Below, piece by piece: positions 1-64,000 of a DNA stretch of 64,000 nucleotides. The DNA lies in contig CAZPFS010000002.1 of assembly GCA_964585925.1 (NCBI GenBank), positions 30,590 to 94,589 of the forward strand, written 5' to 3'. Source of the stretch: an uncultured Syntrophomonadaceae bacterium (GTDB taxonomy: Bacteria > Bacillota > Dethiobacteria > DTU022). The notes under the pieces are model-generated. The model was not told where the DNA came from. It saw only the letters and a program-made list of their open reading frames with translations, and ran no database searches. Both the position numbers and the translations under genes were made by a program. Every line of letters begins with the position of its first letter. Positions within the stretch are counted from its first letter, which is position 1.

Positions 1-270
1 ACAGAATTTGAGGGACAGGAGGAAAACGGCGGGGCAGGCTCCCGCCCGGCAAACAATTCGCGGCAGGAGCTCCCCTTTGGCGGCGGCAGCGGAGGCGGGG
101 TATCGGTGCAGCCCGTTGCTTTCCTGGTGGTGGGGCAGGGGCAGGTACGCCTGCTGCCGGTGCATCCCCATGCCATGCTCGACCGGCTGATTGATCTTGC
201 TCCTCAGTTGATCAACCAGATTCAGGGGATGTTCAAAAAAGAAAGGGTCTCTGCCGGTGATCGCTACTAG
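1..270 (+). CDS. C-terminal part of a YtfJ/GerW-family sporulation protein; 5' end lies outside the window
   Basis: Frame 1 is open from position 1 to TAG at 268-270. It translates to ...PFGGGSGGGVSVQPVAFLVVGQGQVRLLPVHPHAMLDRLIDLAPQL..., which matches the conserved GGGxGxxVxPVAFLVV core I recall for the Spore_YtfJ family. It is not in the ORF track because the start is missing. Confidence 0.5.
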   Translation, partial: TEFEGQEENGGAGSRPANNSRQELPFGGGSGGGVSVQPVAFLVVGQGQVRLLPVHPHAMLDRLIDLAPQLINQIQGMFKKERVSAGDRY

Positions 271-399
271 TTACGTCTGCCGCCGGCGGTAAAAGGGGCT
301 GCCGGCAGCAAAGGTTAGTATACAAAACTCATAATTGATCCCGGCTTGGAATAAAAATAAATAATATCCATCGACCGGAGGGTACAGGGGTTTTTCTAG

Positions 400-1545
400 A
401 TGAGCAAATATTTTTCCGGCGTCCTTATTATCCTGCTGATCACAGTTCCGGGGTTGATCGCCCCCGTACAGGCCCGAGCGCAGGAAATGACGGTTAGCGC
501 CGAATCCGCGGTTCTGATGGACCGGGAATCCCGGAGAGTGCTGTGGGGGAAAGATATCCATCAGAGCCGGCCCATGGCCAGCGTTACCAAAATCATGACC
601 GCCCTGCTGGCCCTTGAGTTGGGCGATCAGTCGGAAATGGTGGTGGTTACTCCGGGTGCCGCCCGCACTGAGGGATCCTCCATATGGCTGGAGGAGGGGG
701 AGCGAAAAACCCTGGAGGAACTGGTTTACGGCCTGATGCTCTGTTCCGGCAATGATGCCGCGGTGGCTATTGCCGAACATCTGGCGGGCACGGTGGAGAA
801 TTTTGCCATACTCATGAATTGCAGAGCCAGGCAATTGGGGGCGCTGAATACCTGTTTTACAAACCCCCATGGCCTCCCGGATGACGATCATTACAGCACC
901 GCCTACGATCTGGCTCTCATTTCTTGCCAGGCACTGGGCAATCAAATATTTCAAAATATTGTGTCTACCGAGTGCCGGGTGATTACCTGGCCGGGTAACC
1001 GGGAAGGGCGATATTTACAAAATCAGAACCGGTTGTTGGAGACCTTTCCCGGGGCGGATGGGATCAAAACCGGTTGGACTCAAAAAGCGGGCCGGTGTTT
1101 GGCCGGATCGGCCACCAGAGACAATTGGCAACTGGTAACAGTGGTTCTGGATGCCCCCCAAATGTGGGAAGATGCCGCGGCACTCCTGAACTATGGTTAC
1201 CGCACCTATGCCCGGGAAAAAATATTTTCGGCCGGACAGATATTGGCACAAGCCCCGGTTGCAGGCGGAAATACGGCATATATACTGCTGACCGTGGATC
1301 AGGATTTGCAGTTGCCCCTTCTGCCGGGGGAAAAGGAAAAACTACAATATAAATGGAAAATGGCCGACGGTTATCCTTCCCCGATCTGCTCCGGGGATAA
1401 TCTAGGGCGGGTGGAAGTATATCTTGGTGGCTGCTGCCTGGGAAGGCTACAGTTAAAGGCGGCCCATGGAGTAGGGAAAGTGTCGTTCTGGAGCCGGTTT
1501 AGGCGGTTGTCCGGGCTGCTGCTTGGAGATGATGGGGGAAGGTGA
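400..1545 (+). CDS. dacB: D-alanyl-D-alanine carboxypeptidase, sporulation-type PBP5*
   Basis: N-terminal signal peptide, SVTKIMT (SxxK) motif, CSGND (SxN) motif, 381 aa, followed directly by spmA and spmB as in Bacillus. Confidence 0.85.
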   Translation: MSKYFSGVLIILLITVPGLIAPVQARAQEMTVSAESAVLMDRESRRVLWGKDIHQSRPMASVTKIMTALLALELGDQSEMVVVTPGAARTEGSSIWLEEGERKTLEELVYGLMLCSGNDAAVAIAEHLAGTVENFAILMNCRARQLGALNTCFTNPHGLPDDDHYSTAYDLALISCQALGNQIFQNIVSTECRVITWPGNREGRYLQNQNRLLETFPGADGIKTGWTQKAGRCLAGSATRDNWQLVTVVLDAPQMWEDAAALLNYGYRTYAREKIFSAGQILAQAPVAGGNTAYILLTVDQDLQLPLLPGEKEKLQYKWKMADGYPSPICSGDNLGRVEVYLGGCCLGRLQLKAAHGVGKVSFWSRFRRLSGLLLGDDGGR

Positions 1546-1579
1546 CCGGGGTTTAAATTTTCGATAAGGGGGTTCGGCT

Positions 1580-2164
1580 TTGGTAGGCTATCTCTGGGCG
1601 GCAATGATCTGTGTTAGCATATTGGTGGCTGGTTTGACCGGGAACATGTCCGTGATTACCCCCGGCATTTTTTCAGCGGCTGAACAGGCGGTAAGTCTGG
1701 TGATCGGGCTGATCAGTGTGATGGCTTTCTGGCTGGGAATCATGAAGCTGGTGGAACGATCGGGGCTGGTAGAGGTAATCAAAACATTACTTCGTCCCGC
1801 GGCGCGCCTGCTTTTTCCCGCAATTCCCCGCCATCATCCGGCAATGAGCGCCATCCTGATGAATATGAGCGCCAACCTGCTGGGAATGGGCAGCGCCGCT
1901 ACCCCGTTCGGGATCAAGGCCATGGAAGAGATGCAGGCTCTCAATATGCACCGAAAAACCGCCTCCAATGAAATGTGCACCTTTCTGGCTATTAACACTT
2001 CCAGTATAAGCCTTCTCCCGACCACCGTGATCGGTTTACGAGCAGCCGCAGGTTCGTTTAATCCTGCAGAGATAGTGGGCACAACCCTGGCCGCTTCCAT
2101 CTGCTCCTGCCTGGCGGCGTTGACGGCCGAACGGGTGCTGCGCGGGTGGGGAAAATTCAAATGA
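1580..2164 (+). CDS. spmA: spore maturation protein A, nucleoside-transporter-like membrane protein
   Basis: Polytopic membrane protein of 194 aa. It sits immediately after dacB and before spmB in the classic operon order. Confidence 0.8.
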   Translation: MVGYLWAAMICVSILVAGLTGNMSVITPGIFSAAEQAVSLVIGLISVMAFWLGIMKLVERSGLVEVIKTLLRPAARLLFPAIPRHHPAMSAILMNMSANLLGMGSAATPFGIKAMEEMQALNMHRKTASNEMCTFLAINTSSISLLPTTVIGLRAAAGSFNPAEIVGTTLAASICSCLAALTAERVLRGWGKFK

Positions 2165-2697
2165 TCGCCCATCTGATCAATATCATATCAGAATACGTAA
2201 TCCCGGTATTGATAATAACCGTGATCGCCTTTGCCCTTTACAACCGGGTCAATATTTTTGAAGTGTTTGTTGAAGGAGCCAAAGAGGGCTTTGGAATGGC
2301 CGTCCGGCTGATACCTTATTTGGTGGGGATGTTGGTGGCAATCGGCCTGCTCAGAGATTCGGGGGCAATGGAATTACTGGTGAATGCACTTTTACCGATC
2401 CTGGTAAAGCTGAATATCCCTCCCGAAATTATTCCGCTGGCAGTAATGCGCCCTATCTCCGGAAGCGGGGCGCTGGCGATCACGGCGGAGATACTGCAGC
2501 ACGATGGGCCCGACTCTTTTTTGGGCCGGGTTGCTTCCACCATGCAGGGCAGCACCGACACCACCTTGTATGTATTGACCGTATATTTCGGTTCGGTAGG
2601 GATTCAAAAGTCACGCCATGCCCTGGCGGCAGGACTGATCGGGGATCTGTGCGGATTTATCGCTTCGGTAATCATCTGCGGCGCCGCATTCAGGTAA
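2161..2697 (+). CDS. spmB: spore maturation protein B
   Basis: Membrane protein paired with spmA. The start is taken at the second in-frame ATG, MIAHLINIIS. The ORF track begins 15 nt earlier at 2146. Confidence 0.8.
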   Translation: MIAHLINIISEYVIPVLIITVIAFALYNRVNIFEVFVEGAKEGFGMAVRLIPYLVGMLVAIGLLRDSGAMELLVNALLPILVKLNIPPEIIPLAVMRPISGSGALAITAEILQHDGPDSFLGRVASTMQGSTDTTLYVLTVYFGSVGIQKSRHALAAGLIGDLCGFIASVIICGAAFR

Positions 2698-2742
2698 GCC
2701 GGGTCGGTAACCTGGCATTCGATTCCTTGCGGGGAGGTAAAA

Positions 2743-4029
2743 ATGAGCCGGTTGATAGTTGTGGGGGGAGGTTGGGCCGGTTGTTCGGCCGTGCTGTCTG
2801 CGGCCAAAAAAGGGCTGTCTGCAACCCTGGTTGAAAGAACGGATCGACTTCTTGGTTCGGGACTGGTCGGCGGGATCATGCGCAACAACGGGCGGTTCAC
2901 CGCTGCTGAAGAGCTAATAATGATGGGCGGCGGGGAACTGGTGGGACTCACCGACAGACTTTGCCGGCATGCAAACCTGAGTTTCCCCGGACACCGGCAT
3001 GCCTGGCTCTACGATATAGATAAAGTGGAAAAAGAAGTAGCCCGGCTGCTGAACAGGTGGCGGGTAGAGGTGAGGTATGAACAGAGGGCGGTTGAAGTGG
3101 AGTTGTCCGGAAAAAGGATACTGGCGGTAAAATTGGCGGATGGCACCCAATTAAAAGGGGAAGTCTTTATTGATGCCAGCGGTACCGCCGGGCCGATGGC
3201 CAACTGCCGGCGATTTGGAAATGGCTGCAGCATGTGCATTTTTCGATGTCCCCTGTTTGGCCCCCGGGTAAGCATAGCCCTGAAAGCGGGTTTGAAAGAG
3301 AGGGTGATCACCAGGGATGATCGCCAGCCCGGTTTTTTCAGTGGTTCCTGTGAACTGGAACCCCGCTCTCTGTCCGGCCGGCTGCTGGCGGAGGTAAGGG
3401 AGAAAGGAGCCGTGGCAGTTCCGGTTCCTCGGGAGCTGCGCCCCATGGAGCCGGGAAACACCCTGCTGAAGGTCAAGGCCTGTCATCAATACACCCTGCA
3501 AGAATATGAGGATAACCTGATCCTGCTGGATACCGGGCCGGTAAAGCTGATGATCCCTTATTTCAACCTGCAAAAATTACGCCGTCTGGAAGGATTCAAT
3601 GGGGCTGTGTTCAAGGATCCCTTGGGAGGAGGCAGAGGCAATTCCATCAGATTTACCTCCTCCATTGAAGTGAATGACAGTTTGCTGGTGCCGCCATTTA
3701 CGAACCTGTTTGCCGCCGGGGAAAGGGCGGGCCTGATGGTGGGCCACACGGAGGCAATGGTTACCGGCACCCTGGCCGGTTACAATGCGTGGAGGCTGGC
3801 CAGGGGAGAAAAGCTGTTGATCCTGCCCCGGGATACGGCCTGCGGCGAACTTATTGCCTATGCCCGGAAACAGGGCTCCACCCCCATGGGGCGGCGGGAA
3901 ATGTACACCCTTTCGGGGGGATCGCTCTGGGAAAAACTTCTGGGCAAGGGCCTTTATGCCACTGAACCGGAAAAATTGAGCCCGCGCCTGGCAAAGGCCG
4001 GTCTGCTCGGGATATTTAACCCCGATTAA
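2743..4029 (+). CDS. FAD/NAD(P)-binding oxidoreductase with internal Cys cluster, family uncertain
   Basis: N-terminal GGGWAGCSAV dinucleotide-binding motif. Internal CRRFGNGCSMCIFRCP resembles a Cx7Cx2Cx3CP Fe-S-like motif. 428 aa. Confidence 0.5.
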   Translation: MSRLIVVGGGWAGCSAVLSAAKKGLSATLVERTDRLLGSGLVGGIMRNNGRFTAAEELIMMGGGELVGLTDRLCRHANLSFPGHRHAWLYDIDKVEKEVARLLNRWRVEVRYEQRAVEVELSGKRILAVKLADGTQLKGEVFIDASGTAGPMANCRRFGNGCSMCIFRCPLFGPRVSIALKAGLKERVITRDDRQPGFFSGSCELEPRSLSGRLLAEVREKGAVAVPVPRELRPMEPGNTLLKVKACHQYTLQEYEDNLILLDTGPVKLMIPYFNLQKLRRLEGFNGAVFKDPLGGGRGNSIRFTSSIEVNDSLLVPPFTNLFAAGERAGLMVGHTEAMVTGTLAGYNAWRLARGEKLLILPRDTACGELIAYARKQGSTPMGRREMYTLSGGSLWEKLLGKGLYATEPEKLSPRLAKAGLLGIFNPD

Positions 4030-4095
4030 CCGCTAGTTGTTATATAATAATTCCAAGGAAAACCAGCGATCATATATTCGGGAGGACAATTTGAT

Positions 4096-4821
4096 TTGCG
4101 CCTGAATAAATTACTGGCCCGGGCGGGAGTTGCTTCCCGCCGCAGAGCAGAACAACTTATTGCCGGGAACAGGGTAAGGGTAAACGGGAATGTGGTGACC
4201 GAACCCTTTGCCCGGGTGAACCCCGGCGATGAGATCACTGTCGACGGGGTCAGACTTCCAAAACCGGAATCAAAAACGTATTTGTTGCTCAACAAACCCA
4301 TGGGCTATCTGTCTACCGTAACCGATCCTCATGGTCGAAAAACGGTACTGGATTTGTTGCCGTCACGGGAGACGAGGCTTTACCCGGTAGGACGCCTGGA
4401 TATCGATACTGAAGGGCTTCTTTTGATCACCAACGATGGAGAACTGGCCTATCGCCTGACTCATCCCAGGTTCCAGGTTCCCCGAACCTATCGGGCACTG
4501 GTCAGGGGGGTGCCCACGGAAAATGAAATACGGCAGCTCAGATCCGGCGTAATAATAGAGGGCAACCTCACCGCTCCGGCAAGGGTCAGACTGCGGAAAA
4601 GGGAAGGCACACTGGGCTCCTGGCTGGAAATAACCATTCATGAGGGACGGAAAAGGCAGGTAAAAAACATGTGTGCCGCTATTGGGCACCCCGTGATCAG
4701 GCTTTGCCGGACCGGATTTGCCCAACTAAAAATTACGGGCCTCAGGACCGGAAAGCACCGCCCGCTGACAGGGGCGGAAATAGATGCCCTTTATCGAACG
4801 GTGGGCCTCAAACGCGAATGA
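4096..4821 (+). CDS. rluB: 23S rRNA pseudouridine synthase B (RsuA/RluB family)
   Basis: S4 domain at the N-terminus, then catalytic RLDIDTEGLLLITNDG motif. TTG start 9 nt after a GGGAGGA RBS. Confidence 0.85.
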   Translation: MRLNKLLARAGVASRRRAEQLIAGNRVRVNGNVVTEPFARVNPGDEITVDGVRLPKPESKTYLLLNKPMGYLSTVTDPHGRKTVLDLLPSRETRLYPVGRLDIDTEGLLLITNDGELAYRLTHPRFQVPRTYRALVRGVPTENEIRQLRSGVIIEGNLTAPARVRLRKREGTLGSWLEITIHEGRKRQVKNMCAAIGHPVIRLCRTGFAQLKITGLRTGKHRPLTGAEIDALYRTVGLKRE

Positions 4822-4904
4822 GCGGAGAATTATCGGCGCCGGGTTCCCCGGCCCCGATTTGGCCCACTTGAATATTTGCCGGGTATGAAATATAATTTAA
4901 TAAG

Positions 4905-5075
4905 CGATAGCCCTTGCAGGTGCTGTCTGACAGTTAACAGGGAAGCAGGTGCAAAACCTGCGCGGTCGCGCCACTGTAACCGGGATCCATGGTCAGCTAA
5001 CCACTCCGCCCAAACCGCGGGGGAAGGAGACCCTGGAGATGAGCGGAAGCCAGGAAACCTGCCTGCAGGCCACGT
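4905..5075 (+). promoter_or_regulatory. cobalamin (B12) riboswitch aptamer upstream of ABC importer
   Basis: Contains AGGGAAGCAGGTGCAAAACCTGCGCGGTCGCGCCACTGTAACCGGGA, carrying the conserved GCCACTG B12 box and a downstream GGGAAGG element. A P1-like GCAGGTGC...GCCTGCAGG closes the structure. It sits 220 nt upstream of a BtuF-like binding protein. Boundaries are approximate. Confidence 0.65.
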
Positions 5076-5294
5076 ACTCAGCCTTCGCGAAAAAAAGGAG
5101 GTGCGTCTAGAATGAAATATTTTCAGTCCGGGTTTATCTGGCCGGGCTTTTTTATGGCCCCGGCAGCGCCATTAATGCACTCGGTCGGATTTCTCAGTAC
5201 TTCCACCTAGTTGTCAGGGCGGACGAACTTCTCCGCCCGCAGGTGATCCCCCCGTTTTTTTGATACGTTTGTTTTGTAAAGGAGAATTTAAGGG

Positions 5295-6194
5295 ATGACC
5301 AAAAAAAATATAATAATAACCCTGACTGCGTTGTCGATCCTGGTGTTTTTATCCGCCTTTTCAGCTGGTTGTGACCAGATTTCTTTTTCAGCAGAAACTG
5401 TAAAAGATGATCAGGGACGAGAAATTACCCTGACCGGACCGCCGGAAAGAATAATTTCACTCATGCCCGGCAAGACTGAAAAATTGTTTGCGCTTGGGTT
5501 GGGTGACAAGGTAATCGGTATTACCGATTTATGCAATTTTCCGCCCGAATTGGAGGAAAAAAACATTGCCCGGGTAGGCGACGCCTTTAATCTGAGCCTG
5601 GAAACAATCGTTGCCCTCGAGCCGGATCTGGTTGTTGCCAACTGGCTTCCGGAAGGTATGGGCGATCAGCTGGGTTTATTGGGAATACCGGTGTTTTTGA
5701 CCGCCCCTGCCGGAGTGGAAGACACCTTTGACAGTATTTTGCGTCTGGGGAAGCTGACCGGCAAACAGGGGGCGGCGGAAAAGCTGGTGACCGGCATGAG
5801 GGAATCGATCGGGGAAATCACTGAACTGACCCTGAGTATTAAACCCTCCCACCGGCAAACAGTGTTGTGTCTTTTGGACGAAACCCTGTTTGTAGCGGGA
5901 AAAGGCACTTTGCAAGATGAACTGATCACCCTTGCCGGAGGGATAAATGTGGTGAATGAATCCGGCTGGGTTGAGCTGAGCGAGGAGACTCTGCTGCTGT
6001 TGAATCCGGATGTAATGTTATATACCTTCCCTGATGCCGAAAAGCTGCTGTCCAGACCGGAATGGCAGGTGTTGAGATGCATCAAGCTGGGGAAAGTCTA
6101 CAAACTGGACGAGGATCTTTCCTCCAGAACCGGCCCCCGGCTGGGCGCAGCCGCCAAAGAAATATATGGCTTGCTTTATCCTGAAAACCGGTAG
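5295..6194 (+). CDS. ABC transporter periplasmic binding protein, BtuF/FecB class (cobalamin or siderophore)
   Basis: Lipoprotein-like signal ending ...LSAFSAGC. Class III substrate-binding-protein fold signature. Follows a B12 riboswitch. Confidence 0.8.
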   Translation: MTKKNIIITLTALSILVFLSAFSAGCDQISFSAETVKDDQGREITLTGPPERIISLMPGKTEKLFALGLGDKVIGITDLCNFPPELEEKNIARVGDAFNLSLETIVALEPDLVVANWLPEGMGDQLGLLGIPVFLTAPAGVEDTFDSILRLGKLTGKQGAAEKLVTGMRESIGEITELTLSIKPSHRQTVLCLLDETLFVAGKGTLQDELITLAGGINVVNESGWVELSEETLLLLNPDVMLYTFPDAEKLLSRPEWQVLRCIKLGKVYKLDEDLSSRTGPRLGAAAKEIYGLLYPENR

Positions 6195-6204
6195 GGGTGC
6201 GCAG

Positions 6205-7230
6205 ATGCGGGGGAAAAAAACAATTTTCATATTGGCGCTGGCCGGACTCTGCCTGTTGGTGATGCTGTTTTCCCTTGGTATCGGGGCGGTGCATATTGCT
6301 CCCCTGGAAACGGTGAACATAATTATCAGGCGCCTGGCGTTTCAACCGGCGGAAGTGGTTGCCGATACCAGAGAGGCAATTATCTGGCATCTTCGCCTGC
6401 CCCGGATCATGCTGGGTTTTCTGGTGGGGGCTTCGCTGGCGGTGGCCGGGGCGTCTTTTCAGGGGCTGCTGCAGAACCCGCTTGCCGATCCCTATACCCT
6501 GGGTGTTTCCAGCGGCGCCGCCCTGGGAGCCACCGTCGCCATACTTTTTCTGCCAAATAATGCCGGCGCGTCGCTTCCCATTCCGCTGTTTGGCTTCATG
6601 GGGGGGCTGCTGGCGCTATTTATTGTCTATCGTTTGGGGAGGGTTTCCGGACGTCTGCCGGTGGTTACGGTTCTCCTGGCGGGGGTGGTGATCAGCTCTT
6701 TTTTTTCAGCACTGATCTCGCTGAGCATGATCTTTGCCGGCCAGCAGCTGCGAACTGTTTATTTTTGGCTGGCCGGGGGTCTCTCCCTGAAGGGATGGCC
6801 CTATGTATTTTTGATTATCCCCTACTTCATAGCTGGAATGGGAATTCTGCTCTATTATGCCGGCGATCTGAATTTGATTTTGCTGGGTGAGGAAAACGCA
6901 CTCAGCTCGGGGGTAGAGGTGGAAAAGGTAAAAAAAATTGTGCTGGCAGCCGCCTCCCTGATCACGGCCGGAGCAGTATCCGTAAGCGGTATGATTGGTT
7001 TCGTGGGGTTGATAGTTCCGCACGCCATGCGAATTGTGTTGGGACCCGATCACCGGCTGCTCCTGCCTGCCTCCGCCCTTGGCGGGGGGTTGTTCCTGGT
7101 GGGGGTGGATACCGCCGCCCGCACGGCAATGGCGCCGCTGGAGATACCGGTAGGGATCGTCACTGCATTTTTGGGAGCTCCTTTTTTTGTGTTGCTGCTG
7201 AAGCGCTGCCGGGACAAATATCTTTTTTAG
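6205..7230 (+). CDS. FecCD/BtuC-family ABC permease
   Basis: Polytopic membrane protein of about 340 aa with FecCD-type conserved Gly-rich segments. Start taken at the internal ATG after the RBS so it does not overlap the binding protein. Confidence 0.8.
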   Translation: MRGKKTIFILALAGLCLLVMLFSLGIGAVHIAPLETVNIIIRRLAFQPAEVVADTREAIIWHLRLPRIMLGFLVGASLAVAGASFQGLLQNPLADPYTLGVSSGAALGATVAILFLPNNAGASLPIPLFGFMGGLLALFIVYRLGRVSGRLPVVTVLLAGVVISSFFSALISLSMIFAGQQLRTVYFWLAGGLSLKGWPYVFLIIPYFIAGMGILLYYAGDLNLILLGEENALSSGVEVEKVKKIVLAAASLITAGAVSVSGMIGFVGLIVPHAMRIVLGPDHRLLLPASALGGGLFLVGVDTAARTAMAPLEIPVGIVTAFLGAPFFVLLLKRCRDKYLF

Positions 7231-7243
7231 AACAGGTGAGAAT

Positions 7244-8050
7244 ATGGAGGCAGGGATCAAACTTTGCGGGGTTTGTTTCAGCTACGGCGCGAACGAGGTA
7301 CTGACTGATATCAGTTTCGAAGTGGAATGCGGCGATTTTGTGGGTCTGGTCGGACCCAACGGCAGCGGCAAATCCACCCTGCTCAAGAACATGGCCGGAG
7401 TGCTGCGCCCTTTCCGGGGGGAAATATATGTTAACCACACTGAAATCAGGCGCTACCGGAGGCTGGATCTGGCCCGGATGATATCCATGGTAGGCCAGGA
7501 TCAGCATGCGGGCTTTAATTTCCTGGTGGAACAGGTGGTGGAAACCGGAAGGTTTCCTTACCGGGGGAAACTTGCGCTGTTGACGGAAGCGGAACGGCAA
7601 ACGGTGGAACGGGCCATGCATCTCACCGGGTGCCACCATCTGAGAGGACGGGATCTGTTTTCCCTGAGCGGGGGCGAGCGCAGGCGGGTGTTTCTGGCCA
7701 GGGCGCTGGCTCAGGAAACACCCTTGCTGTTGCTTGATGAGCCAACGGTATTTTTGGATATCGCCTACCAATTTGAGCTTCTGGAACTTCTGCAGGAGTT
7801 GAATGCCCGGGAAAAACTTACCGTGGTGGCGGTAATGCATGATCTCAATCTGGCTTCACGTTATTGTGGCAAGCTGTTCATGCTTGACCGGGGAAAATTG
7901 TTTGATCATGGTTCTCCGGCAAAAGTCCTGACCGGGGACAACCTGTCGCAGGTCTACCGTACGGAATTTATGGTGAAACCACATCCGTTGGGAAATTTTC
8001 CCTTAATAATTCCCGTTTCACCCCGGGGCACTGTTCATGGATCAATCTGA
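7244..8050 (+). CDS. ABC transporter ATP-binding protein (FecE/BtuD-like)
   Basis: Walker A GPNGSGKST, signature LSGGERRRV, Walker B LLLLDEP. Confidence 0.85.
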   Translation: MEAGIKLCGVCFSYGANEVLTDISFEVECGDFVGLVGPNGSGKSTLLKNMAGVLRPFRGEIYVNHTEIRRYRRLDLARMISMVGQDQHAGFNFLVEQVVETGRFPYRGKLALLTEAERQTVERAMHLTGCHHLRGRDLFSLSGGERRRVFLARALAQETPLLLLDEPTVFLDIAYQFELLELLQELNAREKLTVVAVMHDLNLASRYCGKLFMLDRGKLFDHGSPAKVLTGDNLSQVYRTEFMVKPHPLGNFPLIIPVSPRGTVHGSI

Positions 8051-8297
8051 CCTGAAACCGGCCTGTTCCCCAGATCCTGTTCTTCCCGCGGAAACGTAGA
8101 TTTTTCCCTTAAGCCTTCATTGGGACGGACCCGGTAAAATGCAGGAATTTGGAGTTATTTATCGAATTAAGGGAAAGGATAGGCACATGGGAAATTGGGT
8201 AAGGCGTTTTTTAGCGGGGAAAGAATGTTTGGCCAATATGAATCCCCGCCCCTGACGAATGTGCCGATATCAATTCTGCCAACGGGGAGTCTTAACA

Positions 8298-8804
8298 ATG
8301 GGTATATACATATCACCGCTCGATACCAAACCGCCGGAAACAGGGATCGCCGAGAACATGGGGATCACGGAAAAAAGAGCGGAACAGTTTGAAAAGGTCA
8401 GGGTTAGAATTCGGTTTGATTATCGGGGCACACCCCGTCCCGCCCGTTTTTTTTTCGGGGGGAAGGGTACAAAAGAGGTGGCCGAGGAACGGCGGGACAA
8501 GCAGGCCGCCATGTGGAGAAACGTCCCCCTGCAGGGAATTCAGGTGGAGGATATTTCCTACCTGGATCTGTACACGGTATATGAAAACACCGATGAAGCC
8601 GAAATTGCGTACGCCCCTCTTGAACTTTTGATTTCGCTTGATTCCCTGGAGGACAGTTTTCAGTTTATCAGCCGCAATGAATTCAAGCGGTTGCAGGTTG
8701 TGGAACCGGATCAGATAAACCTTACCGGCCGTGAACTGGAGCGGATTCTTTTCAAATTCAGCGAAACCATTCAGCACAAATTGCAGGAACAGGAAGAAGG
8801 TTAA
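8298..8804 (+). CDS. hypothetical protein
   Basis: ORF of 168 aa from the internal ATG, preceded by a GGGGAG RBS. No recognisable motif. Confidence 0.35.
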   Translation: MGIYISPLDTKPPETGIAENMGITEKRAEQFEKVRVRIRFDYRGTPRPARFFFGGKGTKEVAEERRDKQAAMWRNVPLQGIQVEDISYLDLYTVYENTDEAEIAYAPLELLISLDSLEDSFQFISRNEFKRLQVVEPDQINLTGRELERILFKFSETIQHKLQEQEEG

Positions 8805-8865
8805 CCGCAGCGCGATGAGAGGTATAAAAACCTCCCCTTGACATAACATTACCGGGGAGGTAAAT

Positions 8866-9057
8866 ATGAATATTCTGCTGCGCTGGTTTAACGTATTTTC
8901 ATCAGTGGTGGAGCGTTATTTATGGAGCGCCGTTTTGATCGCACTAGCCCTTACCGTGGCCGGTCAGGCCGTATTGACCACCGAGAGGGGGCGCCGGTTG
9001 CTTAACCCGGTGGAATCTTTGGAGGGCGTTCCCTGGCCTCCGGAAGACGCAAATTAA
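8866..9057 (+). CDS. small hypothetical membrane protein
   Basis: 63 aa with one hydrophobic helix (AVLIALALTVAGQAVL). Its RBS lies inside a 7-bp hairpin. Confidence 0.3.
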   Translation: MNILLRWFNVFSSVVERYLWSAVLIALALTVAGQAVLTTERGRRLLNPVESLEGVPWPPEDAN

Positions 9058-9120
9058 AACCCCTTTCCGGGCAGGCCAGTCAAAACCTTTGCGGATTGCC
9101 AGAACTGGAGGGATCAAAGC

Positions 9121-9501
9121 TTGATCAGGGGAATCAGAGGAGCCACAACCACGCCGGCCAATGATGCCGGCGAGATTATCAAATCAACCCAATTGTTGCT
9201 GGAAAAGATGATAGAAGCCAATCATCTGGATAAAAACGATGTAGCTGCAGTTTTCTTTTCTGCCACCCCCGATCTCGATCAGGTTTTTCCGGCCAAAGCG
9301 GCCCGATTGCTGGGCTGGCATGATGTTCCCCTCATGTGCCAGGTAGAGATAGACGTTCCCGGAGCCCTGCCTCGCTGTATTCGGATCATGATGCTGGTCA
9401 ATACAGAACTGCAACAAAAAGAGATTCGCCATGTTTATCTGGGCCAGGCCAAAAAACTGAGGGCAGATCTTTTTTCCGCAGGAGATAGTAGCGAAATCTA
9501 A
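9121..9501 (+). CDS. aroH: monofunctional chorismate mutase, AroH class
   Basis: (M)IRGIRGATT...ATPDLDQVFPAKAAR...CIRIMMLV aligns almost residue-for-residue with Bacillus subtilis AroH. TTG start. Confidence 0.85.
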   Translation: MIRGIRGATTTPANDAGEIIKSTQLLLEKMIEANHLDKNDVAAVFFSATPDLDQVFPAKAARLLGWHDVPLMCQVEIDVPGALPRCIRIMMLVNTELQQKEIRHVYLGQAKKLRADLFSAGDSSEI

Positions 9502-9582
9502 TTTATTTTCAAAACGGATAAATTTAAGGGCTTTCATAAAATATTTAAAGGAAATTTCAGGTTTTACCTCGAAACTAATATC

Positions 9583-10281
9583 ATGCTATCAGATCAGAGA
9601 ATAACCATCGCCATTGACGGGCCCGCGGGCGCCGGCAAAAGCACTGTAGCTCGGGGGGTGGCCCGACGATTGGGGTTTGATTATCTTGATACCGGAGCCA
9701 TGTACCGGGCGATTTCCTTAAAATTGGTTCGGGCCGGAGTTGATCTTGATAATACGGCGGGCATTGGGGAAATACTGGAACAGACCAAGCTGAGTTTGAC
9801 CACCGCAAAAAACTGCCTCCGCATACTGCTGGATGGCGAGGATGTCACATCGGAGATTCGGGAACCCCATGTAAACAGGATTGTTTCCGAGGTTTCCTGT
9901 ATCCCCGGGATCCGCAGAAAAATGGTTGCCCTGCAACGGGAAATTGCCCGGCGTTCCCAGGGGATAGTGGTGGAGGGGCGAGATATTTGTTCAAAGGTGC
10001 TCCCCGAGGCAACCCATAAGATCTATCTCGATGCGGCCCTTTCCGAAAGGGCCAGGCGGCGCTGGAAGGAACAAAAGGCTTGCGGAATGAAGGTATTGCT
10101 TTCTCGGGTAAAAGAGGAGATCAGTAAACGGGACCGCATAGATTCCGAACGCGAGGATTCACCGCTGTCGATTGGTCCCGGGGTATTGGTTCTGGATACC
10201 ACGGAGATGAGCCCGGGAGAGGTTGTGGACAAAATAGTAAACATGGTCAATGCAGGCGGGACGGCGTTGGAGGGGGACTAG
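9583..10281 (+). CDS. cmk: cytidylate kinase
   Basis: IAIDGPAGAGKSTVAR P-loop, YLDTGAMYRA motif, 232 aa. Confidence 0.9.
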   Translation: MLSDQRITIAIDGPAGAGKSTVARGVARRLGFDYLDTGAMYRAISLKLVRAGVDLDNTAGIGEILEQTKLSLTTAKNCLRILLDGEDVTSEIREPHVNRIVSEVSCIPGIRRKMVALQREIARRSQGIVVEGRDICSKVLPEATHKIYLDAALSERARRRWKEQKACGMKVLLSRVKEEISKRDRIDSEREDSPLSIGPGVLVLDTTEMSPGEVVDKIVNMVNAGGTALEGD

Positions 10282-10283
10282 GG

Positions 10284-10925
10284 GTGCTTTATCACCTTGG
10301 GCATTTTTTATTCAGTGGCTATTTCAGATTGTTCTACCGGTGGCGGATTTTCGGCCGAGAAAATATTCCTCCGTCTGGACCCTTCATTATATGTTCCAAT
10401 CACCTAAATAATATGGATCCCCCGCTTATCGGATGTTCCATTCCTTCCAGATTGCAGGTGCATTTCATGGCCAAGCAGGAGCTTTTCGGAAATAAATTAT
10501 TTGGAGCAGTTTTAAGGCGAATAGGGGCCTATCCGGTTGACCGGGACGGTGCAGGGTATGCGGCTGTCCGCACCTCCTTCAGGCTGCTCTCCCGGAGTAA
10601 GGTGATCTGTTTATTCCCGGAGGGGACCAGGAGCAAAAACGGAGTTGTTCAGCGCGCCCACCCCGGCGCGGCCATGATTGCCGCGCACTGTCTGGCACCT
10701 GTTCTGCCGGTAGCGATAACCGGACCTTACCGATTTGGAAAACCCCTGCAGGTATCTTTTGGTCCCGTGTTTCATTTACCCTCTCCGGAAGGAGGGGATC
10801 GCAAGCATTATTTAAAAGCATCCAGTGAGTTGATTATGAGCCGGATTAAGGAGTTGATAATTCAGGATCAGGAAATGGAAAACCGGGGCAAACATGATGG
10901 ATGCCCCAGAAGATGTGGGGAGTGA
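10284..10925 (+). CDS. plsC: 1-acyl-sn-glycerol-3-phosphate acyltransferase
   Basis: NHLNNMDPP (HxxxxD) and FPEGTRS acyltransferase motifs. GTG start. Confidence 0.8.
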   Translation: MLYHLGHFLFSGYFRLFYRWRIFGRENIPPSGPFIICSNHLNNMDPPLIGCSIPSRLQVHFMAKQELFGNKLFGAVLRRIGAYPVDRDGAGYAAVRTSFRLLSRSKVICLFPEGTRSKNGVVQRAHPGAAMIAAHCLAPVLPVAITGPYRFGKPLQVSFGPVFHLPSPEGGDRKHYLKASSELIMSRIKELIIQDQEMENRGKHDGCPRRCGE

Positions 10926-13021
10926 ATCGTTTGGAAATCAGAGTTGGCGAACACGCCGGGTTTTGCCCGGGGGTCCGCAAGGCCATTGAAGTGGCCTTGG
11001 CAGAGGCCGCGGGGGGAAATAAGGTTTATACTCTTGGCCCCCTGACCCATAATGAAATGGTGGTCAGCTACCTGGAAAGGAAAGGCATCGGAATCGCCGA
11101 GTGTCCGGAACAGGCAGAAGGGGCCACCTTGATTATTCGCACTCACGGGGTAACTCCCGAGGTGATGGCAAAGATCCGCGATCTGCCAATCAATCTACTC
11201 GATGCAACCTGCCCCCGAGTCAAACGTGTTCAGGGGATCGCCGCCCGGTTGGCCGGAGAGGGGGTCAATTTAGTGATCTTTGGACAAGGAGATCATCCCG
11301 AGGTGGTAGGGATAATAGGTTGGGCCGGTGGGAAAGTAGTAGTGGTTTCCAGCGTGGAGGATCTAAAAAAAGCGGCAATTGAACGTCCGGCGTCTCTGAT
11401 ATCACAGACCACCGGGAACAGTACGGTATTTGATCAGATCAAAAAAGAATTTTTGAAAAAGGTTCCTGAAGGGAAGGTGATTGAAACACTATGCCCGGAG
11501 GTTAAACTAAGGCAGGAAGAAGCGCGGCAAATGGCCAAAGACGCGGAGGCAATGGTGGTTGTCGGCAGCGCCGCCAGTGCCAATACCCGGTCGTTAGCGG
11601 AGGAATGCCGGCGAATCAGGCCAACCTGCCGGGTGGTTGACGCCGGGGAGTTAAATGTGGAGCTTTTGCGCCGATACAGGGTAGTCGGGGTAACTGCCGG
11701 CGCATCTACTCCCCACTGGACGATTAAGGAGGTAGTTAAAAAAATGGAAAACGAGAATCATGAAATAGAGAACGAAGAACAATTTGCTTACCAGGATTCT
11801 GTGAAAACTTTCTTGGTAGGCGAACAGGTCGGGGGGCGGGTTGTGCAGGTTGATTCCGACGAGGTGCTGATCGATATCGGGTACAAGAGTGAAGCCGTGT
11901 TGCCGCAATCTGAAGTGCATGTAAATGAAGGGGAAACTTTGGCCGATCTTTTTACCCCGGGTTCCGAAATAGAGGTAACTATAATCGAGAGCAATGATGA
12001 AGAAGGAAAAATTGTTGTTTCGCACCGCCGCCTGGCCAGGGAAAAGCGCTGGCAGGAGCTGGAGGAAGCACTTGAAAACCAGTCTGTATTGGAGGGACAG
12101 GTCAAACAGGTTGTGCCGGCAGGAATGGTTTTAACTTTGGGAGCAGGGATAGAAGGGTTTATGCCCGGCTCGTTGGTTGACGTCAGGTATGTTCCCGATT
12201 TCAAACCCTTTATTAATGAGGTGATACAGTTCAAGGTAATTGAAATCAACCGGGAAAAAGACAAGGTTATTCTTTCACGTAAAAAATTGCTGGAAGAAGA
12301 GATCACCCGGAAAAAAACAGAGACCCTGGGTTCCTTGCAGGCAGGGGGGATTATAGAAGGGGTGGTCCGCCGGTTAACCGATTTCGGGGTCTTTGTAGAC
12401 GTGGGCGGTATTGACGGACTGATCCATATATCCGAGCTTTCCTGGGAGAGGGTTGGTCATCCTCAGGAAATACTCAAGGTCGGTGAAAAAATACCGGTAA
12501 AAGTGCTGGAGGTAAATGTGGAACGGGAACGGATAAGCCTCAGTTTGAAACAGGCTCTCCCCGATCCCTGGGACAATGTGAGCCGGGATTTTAAACCTGG
12601 AATAATTATTACCGGAAAAATAACTCGTCTGGTTAATTTCGGGGCCTTTGTGGAAATCAAGCCGGGGCTGGAAGGCCTGGTGCATATCTCTCAGATTGCC
12701 GATTACCACGTGAAACACCCCTCAGAGGTGTTGACTGAAGGGGAGGAAATAGAGGTCAAGATACTGGATATAAAACCGGAGGCCAAGCGGATCAGCCTCA
12801 GCGTAAAGGAAGCCCGGGGCGCGGTCCCGCCTGAAAAGAATGATCTTCCCGAGGAGAACGCCAACTCGGGAGTTACCCTGGGAGATGTGTTCGGGAATCT
12901 TTTTGAGAACAAAACCGACGAGGGGGAAGCTCACCAAGAACAGACTGAACAGACCGAGGGGGACACTCACCAGGAACAGACTGAGGGGGAGAGTTCCGAT
13001 TCCCAGGATGAACAGGGATAA
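10901..13021 (+). CDS. ispH: fused 4-hydroxy-3-methylbut-2-enyl diphosphate reductase / ribosomal protein S1 domains
   Basis: N-terminal LytB/IspH domain (GFCPGVRKAIE, later Cys ligands) of about 280 aa, followed by four S1 RNA-binding repeats and an acidic EQTE-rich tail. The exact start is uncertain, with candidates at 10901, 10913 or 10922. Confidence 0.85.
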   Translation: MPQKMWGVNRLEIRVGEHAGFCPGVRKAIEVALAEAAGGNKVYTLGPLTHNEMVVSYLERKGIGIAECPEQAEGATLIIRTHGVTPEVMAKIRDLPINLLDATCPRVKRVQGIAARLAGEGVNLVIFGQGDHPEVVGIIGWAGGKVVVVSSVEDLKKAAIERPASLISQTTGNSTVFDQIKKEFLKKVPEGKVIETLCPEVKLRQEEARQMAKDAEAMVVVGSAASANTRSLAEECRRIRPTCRVVDAGELNVELLRRYRVVGVTAGASTPHWTIKEVVKKMENENHEIENEEQFAYQDSVKTFLVGEQVGGRVVQVDSDEVLIDIGYKSEAVLPQSEVHVNEGETLADLFTPGSEIEVTIIESNDEEGKIVVSHRRLAREKRWQELEEALENQSVLEGQVKQVVPAGMVLTLGAGIEGFMPGSLVDVRYVPDFKPFINEVIQFKVIEINREKDKVILSRKKLLEEEITRKKTETLGSLQAGGIIEGVVRRLTDFGVFVDVGGIDGLIHISELSWERVGHPQEILKVGEKIPVKVLEVNVERERISLSLKQALPDPWDNVSRDFKPGIIITGKITRLVNFGAFVEIKPGLEGLVHISQIADYHVKHPSEVLTEGEEIEVKILDIKPEAKRISLSVKEARGAVPPEKNDLPEENANSGVTLGDVFGNLFENKTDEGEAHQEQTEQTEGDTHQEQTEGESSDSQDEQG

Positions 13022-14105
13022 TAATCGGTTATGCCGCAAGGATGAACATATTTCAATCATCCGGAAACAGCGGCCGAAACAAGCCGATTTTTCCGACATA
13101 CATTTTATCCACAACTGCCTTCCGGAAATAGATTTGAACGAGGTATCGATCGGCACTTCGTTTCTGGGAAAAATGCACCGGTCACCTCTGTATATCAATG
13201 CGGTTACCGGGGGTACTGCCTGCGCCGAGGAGATCAATGCCGGTCTGGCCTGGGCCGCAAGGCAGTGGGGCCTTCCGATGGCGGTGGGATCACAACTGGC
13301 CGCTCTTGATTACCCGCCTTCGGCTTCCTCCTTTCGGGTGGTGCGGCGGGTTAACCCAAACGGAGAAATTTGGGCCAATCTGGGTTGGTATGCCAGCCTG
13401 GAACAGGCCTGTCGGGCGATAGAGATGATTCAGGCCGATGCCCTCCAGATCCATTTGAATATCCCGCAGGAGCTGGCTATGCGGGAAGGGGATACCTGTT
13501 TCCGGGGCATATTGCAGAGAATAGCCGAAATAGTGCCTCGGGTGGGAGTGCCGGTAATTGTAAAAGAAGTGGGATTTGGGATATCCTTCGAACAGGCCCG
13601 GAGGCTTAATGAAGCAGGAATAGCGGCGATTGACGTCGGGGGGCGGGGCGGGACCAATTTTTTAAAAATCGAGCACTGCCGGCAAAGCAGAAGGGTATTT
13701 CCTGAACTGATGGCCTGGGGTATCCCCTCGGCCATCAGCTTGATCGAAACCCTCGGTGCTTCCGCCGGCAATGTGGACATATTTGCTGCCGGAGGCATGG
13801 CTTCAGCGCTGAATATGGCCAAAGCACTGGCCCTGGGGGCCCGGGGGGTGGGACTGGCCGCTTGGCCGGTTTATATACTGCTGAAACGGGGGCGGGAAGC
13901 ACTGCAAAAAAAGATCGGAAAGTTGGAGCAGGATCTCCGCAAGATCATGCTGATGGTCGGGGCGGCCGGTATATCCGAACTGCAACAGGTCCCCTTGGTG
14001 ATCACCGGTTTTACCGCCGAATGGCTGAGGGAGCGGGGAATTAACCCCGGCTTCCGCGCCCCTATTCAGGAGGCAGGATCTCTGAGACAGGAAACAAAAA
14101 AATAA
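13008..14105 (+). CDS. fni: isopentenyl-diphosphate delta-isomerase, type 2 (FMN-dependent)
   Basis: MNRDNNRLCRKDEHI...SPLYINAVTGGT...VGSQ...IVKEVGFGIS...DVGGRGGTNF aligns with B. subtilis Fni. The start ATG at 13008 overlaps the ispH stop by 14 nt. The ORF-track start at 12840 is an over-extension. Confidence 0.8.
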   Translation: MNRDNNRLCRKDEHISIIRKQRPKQADFSDIHFIHNCLPEIDLNEVSIGTSFLGKMHRSPLYINAVTGGTACAEEINAGLAWAARQWGLPMAVGSQLAALDYPPSASSFRVVRRVNPNGEIWANLGWYASLEQACRAIEMIQADALQIHLNIPQELAMREGDTCFRGILQRIAEIVPRVGVPVIVKEVGFGISFEQARRLNEAGIAAIDVGGRGGTNFLKIEHCRQSRRVFPELMAWGIPSAISLIETLGASAGNVDIFAAGGMASALNMAKALALGARGVGLAAWPVYILLKRGREALQKKIGKLEQDLRKIMLMVGAAGISELQQVPLVITGFTAEWLRERGINPGFRAPIQEAGSLRQETKK

Positions 14106-14293
14106 GCTTGTTCTACCCGATGACTTTACCCCGGGCAAGGCATATCCCGCCCACGCGCCCGGCCGAACAGAATTTCCACAATTTTCCTCCATCGGTGATT
14201 TTTCAGTATGCTCTTACAGCAATAAAACCTGAATAATACGGTTAAAGTGGGAAAAGATATCAAACAGCAATAAACCCACGAGGAGGGATTTCT

Positions 14294-14977
14294 ATGCCCG
14301 TCGGCATGATTATATTACTGGTTATCTCAATACTGGTATTTCTCGGATTGGCCCAACGGGTACTGGATCGCCTGCAATTGACGGATCGGGCCGCTCTTTT
14401 ATTCATCGGGGCGATGATCATAGGGGGCTTTTTACCGGCATTGCCCCTGACCACAAATACCTCCATCAACATCGGGGGAGGGATTATCCCGATAATACTG
14501 GTGATTTACCTGTTTCTGAAAGCAGGAACAAGAGCCGAGAAAAGCCGGGCGGTACTGGCCATATTGATTACCACGGTAGTGGTATATGGAGTTTTAAAAA
14601 TATTCCCGGTAGAGCCCACCTACGCTTTTCTGCTGGATCCCCTGTACATTGTTGCTCTGGTGGCGGGAACAGTGGGATACCTGTCCGGGCGTTCGCGGCG
14701 TTCGGCTTTCATGGCCGGAACAGGGGCCATTGTTTTAAATGATATTGTTACCCGGGTGGAGCTGATGTTTACCGGCGGCAGCAGAAAGCTGGTCATCGGC
14801 GGGGCCGGAATATTTGACGCGGTGCTGATTGCAGGATTGATCGCCCTGGGCCTGGCGGAGCTTATCGGCGAAATCAGAGAACGCCTGGCGGGAGGACCCG
14901 ACATGGATCGCCCCGAGGTGCTCCTGCAGGGCCTTGGTTCCTCGGAAGAAGGTGATGACCATGAAGATAAAAATTAA
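14294..14977 (+). CDS. integral membrane protein, DUF1614-like
   Basis: Five to six hydrophobic helices. Its 3' end overlaps the spoIIP start. Confidence 0.45.
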   Translation: MPVGMIILLVISILVFLGLAQRVLDRLQLTDRAALLFIGAMIIGGFLPALPLTTNTSINIGGGIIPIILVIYLFLKAGTRAEKSRAVLAILITTVVVYGVLKIFPVEPTYAFLLDPLYIVALVAGTVGYLSGRSRRSAFMAGTGAIVLNDIVTRVELMFTGGSRKLVIGGAGIFDAVLIAGLIALGLAELIGEIRERLAGGPDMDRPEVLLQGLGSSEEGDDHEDKN

Positions 14978-16130
14978 GGCGCGCCGCAAATCGCAATTCA
15001 TCATCCTGGCAATTTTAGTGCTGCTTGGGTGGGGAGGGCTGATGCCGGCGTTGCCGGCTACCCCTGCACAGGCCGTTTCCGAGGACTATTTTGATTTGCA
15101 CGCTCTCAGTGAGCGGGAGGAAGGTTTTTTTGTGTTGAAAGATGAAGCCACCGGCGAAGTTATTATGAGTACGGCCAGGGTGCTTCAGGTGGGGGATCAG
15201 TTTATTGACGGCCGAAACCGGTCCTATCTGATCAGCAGAATTGATCAAGATACGGCCTGGGCCGGACGTACCGCCGAAGAAAGCGCGACCACCCCGGAAA
15301 GCCGGCCCGCCGGAAACAGGGCCGCCGTTCCGGACAGGGCGGAGAAAGAGCTGGTGGGAATCTATCATTCCCATGGTGCGGAATCTTATGTTCCCAGCGA
15401 CGGATCGGAGAGCAAAGATGCCGGGGGAGGAATAATCGAGGTTGGGAGCTCTTTTAGCCGGGCGCTGCAGCAAAAAGGGATTACGGTGGAACACGTCAAG
15501 GATACTCATGTCCCTCATGACGCGGGCGCCTATAACCGTTCCCGCCGGACAGCAACCAAATTGGTGGCCGACAACCTTGATGCGGTATTTGATGTTCATC
15601 GGGACGCAGTTCCGCCGGAGGAATATGACCGGGACATTGACGGGCGCGACCTCGTACAGATCATGATGGTGATCGGCCGCCAGAATCAGAATGTAAACAG
15701 CAACAAATCTTTTGCCGAAGGGCTTAAAAAGGTGGCTGATGCCCAACATCCGGGCCTGATCAAGGGCATATTGCTGGCCCAGGGAAATTTCAACCAGGAT
15801 CTGTCTCCGCGGGCGATCCTGATCGAGGTGGGAGCGCATACCAACACCAAAGAACAGGCCGAGCAATCAGTGGCCCTGTTTGCGGATGTGGTAAATACCT
15901 ACCTCTATGCACAGCAGGGACAAACCGGGGGAGGCGGCATTGCCGCCCAGGGAGCCTTGAAGTTACTGATTGCCCTGGCATTAGCCGTCTTCATCTACCT
16001 GTTGATCTCTGCCGGGAGTTGGGAGGAAATACGCAAAAAAACGATTTCCTTTTTCAACAGAGAATTTGGCGACCTGGGAAAAGGGTTGAGACAAAAAATA
16101 AAACAGAAAGACGATGAACCGGATTCCTGA
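14955..16130 (+). CDS. spoIIP: stage II sporulation protein P
   Basis: Signal anchor, then IYHSHGAESY (the YHTH-type motif of SpoIIP amidase-like domains), then a C-terminal TM. Confidence 0.8.
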   Translation: MTMKIKIKARRKSQFIILAILVLLGWGGLMPALPATPAQAVSEDYFDLHALSEREEGFFVLKDEATGEVIMSTARVLQVGDQFIDGRNRSYLISRIDQDTAWAGRTAEESATTPESRPAGNRAAVPDRAEKELVGIYHSHGAESYVPSDGSESKDAGGGIIEVGSSFSRALQQKGITVEHVKDTHVPHDAGAYNRSRRTATKLVADNLDAVFDVHRDAVPPEEYDRDIDGRDLVQIMMVIGRQNQNVNSNKSFAEGLKKVADAQHPGLIKGILLAQGNFNQDLSPRAILIEVGAHTNTKEQAEQSVALFADVVNTYLYAQQGQTGGGGIAAQGALKLLIALALAVFIYLLISAGSWEEIRKKTISFFNREFGDLGKGLRQKIKQKDDEPDS

Positions 16131-16151
16131 TTACCGGCAGGAAGGCATACC

Positions 16152-17042
16152 ATGGAAAAATATATTATGGCTACCTTCCTGGGGGTCCTCTTCGGAGCGG
16201 CGGCACGATTATTGCTCCTGCGATCCGATTATCGCCAGTACCCCGGTTACCCGCACGGATATATCACTCATTTTTCACTGGGCCTGATCGCGGCCCTTCT
16301 GGGAGCGCTGGCCGTACCCGCGCTGGCGGAAAAAGAATTCACGGCCGTAACTTTTCTTTCCTTGGCTGCCACCCAGTTCAGGGATATCCGGGAAATAGAA
16401 CGAAAAACCCTGATCGCACTGGATCTGAGCAATCTGGTTGCCCGCGGCCCCGATTATATCGAGGGCATATCCCGGGTTTTTGAATCCCGAAATTATCTGG
16501 TCATGTTCATTTCCCTGCTGGTAAGCGGGGCGGCTTACTACTTTCATAGTATTTTCGCCATTTTTTTAGGGGGCATAACCCTGGGGGTGGCCCAACGGTT
16601 AATGAACGGCCGGGTGGTGGGCCAAATAGCCGGTGTCCGGCCCGCTGAAATCAGGTTTGAAGGGCCCAACCTGTTCGTAGAAGGGATCCAGATAGTGAAC
16701 CTGGCCCGGGAGGAGGTCCGGCGGCAGGTAAAGGAGCGCGGTTTGGGGGTAATTCTGGAACCGATCGACGATGATGCTCGGGCCATTTTGGGCAATAACG
16801 GGCAGCGTATGGCCATTGCCCATGATGCCTCGATTCAATTGGGAATTTACAAGGACATGGATACGGCTGAATTTACCCCGATGCTCAGAAGGGATCTGGA
16901 TACGGGCCGGGTGGCCATGATTGTCTTTCCTCTTGAAAAAGATATGGAGTGCCTTTTGCTGGCGGTGAAAAGAGTGCCGGTTTTGGAAAGTTCCACTTCG
17001 CGTCCCCTGAAATCGGAGGCGGGGTACAAAGCAGCCGACTAG
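16152..17042 (+). CDS. YIEGIA-family membrane protein
   Basis: Contains the literal motif DYIEGIS. Polytopic N-terminal half. Located after spoIIP, as in other sporeformers. Confidence 0.8.
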   Translation: MEKYIMATFLGVLFGAAARLLLLRSDYRQYPGYPHGYITHFSLGLIAALLGALAVPALAEKEFTAVTFLSLAATQFRDIREIERKTLIALDLSNLVARGPDYIEGISRVFESRNYLVMFISLLVSGAAYYFHSIFAIFLGGITLGVAQRLMNGRVVGQIAGVRPAEIRFEGPNLFVEGIQIVNLAREEVRRQVKERGLGVILEPIDDDARAILGNNGQRMAIAHDASIQLGIYKDMDTAEFTPMLRRDLDTGRVAMIVFPLEKDMECLLLAVKRVPVLESSTSRPLKSEAGYKAAD

Positions 17043-17064
17043 CCGGGGCGAAGAAAGGCGGTTC

Positions 17065-17262
17065 GTGTTGGGGATGATCATCAACGAATCCATTCTGGCG
17101 GTGGTGACATTGAATCTTGAACTGGTAAGCGGCGGGGGGGCGCCGGTATTTTTGGCCCGGGATCAGGCGGAACTGGACCGGATCTCCGCCTACCTGTCCC
17201 GGATTACCGGAGGGGTGGCCCATGATCTGGAAAACGGAACCTATATTCTGGTTAGGCATTGA
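17065..17262 (+). CDS. small protein, candidate capping-complex subunit for YIEGIA
   Basis: 65-aa ORF lying 23 nt after the YIEGIA gene. This position matches the family so named in recent annotation pipelines. Assignment is by context only. Confidence 0.45.
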   Translation: MLGMIINESILAVVTLNLELVSGGGAPVFLARDQAELDRISAYLSRITGGVAHDLENGTYILVRH

Positions 17263-17268
17263 TCGCCC

Positions 17269-17823
17269 GTGCTTTGCTCTAAAGCTCCTGTGGAGATGGC
17301 TCTCAAGACCCTGGCCTCATTAAGCGGAGCCATAAACAAACCCGGTGATAAATTGTTGATATTCCAGTGTTATGGCGGGACCCATTCCTCGGTAACCGCC
17401 GCCTCTATTCATCTTAATTATCTTCCCCGCCATAGAATTCCCGCCAACCAGGAGCTTACCGGCCTGCCTTATTTCGATCGGATTGAAAATAATGATGTAG
17501 GCCCCCTCCGGTTCATGGGCCGTGATCGACGTGGTTTCAAAGTATATATTTTAGGCAGCAGGCGCTGGGGCAAAGAAATACAGGGCTTGCTGAAACTGGT
17601 GGCGCCGCTTATGGGGATACCGCCCGGCGGGGTGTTGCTGGTAAAATGTTTTGGGGGCCTGAATTGGGTATCCCGCACCGGCGGATTTCTCTCTCGCCAG
17701 TTGAGGCTGCCGGCGATTGGGCGCCCCCTGGCCTGTTATGGCATCCGGTTGAGTTACCGCCGTCTTGTTCACCGGGTCGAGCTGCTGGAAAACCGGCCGG
17801 AACTTTTTTCTTTGATCGGCTGA
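17269..17823 (+). CDS. DUF3189-like hypothetical protein
   Basis: 184 aa, conserved-looking, no catalytic motif. Sits between the YIEGIA module and the DUF512 gene. Confidence 0.45.
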   Translation: MLCSKAPVEMALKTLASLSGAINKPGDKLLIFQCYGGTHSSVTAASIHLNYLPRHRIPANQELTGLPYFDRIENNDVGPLRFMGRDRRGFKVYILGSRRWGKEIQGLLKLVAPLMGIPPGGVLLVKCFGGLNWVSRTGGFLSRQLRLPAIGRPLACYGIRLSYRRLVHRVELLENRPELFSLIG

Positions 17824-17958
17824 CTATTTCTGAAGCCCGGTTTTTGTTGGGGAGGGGGTTCCAGGTTCACTTCAGCAAAAACCACGGTACTGGACCGGAA
17901 ACACGTCCCCGAACTGTAAGTTGCGCTGGGCCTCCGGATCTGGGATAATTGAGAAAAT

Positions 17959-19359
17959 ATGTTTTACCTTTTTCCGGGAAAGGGGGCCACCATGAACGGG
18001 GCCAGGGTGTACAAAGTTACCCCGGGTTCTCCGGCGGAACAGGCCGGAATAGCGGCCGGGGATAAATTCTGGTGGCCGGGCGGCAAACCGGAGGGGGATA
18101 TAATCGATTACCGGATCTGGGAAGCCGATCAGGAGCTGACCTTTTTGGTTAAAACCGGGAGCGGCCCCCTGAGACGAATGACGGTCCGCAAAGATTGTCA
18201 GGTACCGCTGGGTTTACAGTTTGATCCCCCGACCATTGCGCCCCTGATCCGGTGTGGAAATCGCTGCCTGTTCTGTTTTGTGGACCAGAACCCCCCCGGC
18301 TTGCGCAGTTCGCTTTATCTGAAGGATGACGATTACCGCCTTTCCTTTCTTTATGGAAACTACATAACCCTCAACAATCTTGAGCGAAGGGACCTCAGGC
18401 GCATCATAAAACTACAGCTCTCTCCCCTGTATATTTCGGTTCATTCCGCCGATCCGGTTATCAGGAGCCGGCTCTGCCGGAACAGGAACGCTCAAAGAGG
18501 TCTTTACAACCTGAAATGTTTGCTTGCTGCCGGAATAAAAGTACATGCGCAGATAGTGCTTTGCCCCGGTTACAATCTGGGAAAAGAACTGGTAAAAACA
18601 ATTGTAGATCTGGAAGCAATGGGAAAGTCGGTGTTGAGTGTGGCGGTAGTCCCGGTAGGGTTGACGGAACACGGGCAACCTCCGAAAATTTTGAGGCGAT
18701 TAACCACTGAAGAGGCTTCCCGAGTGGCCGAAACAATACACAGGCTGCAGAACAGCTTTCGGGCCGGGCGGGGAAGCAGGTTTGTGTTTTTGGCGGACGA
18801 GATCTACCACCTGGCCGGGTTGCCATATCCGGAAACTGACAGCTACGAGGGATACCCGCAGCTTGAAAACGGGGTGGGAATGGCCCGCCTGTTTATGGAC
18901 GAAATTTCGGAAATGAACACTTTGCTGCCCGTATCTTTTCCCCGCCAGTTTAAAATAACCCTGATTACGGGGGTTGCCGCAGGCCACCTCCTTGAAAAAC
19001 TGATGGAAAAGTTGGCCATGATCAATCGCCTGGAAGCGGAACTGATCACGGTGGAAAATCGCTTTTTCGGCCCTTCGGTAACAGTGGCCGGCCTGCTTAC
19101 GGGAAAAGATCTGAAAGAGGGCTTGCAGGACCTTCTGCCGGGAGAGGCCTTATTTTTTCCGGCGGAGATGCTTAAGGACGGGGATAATCTGTTTCTGGAT
19201 GGTTTAACCCCCGGCCACCTGGAACGTGTTTTGCATACCTCCCTGATCCCGGTGGCGGGTCCCATGCACCTTGCCCGGAAACTCGGCGCGCTGGCTGCGG
19301 CGGCCGGCCCAAAATCGGCCATAAAGATCAAGCGGGGAGGCGAAGCAGATGCCGGGTAA
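17959..19359 (+). CDS. DUF512 protein: PDZ domain plus radical-SAM-like domain
   Basis: N-terminal PDZ-like VTPGSPAEQAGIAAGD. CGNRCLFC cysteine motif. 3' end overlaps the der start, which is the usual DUF512-der pairing. Confidence 0.7.
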   Translation: MFYLFPGKGATMNGARVYKVTPGSPAEQAGIAAGDKFWWPGGKPEGDIIDYRIWEADQELTFLVKTGSGPLRRMTVRKDCQVPLGLQFDPPTIAPLIRCGNRCLFCFVDQNPPGLRSSLYLKDDDYRLSFLYGNYITLNNLERRDLRRIIKLQLSPLYISVHSADPVIRSRLCRNRNAQRGLYNLKCLLAAGIKVHAQIVLCPGYNLGKELVKTIVDLEAMGKSVLSVAVVPVGLTEHGQPPKILRRLTTEEASRVAETIHRLQNSFRAGRGSRFVFLADEIYHLAGLPYPETDSYEGYPQLENGVGMARLFMDEISEMNTLLPVSFPRQFKITLITGVAAGHLLEKLMEKLAMINRLEAELITVENRFFGPSVTVAGLLTGKDLKEGLQDLLPGEALFFPAEMLKDGDNLFLDGLTPGHLERVLHTSLIPVAGPMHLARKLGALAAAAGPKSAIKIKRGGEADAG

Positions 19360-20680
19360 CTTGGTAGCCATAGTCGGACGCCCAAATGTAGGGAAATCCA
19401 CCCTCTTCAACCGTTTGACCTCGGCCCGTTCTGCAATTGTGGAAAAAATACCCGGAATTACCAGGGACAGGCTTTACGGTCTGGTGGAGTGGCGCGATCG
19501 GCAGTTCACGATTATTGACACCGGTGGTATTACTTTTGAACGTGAAAACCTGCTGGGCGGACAGGTGCTCCGGCAGGCGAAATTGGCGATCGAAGAGGCG
19601 GAGGTGATCTTGCTGGTTTTGGATGCTCGGGAAGGCCCTACTTCTCTGGATGAAGAAATAGCCGTTTATTTGCGGCGCAGTGGAAAGGCGATCATTCCGG
19701 TGGTAAACAAAGTGGATGATCTGGATGATCACAATCATGTTTATTCATTTTACAGCCTTGGCCTGGGGGATCTTCACCCGATATCCTCGGCTCACGGCCG
19801 GGGCATCGGTGATCTTCTGGACCGTATTTACACCGTCCTCCCGGAAGAGGCGGATCCGGTTTACCCCTCCGATGCAGTGAAGGTGGCGGTGATGGGGCGC
19901 CCCAACGTCGGCAAATCATCCCTGGTAAATACCATCCTGGGCGAAGACCGGCTAATTGTCAGCGAACAACCGGGAACCACCCGCGAAGCGGTCGACACCC
20001 GTTTTCGGTTCAAAAACAGGAACTATATATTGATCGATACCGCGGGAGTCAGGAGAAAGAGCCAGATCAGGGGGAAAATTGAATATTACAGCATCCTGCG
20101 CTCACTGGAGGCGGTGGATCGCTCGGATCTGGCCCTATTATTGCTGGAGGGGCCAGGCGGGATTACGGAACAGGATGTCAAGCTGGCCGGATATATTGAT
20201 CGGGCCGGCAAGGGCTTGCTGCTGGTGATTAACAAGTGGGATTTGGTGACCGGGAAAGACGAGGCCCGATCTGAATTAACCGAAGAGATCAGGCAAAAAA
20301 TGTCCTTTGCCGGATATGCTCCTCTCATGTTCATTTCGGCCTTGACCGGCCGCCGGGTGGAAAAGATCTTTCCGCTGATCAACCGGATCTGGGATGAGCA
20401 GCGCCGCAGGGTGCCCACTCCTTGGCTAAACCAGTTGATCGCAGACGCGGTAGTGATGAACCCGCCACCTACCGTAAAAGGACAGCGCCTGAAAATTTAT
20501 TATGCCACCCAACCCGGGGTTTGCCCTCCAGCCTTTGTGCTGTTTGTCAATGAACCCGCCCTGATGCATTTTTCATATCTTCGTTATCTGGAAAATCGGC
20601 TCCGGGAAAGCTTTGAGTTTTTCGGAACGCCGATTAGAATTATTGTCAGGAAAAGAAAAAGGAGAGGAGAATTACCGTGA
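19349..20680 (+). CDS. der: ribosome-biogenesis GTPase Der (EngA), double GTPase
   Basis: Two G domains (GRPNVGKSTLFN and GRPNVGKSSLVN) plus a C-terminal KH-like domain. Confidence 0.9.
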   Translation: MPGNLVAIVGRPNVGKSTLFNRLTSARSAIVEKIPGITRDRLYGLVEWRDRQFTIIDTGGITFERENLLGGQVLRQAKLAIEEAEVILLVLDAREGPTSLDEEIAVYLRRSGKAIIPVVNKVDDLDDHNHVYSFYSLGLGDLHPISSAHGRGIGDLLDRIYTVLPEEADPVYPSDAVKVAVMGRPNVGKSSLVNTILGEDRLIVSEQPGTTREAVDTRFRFKNRNYILIDTAGVRRKSQIRGKIEYYSILRSLEAVDRSDLALLLLEGPGGITEQDVKLAGYIDRAGKGLLLVINKWDLVTGKDEARSELTEEIRQKMSFAGYAPLMFISALTGRRVEKIFPLINRIWDEQRRRVPTPWLNQLIADAVVMNPPPTVKGQRLKIYYATQPGVCPPAFVLFVNEPALMHFSYLRYLENRLRESFEFFGTPIRIIVRKRKRRGELP

Positions 20681-21306
20681 CCGGCTGCTTTTCCATAGTG
20701 CTTGCCTATCTGTTGGGATCTGTGCCTTTTGGCTACCTGGCCGGGAGACTGCTCAGACAGGAGGATATTCGAAATTACGGAAGCGGCAATATCGGGGCGA
20801 CCAATGTAATGCGCCTGTTGGGCCCGGCTGCCGCCGGAGCGGTACTGGTGCTGGATATAGGTAAAGGTGTAGCCGCGGTCCTGCTGGCCCGCTTCCTGGC
20901 CGGATCGGAATTTTGGTGGTGGCTGGCGGCGCTGGCTGTTTTGATCGGACATTGCTGGCCTCTTTTTCTCGGTTTCAAAGGCGGGAAGGCTACCGCCACC
21001 GGCCTGGGCACCTTATTTGTGCTTACCGGGGCAACGGTCTGGGGAACCATCCTGATTCTGGCGGGGGTTGTGCTGGCACTGACCCGCTATGTGTCATTGG
21101 TCTCAATCCTGGCCGCCGCCGCTTTGCCGTTTCTGTTGTGGCTATTCAGATATCCTCCGGCCAATATATACATCGGGACAGCCATAGCGGCCTTGGTTAT
21201 TTACCGGCACCGGGCAAACCTCGGACGGCTGATCAAGGGAACCGAACCCAAACTCGGCAAGCGAATAGATATTCCGGGAAACAGAGGGGGGGGATCCCCC
21301 AAGTGA
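20677..21306 (+). CDS. plsY: glycerol-3-phosphate acyltransferase PlsY
   Basis: SGNIGATNVMR motif and membrane topology. The der-plsY-gpsA order is conserved. Confidence 0.85.
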   Translation: MTGCFSIVLAYLLGSVPFGYLAGRLLRQEDIRNYGSGNIGATNVMRLLGPAAAGAVLVLDIGKGVAAVLLARFLAGSEFWWWLAALAVLIGHCWPLFLGFKGGKATATGLGTLFVLTGATVWGTILILAGVVLALTRYVSLVSILAAAALPFLLWLFRYPPANIYIGTAIAALVIYRHRANLGRLIKGTEPKLGKRIDIPGNRGGGSPK

Positions 21307-22319
21307 AAGCAGCGATCATCGGCGCCGGGGGATGGGGAACTGCCCTGGCCACGCTCCTTGCTGTCAAAGGGTATGAAGTCCACCTTTGGGTAAGAAATGT
21401 TGATCTTTACAAAGCCATGATCTTAAAACGGGTTAATGAGATCTATCTTCCAGGGGTCAAATTGCCCGATCCGATCCGCCCCACCCTGGATCTGGCCGAA
21501 GCGCTGTCAGACAAGGGGCTGGTGGTACTGGCGGTACCTTCCCACGGGGTAAGGCAAATTTCCGCCAAAATTGCCGATCTTATCCCGGACCGAGCTCTGA
21601 TCGTCAACGTGGCCAAGGGCCTGGAAGACGGCACCTATCTGCGCCTGTCACAGGTGCTGGAGCAGGAACTTCCGGAGCGTTATCACTCGCGGCTGGCCAT
21701 TCTTTCGGGCCCCAATCATGCGGAGGAAATTTCCAGGGGACTGCCTTCCCTTACGGTGGCCGCCTCTGCCAATCCGAATACAGCCCGGCAGGCTCAGGAA
21801 GCGATGATGGTTCCCTACTTCCGAATATATACCAGCTCCGACCTGGTTGGAGTGGAGCTGGGGGGAGCGCTAAAAAATGTAATTGCCCTGGGAGCGGGGA
21901 TCCTGGATGGGCTTGAGCTGGGTGATAATGTAAAAGCCGCTCTTGTTACCCGGGGGCTGGCGGAGATCACCCGTCTGGGGGTGAGACTGGGATCCCGGCC
22001 CTCCACTTTTTCGGGACTTTCCGGGGTCGGCGATCTGTTTGTCACCTGCTGCAGCAGGCATAGCCGGAACCGCTTGGTGGGCTGCAAGTTGGGACAGGGA
22101 ATCCCGTTGGACCAAATCCGGGAAGAGATGGCCTCGGTGGCCGAGGGTATTCTCACCACCCGGGCCGCATATCAACTCTCCCGGCAGATGGAGGTGGAAA
22201 TGCCGATTACGGAAACAATATACCGGGTTATTTACCATGGCAAATCTCCACGAGAGGCGGTCGGAGAGCTGATGCAGCGAGATCCCAAAACAGAAATTGA
22301 AGGTATTGCCTACAAATAG
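21303..22319 (+). CDS. gpsA: NAD(P)H-dependent glycerol-3-phosphate dehydrogenase
   Basis: (V)KAAIIGAGGWGTALA Rossmann start. GTG start at 21303 overlaps the plsY stop. The ORF-track start at 20913 is an over-extension. Confidence 0.9.
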   Translation: MKAAIIGAGGWGTALATLLAVKGYEVHLWVRNVDLYKAMILKRVNEIYLPGVKLPDPIRPTLDLAEALSDKGLVVLAVPSHGVRQISAKIADLIPDRALIVNVAKGLEDGTYLRLSQVLEQELPERYHSRLAILSGPNHAEEISRGLPSLTVAASANPNTARQAQEAMMVPYFRIYTSSDLVGVELGGALKNVIALGAGILDGLELGDNVKAALVTRGLAEITRLGVRLGSRPSTFSGLSGVGDLFVTCCSRHSRNRLVGCKLGQGIPLDQIREEMASVAEGILTTRAAYQLSRQMEVEMPITETIYRVIYHGKSPREAVGELMQRDPKTEIEGIAYK

Positions 22320-22375
22320 CCACATTTCAGACAGCAACCGCGCGCACGCCCATACAATTGACCATGATTTGCGGC

Positions 22376-22408
22376 CCCTGACAACTAAATTCAGGGGCTT
22401 TTTGTTTT
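22376..22408 (+). terminator. rho-independent terminator after gpsA
   Basis: CCCCTGA-caactaaat-TCAGGGG stem followed by CTTTTTGTTTT. Confidence 0.65.
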
Positions 22409-22422
22409 GTATTCACCGGGGG

Positions 22423-22451
22423 TAATATTATGTTTGCCTCTACATATATAT
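22423..22451 (+). promoter_or_regulatory. candidate sigma-E type promoter for spoIVA
   Basis: TAATATT, a 13-nt spacer, then CATATATA. This resembles the sigE consensus (ATATT ... CATACA-T). It lies 65 nt upstream of spoIVA, which is sigE-dependent in Bacillus. Confidence 0.35.
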
Positions 22452-22514
22452 GTAATGTTAGATTAGATCCTGATCCCCCCGCAAGGGCTGGGAAAAGAAA
22501 GGAGGGATGAAGCT

Positions 22515-23990
22515 ATGGAGCTTGATCTGTTCAATGATCTGGTAGAGCGTACCGGGGGAGATATTTATCTGAGCGTGGTCGGTCCGGTACGAACGGGGAA
22601 ATCGACTTTTATCCGCAAGTTCATGGAACTGTTTGTCCTGCCAAAAATAGAAAATCCGGTGGAATATGAACGTATCCGCGATGAACTCCCCCAGGGCAGC
22701 GTGGGGAAAACTATTATGACCACCGAGCCCAAATTTGTGCCTGATGAAGCCGCCGAGATTACTGTGGGAGAAAATATAAATATGAATATCCGAATGGTGG
22801 ATTGTGTGGGCTATACCGTGGAGGGAGCATTCGGATATGAGGACGAAGAGGGCCCCCGCATGGTCTCCACCTCCTGGTTTGATTATGACATTCCCTTTCA
22901 GGAGGCGGCGGAGCTCGGCACCCGGAAAGTAATTACTGATCATTCTACTATTGGCATCGTGGTTACTACGGACGGAACGATTGCCGAAATCCCGCGGGAA
23001 AATTACCGGGAAGCCGAACAAAGAGTAATCGACGAACTCAAGGAATTGGGAAAACCGTTTATAGTGCTGGTCAATTCCACCCACCCCGGGGCGGAAGAAG
23101 CCTGTGCACTTCAGGAGGAACTGGCCGACCTGTACAATGTGCCGGTAATTTCATTAAACTGTTTGGAACTCAGCCAGGGCGATCTTAACCTGATACTGGA
23201 AGAGGCACTGTATGAATTTCCGGTGCGGGATATATTCGTGAAAATGGTTCCTTGGATGGAGGCCCTGGAAAAAGGGCACTGGCTCAAAGACAGCTATGAG
23301 GAGAGCATTGCTGAAAATGTAGCGGAAATAAAGAGGGTGCGGGAAATAAACGGCTTGCTGGGAAAATTTAAAGAGCATGAATTCATTGCCGATGCTGTTT
23401 TGAACCGGATTGATCTGGGCAAAGGAGAGGTGGAGATAGAGCTGGCCCCTCCTGCGGGATTATTCGAAAGGGTTCTTGGGGAGTACTGCACTCAGGAAAT
23501 AAGCGGCGAAGCAGACATCTTGAGGGTGGTTCGCGATTATTCACTGGCCAAGCGGGAATATGACAAGGTTGCGGAAGCCCTTTACCAGGTGAAGGAGGTC
23601 GGGTACGGAATAGTACCCCCGCTGCTGGAAGAGATGGCCCTGGAGGAGCCGGAAATTATACGGCAGGGCGGCCGGTTTGGAGTACGGCTGCGGGCCAGCG
23701 CACCGTCAATGCATATAATTAGGGTAGATGTCAAGTCGGAATTCTCCCCGGTAGTCGGTTCGGAAAGACAGAGCGAGGAGCTGATCAATTACCTGCTGGA
23801 AGAATTTGAAGAAAACCCGAAAAAAATCTGGGAATCCCAGATATTCGGTAAATCCCTCCATGATCTGGTCCAGGACGGAATTACCGGCAAGCTGGGAAAT
23901 ATGCCTCCCAACGCCCAGGAAAAACTTCAGGAAACGCTGGAAAAAATCATCAATGAAGGCAGCGGTGGTTTGATCGCAATTATTCTTTGA
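22515..23990 (+). CDS. spoIVA: stage IV sporulation protein A (spore coat morphogenetic ATPase)
   Basis: DIYLSVVGPVRTGKSTFIRKFMEL Walker A region, near-identical to the SpoIVA N-terminus. 491 aa. Confidence 0.9.
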   Translation: MELDLFNDLVERTGGDIYLSVVGPVRTGKSTFIRKFMELFVLPKIENPVEYERIRDELPQGSVGKTIMTTEPKFVPDEAAEITVGENINMNIRMVDCVGYTVEGAFGYEDEEGPRMVSTSWFDYDIPFQEAAELGTRKVITDHSTIGIVVTTDGTIAEIPRENYREAEQRVIDELKELGKPFIVLVNSTHPGAEEACALQEELADLYNVPVISLNCLELSQGDLNLILEEALYEFPVRDIFVKMVPWMEALEKGHWLKDSYEESIAENVAEIKRVREINGLLGKFKEHEFIADAVLNRIDLGKGEVEIELAPPAGLFERVLGEYCTQEISGEADILRVVRDYSLAKREYDKVAEALYQVKEVGYGIVPPLLEEMALEEPEIIRQGGRFGVRLRASAPSMHIIRVDVKSEFSPVVGSERQSEELINYLLEEFEENPKKIWESQIFGKSLHDLVQDGITGKLGNMPPNAQEKLQETLEKIINEGSGGLIAIIL

Positions 23991-24019
23991 GGCGGCGGTC
24001 GATGCCGTTTAAATAAACT

Positions 24020-24053
24020 AAATACCCCTTTAAAAGGGGTATTTAATTTTTTA
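24020..24053 (+). terminator. rho-independent terminator after spoIVA
   Basis: AAATACCCCT-ttaaa-AGGGGTATTT 10-bp stem, then AATTTTTTA. Confidence 0.6.
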
Positions 24054-24074
24054 TTTGCCCAAAACCGGGATCGT

Positions 24075-25304
24075 TTGGTTATAATGGGGTCAACGGGAGG
24101 GGGGATAAAAGTGATCAGTAAACAGCTTCTCCATTTGTTATTTGATGCGGCCAGTATTCAGCGCTGGAATGATCATATCAGGCCGGAACATTTTACAGAG
24201 CTGGACAAGCAGGCCCACAAAATGGTCTATGCTTACGTTCTGGGCAAAATGGAAGAAACCGATCGGGGGGCTTCCATCAACTGGCCTGACCTGATTGAAG
24301 GGGCCCTGTTTGAATTTTTTCACCGGATCGTGCTTACCGATATCAAACCGCCGATCTTTCACCAACTGATGGTGGAGAAGGGTGACCAGCTGAACCGGTG
24401 GGTTCTGGAAAAGATAAGCGGTCCCATTGCTCCTTTGAAGGGCGGTTTTTTGCAGCGGATGGAACAATATTACAGTTCCTCTGCGGGGAACCTGCTGGAA
24501 AGAAAAATTCTTAAGGCATCCCATTATCTGGCCACCAATTGGGAGTTCAAATTAATATATCGTCTCAATGCGGACCTTTATGGGCTGGAAGAAACAAAGC
24601 TGGCTATTGAAAACCAGCTTGAGGAGCATTATGATTTGGCCGGAGTCCAGAAATTGACTCTGCACAAAAAAACCAGTCACTTTCTGGATCTGGTCGGGCA
24701 GCTCCGTTTTCAGCAAAGATGGGCTCAGTCCCCCCGTATTCCGAGAACCTCCGTGATGGGGCACATGCTGATTGTGGCCATCCTGGCCTATCTCTGTTCC
24801 CTGGAAATTGGCGCCTGTTCTGCGAGAAGCTACAATAATTATTTTGCCGGGCTGTTCCATGACTTGCCGGAAGTGATCACCCGGGACATTGTTTCTCCGG
24901 TTAAGCACTCGGTAACCGGCCTGGATGAGCTGATCAAGGAGATCGAACAACGGCAGATGGAGGAGCGCATCTACCCCCTGCTGCCTGCTTCCTGGCACCG
25001 CGAGATCAAATATTTTACTGAACAGGAGTTTCAGAGCAAGATCATGGAAAAGGGGGGGGCAAGTGTAAAAACCTCGGAACAGATCAATGAACACTACAAC
25101 CGGGACTGTTTCTTGCCCCTGGATGGAGAGATCATCCGGGCCTGTGACCAATTGGCAGCTTATATGGAAACCTATTTATCCATCACTCATGGTATAAATT
25201 CGCCCCACCTAAATAAAGCCAACCGGGAGCTGTATGAACTGTACCGGGACAAAATAATAGCCGGAATTGATTTCGGCCGGATTTTTAAGGATTTCAAAAT
25301 ATAG
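24075..25304 (+). CDS. tandem HD-domain phosphohydrolase (YfbR-like halves)
   Basis: Two HD-like segments: QRWNDHIRPEHF...DKQAHK and HMLIVAILA...FHDLPEVITRDIVSPVK. They resemble the 5'-deoxynucleotidase YfbR motifs RWN / H..HD / D. Confidence 0.55.
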   Translation: MVIMGSTGGGIKVISKQLLHLLFDAASIQRWNDHIRPEHFTELDKQAHKMVYAYVLGKMEETDRGASINWPDLIEGALFEFFHRIVLTDIKPPIFHQLMVEKGDQLNRWVLEKISGPIAPLKGGFLQRMEQYYSSSAGNLLERKILKASHYLATNWEFKLIYRLNADLYGLEETKLAIENQLEEHYDLAGVQKLTLHKKTSHFLDLVGQLRFQQRWAQSPRIPRTSVMGHMLIVAILAYLCSLEIGACSARSYNNYFAGLFHDLPEVITRDIVSPVKHSVTGLDELIKEIEQRQMEERIYPLLPASWHREIKYFTEQEFQSKIMEKGGASVKTSEQINEHYNRDCFLPLDGEIIRACDQLAAYMETYLSITHGINSPHLNKANRELYELYRDKIIAGIDFGRIFKDFKI

Positions 25305-25364
25305 AAAATCGGGTTTCAGGAGTAATCCGGAGCGAATCAGGCCACATTCAAAATTATTTGTCCT

Positions 25365-25392
25365 TGACAGTCAGTTGTTTATGAGATATAAA
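25365..25392 (+). promoter_or_regulatory. sigma-A type promoter for the metalloregulator/feo cluster
   Basis: TTGACA (25365-25370), 16-nt spacer, TATAAA (25387-25392). Confidence 0.45.
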
Positions 25393-25429
25393 AAAGTTAG
25401 GCACTACTAACATTGAGGGGGTGGATAAA

Positions 25430-25858
25430 GTGTCCCCGCTGCCGATCAGTGCCTCCATGCAAGATTATCTGGAAGGTATACTCAATCTGTCCTGCCAGCA
25501 GGACGCGGTGAGGGTAACTGATATTGCGGAAAAATTGAAGCTGACCAAGCCCAGTGTGGCCCAGGCCCTAAAACAACTGCGGATCCAGGGGCTTATCAAA
25601 CAAAGCCACTATGGGCCGGTACAGTTGACTGAAAAGGGGCAGCGATACGCGCTGATAGTCCGGAGGCGCCACCAGGTATTGAGAAGTTTTTTGGTGGAAG
25701 TGCTGGGCCTTGATCACCAGGCTGCTGAAAGGGATGCCTGTCAAATGGAACATGCCGTGAGCAGCGAAACAATCGAAAGGCTAATTGGCTTTTTGGTGGA
25801 AGGAAAATATTGCACGAATGACTTCAATGTTTCCGAAAGAGATGAAACTGAACGCTGA
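25430..25858 (+). CDS. DtxR/MntR-family metal-dependent transcriptional repressor
   Basis: MQDYLEGILNL...VTDIAEKLKLTKPSVAQALKQL winged-HTH, C-terminal metal-binding and dimerisation region. Start is ambiguous between GTG 25430 and ATG 25457. Confidence 0.75.
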   Translation: MSPLPISASMQDYLEGILNLSCQQDAVRVTDIAEKLKLTKPSVAQALKQLRIQGLIKQSHYGPVQLTEKGQRYALIVRRRHQVLRSFLVEVLGLDHQAAERDACQMEHAVSSETIERLIGFLVEGKYCTNDFNVSERDETER

Positions 25859-25933
25859 CAAGCTATAGATAATTTTTAGGTTGATATTGTTGAAACCAGA
25901 CACAATTACACGCTGCTTTGAAAAGAGGTGCAG

Positions 25934-26188
25934 GTGATGAAAATAGTATCCCTGACAGGGATGGAGCCCGGGCAAACCGGTACGGTCAAGGAAATCGGGG
26001 GAGGATACAGGATGGCGGCGCGCCTGCAATCCCTGGGTATTTATCCCGGCCAAAAGGTACTCAAACTGAGCTCTGTGTTCAATAAAGGGCCGGTGGTGAT
26101 AGAGATAAACCGCTCCCAGGTAGCTTTGGGTTATGGAAGGGCCAGCCGCATTTTTGTAGAACTGGAAAACAAGACAGGGAACAGGTAG
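25934..26188 (+). CDS. feoA: ferrous iron transport protein A
   Basis: Small SH3-like FeoA, KIVSLTGMEPGQTGTVKEI. Confidence 0.8.
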   Translation: MMKIVSLTGMEPGQTGTVKEIGGGYRMAARLQSLGIYPGQKVLKLSSVFNKGPVVIEINRSQVALGYGRASRIFVELENKTGNR

Positions 26189-26198
26189 AGGAATATTC

Positions 26199-28058
26199 AT
26201 GAGAGCTAAAAAAATTGTATTGGTGGGGAACCCCAATGTGGGGAAAAGCGTTATATTTTCGCAGCTTACGGGGGCCCGGGTGGTTATCTCCAATTATCCG
26301 GGGACCACGGTGGAGTATATCCGCGGGCGGATGAACATCGGTTCCCGGGAGTACGAGTTGCTTGATGCTCCGGGCACCTACAATCTGGATCCGGCCTGCC
26401 GGGCGGAAGAGGTTACCACCAACCTGGTAGATCAGGCTGATATGGTGATAAATGTGGTTGATGCCACCAATCTGGAGCGTAACCTTTATTTAACCCGCCA
26501 GCTGTTGGAAAAACGGATCCCGTTGGTCGTAGTATTGAACATGGTCGATGAGGCGGCTCACAAGGGAGTATATATTAATATTTCCGATCTGCAACAGGAG
26601 CTGGGCGTGCCGGTCATACCTACGGTGGCCATAAGCGGGGAAGGGCTGTCGAAGCTGGCTGCCGCTCTCTCCCGTGCCGAACCGGGAAAGGCCGATCCCT
26701 TGACCCCTGACGAGCGCTGGGTGTGGATCGGCTCTGTTACCGGGCGGGTTCAGAAGATCCGCCACCGTCATCCCACCTGGTTGGAAACATTGGAGATGGC
26801 CAGTATAAAACCCTCCACCGGGGTGCCCCTGGCTGCGGCAATTATGTTTTTGTCTTTCAAAATAATAATAGGCCTGGGCGAATGGTTGCAGGAACTGCTG
26901 CTTCGCATCTTTTTCAATCCATTTTATCTGCCGGCCATGAATTTTTTGAGCCGCCGGCTGGGGGAGGGCAGCTTTCTGCACAACCTGCTGATCGGTAAAC
27001 TTCACCAGGGCGAAATTCTGCTGGAAGAATCCATGGGACTTCTTACCACCGGGATATTTATTGTGTTCGGGATCGTATTGCCATTTTTGGTGCTGTTTTA
27101 CCTGGGCCTGGGTTTTCTGGAGGATTGCGGTTACCTGCCCCGTCTGTCGGTGATGACCGACCGGGTAATGCACCGGCTGGGGCTTCACGGTTTTGCCATT
27201 ATCCCGATGATCCTCGGGCTGGGATGCAATGTACCCGCCATCATATCTGCCCGCAGCCTGGAGAGCAGGCGGGAAAGATTTTTAGCCTGCACCCTGATCT
27301 CCATTACCATTCCTTGTGCGGCCCAGATGTCCATGGTAATCGGCCTGGTAGGCCGTTACGGCGGGGCCTACCTGAGTGTGATATTTGCCACTTTATTCTT
27401 TATCTGGGTTGTCCTGGGGCTGATCCTGGATCGGGTTATGCCGGGATACACCCCTTCCATGATCATGGAAATACCACCCTACCGGTGGCCCCATCTTAAA
27501 AGTCAATTTCAAAAGCTCATGATGAGGCTCAATCATTTTATGGCGGAAGCCCTGCCTTTTATATTTATTGGTATAATATTGATCAATCTGCTTCATATCT
27601 CGGGGGCCATCGGTTATCTGGCCACGGCATTGTCGCCGTTGGTGCGGGGTCTTCTGGGCCTGCCGGGAGAGGCGGTTTCCACTTTGTTGGTCGGCCTGCT
27701 GCGCAAGGACGTGGCGGTAGCCATGCTGGTTCCGCTCGGTCTCACGGCCCGACAGTTTGTAGTTGGCGCTACCGTGCTGGTGACTTATTTTCCCTGTGCG
27801 GCTACTTTCATTATTTTATACAAAGAACTCGGACCGAGGGATCTGGGGGCGGCAGTGCTCATTATGTTCAGCACATCTCTTGCTGCCGGGACCATGATCA
27901 ATTTATTGCTGGATACCGTTTTGCCTCCGGCGCTGCTCTCTTTGTTGCTGATCGGATTGGGTATAATGATAGTGACGCTTTTTGGCGGTATCTCCGACCG
28001 GCGCGAAGATTTGGCTATTTCAAAATCAGGTATTTCTACCTCCAGAAAGGGGATTTAG
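26199..28058 (+). CDS. feoB: ferrous iron transport protein B
   Basis: N-terminal G domain GNPNVGKSVIF, then a polytopic membrane domain of about 400 aa. 619 aa. Confidence 0.9.
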   Translation: MRAKKIVLVGNPNVGKSVIFSQLTGARVVISNYPGTTVEYIRGRMNIGSREYELLDAPGTYNLDPACRAEEVTTNLVDQADMVINVVDATNLERNLYLTRQLLEKRIPLVVVLNMVDEAAHKGVYINISDLQQELGVPVIPTVAISGEGLSKLAAALSRAEPGKADPLTPDERWVWIGSVTGRVQKIRHRHPTWLETLEMASIKPSTGVPLAAAIMFLSFKIIIGLGEWLQELLLRIFFNPFYLPAMNFLSRRLGEGSFLHNLLIGKLHQGEILLEESMGLLTTGIFIVFGIVLPFLVLFYLGLGFLEDCGYLPRLSVMTDRVMHRLGLHGFAIIPMILGLGCNVPAIISARSLESRRERFLACTLISITIPCAAQMSMVIGLVGRYGGAYLSVIFATLFFIWVVLGLILDRVMPGYTPSMIMEIPPYRWPHLKSQFQKLMMRLNHFMAEALPFIFIGIILINLLHISGAIGYLATALSPLVRGLLGLPGEAVSTLLVGLLRKDVAVAMLVPLGLTARQFVVGATVLVTYFPCAATFIILYKELGPRDLGAAVLIMFSTSLAAGTMINLLLDTVLPPALLSLLLIGLGIMIVTLFGGISDRREDLAISKSGISTSRKGI

Positions 28059-28059
28059 T

Positions 28060-28881
28060 ATGGAAGAAACCAAAATTCGTAATGCTGAGGACTCCCCAAA
28101 AACTCTTCCCGAAAAGCTGGGCCAACCGGAGCACAGCCAGATCCGGCATACCATTGCTGTTATGAGCGGGAAGGGTGGGGTGGGTAAATCATCGGTTTCC
28201 GCCCTGCTGGCGGTGGCCCTTTCCCGGGAAGGGTACCGGGTCGGTTTGCTGGATGCCGATATAACCGGCCCCAGTATTCCTACCCTGTTTGGGCTTCATG
28301 GACAGCCGTCAATTAATGAAAAAAAATTGGTGCCCCCTTCCAGCAGGCTGGGGATCAAGATAATGTCGCTGAACCTTTTGCTGCCGCGGGAGGATGATCC
28401 GGTAATATGGCGAGGGCCTTTGATCGGGGGAGCGGTAAAACAGTTTTGGACCGATGTGCTTTGGGGCACGCTTGACTACCTGGTAGTGGATCTGCCCCCC
28501 GGCACCGGGGACGCTCCCCTGACTGTACTGCAATCACTGCCCCTGTCCGGCCTGATCATCGTCACCTCTCCCCAGGAACTGGCGGTGATGGTGGTTAAGA
28601 AAGCCATAAATATGGCCCGCATGCTGGAGGTTCCCATAATCGGGCTGATCGAAAACATGAGCGGCCTGGCCTGCCCCCATTGCGGGGAGAAGCTGGAGCT
28701 GTTCGGGCCAAGTCAGGCCGAAAAGGTATCGGCAGCCACCGGAATCAGGCTGCTCGGGAAAATCCCCCTGGATCCTGAAATTTCAAAGCTGGGGGACCGC
28801 GGGGAGATCGAGGAGTACGAAGTGAAATTCTTGCGCACAATCCCTGATTTTCTTTCCGGAAAGGATGCAAGCAGGAATTGA
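28060..28881 (+). CDS. Mrp/ApbC/NBP35-family Fe-S cluster carrier ATPase
   Basis: Deviant Walker A SGKGGVGKSS, conserved CPHC motif near the C-terminus. ATG lies 2 nt after the feoB stop. Confidence 0.85.
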   Translation: MEETKIRNAEDSPKTLPEKLGQPEHSQIRHTIAVMSGKGGVGKSSVSALLAVALSREGYRVGLLDADITGPSIPTLFGLHGQPSINEKKLVPPSSRLGIKIMSLNLLLPREDDPVIWRGPLIGGAVKQFWTDVLWGTLDYLVVDLPPGTGDAPLTVLQSLPLSGLIIVTSPQELAVMVVKKAINMARMLEVPIIGLIENMSGLACPHCGEKLELFGPSQAEKVSAATGIRLLGKIPLDPEISKLGDRGEIEEYEVKFLRTIPDFLSGKDASRN

Positions 28882-28917
28882 TTCAGCAAATCAATATCCA
28901 TATAGGAGGTATTCAAG

Positions 28918-29289
28918 ATGAAATTGGCAATATGTGCCCAGGGTGGAGAATTGTCTTCAGCAGTAGATCAGCGTTTCGGACGCTGCCCGTATTTTGTGAT
29001 TCTGGACACGGAGAGCAAAGAGGTAATAAAATCCATTCCCAATAGTGCTGCCGGCGCCTCCGGCGGCGCCGGAACCCAAACCGCTCGTCTTTTATTTTCG
29101 GAGAAGGTCGATGCGGTGGCGGTGGGCAATGTCGGTCCCAATGCCGCCAATGCTCTCAATGCGGCCGGCATCAAGATTTACAGCGGAATAAATGGAACGG
29201 TGGAGGAAGCTCTGGATCTTTATCTCGATGGCAAACTGTCATCGAGCCCCGGCGCGACAGTAGATTCCCATCATGGCTCCAAACAGTAA
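28918..29289 (+). CDS. NifX/NafY/NifB-C-terminal-type (dinitrogenase FeMo-cofactor binding domain) protein
   Basis: KLAICAQGGELSSAVDQRFGRCPYFVILD...VDAVAVGNVGPNA matches the PF02579-type fold signature. 123 aa. Confidence 0.7.
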   Translation: MKLAICAQGGELSSAVDQRFGRCPYFVILDTESKEVIKSIPNSAAGASGGAGTQTARLLFSEKVDAVAVGNVGPNAANALNAAGIKIYSGINGTVEEALDLYLDGKLSSSPGATVDSHHGSKQ

Positions 29290-29304
29290 AAGGAGGCGTT
29301 GTTC

Positions 29305-29664
29305 TTGAAAATTGCGATCACCACTGAACAAAATTTTGTAGCCCAGCATTTTGGTCACTGTCCCGAATATACCCTGATCGAAATTGAAGGTGATAAAATT
29401 GTTTCCCGGGAAGTAATCCCCAACCCCGGTCACCAGCCCGGCTTCCTGCCCGGCTACCTGGCTCAGCGCGGCGTGTCCTGCATAATTGCCGGGGGCATGG
29501 GTCAGAGAGCCATCGAGCTGTTCACCGAACAGAACATCAAGGTAATTGTGGGCATTGGCGGTCCTGTGGATCAGGCCGTGGAAGATTACCTTTCAGGAAA
29601 GCTGAAATCAAAGGAAAGCCTCTGTGACCACGATCTTCGGCCCGGTGATCAAGGCTGTCACTGA
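29305..29664 (+). CDS. second NifX/NifB-type cofactor-binding domain protein with Cys/His-rich tail
   Basis: KIAITTEQNFVAQHFGHCPEYTLIE...GVSCIIAGGMGQRA core. C-terminal tail SLCDHDLRPGDQGCH. TTG start 8 nt after an AAAGGAGG RBS. Confidence 0.65.
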   Translation: MKIAITTEQNFVAQHFGHCPEYTLIEIEGDKIVSREVIPNPGHQPGFLPGYLAQRGVSCIIAGGMGQRAIELFTEQNIKVIVGIGGPVDQAVEDYLSGKLKSKESLCDHDLRPGDQGCH

Positions 29665-29713
29665 TAACGATGGGAATCAAATACACGGCGCCCCTGGAAA
29701 GAAGAGACTATAA

Positions 29714-30577
29714 ATGATCATCAGTGTGATCAGCGGAAAAGGCGGCACGGGTAAAACCTTTGTGGCCACCAATCTGGTTCAGGCCATGGATCCGGGGAAA
29801 AGGATCCGGTTTTTGGACTGCGATGTGGAGGAACCCAATGCTCATCTGTTTTTAAAACCGGATCTTACAGGCAGCCAACCGGTAACCATACCCGTGCCGG
29901 AAATAGACCGGGAAAAATGTACCTTGTGTGGTCTGTGCGCCGAGGTTTGCGCTTTCAATGCGCTTTTGGTGGGCAAAGACCGGGTGTTGGTATTTGAGCA
30001 GCTATGCCACGGTTGCGGTGGCTGCAGTTATTTTTGTCCGGAAAAGGCCATTGTTGAAATCGACCGGCCGATCGGTGTGCTGGAAACCGGGTGCACCGGT
30101 GAAATTCAATTTGTTCAGGGCAGACTTGAACCGGGCGAGGCGCTTTCACCGCCTTTGATCAAGGCGGTGAAAAGCAAAGTAGGCTCCGAGGGCCTGACGG
30201 TGATCGATGCCCCGCCTGGAAACTCCTGTTCGGCGGTGGAAACGGTCAAGGGCAGCGATTACTGTGTTCTGGTTACCGAGCCGACCCCGTTCGGCCTGCA
30301 CGATCTGAAGCTGGCGGTGGAACTGACCAGGATAATGGGCATTCCGGCCGGAGTGGTGATCAACCGTTACCTGGAAAACAGCGGCAACCTGACCATCGAA
30401 CAGTACTGCCAGCAGGAAGGGCTGCCGGTTCTGTTAAAGATACCTTTCGACAGGGAGCTGGCCTCCTGCTATGCCCGCGGCGAGTTGGCGGCAAACAATT
30501 TTGCTCACTGGCGGCAGGTATTTGCCGATCTGGGAAAACGGGTTACCGGAAACGGGGAGGTTGGCGAACATGCATGA
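29714..30577 (+). CDS. MinD/CooC-superfamily P-loop ATPase with inserted 2x[4Fe-4S] ferredoxin domain
   Basis: Deviant Walker A SGKGGTGKT. Inserted CTLCGLCAEVC and CHGCGGCSYFCP motifs. 287 aa. Confidence 0.75.
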   Translation: MIISVISGKGGTGKTFVATNLVQAMDPGKRIRFLDCDVEEPNAHLFLKPDLTGSQPVTIPVPEIDREKCTLCGLCAEVCAFNALLVGKDRVLVFEQLCHGCGGCSYFCPEKAIVEIDRPIGVLETGCTGEIQFVQGRLEPGEALSPPLIKAVKSKVGSEGLTVIDAPPGNSCSAVETVKGSDYCVLVTEPTPFGLHDLKLAVELTRIMGIPAGVVINRYLENSGNLTIEQYCQQEGLPVLLKIPFDRELASCYARGELAANNFAHWRQVFADLGKRVTGNGEVGEHA

Positions 30578-31433
30578 GCTGGTAGTGATCAGCGGCAAAG
30601 GGGGAACAGGCAAAACAACCCTTACCGCCTGTTTCGCGGCTCTGGCCGGGGGAAACGCAGTGCTGGTGGATGCCGATGTGGACGCTCCCAATCTGAGCCT
30701 GGTTACCAAACCGCAGCAACTTGAAAGTTTTGAGTTCCGGGCCTCAAAAATAGCCGATATTAAACTGCAGAAGTGCAGCGCCTGCGGCTTATGCCTTGAA
30801 CTATGCCGTTTTGATGCTATTTCAGATCACTACCTTGTTGATCCCATCGGCTGCGAGGGCTGTGGTGTCTGCAGCCGTGCCTGCCCTGAAAAGGCCATCA
30901 CCATGGAAGAAGTTCTTTCCGGGCAATGGTTTATCTCTCAAACCTCCTATGGCAAACTGGTGCATGCCCGTCTGGGGGTGGCTGAAGAAAATTCCGGCAA
31001 AATGGTCACCGCGATCCGGGAAAGAGCAAAACAAATAGCGGCTGAGGAGAATAAACGATACCTGATTATCGATGGGCCGCCGGGTATCGGCTGCCCGGTG
31101 ATTGCCTCCCTGGGCGGAACCGATGCGGCGCTGCTGGTAACCGAACCCACCTTATCCGGAATCCACGATCTGGAGCGAATCGTATCGGTCTGCCGCCATT
31201 TCAAGATACCGGCTTCGGTATGCATTAATCGCTCCGATCTGTCCTTGGAAAATACCCGGGCCATCGAAAAATACTGCCGGCGGGAATCGATCCCCATGGC
31301 GGCTAAAATACCCTTTGACCGGTCATTTGTGGAAGCCTCCGCCCAGGGAGTACCTGTGGTTGAATATACGGACGGACCGGTTTACAAAAGCATCAAACAG
31401 CTCTGGGAAAATATGATTTCAATGCTCAATTGA
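30570..31433 (+). CDS. second MinD/CooC-superfamily ATPase with inserted 2x[4Fe-4S] ferredoxin domain
   Basis: SGKGGTGKTT Walker A. CSACGLCLELC and CEGCGVCSRACP motifs. The start overlaps the upstream paralogue by 8 nt. Confidence 0.75.
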   Translation: MHELVVISGKGGTGKTTLTACFAALAGGNAVLVDADVDAPNLSLVTKPQQLESFEFRASKIADIKLQKCSACGLCLELCRFDAISDHYLVDPIGCEGCGVCSRACPEKAITMEEVLSGQWFISQTSYGKLVHARLGVAEENSGKMVTAIRERAKQIAAEENKRYLIIDGPPGIGCPVIASLGGTDAALLVTEPTLSGIHDLERIVSVCRHFKIPASVCINRSDLSLENTRAIEKYCRRESIPMAAKIPFDRSFVEASAQGVPVVEYTDGPVYKSIKQLWENMISMLN

Positions 31434-31465
31434 AACAGATGCAGATTGAACGGGAGGCAAGGGGT

Positions 31466-31843
31466 ATGTACACTGAAAAACTGATCGAACACTTCAAGCA
31501 GCCCAGAAATGTGGGGGAGATTCCCGATGCAGACGGCATCGGAACAATCGGTGATCCCTCTTGCGGTGATTTCCTGCGTGTGTTTATCAAGGTTTCGGAG
31601 GGAAGGATAAGTGAATTCAAATTTAAGGTTTACGGCTGCCCCGCGGCCATCGCCACCACCAGTATTCTGAGCGAAATAGTTTTGGGAAAAACCCTGGACG
31701 AGGCGATCCGGATCACCGATCTGGATATAGCTGAAGCCCTGGGAGGCCTGCCGGATCCAAAAATGCACTGTTCCAACCTGGGGGCGGAAGGGCTCTTTTA
31801 CGCGGTGATGGATTACCGGTCACGCCACGATTCGGCCCGGTAG
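31466..31843 (+). CDS. IscU/NifU-type Fe-S cluster assembly scaffold
   Basis: MYTEKLIEHFKQPRNVG start. Three scaffold cysteines (GDPSCGD, YGCPAA, MHCSNL). Start chosen at the internal ATG matching the IscU N-terminus. Confidence 0.8.
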   Translation: MYTEKLIEHFKQPRNVGEIPDADGIGTIGDPSCGDFLRVFIKVSEGRISEFKFKVYGCPAAIATTSILSEIVLGKTLDEAIRITDLDIAEALGGLPDPKMHCSNLGAEGLFYAVMDYRSRHDSAR

Positions 31844-31941
31844 GGAAGAGGGCATTAACTTGCTTTCCCGATTAAAAGGCGGGGGGCGGGACCAAAACCG
31901 CGGACACAGGAGCCGGATCAAGGCCGGCGATGCGGTTGAAA

Positions 31942-32928
31942 TTATGGATCAGAGGCCGCCTCCATGTTGATCACTTCCGGCAAGGATATCGATTGAACTC
32001 CTTCCGGCACAGCCAGGGTTATCCTTTTCTCAAGTGGATCCACCCTGATTACCCGACCGGTAACGCAGTGGCCGCCAGACCTGCCCGATACGGTTAACAT
32101 GACCATTGAACCCTGCTCCAGGGATTGGTTTACCAGGACCTCAAAGCTCTCCCATTTCAAGGCAGAGCAGGCGGTATCCCTCCCGTTTCCGGGCGGCCCG
32201 GTGATGCCGGTGCAGTTGTTCCCGGTGTTCCGGCAGGATGAGCCGGCTGCAGGCAAACTGATTGGCGGTTTTTTTGCTCATGCTTCATGACCTCCGATCA
32301 TTTTGATTCGGTTAAACAATGGCTTCCCGGACCAAGGGAGCTGGCCCGGAACAGGCTGGCCGATCCGAACTCATCCCGGATACTGTCCACGGCCAGGGTC
32401 AAGGCGGCAGCCTTATCCCGGCGATCAAACAGGGACAGTTCTCCTTATCGCTGACCAGGCCGGCAAGCCTCACTCCCGCCACCCTCAGCGGCAGGCGATC
32501 CCAATGGGGTTCAAAAAGATTCATTACCTGGGGGCAAACCTCTCCCCGGCAGTAAACGCTTACCACTGTATCCACTCTTTCCAGGGCGCGGGCCCTGCGG
32601 CAGACCTCTTCGGCTTGATCTTTTCCATTTTCCAGTAATCCCGGTGCAGGATCATCGATTGCCCCGCTCCCCTTAAACAGTTGGAACCGGAGGAAACAGG
32701 CGAGCAATCAATGCCGTGGGCATTGAGCCACAGGATCTCCCCGTTGATGCCCCAGCGGCGGGTTAATATATCTTTGGGTATTTTAGCCTGAAGGGGATTT
32801 TCCCCGATCCCGATCCGGCAGCGGATATTTATCTCCTGCCGCACCCGGTCGATGATCTGCCGCGAGGTCTGAAAAGGTGAGCCAAACAAATTTTGGCAGC
32901 CGGTGATATCCAAAAATTGTTCATCCAA
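31942..32928 (-). pseudogene. Y-family DNA polymerase (DinB/Pol IV-like) remnant, 5'-truncated and frameshifted
   Basis: Three minus-strand ORF pieces in two frames. The piece at 32560-32928 reads LDITGCQNLFGSP...RCRIGIGENPLQAKIPKD, matching the Pol IV thumb region from about residue 100. The piece at 32399-32707 is in another frame. The piece at 31942-32256 returns to the first frame and is little-finger-like. An in-frame TGA lies 9 nt upstream of the first piece, so the palm N-terminus is absent. Confidence 0.6.
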
Positions 32929-33085
32929 ATTATATCACAGCCCTTCCCCGGCACAAAAACATGGAAACGGCATAATATGTTACATATACTGTTTCAGCAA
33001 GAATACGCACCGAGAAGTATAGATGGATTTGCTGTGGATTATCCCTAATTTAGTCCACATATTAAAAAGGTAAGGAGATTAAAAA

Positions 33086-33844
33086 ATGCCGGACATAATT
33101 GAGGAGCTGATCCCGGCCGGACGGCGCAACCGTCCCGGGAACAGTCTGATTGCAAAATATATTACCATTCACGATACGGGAAACAGCAGTCCCGGCGCCG
33201 ATGCCCGGAACCATTCTCACTGGGTGCGCACCAACCCGGATCCCGATTTTTTATCCAGTTGGCATTACACAGTTGATGATCAAATAATCATTCAGCAGTT
33301 GCCCCTGTCGGAACACGGTTGGCATGCCGGCGATGGCACAAACGGAACGGGAAACCGCCAGAGCATCGGCATAGAGATCTGCGAGAACAGCGACGGGAAC
33401 CGGGAATTGGCCGAAAAAAACGCCGCCTGGCTATGTGCCAGGTTGATTAAAGGGGTATCCACGCTGCTGGACTACCCCGATTGCATGAGGCAACACTATC
33501 ACTGGACCGGCAAAGATTGCCCCCGGGTGATCCGGGGAAGAGCAGGAGGGTGGGACGATTTTTTGGGCCAAATACAGGGTTTGCTGAAGGCTGCGGAAGC
33601 GGTGCTCAAAAGGGCTATTGTTCTTGGCAGCTATGTGGATTTCGTACTGGCCGAACCCCTGGCCCGGCATCTGGATGCACCGATATTTCTGAGGGAGGCT
33701 CTGGGAGAACTAAAAGCGGAGGAGGTTTATATTGCCGGAGGAGGAACTGCAGGAATCAGCGGCAACCGAATTATAGATCTGAGCGGAGCCAACCGTTTTG
33801 AGACCGCCCAGAATATCTATAAGCTGTTGAGAGCAGGCAGATAA
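33086..33844 (+). CDS. N-acetylmuramoyl-L-alanine amidase (Amidase_2/PGRP type) with CWB2-like C-terminal repeat
   Basis: HWHYTVDD, GWHAGDG and SIGIEICEN motifs of the amidase_2 zinc amidases. The C-terminus LSGANRFETAQNIYKLL resembles a single cell-wall-binding-2 repeat. No signal peptide. Confidence 0.7.
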   Translation: MPDIIEELIPAGRRNRPGNSLIAKYITIHDTGNSSPGADARNHSHWVRTNPDPDFLSSWHYTVDDQIIIQQLPLSEHGWHAGDGTNGTGNRQSIGIEICENSDGNRELAEKNAAWLCARLIKGVSTLLDYPDCMRQHYHWTGKDCPRVIRGRAGGWDDFLGQIQGLLKAAEAVLKRAIVLGSYVDFVLAEPLARHLDAPIFLREALGELKAEEVYIAGGGTAGISGNRIIDLSGANRFETAQNIYKLLRAGR

Positions 33845-33962
33845 AGGGGGCTCACAGCGATTCTCTCGGTTCGCTGTTTTTACCGGTCCGGAGGGAGCCT
33901 TATTTTAAGCGGGGGCGAGTCTGAAGTGGCAGACTTGCTCCCCTTTCTCAAAAAGCCTGATC

Positions 33963-34223
33963 TCAGCCCAGTCTCCTCCGCAGTTCTTCTAAAACCAGTT
34001 CCGGGCTTTTGCCATCGGCATTGATCACCACGGCTTCAGTGGAAATATCCTGCATGCCCATCATATTCTGATCCACCCCCGACAGGATCACCGCCCGGTA
34101 ATCGTTCATTTCCAGTGGGCTTATTTCCAAATTGTGCTCCAGGTTTATTACCTCAAAACCCTCGCGGTTCAAAATCTGCTTCACCGGGGTAAGAGAGTCG
34201 CTTACCGCTATTTTTTTGTTCAT
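33963..34223 (-). CDS. UPF0180/YkuS-family small protein
   Basis: MNKKIAVSDSLTPVKQILNREGFEVINL... resembles B. subtilis YkuS. 86 aa. Confidence 0.55.
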   Translation of the reverse strand: MNKKIAVSDSLTPVKQILNREGFEVINLEHNLEISPLEMNDYRAVILSGVDQNMMGMQDISTEAVVINADGKSPELVLEELRRRLG

Positions 34224-34393
34224 GCGGTTTATTCCTCCCTAAATGTTGATACAATTATTATTACCGGTTTTTGAATATAAACCCGGTGGTCTAGCTTTTA
34301 TTGTAAAAATAGTAACTGGCGGTGATTTTCCTCATAACTCTGATATAATCGTGAACAGTAAATTTGTTTTAAAATCTGCAAAGAAGGTGAAGC

Positions 34394-34876
34394 ATGATAT
34401 TTACTGTTATTTTATATGTTTTGACCGCCTGTTTACTCTTGCTGTCATGGGCAAAAGACAGAAAAAGGACAGAGACGGCTTTAAAAAAGGCCTGGAAATC
34501 ATTTGAAAATATACTGCCCCAGTTGCTTTCAATCCTGGTGATTATCGGTATCATGCTGGCCCTGCTGACCCCCCAGTCCATCTCGAAGCTGATTGGCCAA
34601 CAATCGGGGTGGGTGGGTATGGCGGTGGCCTCTATAATCGGCTCGATCACTTTGATCCCCGGATTCGTGGCGTTTCCACTGGCCTCGGCACTGCTGAAAA
34701 GCGGGGCGGGATTCATGCAGATTGCGGTTTTTGTATCCACGCTGATGATGGTGGGATTTGTGACCCTGCCAATGGAAATCAAATATTTCGGTAAAAAGGC
34801 TTCCATTGCCCGAAATCTCCTGGCATTTATCTTCTCTTATGTGGTAGCCCTGGTGGTGGGGGTGGTTCTGGGATGA
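34394..34876 (+). CDS. permease half (COG0701-type predicted permease), subunit 1
   Basis: Four hydrophobic helices. The stop overlaps the start of the second half. Confidence 0.55.
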   Translation: MIFTVILYVLTACLLLLSWAKDRKRTETALKKAWKSFENILPQLLSILVIIGIMLALLTPQSISKLIGQQSGWVGMAVASIIGSITLIPGFVAFPLASALLKSGAGFMQIAVFVSTLMMVGFVTLPMEIKYFGKKASIARNLLAFIFSYVVALVVGVVLG

Positions 34877-35409
34877 AGGCGCTGCTCAGAAGATACATTT
34901 TATTTGTCATGTTGGTCCTGATCAATATGATTCTTCTCTTAATCTATCCGGCTCTGGGTCAAAAATCTTTTGAGATCACCGGAAAGAATGCCCTGGAAAT
35001 GCTCTCCATATTGCCTCCCATATTTGTCCTTCTCGGCCTTCTGGATGTCTGGGTGGAGCGCGAAACCATGATCAGGCTGATGGGGGAGAAATCCGGATTT
35101 CTGGGGGTAGTTGTCGCTTTCTTCCTGGGCTCGGCCGCGGCGGGGCCGCTCTATGCGGCTTTTCCCGTAGCCGGGGTTCTTTTGCGCAAGGGCAGCAAGT
35201 TATCCAATGTATTTATTTTGATCGGATCCTGGTCGACGGTGAAGATCCCCATGCTCTTATTTGAAACCTCATCTATGGGCTGGCAATTTACCCTGACCAG
35301 GTTTCTGATCAACCTGCCCGGCATTGCTTTGATTGCCTACGTGACCGAAAAACTTTTAAATGATCGGGAGAAGGAGCATATCTACGATCAGGCCTCCGCC
35401 TTGAAATGA
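34873..35409 (+). CDS. permease half (COG0701-type), subunit 2
   Basis: Homologous repeat of the preceding gene with ATGA overlap, consistent with a split two-gene permease. Confidence 0.55.
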   Translation: MKALLRRYILFVMLVLINMILLLIYPALGQKSFEITGKNALEMLSILPPIFVLLGLLDVWVERETMIRLMGEKSGFLGVVVAFFLGSAAAGPLYAAFPVAGVLLRKGSKLSNVFILIGSWSTVKIPMLLFETSSMGWQFTLTRFLINLPGIALIAYVTEKLLNDREKEHIYDQASALK

Positions 35410-35418
35410 TATTTTAAC

Positions 35419-35889
35419 CTATTTATTCTGTTCGAAAATAGGCACGAACTCGGCATACCCCTCCTTTTCCAGATCGTCCCGAGGGATGAATCGCAGGGCG
35501 GCCGAGTTGATGCAGTACCTGGTTTTCTCAGGACCCGGGCCATCGTAGAAAAGATGTCCCAGGTGAGAATCGGCATCTCTGCTTCTGATCTCGACGCGTC
35601 TCAGACCATGGCTGTGATCCGTTTTTTCCCTGATTCTTTCCTTATCAAGGGGCCGGATAAAGCTGGGCCACCCGCAACCCGAATCGTACTTGTCGCGGGA
35701 GGTGAAGAGGGGCTCTCCGGAGACAACATCCACATAGAGCCCCTCCTCATGGTTATCCCAGTAATCATTGTTGAAAGGAGGTTCGGTGGCATTTTCCCGG
35801 GTTACGCGGTATTGCAATTCGGTCAGTTTCTGTTTTGGTCCTTTGTAGCCCTGCCCCCGATCCCGACCCTGATCGGGACTCCGGTTCAT
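35419..35889 (-). CDS. msrB: peptide-methionine (R)-S-oxide reductase
   Basis: [11 protein letters not shown] active-site motif and a CxxC...CxxC zinc site. Confidence 0.9.
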
Positions 35890-35890
35890 C

Positions 35891-36415
35891 TTATTCCCCC
35901 CAGTGCTCTGTAATAAAAGTGTCCCGGCCGGAACCTTGGCGGTAGCGGAGATAGTGCTCCGGATTCTTAAGATGGTAGTCCTGATGATATTCTTCCGCCG
36001 GGTAGAAGGGACCGGCGGGCAGAACTTTTGTCACCACCGGTTTTTTAAAACGACCTTCTTCATTTAAAGCCTGAAGCGATCTCAGGGCTTCTTCTTTTTG
36101 GCGAGGAGTGTGGTAAAAGATGGCGCTCCGGTAAGATCCTCCCCGATCAAAAAACTGCCCTCCGGGATCGGTAGGATCAATCTGACGCCAGTAAATATTA
36201 AGCAGTTCACCATACGATATAATTTCAGGATCATAGGTTACCTGGATCGCTTCCAGGTGTCCGGTGCGGTGAGAGCAGACCTCCTCATAAGTGGGGTTTT
36301 CCTTTTGCCCCCCTGTATAGCCCGAAAGAACCCTTATCACCCCCGGCAGATTTACAAAGGGGCCCACCAGGCACCAGAAACATCCCCCGGCAAAGGTGGC
36401 CATTTCACTTTCCAC
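35891..36415 (-). CDS. msrA: peptide-methionine (S)-S-oxide reductase
   Basis: [10 protein letters not shown] active-site motif. 174 aa. Adjacent to msrB. Confidence 0.9.
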
Positions 36416-36695
36416 TTTAGATGTTACCCCTTTCTAACCCTAATCTTATAACCTTCTTTTCTCCTGGAGGCGATGGGGCTAGTTTTTCCTGCCGGCACCG
36501 GGATATACATTGAAATCAAGCATCTTTGGGCTTACACAGATCAAATTGCAAGGTATTGGAAAAGGATTTTGAGATCATTAGCAAGAATTTAAAATCTAGG
36601 AATATGGCACCTGATTTTCAGAAGCTGCATCGTCCCGGAATCTGGAAGCCGATTCTTATATTCAGCATGTTTCATATTTTAAAGGAGGAACCGGT

Positions 36696-37652
36696 ATGCC
36701 TTTTGTGCCTGTAAAGTGCACTTCCTGCGGCGGGGATATTCAACTGGATGATCAGAAGGAACATGGCTTCTGTGTTTATTGCGGGACCAAAGTAATTTTC
36801 CAGGAAGCAGTGCAAAAGATGAAATTGGAGCTATCGGGAAGCATTTCCGTTGACGGTATCGCCACCCTTGATAGAATGTATCAAAGAGTTGAAACGTTAT
36901 TAAAGCTGGACGATCATTATTCAGCAGAACGAACCCTGCTTGAAATCACTAAAAACTACCCGGAAGAATACCGCGCCTGGTGGATGTTGGCGAAGCTATT
37001 CGCCGAAAACAAAATGTTGGGGATAGTGGATTACCATATAAAAGATATAGTGGATGATAAGTGGTGCGACGTTAATTCCTGTTTTACCATAAAAAGGAAT
37101 ATCATAGAAGGAGACATAATCGAGCCCCTTACAAACTATGTGGGAAAGGCGATCCGGGTGGCCCCGGAAGATAAGGTGGAGGGATTAAAAAAAGATTGCC
37201 GGCAACTGATCGAATCTATTGGCGATGCCCTTGAAAAAAAACGGAAGGCCCATAAAGAGAAACTGTCAGAAGAAATTGCAAGTTATCAAACCGCGGGAAA
37301 AGAAGGAAGAAGCAAGGAAATAAAAGCCAAATTCACTTCCCAATGGCATAAATTGATAACAGTATTGTTAATCGCGCTTATTGCATTTTTATTTCTGCTT
37401 GTACCGGCGGTTTTAAACCAAATTCATCCGGTGGGGATTTTGGTGGGCATTGCTATTATGGTGATTGTGGCCAAGATAGTAAAAGATAAATGGAGTAAAC
37501 TGCTAGACAGGGATCACGCCAGGGAAATGGAACTGTTTCGGGAAGTAGCCGGTTCAACTCACTCGAAGTTCATGAATAGAAAAGAATTGGAAACAGCGGA
37601 CAGGTTATATAATTTTTGTATAGATAGCCTGCACAAACATTTTAAAACCTGA
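36696..37652 (+). CDS. hypothetical zinc-ribbon / helical-repeat / C-terminal two-TM protein
   Basis: N-terminal CTSCGG...CVYCGT zinc ribbon. TPR-like AWWMLAKLF segment. Lysine-rich coiled region. Two TM helices near the C-terminus. The gene and its flanks look AT-rich by eye. Confidence 0.5.
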   Translation: MPFVPVKCTSCGGDIQLDDQKEHGFCVYCGTKVIFQEAVQKMKLELSGSISVDGIATLDRMYQRVETLLKLDDHYSAERTLLEITKNYPEEYRAWWMLAKLFAENKMLGIVDYHIKDIVDDKWCDVNSCFTIKRNIIEGDIIEPLTNYVGKAIRVAPEDKVEGLKKDCRQLIESIGDALEKKRKAHKEKLSEEIASYQTAGKEGRSKEIKAKFTSQWHKLITVLLIALIAFLFLLVPAVLNQIHPVGILVGIAIMVIVAKIVKDKWSKLLDRDHAREMELFREVAGSTHSKFMNRKELETADRLYNFCIDSLHKHFKT

Positions 37653-38103
37653 TACGGCCGGATCGGGCGCGCTCTTCTTATTTTTGTTGTAGTAAAGCCC
37701 TTTTATCCGTGCTAAAATTAGTCTATTCTGCGCAGGATTATTTCTTCGTGCATGGTTACCTCTTCAAACCGCTCTAAGACCAACTTCTGGAATTTTTGTC
37801 GCCCATATTATTTCACCCCTTTATTCTTTCTCGTTCACCCGCAACGCCCTCTCAACTTGTTTTTTCTTTACAAAGATGGGAAAATGACCTTAGCGATCTA
37901 GCGAAGGAGGCTGTGGCCGAAGTTGTCACACATACAGAACATGAATTGCAGCGGCACGTATTCCCTGATGGTTCTGCTATTGTTACCAGCCCCGGTGGCT
38001 GGGATATTGAAGGTAAAGAACCCTGGTCGTGGGATGGTGAATATTGAAATATATACAAAACGGAAATAAGGTTAAGCTCCGGCCTTAAGCGGTCGGGGCC
38101 TTT

Positions 38104-38316
38104 TTACGGCCAGTCGATGCAGCTTTCTTCGTTGTCCGGCCGGCAGCGCAAGATTCGCCGGGCCGCCTTGATGGTCCCGCGGAGCACGCCGTACTTCTCC
38201 ACGGCCAGGACCGCGTAGTCCGAGCAGGTGGGATAAAACCGGCACTGGCCGGGCCGGATCCACCGGGATAAAAATCGCTGGTAAAAACGGATCAGGAAAA
38301 CCACGCTATACCTCAT
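38104..38316 (-). CDS. yidD: membrane protein insertion efficiency factor YidD
   Basis: [17 protein letters not shown]...[11 protein letters not shown] matches the YidD signature. Start taken at the internal ATG, giving 70 aa. Not next to rnpA or yidC here. Confidence 0.75.
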
Positions 38317-38416
38317 GGACGATGGTCTCCCGGTGGATCGCCCGCGAGCCGCACTCCGGGCAACGGTCAAGGTCCCGGACATTCGACTTTGGCAGGCAGC
38401 CCCCGCAACAGGTCAT
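38306..38416 (-). CDS. 36-codon zinc-ribbon-like small ORF overlapping the yidD start
   Basis: Translated by hand as [36 protein letters not shown]. Its TAG stop overlaps the yidD ATG in the +1 frame. It is below the ORF-track length cutoff, and its coding status is unproven. Confidence 0.25.
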
Positions 38417-38590
38417 GCTCTTCCCGGCGAAGGACTCCTTCCGGTTTTGCCAAAAATAGGAATATTTCCTAGCCACCTTTTTGCCACCATGCTTTTACCA
38501 TATTTTCACCACACTGCACCACCTTTTTGTCCCTTTTAATGGCTTCCTCATGCCATATTATGGTAATACAGGATTAACGGTAGAAAGTAA

Positions 38591-38620
38591 AAACCCCGCA
38601 ATCTCAATGATTACGGGGAA
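38591..38620 (-). terminator. rho-independent terminator after the tRNA cluster (minus strand)
   Basis: Minus-strand RNA CCCCGUAAUC-auuga-GAUUGCGGGG forms a 10-bp stem with one G-U pair, then UUUUUACUUUCU. Confidence 0.55.
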
Positions 38621-38625
38621 CATTC

Positions 38626-38701
38626 TGGTGAGCCATGAAGGACTCGAACCTTCGACACCCTGATTAAAAGTCAGGTGCTCTACCACCTGAGCTAATGGCC
38701 C
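38626..38701 (-). tRNA. tRNA-Lys (anticodon UUU)
   Basis: Reverse complement GGGCCATTAGCTCAGGTGGTAGAGCACCTGACTTTTAATCAGGGTGTCGAAGGTTCGAGTCCTTCATGGCTCACCA. 7-bp acceptor stem, anticodon loop CTTTTAA, CCA encoded. Confidence 0.85.
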
Positions 38702-38740
38702 ACTAATTATGTTACGGCCGACCAGACCGTTTTAATCAAA

Positions 38741-38826
38741 TGGTGGAGAGGACTGGATTCGAACCAGTGAAGGCAATGCCAGCAGATTTACAGTCTGCCC
38801 CCTTTGGCCAGCTTGGGTACCTCTCC
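38741..38826 (-). tRNA. tRNA-Tyr (anticodon GUA), long variable arm
   Basis: Reverse complement GGAGAGGTACCCAAGCTGGCCAAAGGGGGCAGACTGTAAATCTGC...TGGTTCGAATCCAGTCCTCTCCACCA. Anticodon loop CTGTAAA, CCA encoded. Confidence 0.85.
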
Positions 38827-38838
38827 ATAATATTTGCC

Positions 38839-38914
38839 TGGAGCCGACGACCAGAATTGAACTGGTAACCTGCTGATTACAAATCAGCTGCTCTGCCAAT
38901 TGAGCTACGTCGGC
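38839..38914 (-). tRNA. tRNA-Thr (anticodon UGU)
   Basis: Reverse complement GCCGACGTAGCTCAATTGGCAGAGCAGCTGATTTGTAATCAGCAGGTTACCAGTTCAATTCTGGTCGTCGGCTCCA. Anticodon loop TTTGTAA, CCA encoded. Confidence 0.85.
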
Positions 38915-38944
38915 CGAATAAAAAAACCCCGAAAGGCAATTAAT

Positions 38945-38973
38945 AGTATAGCGCATTTTTAAAACAGCGTCAA
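38945..38973 (-). promoter_or_regulatory. sigma-A promoter driving the tRNA-Thr/Tyr/Lys cluster
   Basis: Minus strand reads TTGACG, a 17-nt spacer, then TATACT. The -10 hexamer ends about 30 nt upstream of the tRNA-Thr 5' end. Confidence 0.55.
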
Positions 38974-39075
38974 CCGGCCTTTTTACACTAACTACAGATT
39001 TCATGTCGGCTCTTTTTCGGCAATATTAGCACAAGGTAAGAGTAAAACAAATATAATTTCATAGGGTAGGGATTA

Positions 39076-40059
39076 GTGATGTTTTCAACGTTTACAGCCA
39101 TTTTTGAAGCCCTTTCCTCGATCGAACAGGATCTTTCCGGCGAGATCACCGATTCCCAGAAGCGGGAGGTGATCGAAACATTGATCTCCCTAAGGAATAC
39201 CATGGACAAATGCGTCGAGTACTGGATTAAATTTGAAGAAAGGGTCAACCAAATTCAGGAGCGTTATTCGATTTCCTTACCGGACACTTTCCCCCCCAGT
39301 TTTTTGGATTTTGATCCTGAAGACAAAGCTCTCCCAGGCCGGCAGCCGGAAAACAGATCAGGGGAACATGAGGCCCGGGAGATTGATCCGAGCTGTGAGG
39401 AAAATGAATTTGAAAGCCTGACCGGGGAGGGCGCGATCACTTCATTTAGAAAAGCAATGGGATTTTGGGGCTTGTCCATGGTCGCGGAGGCCAGCAGGGA
39501 GTTCAAAAGCGTTACCTGCGAACAGCCCAATTTTATTTTGGGCCATTTCTGCCTGGGGATTTCCTGTGCCCAATTGGGGCAAACCGAGGAAGCGTTCAAG
39601 GAGCTTAAACTGGTGCTGGCTTTGGAGAAAAACCATTTTATCAAAGGGATGGCCTTAAACACACTGGGTGTGATCCTCGCGTCCAATGAACATTACAAAC
39701 AGGCCTTGCCCTATTTTGTCAAGGCATCGGAGGAGGAGCCCGGGCTTGTGGAGCCCTGGTTCAATCGGGGAGCAATTCATTACAATTTGCAACAATATCA
39801 AAAGGCGGTGGAGTATTTCAACCGGGTGCTGGCATTATCCGCCGGGGACTGGGAGGCGGAACTGCACCGGGGGAAGGCCTACGGGTACCTGGGAAAATAC
39901 GCCGAAGCGCTGCCGGCGCTGGAACGGGCCTACAGTATCAATCCCCGGGAACCGCTGATTACTTTTGAACTGGCATATCTGTACCGTATCCTGGGAAAAA
40001 AGAATCATGCCAGGCATTATGGATTGTTAACTCGCCGCCTTCTTAAATCAAAACCTTGA
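39076..40059 (+). CDS. TPR-repeat protein
   Basis: Multiple 34-residue repeats with W/LG/Y/A/F/A/P spacing in the C-terminal two thirds. 327 aa. Confidence 0.6.
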   Translation: MMFSTFTAIFEALSSIEQDLSGEITDSQKREVIETLISLRNTMDKCVEYWIKFEERVNQIQERYSISLPDTFPPSFLDFDPEDKALPGRQPENRSGEHEAREIDPSCEENEFESLTGEGAITSFRKAMGFWGLSMVAEASREFKSVTCEQPNFILGHFCLGISCAQLGQTEEAFKELKLVLALEKNHFIKGMALNTLGVILASNEHYKQALPYFVKASEEEPGLVEPWFNRGAIHYNLQQYQKAVEYFNRVLALSAGDWEAELHRGKAYGYLGKYAEALPALERAYSINPREPLITFELAYLYRILGKKNHARHYGLLTRRLLKSKP

Positions 40060-40135
40060 ATGCCTCGGAAGCATTGTTCTTTTAAACGGCAGGAGTTTCC
40101 AATCATTGGCCGAAAATAGTTTATAGGGCATTTTT

Positions 40136-40170
40136 GAAAGCAGCTCAAGGCTGCTTTCGTTGGTTTAATT
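40136..40170 (+). terminator. possible terminator after the TPR gene
   Basis: GAAAGCAGC-tcaag-GCTGCTTTC 9-bp stem, followed by a weak T-rich tract GTTGGTTTAATTTCC. Confidence 0.35.
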
Positions 40171-40200
40171 TCCTGCAATATGAGGTTAAGGAGGTTCCAG

Positions 40201-40992
40201 ATGGGACGGAGTAAAATAGCATTTATAGGCGGGACCGGGGTTTATGAGCAATCTCTAACTGAAAAGAGAGAGCTGAAGGTTGCCACCAGGTACGGAGAAG
40301 TGCTTCTGGAATCCGCGTGGAACAACGGACAGGAAATATTATTCTTAGCCCGCCATGGATCCCACCATGCGGTGCCTCCCCACCGGATCAACTACCGGGC
40401 TAACATTGCCGCCCTGAAAAAAGTGGGGGTGGAGGCGATCATTGCCACCGCGGCGGTGGGAAGTCTTAGGGAGTCAATTTCCCCGGGAAGCCGGGTGGTT
40501 ATTGATCAGTTTATAGATTTTACCAAATGTCGTCCCCTCACATTTTACGATGGAGAAGAGGGGGAGGTAGTACATACCGATTTTACCGAACCCTATTGCC
40601 CGGATCTGCGGGCGGCCATTATCAGGGCCGCCCGGCGTTTGGATCGGCCGCTGATAGAGGGGGGCTGTTACCTCTGCACGGAAGGGCCTCGGTTCGAGAC
40701 CCCCGCCGAAATAAAAGCATTCGCCTTGATGGGCGCCGATCTGGTGGGGATGACCAATGTTCCTGAGGTTATCCTGGCCCGTGAGGCAGGAATATGTTAC
40801 GCGGCTATCGCGCTGGTCACGAATTATGCTGCCGGCATCTCTACCCGCAAGCTGACCCACGCCGAAGTATTAGAGGTTATCTCCGCCGGAAAAAATGATC
40901 TGGATCTTCTGCTGATGGGTTGTCTGGACGAAATCCCTAAATTGCCATCATGCGATTGCCGCCTGAGCGGAAATCACTGGCCGGATGATTGA
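40201..40992 (+). CDS. mtnP: S-methyl-5'-thioadenosine phosphorylase (PNP/MTAP family)
   Basis: KIAFIGGTGVY start after an AAGGAGG RBS. PNP-family motifs GSHHAVPPHRINYRANI and LVGMTNVPE. About 264 aa. Confidence 0.8.
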   Translation: MGRSKIAFIGGTGVYEQSLTEKRELKVATRYGEVLLESAWNNGQEILFLARHGSHHAVPPHRINYRANIAALKKVGVEAIIATAAVGSLRESISPGSRVVIDQFIDFTKCRPLTFYDGEEGEVVHTDFTEPYCPDLRAAIIRAARRLDRPLIEGGCYLCTEGPRFETPAEIKAFALMGADLVGMTNVPEVILAREAGICYAAIALVTNYAAGISTRKLTHAEVLEVISAGKNDLDLLLMGCLDEIPKLPSCDCRLSGNHWPDD

Positions 40993-41081
40993 ATTTATTT
41001 TTAAGAAAGGATCGGGAACCGCCCCGATCATCTTGCTTCCGGTACAGTGGATCCCGATGAAATTGGAAGGGGTGTGATAAA

Positions 41082-42389
41082 ATGGGGAGCATCTTGATCA
41101 CCGACGCCGCCATGGTCACCATGGATGATCAGTATCCGGATTGTATTTGTGGCGATCTGCTGGTGGAGGGAGACACCATTTCGGCTGTTGCGAAACGTCC
41201 GCACTCCCTGGATCCCGAAAGGGCAGATCGGATAATTGAGGGTAGCAACCTGATAGTGATGCCGGGTTTGATCAACACTCACGGCCATGCGGCGATGACC
41301 CTGTTCAGGGGGTATGCGGATGATCTTCCCCTGATGAAATGGCTGCGGGAGAAAATCTGGCCGGCAGAAAAGCTTTTAACCGGCGATGATATTTACTGGG
41401 GAACCATGCTGGCCATCGCCGAAATGCTGAAAAGCGGCACCACTACTTTTACGGATATGTATTTTTTTATGGATCGGGCCGCGGAAGCAGTGGCGGAAAG
41501 CAAAATACGGGCGATGCTATCCAGGGGATTGGCCTCGGCGGGGCTGGCCGGGGGAAAGATGTTGAGGGAGGCCGAAGATTTCACAAACAACTGGCAGGGC
41601 AGGGAAAATGGACGGATAAATACTTCTCTTGGCCCCCACGCTCCCTATACCTGTACTGTCGGATTCTTGAAAAAAGTAATGGACATTGCTTCCCGCACAG
41701 GGCGGCCGCTTCAGATTCATCTGGCCGAAACCCAGGAGGAGGTGGCAAATTGCCGCCGTAAACATGGATGCACCCCGGTACAGCTTATGGAAAATATCGG
41801 TCTGTTCGGGTTCAGGGTTATCGCCGCTCACTGCGTTAACCTGAGCGGTACTGATATTTCCATTCTGGCGGAGCGCGGAGTGGGGGTGGCCCACAACCCC
41901 GGAAGCAACCTCAAGCTGGGCAGCGGTATGGCGCCCCTGAAAGAACTTCTGGCGGCGGGGGTCAAGGTAGGCCTGGGTACCGATGGCGCCGGGAGCAACA
42001 ACAATCTTAATATGTGGGAAGAAATTTCCCTGGCGGCGCTGCTCTCAAAAGGCGTGCACCGGGATCCCACATTAATACCGGCCGGGAAAGCCTTGGAATT
42101 GGCCACCAGCGGGGGGGCGGAGGTACTTGGACTACCCCGGTTGGGCAAACTAAAAGAGGGTTACAAGGCAGACCTCATCGGAATAAAAAAGAACTCCCCT
42201 CACCTTACTCCGATTTACAATCCCAGGGACCACCTGGTGTATACCGCCGCCGCTGCCGATGTTTCGCTGGTACTGGTAGACGGGCGGATCCTGGTCGATA
42301 AAGGGGAATTGACGGAGCTTGACGAGGAGCGGATCATGTTTGAAACCTCAAAAAGGGCTTACCGGTTGGTGGGGAAAGAATATAATTAG
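41082..42389 (+). CDS. mtaD: 5'-methylthioadenosine/S-adenosylhomocysteine deaminase (amidohydrolase)
   Basis: LINTHGHAAMTLFRGYADDLPLMKWL metal-binding HxH motif. Amidohydrolase fold. 435 aa. Confidence 0.8.
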   Translation: MGSILITDAAMVTMDDQYPDCICGDLLVEGDTISAVAKRPHSLDPERADRIIEGSNLIVMPGLINTHGHAAMTLFRGYADDLPLMKWLREKIWPAEKLLTGDDIYWGTMLAIAEMLKSGTTTFTDMYFFMDRAAEAVAESKIRAMLSRGLASAGLAGGKMLREAEDFTNNWQGRENGRINTSLGPHAPYTCTVGFLKKVMDIASRTGRPLQIHLAETQEEVANCRRKHGCTPVQLMENIGLFGFRVIAAHCVNLSGTDISILAERGVGVAHNPGSNLKLGSGMAPLKELLAAGVKVGLGTDGAGSNNNLNMWEEISLAALLSKGVHRDPTLIPAGKALELATSGGAEVLGLPRLGKLKEGYKADLIGIKKNSPHLTPIYNPRDHLVYTAAAADVSLVLVDGRILVDKGELTELDEERIMFETSKRAYRLVGKEYN

Positions 42390-42428
42390 AAAGAGATCAG
42401 ATTCAGCTCGGGGCCTGGAGGTCATTAG

Positions 42429-43211
42429 ATGACTGGAACGATTTTGATCACCAATGATGACGGTATCTATGCGGAAGGTATTCAGTCGCTTTGCCAGGCG
42501 CTGTTACCGGTAATTGAAGATCACGGCTTCGAAATGCTGGTAGTGGCTCCAAACCATGAACAGAGCGCGGTGGGGCATGCCATAACCATGCACCGTCCGT
42601 TGAGAGCGGAAAAGGTGCGGTTTTTGTATAACCCCCGACTGGAAGGATGGTCCGTTAACGGAACTCCTTCGGATTGTGTCAAGCTGGCGTCAGAGGCGAT
42701 CCTTAATGTTAAACCCCGCCTGGTAATCTCGGGGATCAATCACGGTTCTAACCTGGGCACCGATGTCCTGTATTCCGGCACGGTATCGGCGGCCGTGGAG
42801 GGTACAATTCTCGGAATTCCCGCCCTGGCGGTATCTTTGACCAAAGATGACGATTTTTCATATGCCGCGAATTTTATAGCAAATTTCTTCCCCTGCATTA
42901 TGCAAAAAGGTTTGCCGGCGGGCACTCTGCTCAATATCAATATTCCGGGGGCCGACAACAGCCCGATTAAAGGTGTTAAGGCTACAATTCTTGGCCAGAG
43001 AAGATACCGCAATGCTTTCGAGCGCCGGACCGATCCCAGGGGAAGGGTTTATTACTGGCTGGCCGGAGAGTTGGTGGAGGAAAAAAGGGAAGAAGGAACC
43101 GATGTGCAGGCAATCAGGGATGGCTATGTTTCCATAACCCCGGTTTGTTTCAATCTGACCAATGAGGAATTTTTGCAGCCGCTGGAAGATATTTTGCACC
43201 ACCTGCCTTAA
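42429..43211 (+). CDS. surE: 5'/3'-nucleotidase SurE
   Basis: ILITNDDGIYAEGI N-terminus and a SurE core. 260 aa. Confidence 0.9.
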   Translation: MTGTILITNDDGIYAEGIQSLCQALLPVIEDHGFEMLVVAPNHEQSAVGHAITMHRPLRAEKVRFLYNPRLEGWSVNGTPSDCVKLASEAILNVKPRLVISGINHGSNLGTDVLYSGTVSAAVEGTILGIPALAVSLTKDDDFSYAANFIANFFPCIMQKGLPAGTLLNINIPGADNSPIKGVKATILGQRRYRNAFERRTDPRGRVYYWLAGELVEEKREEGTDVQAIRDGYVSITPVCFNLTNEEFLQPLEDILHHLP

Positions 43212-43278
43212 ATCCACCAACACCCCTTTGCCGGGGATAAAAAAACACCCATAAATTTTGTGAGGAGGGGCAATCGCC

Positions 43279-44706
43279 ATGACCGTATTGCGCCCGGCAG
43301 GCCCAAACCGCTATCTTATTCCGCGTCAGGGTTCGATGAATGTAAATGCACTTGTTTATCTGAGTCCGGTACTGTACAACACTTTTTCAGAAACAGATTC
43401 GCTGCAACAGCTGATGAATGCCGCTTCACTGCCCGGAGTGATGGATCCGGTTATCGGAATGCCCGACATTCATCGCGGCTTTGGCCTGCCCATAGGGGGC
43501 GTAATGGCCATGGATGCCTCCCGGGGACTGGTGTCTGCAGGGGCGGTGGGGATGGATATTAATTGCGGAGTGAGGCTGCTCCGGACCAATATAGAAGCGG
43601 CTTCACTGGACAGGCCCCTGTTAAAAAAGCTCATGATCGCCATAGTGGAACGTGTTCCCACCGGAATCGGGAAAACCAGCAGGCATGCGGCTCTGATCAG
43701 GTCGCATTTCCAAAAATTTGTCTGTATGGGGGTGCCCCACATGCTCGAGCTGGGCCTCGGACGTCCAGAAGATGTTACCTGTATTGAGGAGGGAGGGGCG
43801 TTCGAAGGTGCCGATCTGGCCGCGGTCAGCCGGAAAGCTATAGAACGGGGGGAGCAGCTCTCCACCACCGGCGGGGGCAACCATTTCATTGAACTGGGAT
43901 TTGTGGCAAAAGTATTTGACCGGCAGGCCGCCGCGCGGATGGGTTTGGAAGAAGGCACCCTTTCAGTGCTTATCCATACCGGCAGCAGGGGTTTCGGACA
44001 CCAGATTTGTACAGATTATTCGTCCGAAATGCTCAAAACAGCAGCCAGGTTGAAAATCAATATACCCGAAAAGGGGTTGGCGGCGGTACCTGTAAAATCC
44101 TCACAGGGTGAAAATTACCTGGCCGCCATGTCCTGTGCGGTGAATTTTGCTTTTTGCAATCGCCAGTGGATTACCGACGATGTGCGCAAGGCCTTTGCCG
44201 CGGTGTTGGGAGGAAAAGATAACACCTACGATCTGGGTCTGGTCTATGATGTGGCACATAATATTGCCAAATTCGAAACAATTAACGGCCAACGGGTGCT
44301 GATTCACCGCAAAGGCGCGGTAAGGGCTCTGCCGCCGGGCCATTGCGGAAATCCCCTGCCATACCGATCCACGGGGCATCCCATTTTGATCCCCGGAAGC
44401 ATGGGGACTTCTTCGTACGTCATGCTGGCCATGGACCAGGTGGCCGAGGCATTCTATTCGGTTAATCATGGCGCGGGAAGGGTTCTCTCACGCCGAAGTG
44501 CCCGCCGGGAAATAAGTCCGGAAAGGTTTAAAAATTCAATGGAGGGAATCCTGCTATCGGGAGGCAGTCACCGGGCATTCCTGGATGAGGCCCCTCAGGC
44601 GTACAAGGATATTGAAGCGGTGATCGACACATTGGTAGAGATTGGGTTTACCCGGAAAGTAGCCAGGTTGCAACCTTTGGCCGTAATAAAAGGAAACGAC
44701 AGGTGA
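43279..44706 (+). CDS. rtcB: RNA 3'-phosphate / RNA-splicing ligase RtcB
   Basis: GMPDIHRGFGLPIGGV, GGGNHFIE and HTGSRGFGHQI motifs. 475 aa. Confidence 0.9.
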   Translation: MTVLRPAGPNRYLIPRQGSMNVNALVYLSPVLYNTFSETDSLQQLMNAASLPGVMDPVIGMPDIHRGFGLPIGGVMAMDASRGLVSAGAVGMDINCGVRLLRTNIEAASLDRPLLKKLMIAIVERVPTGIGKTSRHAALIRSHFQKFVCMGVPHMLELGLGRPEDVTCIEEGGAFEGADLAAVSRKAIERGEQLSTTGGGNHFIELGFVAKVFDRQAAARMGLEEGTLSVLIHTGSRGFGHQICTDYSSEMLKTAARLKINIPEKGLAAVPVKSSQGENYLAAMSCAVNFAFCNRQWITDDVRKAFAAVLGGKDNTYDLGLVYDVAHNIAKFETINGQRVLIHRKGAVRALPPGHCGNPLPYRSTGHPILIPGSMGTSSYVMLAMDQVAEAFYSVNHGAGRVLSRRSARREISPERFKNSMEGILLSGGSHRAFLDEAPQAYKDIEAVIDTLVEIGFTRKVARLQPLAVIKGNDR

Positions 44707-44745
44707 TTTTCCCTCTACGCATACCCCACGTTCCACTGCATATAA

Positions 44746-45426
44746 ATGAGGCAGAACGACAGATCCGGGAGGACTCAGATGAGATTACAAACCAGGGTTC
44801 CGGAACAGCGGGCTCTGGCCTGTCTGATTGTTGCGGCGGTGTTATTTGCCGGGTTCATGATTTTCGGATCGCCTCGTGTGGAAACCGCATCTGAAATATT
44901 AATACATGCCCTGGAAAAACTGGAGGAGAAGGAAAAATACCCCCTGGTAATTGAAGAAAAAGCCACCAGTTACAGCCTGAAATTCGAGGGTGAAATTCAA
45001 AACTATACCGACCTAAAAGGTAAAATTAAAGATCACGGCTTGGAAATCAGCCGCCGAAAAGAGCTGCTTCTGGTCAAACCGGAGGCCGAAACAGACTGGC
45101 AGGCTGCGGAAGAACTGGGATTAAACAGTCTGAACAGTTTTCTGGCTCATCCGGCAGAGGTCCTTCATGCACTGCGGGAAAATTTTGCCGAATTTATGTT
45201 TGATCCGGGAATTGGGGGCCTTCAAAATATTTACTACGATACCTGTTCCGCCGACAAACATTTTGCCGATCAATTTTTTCCGGATATACCGGTGGCCTCG
45301 ATCGACAGATTGACCGTTTATATGACCCTGTCAGAACCGGAGCGGTTTCTAAAAGAGATCAAAATTGAACTAATTTTCCGGGGCAGTCCTGGCAGCAGTT
45401 TGACCCGTATATATATTGTCAATTGA
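44746..45426 (+). CDS. hypothetical membrane-anchored protein
   Basis: One N-terminal TM (LACLIVAAVLFAGFMIF), then a soluble domain of about 180 aa with no motif. The start may be the internal ATG at about 44779. Confidence 0.4.
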   Translation: MRQNDRSGRTQMRLQTRVPEQRALACLIVAAVLFAGFMIFGSPRVETASEILIHALEKLEEKEKYPLVIEEKATSYSLKFEGEIQNYTDLKGKIKDHGLEISRRKELLLVKPEAETDWQAAEELGLNSLNSFLAHPAEVLHALRENFAEFMFDPGIGGLQNIYYDTCSADKHFADQFFPDIPVASIDRLTVYMTLSEPERFLKEIKIELIFRGSPGSSLTRIYIVN

Positions 45427-45526
45427 ACCCTCCCATCTCCGGTTTGATCACCCATTTCACAAACTTCTTAAAAATTAATTGCCCCTGCAGACAAGTTATA
45501 TTATTATTAATTTGGCAGGATTTTCA

Positions 45527-46165
45527 ATGAAAGGGGAAATTGCCCAATTGAGCGTCAGGATCATAAACCATCCTTTGGTAGAGCATAAAATTACGCTGTT
45601 GAGAGACAGGCAAACCAAGCCCCGGCAATTCCGGGAGCTGTTGAAGGAGCTGTCGATTTTGATGGCCTGTGAGATCACCACGGATTTAACCCTTAATGAT
45701 CTGGTCGTGGAAACCCCTTTGGGAAGCTATTCAGGCAAAACCCTGGGTGAGGAAATAGTATTGCTTCCGGTGTTCAGAGCCGGCCTGGGAATGGTGGAGG
45801 GTTTTTTATCGGTCATCCCTACCGCCAGAGTGGGACATCTGGGGTTGTATCGAGATGAACAAACCTTCAACCCGGTGTTTTACTATTCCAAGCTTCCTGA
45901 TCTAAGCAATTCCCAGGTAATTGTACTTGATCCCATGCTGGCCACCGGCGGGACAGCCTCTTATTGCCTGGAAATGCTGAAAAGGAAAAAATGCAGCAAG
46001 GTCAAGCTGGCGTTTATTATTTCTTGTATGGAAGGGGTTAACAGGCTGAAGCACGAACATCCGGGTACAGTTATTTATACATGCGGCCTGGATCAGGTTC
46101 TGGATGAACATGCATACATAGTTCCCGGATTAGGTGATGCAGGGGATCGCCAGTTCAACACCTGA
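45527..46165 (+). CDS. upp: uracil phosphoribosyltransferase
   Basis: NHPLVEHKITLLRD...ILRAG..GHLGLYRDEQT...VLDPMLATGGTA...YIVPGLGDAGDR aligns with Upp throughout. Start at the internal ATG. Confidence 0.9.
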   Translation: MKGEIAQLSVRIINHPLVEHKITLLRDRQTKPRQFRELLKELSILMACEITTDLTLNDLVVETPLGSYSGKTLGEEIVLLPVFRAGLGMVEGFLSVIPTARVGHLGLYRDEQTFNPVFYYSKLPDLSNSQVIVLDPMLATGGTASYCLEMLKRKKCSKVKLAFIISCMEGVNRLKHEHPGTVIYTCGLDQVLDEHAYIVPGLGDAGDRQFNT

Positions 46166-46506
46166 CGGCACGCTTCCGGCCAGGCAGATCGGGAGCCAGT
46201 CATTCCCCAAAATCCTGATTCTATTGACATAAGACAAGTTCATAGTTTAAAATAAGTTTACGGTTTTGAATTTTGTCCTTTTATCAGTTGCCTTTTATCA
46301 GGTTGGCATATTTATAACAGCGGTTATCGGTTTGGATCGGTTTATAACTTAAAAGAGAAGGACCTGGCGCCTTATAGATTTGTGGGGCGCTATGGATAGA
46401 ATTGTAATTCATTTGCTGTCCTTGCAACACGCCTTTTTGTATTTGGTAACAATACATTTACAATAAAGGGGTTTACCAAAACGTAATCCTTCCTTTCTCT
46501 TTTAAG

Positions 46507-46531
46507 CTGTGCCTGAAACACAGTTTTTTTT
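46507..46531 (+). terminator. terminator-like hairpin in the rny leader
   Basis: CTGTG-cctgaaa-CACAG stem followed by eight T. It ends 30 nt before the rny TTG start. Confidence 0.4.
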
Positions 46532-46561
46532 GATCTATTCATAAAATCGGGAGGTGATCAT

Positions 46562-48097
46562 TTGGGCATCAATGTACCGTTTACTATCCTTGCGCTGCTG
46601 GCCGGCGTTGGTTTAGGTTATATTATCCGGAAGTACCTGGCAGAGGCTCGTATTATTTCAGCGGAAGAGGCGGCCAAAAATATTATTGAACAAGCCAAGA
46701 GCGAAGCCTTGGCAGTCAAACGAGAGAAAGCGCTTGAGGCCAAGGAAGAGATGCACCGGCTGCGCAATGAACTGGAAAAAGAAAACCGTGAAAGACGATC
46801 CGAAATCCAGCGGATGGAACGCCGGTTAATGCAAAAAGAGGAGTCCCTGGACCGAAAAATTGTCAACGCGGAGAAAAAAGAAGAGGATCTGAAAAAAAAG
46901 GAAGAAGAAAACATAAAGGTGCGGGACAAATTGTCCGAGTTGTACCGGCAGCAACAATCCCTGCTGGAACAGATATCCGGAATGAGCTCGGAGGAGGCAA
47001 AGGAGCAACTGCTTCAGCGCATAAAATCAGAGATCACCCATGAAATGGCGATGATGGTGAAAGATATTGAAACCCAGGCCAAAAATGAGGGTGACAAGAA
47101 AGCCCGTGAAATAATTACCATGGCCATCCAAAGATGTGCCGCGGATCATGTTTCGGAGTCAACAGTATCGGTGGTTTCCCTTCCCAATGATGAGATGAAA
47201 GGAAGGATCATCGGCCGAGAGGGGCGCAATATCAGGGCTCTGGAAACCCTTACCGGGATTGATTTGATAATTGACGATACACCGGAGGCGGTTATCCTGT
47301 CGGGATTTGATCCGGTTCGAAGAGAAATCGCCCGGGTTTCCCTGGAACGGCTGGTAAGCGACGGCCGGATACATCCCGCCAGGATTGAGGAAATCGTGGA
47401 AAAAACCCGTAAAGAGGTAGAGGCCCAAATAAGGGAAGAGGGAGAACGGGCCACCTTTGAAACCGGTGTTCACGGACTTCATCCTGAACTGATGATCTGT
47501 TTGGGAAAATTACGCTTCCGCACCAGTTACGGCCAGAACGTATTGCAGCATTCCATTGAAGTAGCCCAATTGGCGGCGGTGATGGCTGCCGAATTGGGGC
47601 TCGATGTTAATTTCGCCAAACGTGCCGGTTTGCTGCACGATATTGGCAAGGCGGTAGATCATGAGATAGAAGGCTCCCACGCCCAGACCGGCGCCGAGAT
47701 GGCTAAAAGGTTCCGCGAATCTTCGGAAATTGTGAACGCCATTGCCGCACACCACGGTGATGTGGATTTTCAAACCATGGAGGCGGTGCTGATCCAGTCT
47801 GCCGACGCCATTTCCGCCGCTCGTCCGGGGGCACGAAGGGAAACCCTGGAATCTTATATAAAACGGCTGGAAAAGCTGGAGGAAATCGCCGATTCCTTTG
47901 AAGGGGTAGATAAGGCCTACGCCATTCAGGCCGGACGTGAAATAAGAATTATGGTCAAGCCCGAAAAAATCGATGATTATGCCTCTGTTCAGGTAGCCCG
48001 GGATATAGTGAAAAAGATTGAAAGCGAATTGGAATATCCGGGACAGATCAAGGTAACCGTAATCCGGGAGACCAGAGCGGTAAGCTATGCCAAATAA
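46562..48097 (+). CDS. rny: ribonuclease Y
   Basis: N-terminal TM, long coiled-coil, KH domain ([15 protein letters not shown]), HD domain ([17 protein letters not shown]...LLHDIGK). 511 aa. Confidence 0.9.
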
Positions 48098-48100
48098 CTA

Positions 48101-48228
48101 GGTATGGGGACAGTTCTGCAAGATCCAAGGTATGGGGACAGTTCTGCAAGATCCAAGGTATGGGGACAGTTCTGCAAGATAGAACTGTCCCCGATCTCCC
48201 CGATCTCCCCGATCTCTCCGATGACCCC
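48101..48228. repeat. tandem 28-nt direct repeats ending in a perfect 12-bp hairpin, followed by 9-mer CCCCGATCT-type repeats
   Basis: GGTATGGGGACAGTTCTGCAAGATCCAA occurs at 48101-48128 and 48129-48156. A partial third copy at 48157-48180 pairs with AGAACTGTCCCC at 48181-48192. After that come GATCTCCCC, GATCTCCCC, GATCTCTCC and GATGACCCC in a row. Confidence 0.8.
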
Positions 48229-48260
48229 GGTGCATCCCCGATATGTCTTCCATGGTAGAA

Positions 48261-48283
48261 AGTGCCCGCGGGCACTTTTTTTT
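48261..48283 (+). terminator. rho-independent terminator after rny and the repeat block
   Basis: AGTGCCCGCGGGCACT palindromic stem followed by TTTTTTT. Confidence 0.7.
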
Positions 48284-48359
48284 ACATATTTAAAAGAAGG
48301 TATTTTCTGACCCTCTATCGAATAAAATAATTTACCATTTTTGGGTTGGAGGGTATTAA

Positions 48360-48872
48360 GTGATAACGGCAAACCACGAGGATACATACCGGATAAATTT
48401 AATTGTAGGGTTTTTGATGCAATTCCCGGAAATATTTACAGTAAATTATGATCTGGAGAGTTCGTCTTATTGCTTTGCTTTTATGATCAGAAAAAAAATA
48501 TCATCAGGCCAATACCGCAGGTTCTGCAAGGATTTTATGGAAATCTGGGACAGCTATTGTTATTTTTCAAAAAGAGAACTTTCAGAATTCAAAATTCGCA
48601 AACATTACTGCTATGAATTCACCCGGTTGGATCTTTTTTTTGCCAGGGAAAATTTGAGCAGCGAGGAGGTGAGTCTGGTTAACAATTTTGTCAAAGACAA
48701 ATTTGGCGAAAACCTGATCAGCGATTACCGGGAAGGAGATTCAAACTTGTTTACTGATTACAGGCAAACTGATGACGATTACCTGGAATTTCTTCTGATT
48801 CAGGGAGAAAAAAGACCAAACGCATTGTTCGCATTTCGCGAGTCGGGAAAGGTATATGTGTTAAACAAATAA
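48360..48872 (+). CDS. hypothetical protein, apparently low-GC
   Basis: 170-aa ORF rich in Y, F and K, with no recognisable motif. It occupies the slot where Bacillus has ymdB between rny and spoVS. Confidence 0.45.
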   Translation: MITANHEDTYRINLIVGFLMQFPEIFTVNYDLESSSYCFAFMIRKKISSGQYRRFCKDFMEIWDSYCYFSKRELSEFKIRKHYCYEFTRLDLFFARENLSSEEVSLVNNFVKDKFGENLISDYREGDSNLFTDYRQTDDDYLEFLLIQGEKRPNALFAFRESGKVYVLNK

Positions 48873-49110
48873 GGGCAATCATAAAATTAAATAATAACGA
48901 GTATGCCTACCCCGTTTCCCCTAGGAATTTCCATGGTTCTAGATAAAAACCAGGCATTTTTTGATACGTTAACCTTTATGAGCATGTAATCTTCTTCGTA
49001 AAGATGGAATATTTTAAAATATAACCGATATGGAATAATTCAGGAAGGATTGTGAGCCTTAAAACACGAACAGTATTCAAGTAAAATGTTTAAGGGGGTA
49101 CATATGGTTT

Positions 49111-49371
49111 ATGGAAGTATTAAAGGTTTCAGCAAAATCTAATCCGAATTCTGTGGCCGGCGCCTTGGCAGGTGTATTGCGTGAACGGGGTGGAGCAGAA
49201 ATACAGACAATCGGGGCAGGTGCGCTCAATCAAGCAGTAAAGGCAGTAGCTATAGCCAGAGGGTTCGTGGCACCGGGAGGAATTGATCTGATTTGTGTTC
49301 CGGCTTTTACAGATATTATGATTGATGGTGAGGAAAGGACTGCCATAAAACTGATTATACAACCCCGTTAA
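49111..49371 (+). CDS. spoVS: stage V sporulation protein S
   Basis: MEVLKVSAKSNPNSVAGALAGVLRERGGAEIQTIGAGALNQAVKAVAIARGF... is near-identical to B. subtilis SpoVS. 86 aa. Confidence 0.9.
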   Translation: MEVLKVSAKSNPNSVAGALAGVLRERGGAEIQTIGAGALNQAVKAVAIARGFVAPGGIDLICVPAFTDIMIDGEERTAIKLIIQPR

Positions 49372-49414
49372 ACTGCTGTGATTATCATGAGATTATATTA
49401 TGCGAGCAATTATT

Positions 49415-49447
49415 ACACCCTTGACCACACTCAGGGGTGTTTTTTTT
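49415..49447 (+). terminator. rho-independent terminator after spoVS
   Basis: ACACCC-13 nt-GGGGTGT stem followed by TTTTTTTT. Confidence 0.6.
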
Positions 49448-49472
49448 ATGAATAGGAGGGTAATATTGAACT

Positions 49473-50438
49473 ATGGAAAATACTTGCCCCGAACATTTTA
49501 TCGCCGACTCCCACTGCGATACCCTGCGGTTGACGAACAGTGAGGGCTATAATTTTACGCTGCACAATGACTGCGCCCATATTGACCTGCCGCGGCTCAG
49601 GGCCGGGAAAGTAAACCTCATGTTTTTTGCAGTATGTACCGCCCCTTACTGCCAACCCGGTTCATATCTTTACAATTCGATGATCTACATTCGAAACTAT
49701 CACCGCCTTTTGAATCAGAACAGAGAACAGTTGCTGGCCCTGGAAAACAGTGACGATCTTGAACCGAACAAACAAAATAACAGGATATACTGCCTGCTTT
49801 CCCTGGAAGGTGCGGAACCCCTGGAGGATTGCCCGGATAATCTGGAGATATTTTTCAGATTGGGAGTGCGCTGCGTCTCATTAACCTGGAACAGCCGAAA
49901 CATGTTTGCCGATGGAGTCGGAGAAAATGCCGCCGGAAGCGGTTTGACCAGTTTGGGACGGCGTCTTCTGGAAAGAATGTCCGCACTCGGGATTATACTG
50001 GATCTGGCTCATCTGTCGCCACGCTGTTTTGACGAAGCCCTGGATCAGTCAGCGAGACCGCCCCTGGTATCTCATGCCAATTCCCACAAAATGTGCAATC
50101 ACCCCCGTAATTTAACCGATGAACAGGTCAAAGCAGTGGCCTCAAAGGGGGGGGTTATCGGTTTGAGTTTCAACGCACCGTTTGTTTCCGGAAATAAGAC
50201 CGCCACCCTGAGTCAGTTGGCCGATCACTATGTTCACCTGGCGGAGGTGGCCGGAACATCCCATTTGGCTATCGGCTCCGATTTTGACGGCACGGAATAC
50301 CCGGTAGAACAATTATCTGATGCCTCTTGCTACGGCAACCTGTTGATGTCGCTATATGACCGGGGCTTTTCCCCGGCGGACATCGATCTAATTGCCGGTG
50401 GAAATCTGAGGAGGATTATTAAGGCCAATTTAAAATGA
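49473..50438 (+). CDS. membrane dipeptidase (peptidase M19 family)
   Basis: IADSHCDTL N-terminal metal-binding motif. DLAHLS and GSDFDG segments are typical of renal-dipeptidase-like enzymes. Confidence 0.8.
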   Translation: MENTCPEHFIADSHCDTLRLTNSEGYNFTLHNDCAHIDLPRLRAGKVNLMFFAVCTAPYCQPGSYLYNSMIYIRNYHRLLNQNREQLLALENSDDLEPNKQNNRIYCLLSLEGAEPLEDCPDNLEIFFRLGVRCVSLTWNSRNMFADGVGENAAGSGLTSLGRRLLERMSALGIILDLAHLSPRCFDEALDQSARPPLVSHANSHKMCNHPRNLTDEQVKAVASKGGVIGLSFNAPFVSGNKTATLSQLADHYVHLAEVAGTSHLAIGSDFDGTEYPVEQLSDASCYGNLLMSLYDRGFSPADIDLIAGGNLRRIIKANLK

Positions 50439-51277
50439 ACAATCGTGAACTATGGACAGTGGATTTGCATGCCCACACAAACTATTCGGATGGATTTTAT
50501 CCCCCCGGCGAGTTGGTATCCATGAGTGCGCGGCGGGGCCTCAAGGCACTGGCCGTGACCGATCATGATACCATGGATGGTGTTCCGGAGGCACTTGCCG
50601 CCGGGCGGCACTTGGGGATCGAGGTGGTGCCGGGGGTGGAGATAGGCGCGGTTTTCCGGGGAGGGGAGCTGCACCTGCTCGGCTATTATCCTGTTCGGAA
50701 CAGTGATCTTTTGTTGTTCTTGAAGCTGATGAAAAATGAACGTTTTCAGAGGGCCCGTAAAATATTACAGAGGCTTAAAAGTTTGGGGATAAATGTAAGC
50801 AAGGAGGAAATCGCCCGGGAGTCATACCCGGCTTCTCCGGGCAGACTGCATTTCGCCAGAGTATTGCTTAGAAGAAATTTTGTGGCTACGGTGGAAGAGG
50901 CGTTTAATCGGTTCCTGGGAGAAGGGGGTACCGCTTTTTTTGCCCGCAAACTTTTTCCGGTAGAAAAGGTGTTGCACATTCTGCACCAATCAGGTGCGGT
51001 CAGTGTTCTGGCTCATCCCGGCTTGATCAAACATGCCCCGGTGGAAGAAATATTATCCCTGGGAGTGAAGGGCCTGGAGGTATTTTACCCCGGCCATAGC
51101 AATTCACAACAGCATGATTTTCTGCAAATGGCCGTAGATCAAAACCTGCTGATCACCGGAGGTTCAGACTACCATGGCGGGCCGCAAAGCAAGGTCACCC
51201 ATCCCGGTTATACTGCCATAAGCTACCGCTACCTTTTGCGGTTGCAGGAGGCAGCGGGCTCCATTGACCGGGAATAG
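50435..51277 (+). CDS. PHP-domain phosphoesterase
   Basis: VDLHAHTNYSDG start, then VTDHD and GGSDYHG metal-binding motifs. ATGA overlap with the dipeptidase gene. Confidence 0.75.
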   Translation: MNNRELWTVDLHAHTNYSDGFYPPGELVSMSARRGLKALAVTDHDTMDGVPEALAAGRHLGIEVVPGVEIGAVFRGGELHLLGYYPVRNSDLLLFLKLMKNERFQRARKILQRLKSLGINVSKEEIARESYPASPGRLHFARVLLRRNFVATVEEAFNRFLGEGGTAFFARKLFPVEKVLHILHQSGAVSVLAHPGLIKHAPVEEILSLGVKGLEVFYPGHSNSQQHDFLQMAVDQNLLITGGSDYHGGPQSKVTHPGYTAISYRYLLRLQEAAGSIDRE

Positions 51278-51433
51278 GTCTTGATTCATAAGACTCGCGG
51301 GGTATGTATATGCATATGTCCACAAAACTTGTGCATATATTTGTAGTATTCTAACAAGGAAGCCCCCTTTATAAACAAAAAATAATATGATACAATAAGC
51401 ATTGGTTCGGCTTTCAATATTTATAGAAGAGGA

Positions 51434-51841
51434 GTGCGCATTTTGGACAGGTCGGTAATTGCATTTCAGGTGGTCACCTTGGGGATGGGAGTTACGCTTG
51501 TAGCCCTATTTTTGTTGTACGCAATATTAAGTGTTTTCGGACGGGTATTTCAAAAAAAAAATGCACCTGAACTAAAAGGCTCATCCCCGGCAAGGCCGGC
51601 GGTATTGGTTGAATCTTCAACTTCAGGCACTGATCGCAGGATAGTAGCTGCAATTGTAGGCGCCGTCAGCCCGCTACTCCTCGACAGACAATCAAAACAC
51701 CCTTTTAAAATCAGCATTAACCCCTTGGGTGAGGTTGCCCCGACCGCCAAAGCCTGGGTGCTGAACGGAAGAAAAGATTTAATGACCGGGGCTTTAAAAC
51801 TAGCAGCAATAAGAAGGAGAGGTAGATATGCGGAAATTTAA
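51434..51841 (+). CDS. sodium-pump decarboxylase gamma-subunit-like (OadG family) protein
   Basis: Single N-terminal TM (VVTLGMGVTLVALFLLYAIL) typical of OadG. Positioned before the biotin carrier and beta subunit. Confidence 0.55.
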   Translation: MRILDRSVIAFQVVTLGMGVTLVALFLLYAILSVFGRVFQKKNAPELKGSSPARPAVLVESSTSGTDRRIVAAIVGAVSPLLLDRQSKHPFKISINPLGEVAPTAKAWVLNGRKDLMTGALKLAAIRRRGRYAEI

Positions 51842-52241
51842 AGTAACTGTAGAAGGACAGATATACGAAGTCGCGGTTGAAGAAATCTCGGCACAAACTA
51901 CAACTGCCGCTCAACCGTCAATTGTAAACAATCAACCGGCGCCGGAAGCAACTCAAAAAACGACGGTTATGAACAGTCCGGTTTCTTCCCCGCCGGCCAG
52001 AGAAAAAGAAAGTACGGACCGCGCCGGCGGATCTGTGGTTCCCGCCCCCATGCCGGGCTCAATCATAGAAGTGCGGGTTAAAACAGGAGATGCCGTATCA
52101 CCGGGAGATGTGCTGTTGATACTGGAAGCAATGAAAATGGAAAATGAAATAACTTCACCGGTAAAAGGAACCGTCACCAAAATAACGATCAAAGGCGGCG
52201 ATACGGTCAATTCAGGCGATCCCCTGGTTTACATTGAATAG
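51828..52241 (+). CDS. biotin carboxyl carrier / biotinyl-domain subunit
   Basis: C-terminal biotinyl domain with the EAMKM motif. A Pro/Ala-rich linker. 137 aa. Confidence 0.75.
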   Translation: MRKFKVTVEGQIYEVAVEEISAQTTTAAQPSIVNNQPAPEATQKTTVMNSPVSSPPAREKESTDRAGGSVVPAPMPGSIIEVRVKTGDAVSPGDVLLILEAMKMENEITSPVKGTVTKITIKGGDTVNSGDPLVYIE

Positions 52242-52289
52242 CCGTTTACCTGCCACAAAGAGCAAGGATGCAGCAAGGAGGAAAGACTG

Positions 52290-53420
52290 TTGGGAAGTCT
52301 AGTCTGGGAATTTATTCAAACTACCGGTTTTTATAACCTTACATTGTATGAAGGCATCATGATTGCCATTGCTTTTTTATTGCTTTATCTGGGTATTGTT
52401 AAAGGCTATGAGCCGCTGCTGATGGTCCCCATAGCCTTTGGTATGCTGCTGGTTAACCTCCCCCTGGGAGGGCTGCTGGAAGGGCCGGTGGGTGAACAGG
52501 CCGGGGGGTTGCTTTATTATTTGTCGCAGGGTATCCACCTGGGTATTTTCCCGCCCCTCATATTTCTGGGTATAGGGGCCATGACTGATTTCGGGCCGCT
52601 GATTGCCAACCCGGTGACCTTAGTGTTGGGGGCAGCGGCACAACTGGGAATATTCACTACCTTTTTGGGAGCATTTTACCTGGGATTTACTCCCTCCCAA
52701 TGCGGATCCATCGGAATTATCGGAGGCGCCGACGGTCCTACCGCCATTTTTGTAACCAGCAAGCTGGCTCCGGAGTTGATGGGCGCCATAGCCATTGCCG
52801 CCTATTCCTATATGGCCCTGGTGCCGATCATCCAGCCTCCAATTATGAAATTGCTCACCACCAAAAAAGAACGGGAAACGGTGATGCAACAGCTGAGGCC
52901 CGTTTCCAAGACCGAAAAGATTATATTTCCGATAGTGGTAATGATAATTACCGGGATGCTGGTTCCTTCGGCCATGCCTTTGTTGGGGATGTTGATGTTC
53001 GGCAACCTGCTTCGGGAGTGCGGGGTGGTGGATCGGTTGAGCAAGACCGCCCAGAATGAATTGATGAATATAGTGGTTATCTTTTTGGGGATATCGGTTG
53101 GGGCAAAAGCTACCGCGGAATATTTTCTGAGAACGGATACCATAATGATCATTTTCCTTGGGCTGGCCGCCTTTGCCGTGGGCACGGCCGGCGGGGTCCT
53201 GATGGGGAAATTGCTGTACGTAATCACCGGAGGCAAGGTCAATCCGCTGATCGGTTCTGCCGGTGTATCTGCAGTTCCCATGGCCGCCCGGGTTTCGCAA
53301 GCGGTGGGCAAGGAAGCCAACCCCAACAACTATCTGTTAATGCATGCCATGGGTCCCAATGTGGCCGGCGTTATCGGTTCTGCCGTAGCGGCAGGGATTT
53401 TGTTGTCAATTCTGGGATAG
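52290..53420 (+). CDS. Na+-translocating decarboxylase beta subunit (OadB/MmdB/GcdB family)
   Basis: Polytopic 376-aa membrane protein. Its conserved N-terminus and length are typical of the beta subunits. TTG start. Confidence 0.8.
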
Positions 53421-53625
53421 ATTCCCGCTAAAAATAAACTGCCTGGAAATGAAAGAGCCCCATCCCGAGGCGCAGTGTTCATTGCAAAATGGTCCACAAT
53501 GGACTAATTCGCCTGATGGGGCTCTACTAATAATATAACTAATAGCCGACATATTATTCCTTAAGATTGAAAAATAATTGGGAATAAAAAGGATTGCCTA
53601 TTTGACTGCCAGGAAGGAGGTACAT

Positions 53626-54390
53626 ATGGATACCGGTACCGGTTACCGGAATAAAATTAAGGCATTGGCCGGTTTAATCAATAATTGCTGCAAGGTCTAT
53701 GCTCTTACCGGTGCGGGGTGCAGTACGGAAAGCGGCCTGCCCGATTTTCGCAGCCCCGGCACCGGCCTGTGGGAAAAGGTAGATCCATTGGAATATTCCA
53801 CCTCACAGGTGCTTTACAATGATCCGGTTTCTTTTTATAAATTTGGTTTCCCCCGGTTTAAACAGTTGAGCCTGGCCCGGCCCAATAAGGGTCACCATGC
53901 GCTGGCGGAGCTGGAGAAGTTGGGTTTTATCAAAGGCCTGATCACCCAAAATATTGATGGGCTGCACTATAAAGCAGGATCTAAGCGAATTTGGGAAGTG
54001 CACGGCCACCTGCGTACCGCCACTTGCACCGCCTGCGGCGCAAGCCATGCTTTCAGGACTTTGGTTGGCAAACTGGATTCGGGGGAAATTCCTCCCCGCT
54101 GTTCCTGCCGGGGATTGATCCGTCCAGATATAGTTTTATTCGGCGACTCCATGGCCGAACCTTATTTCGAGGCGGAACAGGTCCTAGGGGCCGGATGTGA
54201 CCTTCTGTTGGCGATAGGAACCAGTCTCAGCGTATACCCTGTAGCCGGACTGCCCCGCCTGGCCAGTCAGCTGGGGATCATAAATTTGCAGCCCACCCCC
54301 TATGACCGGGAAGCGGCGGTGGTGATCACCGAAAAGATATCCATCGTTTTAGGTGATCTGCTGGGTGAACTCAGGGGAGAAAATAGATAA
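53626..54390 (+). CDS. cobB: NAD-dependent protein deacylase (Sir2/CobB family)
   Basis: GAGCSTESGLPDFR and TQNIDGLH motifs, and a CxxC...CxC zinc ribbon. Start at the internal ATG after AGGAGG. Confidence 0.85.
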   Translation: MDTGTGYRNKIKALAGLINNCCKVYALTGAGCSTESGLPDFRSPGTGLWEKVDPLEYSTSQVLYNDPVSFYKFGFPRFKQLSLARPNKGHHALAELEKLGFIKGLITQNIDGLHYKAGSKRIWEVHGHLRTATCTACGASHAFRTLVGKLDSGEIPPRCSCRGLIRPDIVLFGDSMAEPYFEAEQVLGAGCDLLLAIGTSLSVYPVAGLPRLASQLGIINLQPTPYDREAAVVITEKISIVLGDLLGELRGENR

Positions 54391-54448
54391 TTTATCCCGG
54401 TTATGATATATTACAATCAATAAACATTTAAGGCAGGAGCGAGCTATA

Positions 54449-55891
54449 TTGCCCACAACCAGAGTGAGATTTGCCCCCAGCCCCACCGGCGAGCTGCATA
54501 TTGGGGGAGCCAGGACAGCTCTTTTCAATTGGCTCTATGCCCGTGCCACCGGCGGGGTGTTTGTATTGAGAATCGATGATACCGACCTGGAGCGTTCCCG
54601 CCCCGAGTTTACCCAGGGGCTCCTGGAGGCTTTAAAATGGCTGGGTCTGAATTGGGACGAGGGACCGTATTTTCAATCGGAATACCTGGAAGGATACCGG
54701 CGTGAGATAGATCGCCTGATCTCGGAGGGAAAGGCCTATCGGTGTTACTGCCGCGAAGAGGAACTGAAGACCGGCAGGGAACAGGCCCGCCGAGAAAAGA
54801 GAGCCTATGTATATCCCGGAAAATGCCGCGATCTGACCCCGGATCAGGAAAAACTCCTGGTACAGGAAGGCCGGAAAGCGGTGGTCCGGCTCAAGGTTCC
54901 CGGGAGTGGAGAGACGGTGGTGGCCGACAAGATCCGCGGTGAGGTGCACTTCGAGAACAGCACCCTGGACGACTTCATCATCATGAAATCAAACGGCCTG
55001 CCCACCTACAACTTCGCCAGTGTGGTTGACGATGAGCGGCTGAACATCACCGATGTGATCCGGGCCGAAGAACATCTCCCCAATACTCCCCGCCAACAGC
55101 TCTGTGCCCTGGCCCTGGGATACCGGCTCCCCAGATATGCCCATGTTCCCATGATCCTAGCCCCGGACCGCAGCAAATTGAGCAAACGGCACGGAGCCAC
55201 CTCGGTAGAACAATTCCGGGCAGAAGGGTTTTTGCCGGAAGCCCTGGTCAACTATATGACTTTGTTGGGATGGTCGCCCGAAGGGGATGAATTTTTCTCG
55301 GCGGCAGATGTGGCCGGCCGGTTCAAACTGGACCGGGTAAACAAAACTGCGGCAATCTACGATACGGCTAAACTGACCTGGATCAACGGCCATTACCTGC
55401 GGGAAGGCGACCTGGAGCGCATCATCGGCTTCGCCCGGCCCTTCTTCCTGAAAGAGGGGCTGCTTGAAAAAGAGCCGGGCCGGGAGGAGACTGAATATCT
55501 GACACAGGTTGTTAATCTGGTTCGCCAGAGGGAAAAAACCCTGCTGGATCTGGCCCGGGCCTCGACCTATTTTTTCCGGGATGAACTGGCCTATGATCGG
55601 CAGGGGGAGGAAAAGTATTTTCGGATGGAGGGAGCCTCCAGAGTTCTTCGACTGCTTGCGGGCCCTTTAACTGCTCTTTCCGATTGTGACCCGGATGTCT
55701 TTGCCCGAAATCTCAAGGAGTTGGGCGCCGAATTGAAACTCCCCTCCGGTAAAATGATGCCCCTGTTACGGCTGTCTGTTTCGGGGCGTACCACGGGACC
55801 AGAACTATTCGAAATCATGGCGGTGCTTGGGCCGCAAAAGGTCGTCCAAAGGCTGTTGACCGCGGCTGCTTATATTGACAAAAACTATTGA
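54449..55891 (+). CDS. gltX: glutamate--tRNA ligase
   Basis: RFAPSPTGELHIGGARTA (HIGH motif) and KLSKRHG (KMSKS motif). 480 aa. TTG start. Confidence 0.9.
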   Translation: MPTTRVRFAPSPTGELHIGGARTALFNWLYARATGGVFVLRIDDTDLERSRPEFTQGLLEALKWLGLNWDEGPYFQSEYLEGYRREIDRLISEGKAYRCYCREEELKTGREQARREKRAYVYPGKCRDLTPDQEKLLVQEGRKAVVRLKVPGSGETVVADKIRGEVHFENSTLDDFIIMKSNGLPTYNFASVVDDERLNITDVIRAEEHLPNTPRQQLCALALGYRLPRYAHVPMILAPDRSKLSKRHGATSVEQFRAEGFLPEALVNYMTLLGWSPEGDEFFSAADVAGRFKLDRVNKTAAIYDTAKLTWINGHYLREGDLERIIGFARPFFLKEGLLEKEPGREETEYLTQVVNLVRQREKTLLDLARASTYFFRDELAYDRQGEEKYFRMEGASRVLRLLAGPLTALSDCDPDVFARNLKELGAELKLPSGKMMPLLRLSVSGRTTGPELFEIMAVLGPQKVVQRLLTAAAYIDKNY

Positions 55892-56103
55892 CTTTGTCCG
55901 CCTTCATCGTTAAACTTATGTTAAGTAAAGGGATGATGGCGGATCCCGGTAGCATGGTAGGAAGGGAGAGATGGCGTGACAGTGGATCTGCAGCTTTATA
56001 TGGTTGTAGGACGGTAGCAAGGCAGGTAGCGGTTTTACCCCTTGGAAGAGGGTTTTTATTTTTTTTAAGAAAAAAATTATAGAAAAAAAGTGGAGGGTCT
56101 GAT

Positions 56104-57102
56104 TTGAATAGAAAAAAAATTTTGACCATATCCTTATTGCTGCTGGCTTTAATGTTGTTTGCGCTCCCCGGGTGCACCCCCGGGAACGAATCACCGGGCG
56201 AGGCGGAAGAAAATTTTAACATCGGGATCGTCCAGATTGTTCGACACGAAGCCCTTGATCAGGCCAAGGAAGGATTTGTGCAAGCCCTGGAAGACGAGGG
56301 ATTTTCGGAGGGGGTCAATTTAACAATAAGTTACAAATGCGCCGAGGGAGAACAGGCCACCGCACGTTCCATTGCCGATGGCTTTGTGGCCGATGAAGTA
56401 GATTTGATTTTGGCCATTGCCACGCCGGCCGCCCAGGCCGCGGCACAGGCCACCCAGGAAATACCCATACTGATCACCGCGGTGACCAACCCCCTGGATG
56501 TAGGAGTAGACGACATTCAAAAACCGGGGGGAAATGTTTCGGGAACCACCGATTTGAACCCGGTGGGCGATCAATTGGCGCTGATCAAGGAGATCAACCC
56601 CGAGGCAAAGACTGTGGGAATTATCTACAACCCGGGTGAAACCAATTCCGTGTTCCAGGTAAAACTGGCCCGGGAAATAGCTCCGGAATTGGGGTTGACC
56701 CTCGTGGAAAAAGCCGCCCCCACCGGAAACGACGTGCTGGCTGCGGCGGAGGCCCTGGTTGATGTGGATGCAATCTACATTCCCACCGACAACACAGTGG
56801 TGGCGGCAATCGAGTCGGTGCTGAGGGTCGCCGAATCTGAAAAGATTATGGTGATCGCCGGTGAAGATAATTCTGTAAAAGCGGGGGCGCTGGCCACTAT
56901 CGCCGGCATAGATTATTATCAGTTGGGTTACCAAACCGGTAAGATGGCGGCCAGAATACTGCGTGGAGAGGCCGAACCGTCTACCATGCCGATCGAGGGC
57001 CAGGATTCCTATGTAGACATGGTAAATCTTACTGCCGCTGAAAGGATGGGAATTGAGCTGCCCCAATCGTTGCTTGACCGGGCGGAACTCTATACTGAAT
57101 AA
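56104..57102 (+). CDS. ABC transporter substrate-binding lipoprotein (ABC_sub_bind / COG2984-type)
   Basis: Lipobox LPGC. Periplasmic-binding-protein-like fold segments. 332 aa. Confidence 0.7.
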   Translation: MNRKKILTISLLLLALMLFALPGCTPGNESPGEAEENFNIGIVQIVRHEALDQAKEGFVQALEDEGFSEGVNLTISYKCAEGEQATARSIADGFVADEVDLILAIATPAAQAAAQATQEIPILITAVTNPLDVGVDDIQKPGGNVSGTTDLNPVGDQLALIKEINPEAKTVGIIYNPGETNSVFQVKLAREIAPELGLTLVEKAAPTGNDVLAAAEALVDVDAIYIPTDNTVVAAIESVLRVAESEKIMVIAGEDNSVKAGALATIAGIDYYQLGYQTGKMAARILRGEAEPSTMPIEGQDSYVDMVNLTAAERMGIELPQSLLDRAELYTE

Positions 57103-57150
57103 GCAGAACAGTGGTTTGCACAGGCAGCCGGGGTATTAATTACCGGCCGG

Positions 57151-58086
57151 TTGCCTGTGCAGTTGACAATTTTCGGGGGTGAGCCGATGTCTGCAGTGGT
57201 AGTACATGGAGCAGTATTGCTGGGGTTATTGTACGCAGTCATGGTGCTCGGTGTATTTTTGACCTTTCGGGTGCTTAATTATGCTGATTTGACAGTTGAC
57301 GGCAGTCTTCCTCTGGGGGCGGCGATCACTGCAGCCTTGATTGCCTCCGGAACCAACCCCATTCTGGCCACCCTGATGGCGCCATTATTGGGGGCGGCGG
57401 CAGGATTGATTACCGGTATTCTTCATACCAAGTTTTCCATAACTCCTTTGCTTTCAGGAATTCTTACTTCGATCGGCCTTTATTCCATCAACTTGCGGAT
57501 CATGAACAGCCCGAACATTTCCCTTCTTCGGGAAACAACCATTTATGATTGCCTGACCTTCGGAAACATGACGCTGCGAAGTGCCGTATATTTGACAGCC
57601 GGGGCCATAATTATCTTACTGGTAGCGGCCCTTTATTGTTTCCTGCATACCGAATCCGGATTGGCGGTGAGGGCTACCGGCGACAACGAGCTGATGATGC
57701 GCAGCCAGGGAGTAAACACCGATAATATGAAAATCCTGGGACTGGCGCTTTCCAATGCGCTGGTGGCTCTGTCGGGGGCGATGATTGCTCAATACCAAGG
57801 TTTTGCCGATGTAAATATGGGCATCGGGACAATCATTGTCGGCCTGGCCTCGGTTATTATCGGTGAGGTTTTATTCGGCATCAAATCCATCATAGGGAGA
57901 ATAGCCGCGGTAATTTTCGGATCGGTGGTCTACCGCTTGACCATCGCGCTGGTGTTGAGACTGGGATTCATAGAACATACCGACCTGCGTCTGTTTACAG
58001 CTTTATTGGTTACCCTGGCTTTGATTGCCCCCGAATTGAGAAATAAATTGAAATTAAATTCGGGAAGTAAAAAGGCGGTTCTGTAG
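57151..58086 (+). CDS. ABC transporter permease (COG4120-type)
   Basis: Eight to nine TM helices of the BPD_transp_2 type. 311 aa. Confidence 0.7.
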   Translation: MPVQLTIFGGEPMSAVVVHGAVLLGLLYAVMVLGVFLTFRVLNYADLTVDGSLPLGAAITAALIASGTNPILATLMAPLLGAAAGLITGILHTKFSITPLLSGILTSIGLYSINLRIMNSPNISLLRETTIYDCLTFGNMTLRSAVYLTAGAIIILLVAALYCFLHTESGLAVRATGDNELMMRSQGVNTDNMKILGLALSNALVALSGAMIAQYQGFADVNMGIGTIIVGLASVIIGEVLFGIKSIIGRIAAVIFGSVVYRLTIALVLRLGFIEHTDLRLFTALLVTLALIAPELRNKLKLNSGSKKAVL

Positions 58087-58102
58087 CTCAAACCAAATAT
58101 TA

Positions 58103-58927
58103 ATGTTGCGAGGTTCTCGAGTAATGTTGGATGTAAAATGTTTAACCAAGGTTTTTTACCGGGGAAGTATAAATGAAAAGATGGCTTTGGATGACGTCAC
58201 CCTGCGCCTGGAGGAAGGCCAATTTGTCACCATTATCGGAGGAAACGGGGCCGGCAAATCCACGTTGCTGAAATGTATTGCCGGCACTTATCCGGTAGAA
58301 GAGGGGCAAATCCACCTGAACGGCGCGGAGGTCACCCGTCTGCCCGATTATCAGCGGGCCGCCAACATCTGCCACGTATTTCAGGATCCAATGATGGGGA
58401 CGGCCTCCTCGTTGACCGTGGAAGAAAATTTGGCGCTGGCCCTGCGCAGGGGCGAAAGGAGGCGGCTGCGGTGGGCAATTACCGACCGGGATCGCACTAT
58501 GTTCAGGGAAAGGCTGCTGGATCTGCAACTGGGGCTGGAGGGAAGGTTGTCTTCCCCCGTCAAGTTGCTTTCGGGAGGCCAAAGACAGGCCCTGGCGCTG
58601 TTGATGACCACCTTAAAAAAACCCAAACTGGCCTTGCTGGATGAACATACCGCTTCGCTTGATCCGAAAACCGCCAATACGGTCCTGGAGCTGACGCGGC
58701 AATTGATTGAAAACCAATTGATTACCACCCTGATGGTTACCCATAACATGGAACAGGCCCTGAGAATGGGTCACCGGACCATAATGATGCACGAGGGGAA
58801 AATCATTCTGGATGTTTCCGGTCCCGAAAGAAGCGGCCTCACTGTTTCTCATCTGGTAGATATGTTTTATGAAGCCAGCGGTGAAGTTCTTCAGCAGGAT
58901 CGACTTTTACTGGCCAAAAGCCATTGA
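58103..58927 (+). CDS. ABC transporter ATP-binding protein
   Basis: Walker A GGNGAGKST, signature LSGGQRQAL, Walker B LALLDEHT. Confidence 0.8.
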   Translation: MLRGSRVMLDVKCLTKVFYRGSINEKMALDDVTLRLEEGQFVTIIGGNGAGKSTLLKCIAGTYPVEEGQIHLNGAEVTRLPDYQRAANICHVFQDPMMGTASSLTVEENLALALRRGERRRLRWAITDRDRTMFRERLLDLQLGLEGRLSSPVKLLSGGQRQALALLMTTLKKPKLALLDEHTASLDPKTANTVLELTRQLIENQLITTLMVTHNMEQALRMGHRTIMMHEGKIILDVSGPERSGLTVSHLVDMFYEASGEVLQQDRLLLAKSH

Positions 58928-58934
58928 ATCCCGA

Positions 58935-60080
58935 TTAACGTTCAATCAGCTGTTGATATAAATCAAGCATCTGCTCGGCAAAATACCCCGAGGAGTAAAG
59001 GGCGGCGTTTTGGTATGCCTGCATGCTCAAACTGCGGTACAGTTCTTCATTTTTCAGCAAACAGACGATTGCTTCCGCAAAAGAACCTATGGTGGGACTG
59101 GTCAAAATTCCGTCCTCCATGTTTCTGATCATTTCCGCAGCCCCGAAAGCTCTCAAGGCTACCACCGGTAACCCCTGGGTCTTGGCCTCCCCGATAACCA
59201 ACCCTTGAGTTTCGGTAAGAGAGGGGAAAACAAACAGATCTGCTCCGGCATAGCAATGAACCACCTTATACCTGGGCAAAATACCGGTAAAGGTAACCTT
59301 GCCGGACAGGCCCAGTTCGGTGACCAATAGGCGAAGTTGATTTTCAAGGGGCCCGCTGCCGACCATTACCAGATGGAGGTTGGAAATAGAGCGGGAAGCC
59401 TGAGCCACGGCATTTATTAAAAATGATACGTTTTTTTCTTTTCCCAGACGCCCCACAAACAATAAAACCTTTTCTCCGGGTCCTATTCCGTAAGTATTTT
59501 TCAGCCAGGAAGGGTCCGCATGGCTAAATTCATTAAGGTCTATTCCGGTCGGTATGGTCTTAATATCCACTTTGACTCCAATGTTGCGGAGGTATTTTTC
59601 TACGAATTGGGAAGGGCTGATCACCAGTCGGCAGTATTTGTTACAGAAATCGCGGCTGACGTTTCTTACCAGACGGCCGGTGGTGTTCTCAGCCCAGGGC
59701 AGGTAATGGACATATTGGTCATAAAGGGTGTGAAAGGTAAACACCAGGGGGATTCTGTAGCGCCGGGCAGCGCGGGCGCCAAGCCTGCCCAGTAAAAAAG
59801 GGGAATGGGCATGTATGATGTCCAGGCCGATCCGGCGAATGGTGGAGCCCAGGTTCAGGGAAATAGGTATAGGCAATGCAAAATCAGGCATGGTGGGTGC
59901 GGGGATCGAGACAAACCGGAATACCCTTTCCTCCCGGGGGCAGTGCAGGAGGGGGTAGTCGGGACCGAATATAAACACCTCATGCCCGCGGGCGGTAAAT
60001 TCTCTTGAAAAAAGTTCAAGCGATCGCACTACACCACTGGTATAAGGGCGAAAACTGTCCGTAAAAAAACCTATTCTCAA
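58935..60080 (-). CDS. glycosyltransferase family 4
   Basis: GT-B fold. N-terminal FFTDSFRPYTSGVV. EX7E-like motif near the C-terminus (GEAKTQGLPVVA). Confidence 0.75.
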   Translation of the reverse strand: MRIGFFTDSFRPYTSGVVRSLELFSREFTARGHEVFIFGPDYPLLHCPREERVFRFVSIPAPTMPDFALPIPISLNLGSTIRRIGLDIIHAHSPFLLGRLGARAARRYRIPLVFTFHTLYDQYVHYLPWAENTTGRLVRNVSRDFCNKYCRLVISPSQFVEKYLRNIGVKVDIKTIPTGIDLNEFSHADPSWLKNTYGIGPGEKVLLFVGRLGKEKNVSFLINAVAQASRSISNLHLVMVGSGPLENQLRLLVTELGLSGKVTFTGILPRYKVVHCYAGADLFVFPSLTETQGLVIGEAKTQGLPVVALRAFGAAEMIRNMEDGILTSPTIGSFAEAIVCLLKNEELYRSLSMQAYQNAALYSSGYFAEQMLDLYQQLIER

Positions 60081-60123
60081 TTAAGTTCACTCCCGGGTTG
60101 CGCCATAATGATCAAGTCCGCGC

Positions 60124-61374
60124 TCATTCCAGCCCCAATACCGGAACCGATGAAAACCCATATTTTTCCACGATTTCATCCCGCAGACCATCAAAGCCCG
60201 CCTGCAAGGACTGCAGATCATCTGTTTTCAGGTGATAATATTCCGGTTGATCGGAGGACAGCACTTCCGAAAGGGGCAGAACAGCATGGCGCCAGTCGCG
60301 GTTAACCCAGGTGATCTCGTAATCGGCCTTGGTGATTCGGGTAAGTCCGGTCTGCATGTCTTTGGATATCTCTGTTTTCAACGACAGACCGTACTGCACC
60401 CTGGGGGTGGGAATATACGGTTCCCAATGGAACTGGTTGGAGATAAAATTGCCCAATGAATAGGCAATCAGGGTTTGCCTTGGCGGGCCGCTCTCCTGTT
60501 CCAAAGTGATCCATTCCAGAGGCTGCATAACGTGGGGATGGCCGCCGACAATCAGATCGGCTCCGGCAACGGCCAATTGCCGGGCCAGATCCCGGTGAAA
60601 GTCGGTGGGGTTAAACCAGTATTCGTTCCCCCAATGCATATAGAGGACCACCAAATCGGCACCATATTCCCGGGCGGTGGCGATATCACGGATAATGGGA
60701 TCAATGTCGCTAAAATTGGGTATATAATTTATGGCATATTCATAACCTGCCGGAACCGGTATACCGTTGGTGCTTTCGGTATAGGCGGCAAAATATATTT
60801 TGATGCCGTTAATCTCCACAATCAACGGCTTCCGGTCCTCGGGGCGAAGATAAGTGCCAAAACAGTTCAGGCCGGCCTCATGGATACTGTTTACAGTTCG
60901 AAGCAGTCCATTGATTCCCATATCCAGACTGTGGTTGTTGGCGGTACAAAACAGATCAAATCCCGCCTGTTTCAGATCGGTCACCAGTTCATCGGGAGAG
61001 TTGAAACAGGGATAGCCGCTGAAGCCCCGTTCCGGTCCGGCCAAAACTGTCTCCAAATCAGCGACGGTCAGATCGGCTGATTTTAGGTATGGGGCAATAA
61101 AACTGAAACTTGGCCCGAAGTCATAGCTGCCGCCGGCAAAGGCCTGTTCCACCTGGGTTAAATGGGCCATTATATCCCCGGCGGTGATCAAGGTAGCGGT
61201 GCGAATATCCGGAGTAGGTTCCAAATTGTCATCGGGAATATCCGGTTTTGGTTGGGGATCCTGCGGGGGGGTGGAGTTAAAAATTGGAAACCAGGGAGGG
61301 TGAAACAAATATCCGGCCGATACCGCCAACAGCAATAAAACAATTACTGCGAGTACTAGATGCTTTGTTTTCAT
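60124..61374 (-). CDS. CapA-family metallophosphatase-like protein
   Basis: Signal anchor, then GDIMAH, ANNHSLD and GGHPH motifs typical of CapA/PgsA-like proteins. Confidence 0.7.
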   Translation of the reverse strand: MKTKHLVLAVIVLLLLAVSAGYLFHPPWFPIFNSTPPQDPQPKPDIPDDNLEPTPDIRTATLITAGDIMAHLTQVEQAFAGGSYDFGPSFSFIAPYLKSADLTVADLETVLAGPERGFSGYPCFNSPDELVTDLKQAGFDLFCTANNHSLDMGINGLLRTVNSIHEAGLNCFGTYLRPEDRKPLIVEINGIKIYFAAYTESTNGIPVPAGYEYAINYIPNFSDIDPIIRDIATAREYGADLVVLYMHWGNEYWFNPTDFHRDLARQLAVAGADLIVGGHPHVMQPLEWITLEQESGPPRQTLIAYSLGNFISNQFHWEPYIPTPRVQYGLSLKTEISKDMQTGLTRITKADYEITWVNRDWRHAVLPLSEVLSSDQPEYYHLKTDDLQSLQAGFDGLRDEIVEKYGFSSVPVLGLE

Positions 61375-61526
61375 CTGCGAATCCGCCTTCCCGGTATGAG
61401 GTAAACGACAATTGAATTATAACACTCTGCTATCCCAAATGCCATAAGCCGGTTGATTGTTCTAAGGACTGCAATTTTAACATAACATAAATATGAGAAC
61501 ACTATAAATACCTGGGGGAGGATAAG

Positions 61527-61784
61527 ATGGATCAGCTTACAGTTTATGGCATAGCGTTGGTGCCGGTCCTGGTGGGATTAAATGAGCTATTGAAACGCTC
61601 CGGGTTGCCTTCCCGTTTTATACCGCTGAGCTCGATGGTGATGAGTTATATTTTTTCCTTTTTTTACCTGGCCAACGGTGATTACAAGCAAGCGCTGATA
61701 CTGGGAACGGTTTTGGGTTTATCCTCAATAGGCCTTTTTTCGGGAACCAAGAATACCTTTGCCGCCAGAAGCAAAAGAATATAG
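61527..61784 (+). CDS. small two-TM membrane protein (holin-like topology, unproven)
   Basis: 85 aa with two hydrophobic helices and a charged C-terminus (ARSKRI). Confidence 0.3.
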   Translation: MDQLTVYGIALVPVLVGLNELLKRSGLPSRFIPLSSMVMSYIFSFFYLANGDYKQALILGTVLGLSSIGLFSGTKNTFAARSKRI

Positions 61785-61850
61785 CCGCTTGTTTACATAA
61801 GATATATTATCGGAAGTTAATTTTCGCATTTTAATCCCCTTTTTTTAATT

Positions 61851-62477
61851 TTACCGGGCTTGATCACGGTCTACATAGATGGTTTTTTGCGTACTGATAG
61901 GGGCTTCCTCCTTCTTTTTCTCTGGAAACAGCCGGAAGGCCCAACTCTTAATAATTGCGGCACAGAGATAAAAACCGGCTGCCCCGCCCAGGGTGTTCAG
62001 TAAAATATCATCCACATCAAAGGTTCGCTGGAAAACCAGACCTAAATATGAAAAGACGAGTTGGTAGGTCTCAATAAAAACAGACGTTAAAAGAACAATC
62101 AGTGCCGCCTTTTTAAGGCTTTTCTGACCAAACAACACCCGCAGATAAACCCCCAGCGGCAATAGCATGATCAGATTGTAAAAACTCAATTTAAGGCAAC
62201 TCCAGAGAAACCAACCCTGTCCGTGAAGACGGTAGTTAATAGAATCTAAAATGAAGTGAAAAGGAAGCGGCTGTACGATCACCTGCCCGGCAATTCCCGG
62301 CCTCGGTGGAATCTGCAATCCACCGGTCGTGTATTGAGCCACAAATAAAAGGTAGACCAGAAAACTGTAAAAAATGATCCTGTAGGGAAGATCGGCGGTC
62401 TTGTGCCTCAAATAATCAATTATTACATATAAAAACAGCAACGATATACCAACTGGCCTTAGATCAATACAGTTCAT
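61851..62477 (-). CDS. VanZ-family membrane protein
   Basis: Polytopic protein of 208 aa with the VanZ-like conserved N/D and ETxQ segment (FIETYQLV). Confidence 0.7.
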   Translation of the reverse strand: MNCIDLRPVGISLLFLYVIIDYLRHKTADLPYRIIFYSFLVYLLFVAQYTTGGLQIPPRPGIAGQVIVQPLPFHFILDSINYRLHGQGWFLWSCLKLSFYNLIMLLPLGVYLRVLFGQKSLKKAALIVLLTSVFIETYQLVFSYLGLVFQRTFDVDDILLNTLGGAAGFYLCAAIIKSWAFRLFPEKKKEEAPISTQKTIYVDRDQAR

Positions 62478-62762
62478 TTGTTTGGCTCCCGGGAGCGCAG
62501 ATAAGGCTCCAGCACCGCCCGGCCTACCGGGAGGGCATCGGCGGAAGTCATGACTCCCCCTTCGACCACCACCACGATGCCCGGCGATTCAGCCGGGTCG
62601 GAGGTGACATACCAGCAGGCATCACCATCACCAAAAATACCGGCAACAATAACAGGTTCAGTCCGGGGATTTTACCCGGTAATTTTCCTATTCTCAACAA
62701 GTGCCTCCCGCTAAAATGCTCAAATATTGCCACAGATGCAAATCTGGAAATTAGGTGTCAAA

Positions 62763-63155
62763 TTAGGCGTCCGTTCTTCTTGTGCTTTGTGCGGGACCTT
62801 TTTTCTTGCCTTTGCCAGTCCCCTTCTTCCCGTTTGCGGCCGGTTCCATGACCCCGCCTTCTTCAACCTGCAGATCATTATAAAACAGGTTGTGGTAATA
62901 CAGCCTCCCCGATGAGCGGATTAATAGGTTGTCCACCCTAATATTTCCGCTAGCATTCCCATATATTTCCAGCGTGGCGGCGGTGACATTCCCCTTCAAA
63001 CAGCCGGTGCTGGAAATTAAAACCTGCCGGCCGTTGATTATGTCACCGTTAAAATTTCCCTCGATTTCAACCAGATCCGCGGTTGCGGATATGCGGTCCG
63101 ATTTAACCCCTAGAAGCCGCCCAATTGCTTTAAATATGTTTACAATAATAATCAC
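62763..63155 (-). CDS. bactofilin-family cytoskeletal protein
   Basis: Repetitive beta-helix-like GxxNGxI segments (VEIEGNFNGDIINGRQVLISSTGCLKGNVTA) and a lysine-rich C-terminal tail. Confidence 0.75.
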   Translation of the reverse strand: MIIIVNIFKAIGRLLGVKSDRISATADLVEIEGNFNGDIINGRQVLISSTGCLKGNVTAATLEIYGNASGNIRVDNLLIRSSGRLYYHNLFYNDLQVEEGGVMEPAANGKKGTGKGKKKGPAQSTRRTDA

Positions 63156-63238
63156 CCAAAATTATTATACTGCCCGTCTTAAATCTATGCAACTTTAACA
63201 TATATTTACATTTAAGTACTATTTCCACAAATATAACC

Positions 63239-64000
63239 TTACAGTTCCAGCATCTTTCCTTTATTAACTGAAAAGATCACCGGTGATTGTTCAATTATTG
63301 CCTCACTGACATTTTTGCCCTTCAACGCCACCAGATTAGCGGGGGAACCGGGTTTTATTTCAGTACTTATGCCGCACATATATGCCGGGTTTATGGTTAT
63401 CATATCGAATATTTTTTCGAGCATGGAGCTGCTGCCCATGCGGCAGGCATAGGCGGTGATCAATGCTACCTGTAGCAGATTGGCATTTCCCAAGGGGACA
63501 AATACATCTTGAATATTGTCGGAAGCAACAGCAACCTTCAGGCCCCTATCCACAAGTTTTTTCACCGGCGCAATTCCCCGCCTTGATTTACAACAGTCAC
63601 CCAGGCCCTGGAGGTATAAATTAGAGGTGGGCAGCGATATTATATTTAGTTGCGCCCTGGCGATTTTATCCAATACCTCACTTAGTTTGTTTGGTTCCAG
63701 CGCATCGAGAGAGCAACAATGGCCTACGTTTACCCGGCCGGTCATCCCCCGGCACAGGGTCTCTTCTGATATCGTCACTATGGTCAGGTCTTCGGGATCA
63801 TCGGATTCATCTACGTGAAAATCGGGGACCATTCCATATTTTTCAGCCAGATCAAATATTTTTCTCACATGCAGCTCCGGGTCAATGTCCCTGGCAGGAA
63901 TCCCCCCTACCGCGTCCATACCCATCATACATGCTTCCTCCATCATTCCCATAATCTCGGGATATCTGTTGATCCCTTCCTGGGGAAAAGCCACCAGCTG
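63239..64000 (-). CDS. cytosine-deaminase-like amidohydrolase; 5' end lies outside the window
   Basis: C-terminal 250 aa of an amidohydrolase-fold protein (HVDE, VGHCCSL, ASDNIQD). The reading frame stays open to the window edge. Confidence 0.6.
   Translation of the reverse strand, partial: QLVAFPQEGINRYPEIMGMMEEACMMGMDAVGGIPARDIDPELHVRKIFDLAEKYGMVPDFHVDESDDPEDLTIVTISEETLCRGMTGRVNVGHCCSLDALEPNKLSEVLDKIARAQLNIISLPTSNLYLQGLGDCCKSRRGIAPVKKLVDRGLKVAVASDNIQDVFVPLGNANLLQVALITAYACRMGSSSMLEKIFDMITINPAYMCGISTEIKPGSPANLVALKGKNVSEAIIEQSPVIFSVNKGKMLEL

Follow-up and report, generated by a model that had tools for sequence, protein, structure and literature searches.

A nine-gene cluster of an uncultured Syntrophomonadaceae bacterium in which Fe(II) import genes adjoin those of an ORP-type Fe-S protein complex

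The locus lies within a stretch of 64,000 nt from an uncultured Syntrophomonadaceae bacterium (GCA_964585925.1 CAZPFS010000002.1:30590-94589), referred to here as the window, in which nine genes, all on the + strand, occupy the region from 25.4 to 31.8 kb. A preliminary description had counted ten genes, but the remaining gaps are too short for another; its account of a one-strand run and of the products encoded is borne out by ORF calls and by Pfam and NCBIfam profile searches, in which all of its domain assignments hold. The run is preceded by a sigma-A-type promoter (25364..25392, + strand), read directly from the sequence, with a -35 element TTGACA (25364-25369), a 17-nt spacer and a -10 element TATAAA (25387-25392), and was missed by a consensus promoter scanner because the scanner accepts only T as the sixth base of the -10 hexamer, which here is A. 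Both elements align in the orthologous promoters of relatives L081, L082, L085 and L087 and are also found in the upstream sequences of L088 and L089; upstream of the locus in L052, TTGACA is present and the -10 is less clear. A putative operator (AAGTTAGGCACTACTAACAT, 25394..25413, + strand), which is an 'iron box'-like palindrome, contains the inverted repeat GTTAG..CTAAC (25396-25411), so both the promoter and the nearby repeat reported earlier are present. It begins 2 nt past the -10 and thus covers the likely transcription start. The clade consensus, AGTTAGG-N4-CCTAACT, is found at the same position in all seven of these relatives, and the window copy, with two mismatches, diverges most from it within the set. 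Matches with up to three mismatches are expected by chance about 1.7 times per 64 kb, so it is the conserved position, and not the match itself, that supports the operator. The L088 operator shares an uninterrupted stretch of 15 bases with the IdeR iron box, TTAGGTTAGGCTAACCTAA (PMC4598388).

The first gene encodes a two-domain metalloregulator of the DtxR/MntR family (25430..25858, + strand; 142 aa; PF01325 and PF02742), for which the ORF caller gave a start at 25421, whereas the position of the RBS and the N-termini of orthologues suggest GTG 25430. Its best PDB relatives are MntR, IdeR and DtxR. The counterparts of DtxR Cys102, Glu105 and His106 are retained, and the position of DtxR Met10 is occupied by Asp, an MntR-like state; both features extend to all Feo-linked orthologues. 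The closest NCBIfam models are those of MntR, all with scores far under cutoff, and together with the Asp this means that the protein may still be a sensor of Mn(II). The arrangement resembles IdeR/DtxR iron-uptake operons in having a repressor with HTH and metal-binding domains that retains the three ligand equivalents, a promoter-overlapping palindrome, TTAGG..CCTAA, as operator, and an iron transporter as predicted target. It departs from them in the missing third SH3-like domain, the Asp at the Met10 position, the spacing of the half-sites (N4 centre) and the placing of the regulator as first gene of its own regulated operon. From these sequence features, the operon is probably under the control of an iron-sensing repressor.

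The regulator gene is followed by feoA (25937..26188, + strand; 83 aa; PF04023, E 4e-16), in which an RBS (AAAGAGG) 8 nt 5' of ATG 25937 suggests that codon in place of the GTG 25928 of the ORF caller, and by feoB (26199..28058, + strand), encoding a 619-aa Fe(II) transporter with an N-terminal G domain (FeoB_N, Gate and FeoB_C domains; 356.5 bits against TIGR00437, above the cutoff of 315.65). The near-abutment of feoB with mrp is confirmed, with 1 nt between the feoB stop (28056-28058) and the mrp ATG (28060). It recurs in L081, L082, L085, L088 and L089, and in five relative genomes the stop-to-start distance is -1 to +2 nt. These same relatives keep the order regulator-feoA-feoB-mrp-...-ATPases, and L087 and L052 have a Feo-linked layout with variations, in which the order of the module genes shifts and the feo link stays. 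In all, the Feo-linked layout occurs in at least eight genomes and at least four different flanking contexts. In L081 a MOSC-domain gene follows the operon, and L087 has a hyp operon some 4 kb downstream. Physical wiring to iron uptake, as proposed earlier, is thus conserved in one Firmicute lineage across differing genomic contexts. Chance juxtaposition, the fallback of the preliminary description, would place a normal feo operon, regulator gene included, beside an unrelated ORP-type operon with its own promoter. In its favour, feoB is near the module in only about five of the 80 species-level loci, from many anaerobic phyla, that were covered by a synteny survey, and the consensus scanner reports weak promoter-like matches within the cluster, e.g. 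at 29003. However, the shared gene order in these genomes and flanks, the retention of the feo link where the module is reshuffled and the repeated abutment or overlap of feoB and mrp place the arrangement beyond chance, and terminator-like structures are absent from the internal gaps of the nine-gene run, including that between feoB and mrp; this reading is extremely unlikely.

The mrp gene (28060..28881, + strand; PF10609, E 2e-94) encodes an Mrp/NBP35 Fe-S carrier ATPase with a deviant Walker A motif (GKGGVGKS) and CPHC. It aligns with positions 2-231 of the NF041136 MrpORP model (341.8 bits) and is the equivalent of the P-loop half of MrpORP (Orp9). Two PF02579 proteins follow, which share 29% identity. 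NifX-A (28918..29289, + strand; 123 aa; E 5e-25) matches the PDB entries 1eo1 (MTH1175, E 8e-22), 1rdu (E 5e-19) and 2wfb (Desulfovibrio gigas ORP, E 2e-14) and is of the ORP (Orp8)/MTH1175/TM1290 type. NifX-B (29305..29664, + strand; 119 aa; E 6e-21), for which a TTG 29305 start is suggested by RBS position and orthologue N-termini, aligns with positions 265-365 of the same MrpORP model (110 bits) and with 1t3v, 1o13 and 2yx6 in the PDB. It carries HFGHC and C-terminal CDH motifs (compared with those in PMC6345978), and HFGxC and the C-terminal Cys are conserved across its family; it is a stand-alone Di-Nase domain of MrpORP, of the TM1816/PH0822 type. As Mrp and NifX-B cover separate parts of the model, the pair amounts to a split MrpORP. 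The name 'NifX' used previously is thus misleading, since the two proteins group with ORP/MTH1175 and MrpORP types and not with NifX or NafY. The resemblance of NifX-A to D. gigas ORP, which is cited in PMC6345978 as having a non-covalent S2MoS2CuS2MoS2 cluster, raises the speculation that the PF02579 proteins serve Mo/W or Cu homeostasis by handling heterometal clusters of thiomolybdate or thiotungstate, with the ATPases as insertases, and the MOSC-domain gene of L081 would fit such a role. Nevertheless, the MrpORP Di-Nase domain binds an Fe-S and not a Mo-Cu cluster, genes for molybdate, tungstate or copper transport or regulation are absent from the operon and from recurrent neighbours, and the transporter and regulators that do recur are of iron type, making this role very unlikely.

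Downstream are two MinD-type ATPases, ATPase 1 (29714..30577, + strand; 287 aa; CbiA, ParA and Fer4) and its paralogue ATPase 2 (30570..31433, + strand; 287 aa), in each of which a 2x[4Fe-4S] ferredoxin domain, composed of two CxxCxxCxxxC motifs, is inserted. The 8-nt overlap of their genes noted previously is correct, with the ATG of ATPase 2 at 30570 and the stop of ATPase 1 at 30575-30577. SGKGGTGKT, DCDVEEPN, the eight ferredoxin Cys, PPGxSC and LVTEPTPFG are invariant in the ATPase 1 family. An AlphaFold model of ATPase 1 (pLDDT 89.7) has archaeal MinD, the HypB ATPase and ApbC as its nearest folds. The earlier comparison with CooC does not stand: by sequence the ATPases are MinD/Mrp-like, CooC is absent from their top sequence and fold matches, and it lacks the ferredoxin insertion. 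The two ATPases share 39% identity and, as with the PF02579 pair, each member has its own orthologues across phyla; on these grounds the paired genes are not recent duplicates. Heteromeric pairing of the paralogues, as suggested earlier, is plausible given the adjacency of the ATPases in 78 of the 80 loci and the co-purification of Orp3 with Orp4 and Orp8 in Desulfovibrio.

A further possibility is that the module helps to mature a nitrogenase, CODH or hydrogenase whose genes lie in another part of the genome. The PF02579 fold is common to NifX, NafY and NifB, SIMIBI-class ATPases (NifH, CooC, HypB) mature such enzymes, the two ATPases here have the SIMIBI-class deviant Walker A fold in common with CooC, and there is the hyp operon of L087. 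Against this, no nitrogenase, NifB, CODH or hydrogenase is encoded among the 30 other ORFs of at least 250 aa in the window, all housekeeping, confirming the absence noted before, and no nitrogenase, CODH or hydrogenase family is found among the recurrent neighbours of the 80 loci. With PF02579 proteins of other subfamilies, no nif or CODH context and ATPases nearer to MinD, HypB and ApbC, such a role has a very small probability.

The last gene (31466..31843, + strand; 125 aa; PF01592, E 2e-39) encodes an IscU/NifU_N-type Fe-S scaffold paralogue, in which the three scaffold Cys (CGD, GC and HC) are conserved and which scores 160 bits against TIGR03419, under the cutoff of 187.9. Its overlap with ATPase 2, as previously described, requires the TTG 31430 start of the ORF caller. 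ATG 31466, with a Shine-Dalgarno GGGAGG (31452-31457) 8 nt upstream, is the most likely start; there is then no overlap, and the resulting gap of 32 nt is comparable with the 21-41 nt of orthologous loci.

Taken together, Mrp, the two PF02579 proteins and the two MinD/ferredoxin ATPases are the gene set of the Desulfovibrio ORP (orange protein) complex, the ATPases belonging to the Orp3/4 family by architecture and synteny rather than by alignment to the proteins of D. vulgaris Hildenborough. In that organism the genes are arranged as orp3-4-5 / orpR / orp7-8-9 (PMC6345978, PMC8359166), Fe-S clusters pass in vitro from MrpORP to Orp3 and Orp4 (PMC6345978), and Orp3 co-purifies with Orp4 and Orp8 (PMC6345978). 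Both systems are confined to anaerobes and combine an Mrp/NBP35 carrier, in which a CxxC motif is present, with a Di-Nase (PF02579) domain that bears HFGHC and CDH, and both have a single-domain ORP-type PF02579 protein. Each also has a pair of paralogous P-loop ATPases containing two [4Fe-4S] ferredoxin motifs apiece; '41% similar' is the figure reported for Orp3 and Orp4, compared with about 39% identity here. In the present locus, however, two genes encode the parts of MrpORP and the ORP-type gene lies between them, Mrp is without the N-terminal Cys motif present in MrpORP, genes resembling those of Orp5 and Orp7 were not found, and one co-directional operon, with feoAB and an IscU paralogue as part of the unit, replaces two divergent operons. 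Control also differs, with a sigma-A promoter and a DtxR-family repressor here, but sigma-54, OrpR and IHF in Desulfovibrio. No description of the Firmicute Feo-linked arrangement was found in the literature searched.

The module, of four to six genes, is widespread. Both ATPases and both PF02579 types occur together in 66 of the 80 loci (each PF02579 type in 72), with Mrp in half (40/80) and IscU in 33. Recurrence as an autonomous module in anaerobes, and apart from nitrogenase, CODH or hydrogenase, is therefore supported, although the module, being the ORP gene set studied in D. vulgaris, is no unstudied orphan. In three Desulfobacterota (L044, L049, L077), fused ORFs scoring 505-523 bits, above the MrpORP equivalog cutoff of 450, adjoin orthologues of both ATPases in loci with a sigma-54 activator gene, which is the canonical ORP layout. 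Links of the module to iron control have arisen independently in other lineages, with Fur-family genes in or beside it in 11 of the 80 loci and in the Moorellaceae L086, and FeoB near it in 5 of the 80. As Feo, DtxR or Fur is present in only a minority of the 80 loci, the link to iron may be a lineage-specific trait.

The role proposed for the Desulfovibrio complex is in cell division, to which the only phenotype reported for it, a morphological one, points: inactivation of OrpR in D. vulgaris leads to morphological defects, and MrpORP is located at a cell pole (PMC8359166, PMC6345978, PMC4672049). ORP-type proteins might thus act in division or in the positioning of cell components as MinD/ParA-like ATPases, a role consistent with their MinD-like fold, the iron genes being adjacent for cluster maturation only. 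Nevertheless, the authors of the Desulfovibrio work describe the role as unclear, minC, minE, ftsZ and similar genes are absent from the recurrent neighbours of the 80 loci, and the recurrent partners are Fe-S/metal proteins and iron regulators. With feoB abutting mrp and an IscU paralogue encoded inside the module, a division role appears quite unlikely here.

Storage is a further alternative. In Pyrococcus furiosus, IssA has a globular domain (IPR003731/PF02579), shared with NifX-A, that by itself binds Fe and S, and MTH1175, the best solved relative of NifX-A, was placed in the IssA clade by Vaccaro et al. (PMC5524996). The module may therefore keep iron and sulfide as a thioferrate polymer or as spare clusters, loaded and unloaded by the ATPases for release on demand. 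Gly-, Arg- and Trp-rich DUF5320-type proteins, recalling the composition of the IssA tail, are encoded beside the module in 37 of the 80 loci and in L085, L088 and L089. However, no DUF5320 gene is present in the 64-kb window, its NifX-A lacks the cationic Gly/Arg/Trp-rich C-terminal tail, and its PF02579 proteins, unlike IssA, are accompanied by ATPases. Moreover, IssA is produced under iron and sulfide abundance; a module co-transcribed with feoAB from behind an iron-box operator should instead be expressed at low iron, and storage is thus a doubtful reading.

The favoured explanation, which is more likely than not, is that the nine genes form one iron-responsive operon in a spore-forming anaerobic Firmicute, and that this operon couples Fe(II) import to an ORP-type Fe-S protein complex. 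The Fe(II)-bound DtxR/IdeR-like repressor encoded by the first gene would occupy the iron-box-like palindrome over the transcription start of the strong sigma-A promoter and, when iron is scarce, would leave the DNA, allowing transcription of the nine genes as one unit. FeoAB would then import Fe(II), from which the IscU-type scaffold would assemble clusters, with sulfur that may come from free sulfide or from a desulfurase encoded elsewhere; neither a cysteine desulfurase nor a client enzyme is encoded in the cluster. Mrp, whose CxxC motif would hold a bridging [4Fe-4S] cluster, would load both PF02579 cluster-binding proteins and both ferredoxin-bearing ATPases, which probably form an ATP-sandwich heterodimer equivalent to Orp3/Orp4. 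Using ATP and its own low-potential clusters, the loaded complex would assemble, hold or pass Fe-S or related metal-sulfide species to clients. Induction of a very Fe-S-rich complex by iron starvation is counter-intuitive and counts against this explanation, unless the system is SUF-like. The suf operon of E. coli is Fur-repressed, and the predicted rise in Fe-S assembly capacity at low iron, through an iron-regulated IscU-type scaffold, an ATPase component and a carrier, would resemble SUF and ISC. Unlike these, the cluster lacks a cysteine desulfurase, SufBCD, HscAB and an A-type carrier, its ATPases are of MinD type and contain ferredoxin domains of their own, and it includes PF02579 proteins and, in the same operon, the iron importer. 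The iron-linked operon points to an Fe-S role for the ORP complex, rather than one in nitrogenase maturation or cell division.

Nine closely spaced genes occupy 25.36-31.84 kb of the plus strand in the ORF reading of the window, and encode a regulator, FeoA, FeoB, Mrp, two PF02579 proteins (NifX-A and NifX-B, in that order), two ferredoxin-bearing MinD-type ATPases (ATPase 1 and ATPase 2) and an IscU-like protein. The intergenic gaps in gene order are 69, 10, 1, 36, 9-15, 49, -8 and 32 nt, none of which can hold another gene, so that the preliminary description, made from the sequence alone, was mistaken in counting ten. The domain names that it gave are all confirmed by Pfam searches. It also described the tight spacing correctly, since a single base separates the feoB stop from the mrp ATG and the two ATPase genes do overlap by 8 nt. 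The further overlap of the IscU gene with the ATPase 2 gene would require a TTG start at 31430; the ATG at 31466 is likelier, since a GGGAGG ribosome-binding site precedes it by 8 nt, and the gaps of 21-41 nt that precede the IscU gene in orthologous loci agree with the 32 nt it leaves in the window. Ribosome-binding site positions and orthologue N-termini favour starts at GTG 25430 for the regulator, ATG 25937 for feoA and TTG 29305 for the NifX-B gene. A promoter with a -35 of TTGACA (25364-25369, plus strand) and a -10 of TATAAA (25387-25392, plus strand), separated by a 17-nt spacer, was read directly; a consensus scanner missed this -10 because it requires T as the last base. No terminator-like hairpin beyond the level of shuffled sequence was found in the internal gaps or in the 100 nt past the IscU gene, nothing above chance suggested an attenuator in the operon gaps, and no Rfam element lies within the cluster. 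Given that no internal terminator signal was found, the sequence is compatible with a single transcript with an undefined 3' end.

The unit's upstream boundary is formed by an HD-domain gene and by spoIVA, whose strong terminator lies at 24019-24045; downstream it is bounded by convergent minus-strand ORFs (31942-32928), one of them YolD-like and two that are pieces of a Y-family DNA polymerase (IMS and IMS_C), apparently a decayed gene pair. In a syntenic relative (locus L081) the position of this pair is occupied by MOSC and DUF364 genes. The rest of the window is unremarkable chromosomal DNA from a spore-forming Firmicute, which encodes SpoIVA, SpoIIP, YIEGIA, Der, GpsA, IspH-S1, RNase Y and GltX, among other proteins of this kind. 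A Peripla_BP_2/FecCD/ABC_tran transporter (5295-8050, plus strand) lies directly downstream of a cobalamin riboswitch (RF00174, 4901-5080, plus strand, 99 bits), which marks it as an operon for the uptake of B12 (BtuFCD type) and not of iron siderophores. Three tRNA genes stand in a row on the minus strand (38629-38914) in a stretch, 37.7-39.0 kb, that is otherwise poor in ORFs. Two half-size ArsP_1 permease ORFs (34394-35409, plus strand), one of 160 aa and the other of 178 aa, have a 4-nt overlap, and the same split pair occurs in L081, which indicates a conserved two-gene arrangement and not a frameshift.

The regulator is a two-domain member of the DtxR/MntR family, with an N-terminal helix-turn-helix domain (PF01325, E 2e-12) and a metal-binding and dimerisation domain (PF02742, E 1e-19), and scores far under the cutoff of every NCBIfam equivalog model. 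The primary metal site of DtxR comprises Met10, Cys102, Glu105 and His106, and Met10 and Cys102, as against Asp and Glu, separate iron from manganese sensors. The window protein keeps the Cys, Glu and His that match Cys102, Glu105 and His106 (DACQMEH), with Asp at the Met10 position, the MntR state, and the same pattern is found in all of its Feo-linked orthologues. Context and operator point to Fe(II) as the metal sensed, and Mn(II) may be the alternative, given this Asp. The inverted repeat noticed earlier near the promoter proves to be a phylogenetic footprint, conserved across promoters of the clade: the palindrome AGTTAGG-N4-CCTAACT starts 2-3 nt past the -10 in seven of the eight promoters compared, a position that covers the expected start site, and each locus has one such site only. 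In the related locus L052 the -10 is less clear and tandem half-sites replace the palindrome. The copy in the window (25394-25413) is the most deviant of the set, with 2 mismatches. As a stand-alone statistical signal the operator was discarded, since a search allowing up to 3 mismatches gave a single match where chance predicts 1.7, and the footprint alone was kept. In another relative, L088, the copy includes an unbroken 15-base stretch of the IdeR iron box, TTAGGTTAGGCTAACCTAA (PMC4598388). A predicted operator of the iron-box type overlaps the promoter of the operon. When iron is sufficient, the metallated repressor would block the promoter, and iron limitation would lead to expression, a logic that parallels the induction of iron-repressed SUF operons at low iron.

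Iron uptake is represented by FeoA and an adjacent FeoB with a G domain, two Gate domains and FeoB_C, which passes its equivalog model (TIGR00437, 356.5 bits vs a cutoff of 315.65). [quoted passage not shown] In D. vulgaris, two P-loop proteins, Orp3 and Orp4, each contain a pair of [4Fe-4S] ferredoxin motifs; the orange protein itself is Orp8 (PF02579), and Orp9, also called MrpORP, joins a Mrp/NBP35 domain and a PF02579 'Di-Nase' domain in one polypeptide. Clusters pass from MrpORP to Orp3/Orp4, and Orp3, Orp4 and Orp8 co-purify, although both the physical complex and the receipt of clusters from Mrp are known in Desulfovibrio only (PMC6345978). Mrp (28060-28881) has a deviant Walker A (GKGGVGKS) and a CPHC motif (PF10609, E 2e-94), and matches positions 2-231 of the 365 in the MrpORP model NF041136 at 341.8 bits, under the equivalog cutoff of 450; NifX-B matches positions 265-365 at 110 bits. 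Because the two proteins match separate stretches of one model, the window is read as encoding MrpORP as two genes, with the NifX-A gene between them. The Di-Nase domain carries the motifs CXHFGHCE and a C-terminal CDH (PMC6345978), to which correspond AQHFGHCPE in NifX-B, with Ala for the first Cys, and LCDH close to its C-terminus; HFGxC and the C-terminal Cys are conserved across 76 members of the family, and the structural matches of NifX-B are TM1816 and PH0822. The window thus shares with Desulfovibrio a Mrp with CXXC, a single-domain PF02579 protein of the Orp8 type and two paralogous ferredoxin-P-loop ATPases, but differs in that the P-loop and Di-Nase domains are unfused, that feoAB and an IscU paralogue are incorporated in the operon, with feoB abutting mrp, and that a sigma-A-type promoter and a DtxR-family gene take the place of the Desulfovibrio sigma-54 promoters, OrpR and IHF. 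The Desulfovibrio set includes Orp5 (a small [2Fe-2S] protein) and Orp7; no extra small gene was seen in the operon. The earlier statement that such clusters have no defined function was fair, but overlooked the ORP literature: the core module is itself a known system, and what appears to be undescribed in the literature searched is the split MrpORP, the sigma-A/DtxR-type iron-box control and the incorporation of feoAB and an IscU paralogue, with feoB and mrp adjoining.

NifX-A matches the D. gigas orange protein (2wfb) over residues 2-112 (E 2e-14), with MTH1175 and TM1290 matching better. A storage role like that of IssA could be considered on account of the similarity to MTH1175 and of the DUF5320 companions found in relatives. 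IssA combines an IPR003731 domain with a long cationic C-terminal tail rich in Gly, Arg and Trp (PMC5524996); NifX-A shares the domain, but its own tail, 'SSSPGATVDSHHGSKQ', is not of this cationic Gly/Arg/Trp-rich kind. Storage conflicts both with this absence and with the predicted expression at low iron, and is regarded as rather unlikely.

ATPase 1 and ATPase 2, of 287 aa each, are MinD/CbiA-type proteins into which two CxxCxxCxxxC ferredoxin motifs are inserted, and both keep the signature-lysine Walker A. They are 39% identical to one another and NifX-A and NifX-B are 29% identical, values which mark both pairs as old paralogues and rule out recent duplication. The AlphaFold model of ATPase 1 (pLDDT 89.7) has its closest folds in archaeal MinD, ATPase-type HypB, FleN, ApbC and NifH, and no solved structure contains this ferredoxin-bearing type of ATPase. 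The description of these proteins as CooC-like is not borne out, since CooC is absent from the top sequence and fold matches (MinD, HypB ATPase, ApbC, FleN and NifH) and no CODH genes lie nearby. A conserved Cys follows the Walker B Asp by seven residues, in DAPPGNSC of ATPase 1 (residues 165-172, 30206-30229) and PPGIGC of ATPase 2. The same spacing separates Asp125 of NifH from its cluster ligand Cys132, and it may be speculated that the Cys of the ATPases ligates a cluster or metal at a dimer interface. The IscU-like protein (PF01592, E 2e-39) has a NifU_N fold and conserves the three cluster-ligand Cys (CGD, GC and HC) of the IscU/NifU scaffolds, but falls under the equivalog cutoffs (TIGR03419, 160 vs 187.9 bits; TIGR01999, 112 vs 192) and has no adjacent desulfurase; no cysteine desulfurase was found in the operon or among the recurrent neighbours of the module.

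A profile scan with ATPase 1, restricted to one genome per species, yielded 80 loci, which were then searched with the nine window proteins; many lie on truncated contigs, and the gene counts are therefore minimums. They span Bacillota, Chloroflexota, Desulfobacterota, Omnitrophota, Planctomycetota, Acidobacteriota, Ignavibacteria, Thermoplasmata, Thorarchaeota and others. ATPase 2 is present in at least 78 of the 80, usually within ~100 nt of ATPase 1, the NifX-A and NifX-B types in at least 72 each, and both ATPases with both NifX types together in at least 66; Mrp accompanies them in at least 40 and the IscU paralogue in at least 33. Clustering of all other ORFs in the 80 loci gave as recurrent companions DUF5320 (37 loci), Zn_ribbon_8 (33), a metallo-beta-lactamase fold (18), DUF134 (18), sigma-54 activators (17, mostly in Desulfobacterota), one radical-SAM family (14), ARMT1-like proteins (12), the Fur family (11), CGGC (9) and DUF364 (9). 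Neither DUF5320, Zn_ribbon_8, DUF134, Lactamase_B, Fur, ARMT1, CGGC nor DUF364 was found anywhere in the window. Fur-family genes lie inside or beside the module in L010, L014, L019, L022, L024, L026, L027, L031, L041, L052, L076 and L086. Their presence in several unrelated phyla provides a second link, independent of the first, between the module and metal regulation.

The neighbourhoods bear on the possible functions of the module. That it assists a nitrogenase or CODH encoded far away is most improbable, as no locus suggests such a role: no nitrogenase, CODH or hydrogenase family recurs in the 80 loci, and the earlier observation that nitrogenase, NifB, CODH and hydrogenase genes are missing around the operon holds for the 30 ORFs of at least 250 aa outside the cluster. 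The NifX label is accordingly correct as to the PF02579 domain and not as to NifX/NafY identity, there being no nif genes in the window or the 80 loci and no NCBIfam NifX match. The Mo-Cu cluster of the orange protein would suggest a thiomolybdate or copper role, which is nevertheless very unlikely, given that Mo, W or Cu genes do not accompany the module. A role of ORP-type proteins in cell division or positioning, to which the Desulfovibrio phenotype and the polar localisation of MrpORP point, receives no support from the gene neighbourhoods and is judged improbable. In eight Desulfobacterota loci Mrp and NifX-B are fused in one ORF, and the three fused ORFs tested (L044, L049 and L077) pass the MrpORP equivalog cutoff (505-523 bits vs 450). 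Next to each of these three lie orthologues of ATPase 1 and ATPase 2, the loci also contain a sigma-54 activator gene, and synteny with bona fide MrpORP genes thereby ties the ATPase family to Orp3/Orp4. In L087 (Dethiobacteria) both PF02579 types are fused in a single protein of 259 aa (4708-5487 of that locus). The differing fusions, of NifX-A with NifX-B in L087 and of Mrp with NifX-B in Desulfobacterota, argue that the three proteins act together.

Within the unbiased sample of 80 loci, feoB lies near the module in only ~5 and a DtxR-type gene in 2, but the lineage of the window is different in this respect. Seven relatives were compared (L081, L082, L085, L086, L087, L088 and L089), with ATPase 1 identities of 56-73%. 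Five of them (L081, L082, L085, L088 and L089) have the order regulator-feoA-feoB-mrp-NifX-A-NifX-B-(DUF5320-like)-ATPase 1-ATPase 2-(IscU); L087 has regulator-feoA-feoB-x-IscU-Mrp-(fused NifX-A/B)-ATPases, and L052, from the 80-locus scan, regulator-feoAB-Fur-NifX-B-NifX-A-ATPases. In L086 (Moorellaceae) feo is absent and a Fur-family gene lies inside the module. In the small DUF5320-type proteins of L085 (8667-8987), L088 (8602-8922) and L089 (7981-8298), Gly, Arg, Trp and Tyr abound in the N-terminal half and the C-terminal half is an acidic coiled coil, a composition that recalls the cationic thioferrate-binding tail of IssA. The flanks differ: the window and L081 have spoIVA and the HD-domain gene, L082 has DAPDH and acetyl-CoA hydrolase, L085, L088 and L089 have tatC, and L087 has codY downstream. 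The linkage of feo and module has therefore persisted through rearrangement. The distance from the feoB stop to the start of mrp is -1 to +2 nt in five of the genomes compared. Chance juxtaposition of feo genes and an ORP-type module is effectively excluded by this conserved synteny. A search of a limited library of literature gave nothing relevant on a link between Feo and ORP.

In the mechanism judged most likely, Fe(II) would be imported by FeoAB, and the IscU paralogue and Mrp would build and carry clusters. As no desulfurase is encoded, the sulfur would come from outside the operon, possibly as free sulfide. ATPase 1 and ATPase 2 would form an ATP-sandwich heterodimer and, with the two PF02579 proteins, would spend ATP and draw on their own low-potential clusters in assembling Fe-S species, holding them or passing them on to clients. 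In its boldest form, which is tentative and which we consider doubtful, the ORP-type module (Mrp, the two PF02579 proteins, the heterodimeric ferredoxin-MinD ATPase and the IscU paralogue) would be a self-contained, anaerobe-specific machinery for Fe-S assembly and delivery, distinct from ISC, SUF and NIF and induced by iron limitation, in which free sulfide replaces the desulfurase and Fe(II) is received straight from FeoB by a FeoB-to-Mrp hand-off, an idea derived from the abutting feoB and mrp genes.

Systems of a MinD-ferredoxin ATPase with PF02579 proteins, comprising ORP and its relatives, occur in anaerobes from Asgard-related archaea to Firmicutes, and genetics has so far proposed only 'cell division' as a role for the ORP complex. 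'NifX' and 'CooC' annotations in non-diazotrophs give no warrant for a nitrogenase or CODH function. The iron-box promoter, the gene-to-gene tie to FeoB and the possession of its own IscU provide genomic evidence for a role of ORP-type complexes in iron-sulfur homeostasis. Were the module indeed an independent Fe-S machinery, it would account for the orange-protein complex and for the widespread COG1149/COG1433 gene pairs, which would then represent an iron-sulfur pathway of ancient origin.

Follow-up and report, generated by a model that had tools for sequence, protein, structure and literature searches.

Tandem repeats around an older hairpin downstream of rny in an uncultured Syntrophomonadaceae bacterium: a likely product of local copy-slippage

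In the genome of an uncultured Syntrophomonadaceae bacterium, the gene for RNase Y (rny) is followed by tandem 28-nt units, a hairpin, tandem 9-mers, and an intrinsic terminator, all placed between the stop codon and the next gene. How such a block arose, and whether it does anything for the transcript of the gene that it follows, are the questions raised by this locus. A preliminary description of the window (the whole 64-kb stretch of DNA analyzed here) had read the block as the footprint of replication slippage or of a miniature element, or as a structured 3' untranslated region (3' UTR), and had pointed to a possible link with RNase Y autoregulation.

Anatomy of the repeat block and its presence in sequence data

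The rny coding sequence begins with a TTG start codon, 7 bases after AGGAGG, and ends with TAA at 48095-48097; the first 28-nt unit begins 3 bases past this stop (Table 1). The units stand head-to-tail, with a start-to-start spacing of 28 nt that equals the unit length, and TRF reported them as a single array (48100-48180; period 28, 2.9 copies, 100% matches) with a score of 162, which was by far the highest in the window, where the runner-up array scored 47. Direct repeats of at least 22 nt occurred in the 64-kb window only in this array. When shuffled sequences were searched, neither a match to the 28-mer nor the hairpin 1 pattern appeared in any of 100 shuffles (0/100 for each).

Table 1. 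Features at the 3' end of rny, with positions in the window
Feature	Position	Strand	Basis or remark
rny (RNase Y) CDS	46562..48097	+	Pfam RNase_Y_N 1e-63, KH, HD
28-nt unit copy 1, GGTATGGGGACAGTTCTGCAAGATCCAA	48101..48128	+	TRF, direct-repeat search
28-nt unit copy 2, identical to copy 1	48129..48156	+	TRF, direct-repeat search
28-nt unit copy 3, 24 nt identical, to GCAAGAT	48157..48180	+	gives the 5' arm and loop of hairpin 1
Hairpin 1	48157..48196	+	RNA fold -24.7 kcal/mol, z -5.7
Tandem 9-mer array, TCCCCGATC / GATCTCCCC	48188..48242	+	TRF 5.9 copies, 78% matches
Terminator 2 (intrinsic), AAAGTGCCCG/CGGGCACTTT + T8	48259..48283	+	fold -13.6 kcal/mol, z -4.8
Conserved block after terminator 2, ACATATTTAAAAGAAGGTATTT… to GGAGGG Shine-Dalgarno	48284..48359	+	invariant columns, alignment A1

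The core of hairpin 1 is formed by GGGGACAGTTCT (48162-48173), which is perfectly complementary to AGAACTGTCCCC (48181-48192) and gives 12 Watson-Crick base pairs around a 7-nt loop; in RNA, two G·U pairs lengthen the stem to 14 consecutive base pairs, with a further 3-bp outer extension. The same AGAACTGTCCCC is equally complementary to the 5' arm in copies 1 and 2. Hairpin 1 lacks a U-tract in the window, where it is followed by GATCTCCCC, so it does not qualify as an intrinsic terminator. Between hairpin 1 and terminator 2 sits a decaying CCCCGATCT 9-mer array, in which two exact copies of GATCTCCCC (48193-48201 and 48202-48210) are followed by increasingly diverged ones, namely GATCTCTCC (48211-48219), GATGACCCC (48220-48228), and two further degenerate copies 3' of GATGACCCC. 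The 9-mer unit consists of the last 4 nt of the hairpin 1 3' arm and its GATCT flank, and the 68 nt from 48188 to 48255 are C-rich (C 44%, G 18%) with a 9-nt periodicity. Terminator 2 begins 17 nt past the array, and its arms (48259-48278; stem of 8-10 bp) and 8-T run (48276-48283) are those of an intrinsic terminator. The spacer between the rny stop and terminator 2 is 160 nt long in the window.

Every element named in the preliminary description was found where it had been placed, including a terminator "70 nt further on", the stem of which begins 66 nt past the end of hairpin 1 if the distance is measured from the hairpin. We also agree that the block is not a CRISPR array. It shares with such arrays a 28-nt, partly palindromic repeat, but the units abut without spacers and number only three, the last of which forms part of a hairpin. 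Two open reading frames cross the block, one on the + strand (48104-48310, 68 aa, with SPISPISPISP) and one on the - strand (48085-48387, 100 aa, with GEIGEIGEIG); both were rejected as genes because they run through the terminator, have no Pfam match, and consist of sequence that the relatives lack. With a period of 28 nt, successive copies of the unit also fall in different reading frames. Replication-origin iterons beside the AT-rich stretch at 48300-49100 were considered and dismissed, as this stretch and its ORF are conserved in relatives without the repeats.

Two features of base composition were recorded in passing. GATC occurs at 518 sites in the 64 kb, against approximately 250 expected from length alone, and five of these sites lie inside the repeat block (48122-48214). 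The complement of the 9-mer array (48198-48239, - strand) is the only stretch in the 64 kb with four GGGG tracts and loops of at most 15 nt, and it represents a potential G-quadruplex on the rny template strand; a G-quadruplex at this array might itself favor polymerase stalling and slippage.

The window matches a 99.5-kb contig of an NCBI metagenome-assembled genome (MAG), and the same strain is present in the Logan assemblies of two runs, SRR8925752 and SRR8925753. A protein identical to the window RNase Y was found in one NCBI MAG contig and in a Logan contig, the sources of this RNase Y sequence being one MAG and the two runs of a single study. The contig from SRR8925752 (L002) includes rny and stops at window position 48129. 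For a k=31 graph to branch past 48129, the repeated sequence has to extend over 31 nt or more, which requires at least two full units and a partial copy; the break in L002 lies at the predicted point, which supports a genuine multi-copy array, and the repeat is therefore in the reads. The contig from SRR8925753 (L003) runs from 48163 through hairpin 1, the 9-mers, terminator 2, and the downstream genes, and agrees with the window base for base.

Short-read metagenome assembly can collapse or expand repeats, the source of the window is a MAG, and the Logan k=31 contigs break within the array. Moreover, a graph with k=55 would, by reasoning only, form a cycle at 83 nt (k + period); the periodic length of 81 nt falls just short of this, and a longer array could have been collapsed to 81 nt. 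Even so, we regard an artefact of this kind, whether in the architecture or only in the copy number, as improbable: a break at 48129 is what would be expected if the array is real and its repeated part spans 31 nt or more; the flanks, hairpin 1, the 9-mers, and terminator 2 were reproduced in a second run and by a second assembler; and single 150-nt reads can span an array of 81 nt. The copy number of 3 is taken from the MAG assembly and could be an underestimate. As a separate observation, L003 begins at 48163, 12 nt later than the exit from the k=31 graph expected from the assembly (48151), and this late start may hint at polymorphism or heterogeneity at or near 48162 in the SRR8925753 sample.

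Terminators and a conserved hairpin in a fast-evolving spacer

Relatives with RNase Y homologues that are 93% (L004, L005), 91% (L006, L007), and 88% (L008-L012) identical to that of the window share the gene order upp, rny, a 170-aa ORF, spoVS, M19 dipeptidase, and PHP protein. In the alignment of these loci (alignment A1), the end of rny, terminator 2, and the next ~75 nt were conserved, whereas the stretch between the stop and the terminator could not be aligned; it measured 55 nt in a 93% relative, 116 nt in a 91% relative, and 41 nt in an 88% relative, compared with 160 nt in the window. The preliminary description had proposed that the rny 3' region of close relatives be compared for copy-number variation. 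None of the relatives with an 88-93% identical RNase Y has the repeats, and terminator 2 is retained, with both its arms and its T-run (8-9 T) kept in L004-L011. At third-codon positions, identity of rny to the 93%, 91%, and 88% relatives falls to 62%, 59%, and 51%, respectively, and with values this low an unalignable spacer is what drift predicts. Compared with these third-codon sites, both terminator 2 and the block that follows it are conspicuously constrained.

This block (48284-48359) is far better conserved than synonymous sites and marks the 3' limit of the repeat block. It is probably the promoter or leader of the next ORF, an orphan; a search of the block for sigma-70 promoters gave no convincing match. 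The L004-type spacer, which contains no repeats, was identical in six independent samples, and the region is therefore stable within a species when it is repeat-free. In a metagenome scan for further relatives, the conserved terminator pattern was matched by a single contig, which was of the L008 type. An apparent spacer of 30 nt in L025 (340-440; ERR1880916 k127_158172) was rejected: the contig is a chimera with two Nextera adapters (AGATGTGTATAAGAGACAG) just upstream of the orphan ORF and is unfit for comparison.

Rapid, lineage-specific change in 3' UTRs has been documented in Staphylococcus and other bacteria, with insertion sequences, STAR elements, rearrangements, and local nucleotide changes as its sources, and differences in 3' UTRs between species were reported to alter expression in Staphylococcus (Menendez-Gil et al. 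2020, PMC7049690). The rny block resembles this species-specific variation in that a conserved coding sequence and a conserved terminator enclose a 3' UTR that diverges fast through local changes and repeats. It differs in that insertion sequences, STAR elements, and rearrangements are among the sources in that system (PMC7049690), and in that the block is known from its sequence alone.

Terminator 2 is the ancient element, because L020 carries a terminator 2-type hairpin alone, without hairpin 1, and relatives with 81-82% identity, in which the classical order recA-recX-rny-ymdB-spoVS is found, carry a related hairpin ~40 nt past the rny stop. In L017 (205-335) and L018 (20-140), hairpin 1 is followed by a T-run, so it is a terminator there, and the downstream GTGCC/GGCAC terminator 2 has decayed. 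The window, L004, and L006 show the opposite arrangement. In other words, the clade shows a turnover of terminators between two tandem stem-loops. For the window, we infer that the rny transcript ends at terminator 2. An anti-terminator formed by GGTGCATCCCCG (48229-48240) and the 3' arm of terminator 2 was considered and rejected, as inspection gave only ~3+4 bp with a bulge, and both the MFE and centroid folds leave terminator 2 intact.

Hairpin 1, with arms GGGGACNG…CNGTCCCC and a clade form of GGGGAC(A/G)G…C(T/C)GTCCCC, occurs in five lineages (the window, L006, L017, L018, and L004), and in L004 one base pair has been deleted, with the loss falling on both arms. In the four lineages that can be aligned, 87.5% of cells pair, compared with 42-58% when the 3' partner is slid, and four pairs are altered on both sides, for example from A-U to G-C at pair 7. 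These patterns suggest that hairpin 1 is under structural constraint, although four sequences make them supportive rather than conclusive. Because hairpin 1 is conserved, the spacer region is not wholly neutral. Judged from these comparisons, hairpin 1 predates the repeats and is the putative ancestral element around which both arrays formed.

Origin of the two arrays

The spacer of L006 holds a single-copy homologue of the unit junction and the hairpin (TTCTGC-ACATCC…GGGGACAG…TTTGTCCCCGAT). When the window array was collapsed, it could be aligned to this spacer from TTCTGCA·ATCC via the GGGGACAG arm to TGTCCCCGAT, with a score of 44 as against 18.5±4.0 for shuffles, only 1 of 300 of which reached 44. 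As the homologue is present in single copy at the orthologous site, the unit is a resident sequence duplicated in place and not an insert. The GATCT flank that enters into the 9-mer unit also follows the hairpin 1 T-run in L018. A possible origin of the unit from the downstream ORF was rejected: GTTCTGCAAG…TGGGACAG (48521-48555) scored 20, within the 19-27 obtained with shuffled units, and is attributed to chance.

The preliminary description had also allowed for a miniature element, that is, for a copy or footprint of a dispersed REP, MITE, or STAR-like element inserted after rny. A GC-rich hairpin in an intergenic 3' position does recall REP-type elements, and our search of the genome of the bacterium itself covered 64 kb. 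Within this window, no second copy of the 28-mer was found with up to 3 mismatches allowed, nor was a second GGGGACAG…CTGTCCCC hairpin. A 19-nt core of the 28-mer had one match, in Chryseobacterium and apparently by chance, among 185,579 GTDB species-representative genomes, and none in viral contigs (IMG/VR), while the spacer had no BLASTN match (distant mode) in plasmids or phages. A repeat search of 47800-48700 detected the internal hairpin and the tandem arrays and no flanking terminal inverted repeats or target-site duplication. Since the unit corresponds in content to a homologue that resides in single copy at this very site in L006, a dispersed element is extremely improbable, and this part of the preliminary description was not supported.

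With 100% identity among its copies, the 28-mer array is recent; the 3' array, whose 9-mers have decayed to 78%, is older. We consider it likely that the block is the product of recent local copy-slippage flanking an older hairpin in the fast-evolving rny 3' spacer, and that its repeats are neutral. The core would be the GC-rich hairpin 1, which follows rny in a small clade of Bacillota from anaerobic digesters. Slipped-strand mispairing during replication is the most likely cause of the tandem duplications to either side of it in the window's lineage. On its 5' side, 28 nt made up of the 5' arm, the loop, and the upstream flank would have multiplied to approximately three copies in a recent or still ongoing process; on its 3' side, 9 nt made up of the end of the 3' arm and GATCT would have multiplied earlier, to approximately four to six copies. 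The junction between units reads CCA where the third copy has AGA, and a one-step duplication would thus be insufficient; slippage beside the stable hairpin would have taken at least two steps, or a later change would have followed. The replication-slippage footprint proposed at the outset is thus favored by the single-copy homologue in L006, the perfect identity of the 28-mers, and the absence of the array from relatives.

Intergenic tandem repeats of the VNTR or minisatellite type arise in bacteria by slipped-strand mispairing, and copy-number polymorphism is the property that defines a VNTR. Like loci of this type, the block is head-to-tail, spacerless, non-coding, and lineage-specific, its recent copies are identical and its older ones decayed, and it has a local single-copy precursor in a relative. 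The presence of two different arrays (28 nt and 9 nt) flanking the two arms of a hairpin is, in contrast, an unusual layout for a VNTR-type locus. The copy number of the array, which is known from one strain, probably varies between cells or strains. The block exemplifies the speed at which sequence between a stop codon and its terminator can evolve, and it suggests that a hairpin may give rise to tandem duplications on either flank. It also calls for caution in annotation, since blocks of this sort can pass for CRISPR-like or REP-like features and interrupt short-read assemblies.

Possible function and the rny neighborhood

The full 3' UTR was predicted to fold with -70.8 kcal/mol (z -3.0 vs shuffles) in a structure that preserves hairpin 1 and terminator 2 and in which the extra, G-rich 28-mer copies pair loosely with the C-rich 9-mers. 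The G-rich units and the C-rich 9-mers are partly complementary (AGATC…GGGGA vs TCCCCGATCT), which is expected because both descend from one palindrome; this complementarity and the z score of -3.0 could nevertheless reflect function rather than common descent. The RNA would accordingly be pictured as a 14-bp hairpin with the spare 5' copies lying loosely on the 9-mers and with transcription ending at terminator 2. As a description, the term structured 3' UTR suits the region: hairpin 1 is stable (Table 1) and conserved as a structure, although the repeats that flank it are unconserved.

Tandem or back-up terminators and 3' stem-loops, such as REP stem-loops, block 3'-to-5' exonucleases. The block has in common with them a GC-rich hairpin upstream of an intrinsic terminator, and in L017 and L018 the likeness to back-up terminators extends to a U-tract on the same hairpin, which replaces the downstream terminator. 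Unlike REP stem-loops, hairpin 1 is a single-locus structure with no dispersed family, and its stabilizing role is putative; it would be at most a second barrier to 3'-to-5' exonucleases.

A stronger claim would be that the repeats form a functional 3'-UTR module that tunes the termination or decay of rny mRNA. In one version, the three identical 5' arms would compete for the one 3' arm in a conformational switch; in another, the C-rich 9-mers would serve as a putative platform for Rho (rut-like) or for a KH protein (RNase Y, PNPase). In favor of such a module are the fold of the 3' UTR, in which 5' copies are paired to 9-mers, the C-richness and 9-nt periodicity of 48188-48255, the structural constraint on hairpin 1, and the expression changes reported for 3' UTR differences in Staphylococcus (PMC7049690). 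However, all relatives lack the repeats even though they keep the terminator and the flanking blocks, a strong intrinsic terminator only 17 nt past the array leaves Rho little to do, the perfect identity of the copies is a sign of recency and not of conservation, and RNase Y autoregulation is known from the 5' end (PMC10303841). A functional module is therefore unlikely, and the repeats themselves are most likely neutral.

Very improbable, in our estimate, is the further idea that the triple 5' arm, the single 3' arm, and the 9-mers set the 3'-end stability or termination of rny, with slippage providing a heritable and reversible tuning of RNase Y dosage. Such a device could work through alternative pairing or through recruitment of Rho or a KH-domain protein, and would amount to a phase-variable 3' UTR. 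If copy number varied and altered the stability of rny mRNA, the block would be a natural dial on the main RNA-decay endonuclease of Bacillota. Nothing that we found points toward such a dial, and the block as it stands appears to be of little consequence.

The suggested link to RNase Y autoregulation likewise found no support. In Bacillus subtilis (Korobeinikova et al. 2023, PMC10303841), RNase Y autoregulation acts through the 164-nt 5' UTR together with ~100 nt at the start of the ORF. The block shares with this system the gene rny and the idea of cis control of its own mRNA, but the autoregulatory sites of B. subtilis are located at the 5' end (PMC10303841), whereas the block lies 3' of the stop codon. 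It is also unconserved even within its own clade. An autoregulatory element of the B. subtilis type would, in addition, be cleaved by RNase Y.

The 5' leader of rny (46224-46561), unlike the 3' spacer, is strongly conserved. A promoter, TTGACA-18-TAAAAT (46224-46253), precedes a leader of ~300 nt. Within the leader, CUUAAAAGAGAAGGA and UCCUUUCUCUUUUAAG are predicted to form a long-range helix that encloses a hairpin (CCUGGCGCC/GGCGCUAUGG), and a terminator-like CUGUG…CACAG hairpin with a U8 tract (46504-46533) lies ~30 nt before the start codon. In six lineages, the most distant of which has 81% RNase Y identity, both sides have changed in 8 of the 41 predicted pairs. The leader has no Rfam match, and neither has the repeat block: an Rfam 15 cmscan of 46000-49500 (E≤1) returned only a spurious snR10 hit inside rny. 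The leader could be an undescribed motif in the region where B. subtilis autoregulation acts, and this conserved and structured element is a more promising regulatory candidate than the 3' repeats.

The genes around rny also differ from the classical arrangement. In this clade, ymdB, the usual gene after rny, is absent, and the 170-aa orphan ORF takes its place (48360-48872). This ORF belongs to a group of only 7 clusters among 5.8 billion proteins and has no Pfam or NCBIfam match. Its AlphaFold model is confident (pLDDT 82, pTM 0.80) and of the alpha/beta type, and a Foldseek search of the model against PDB gave no match at E≤0.001. The protein is fast-evolving, with 64% identity where RNase Y shows 93%. 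Upstream of rny (44746-46165), a 226-aa ORF without a family match and upp occupy the place held by recA-recX in the 81% relatives, and the whole rny neighborhood is rearranged in this clade.
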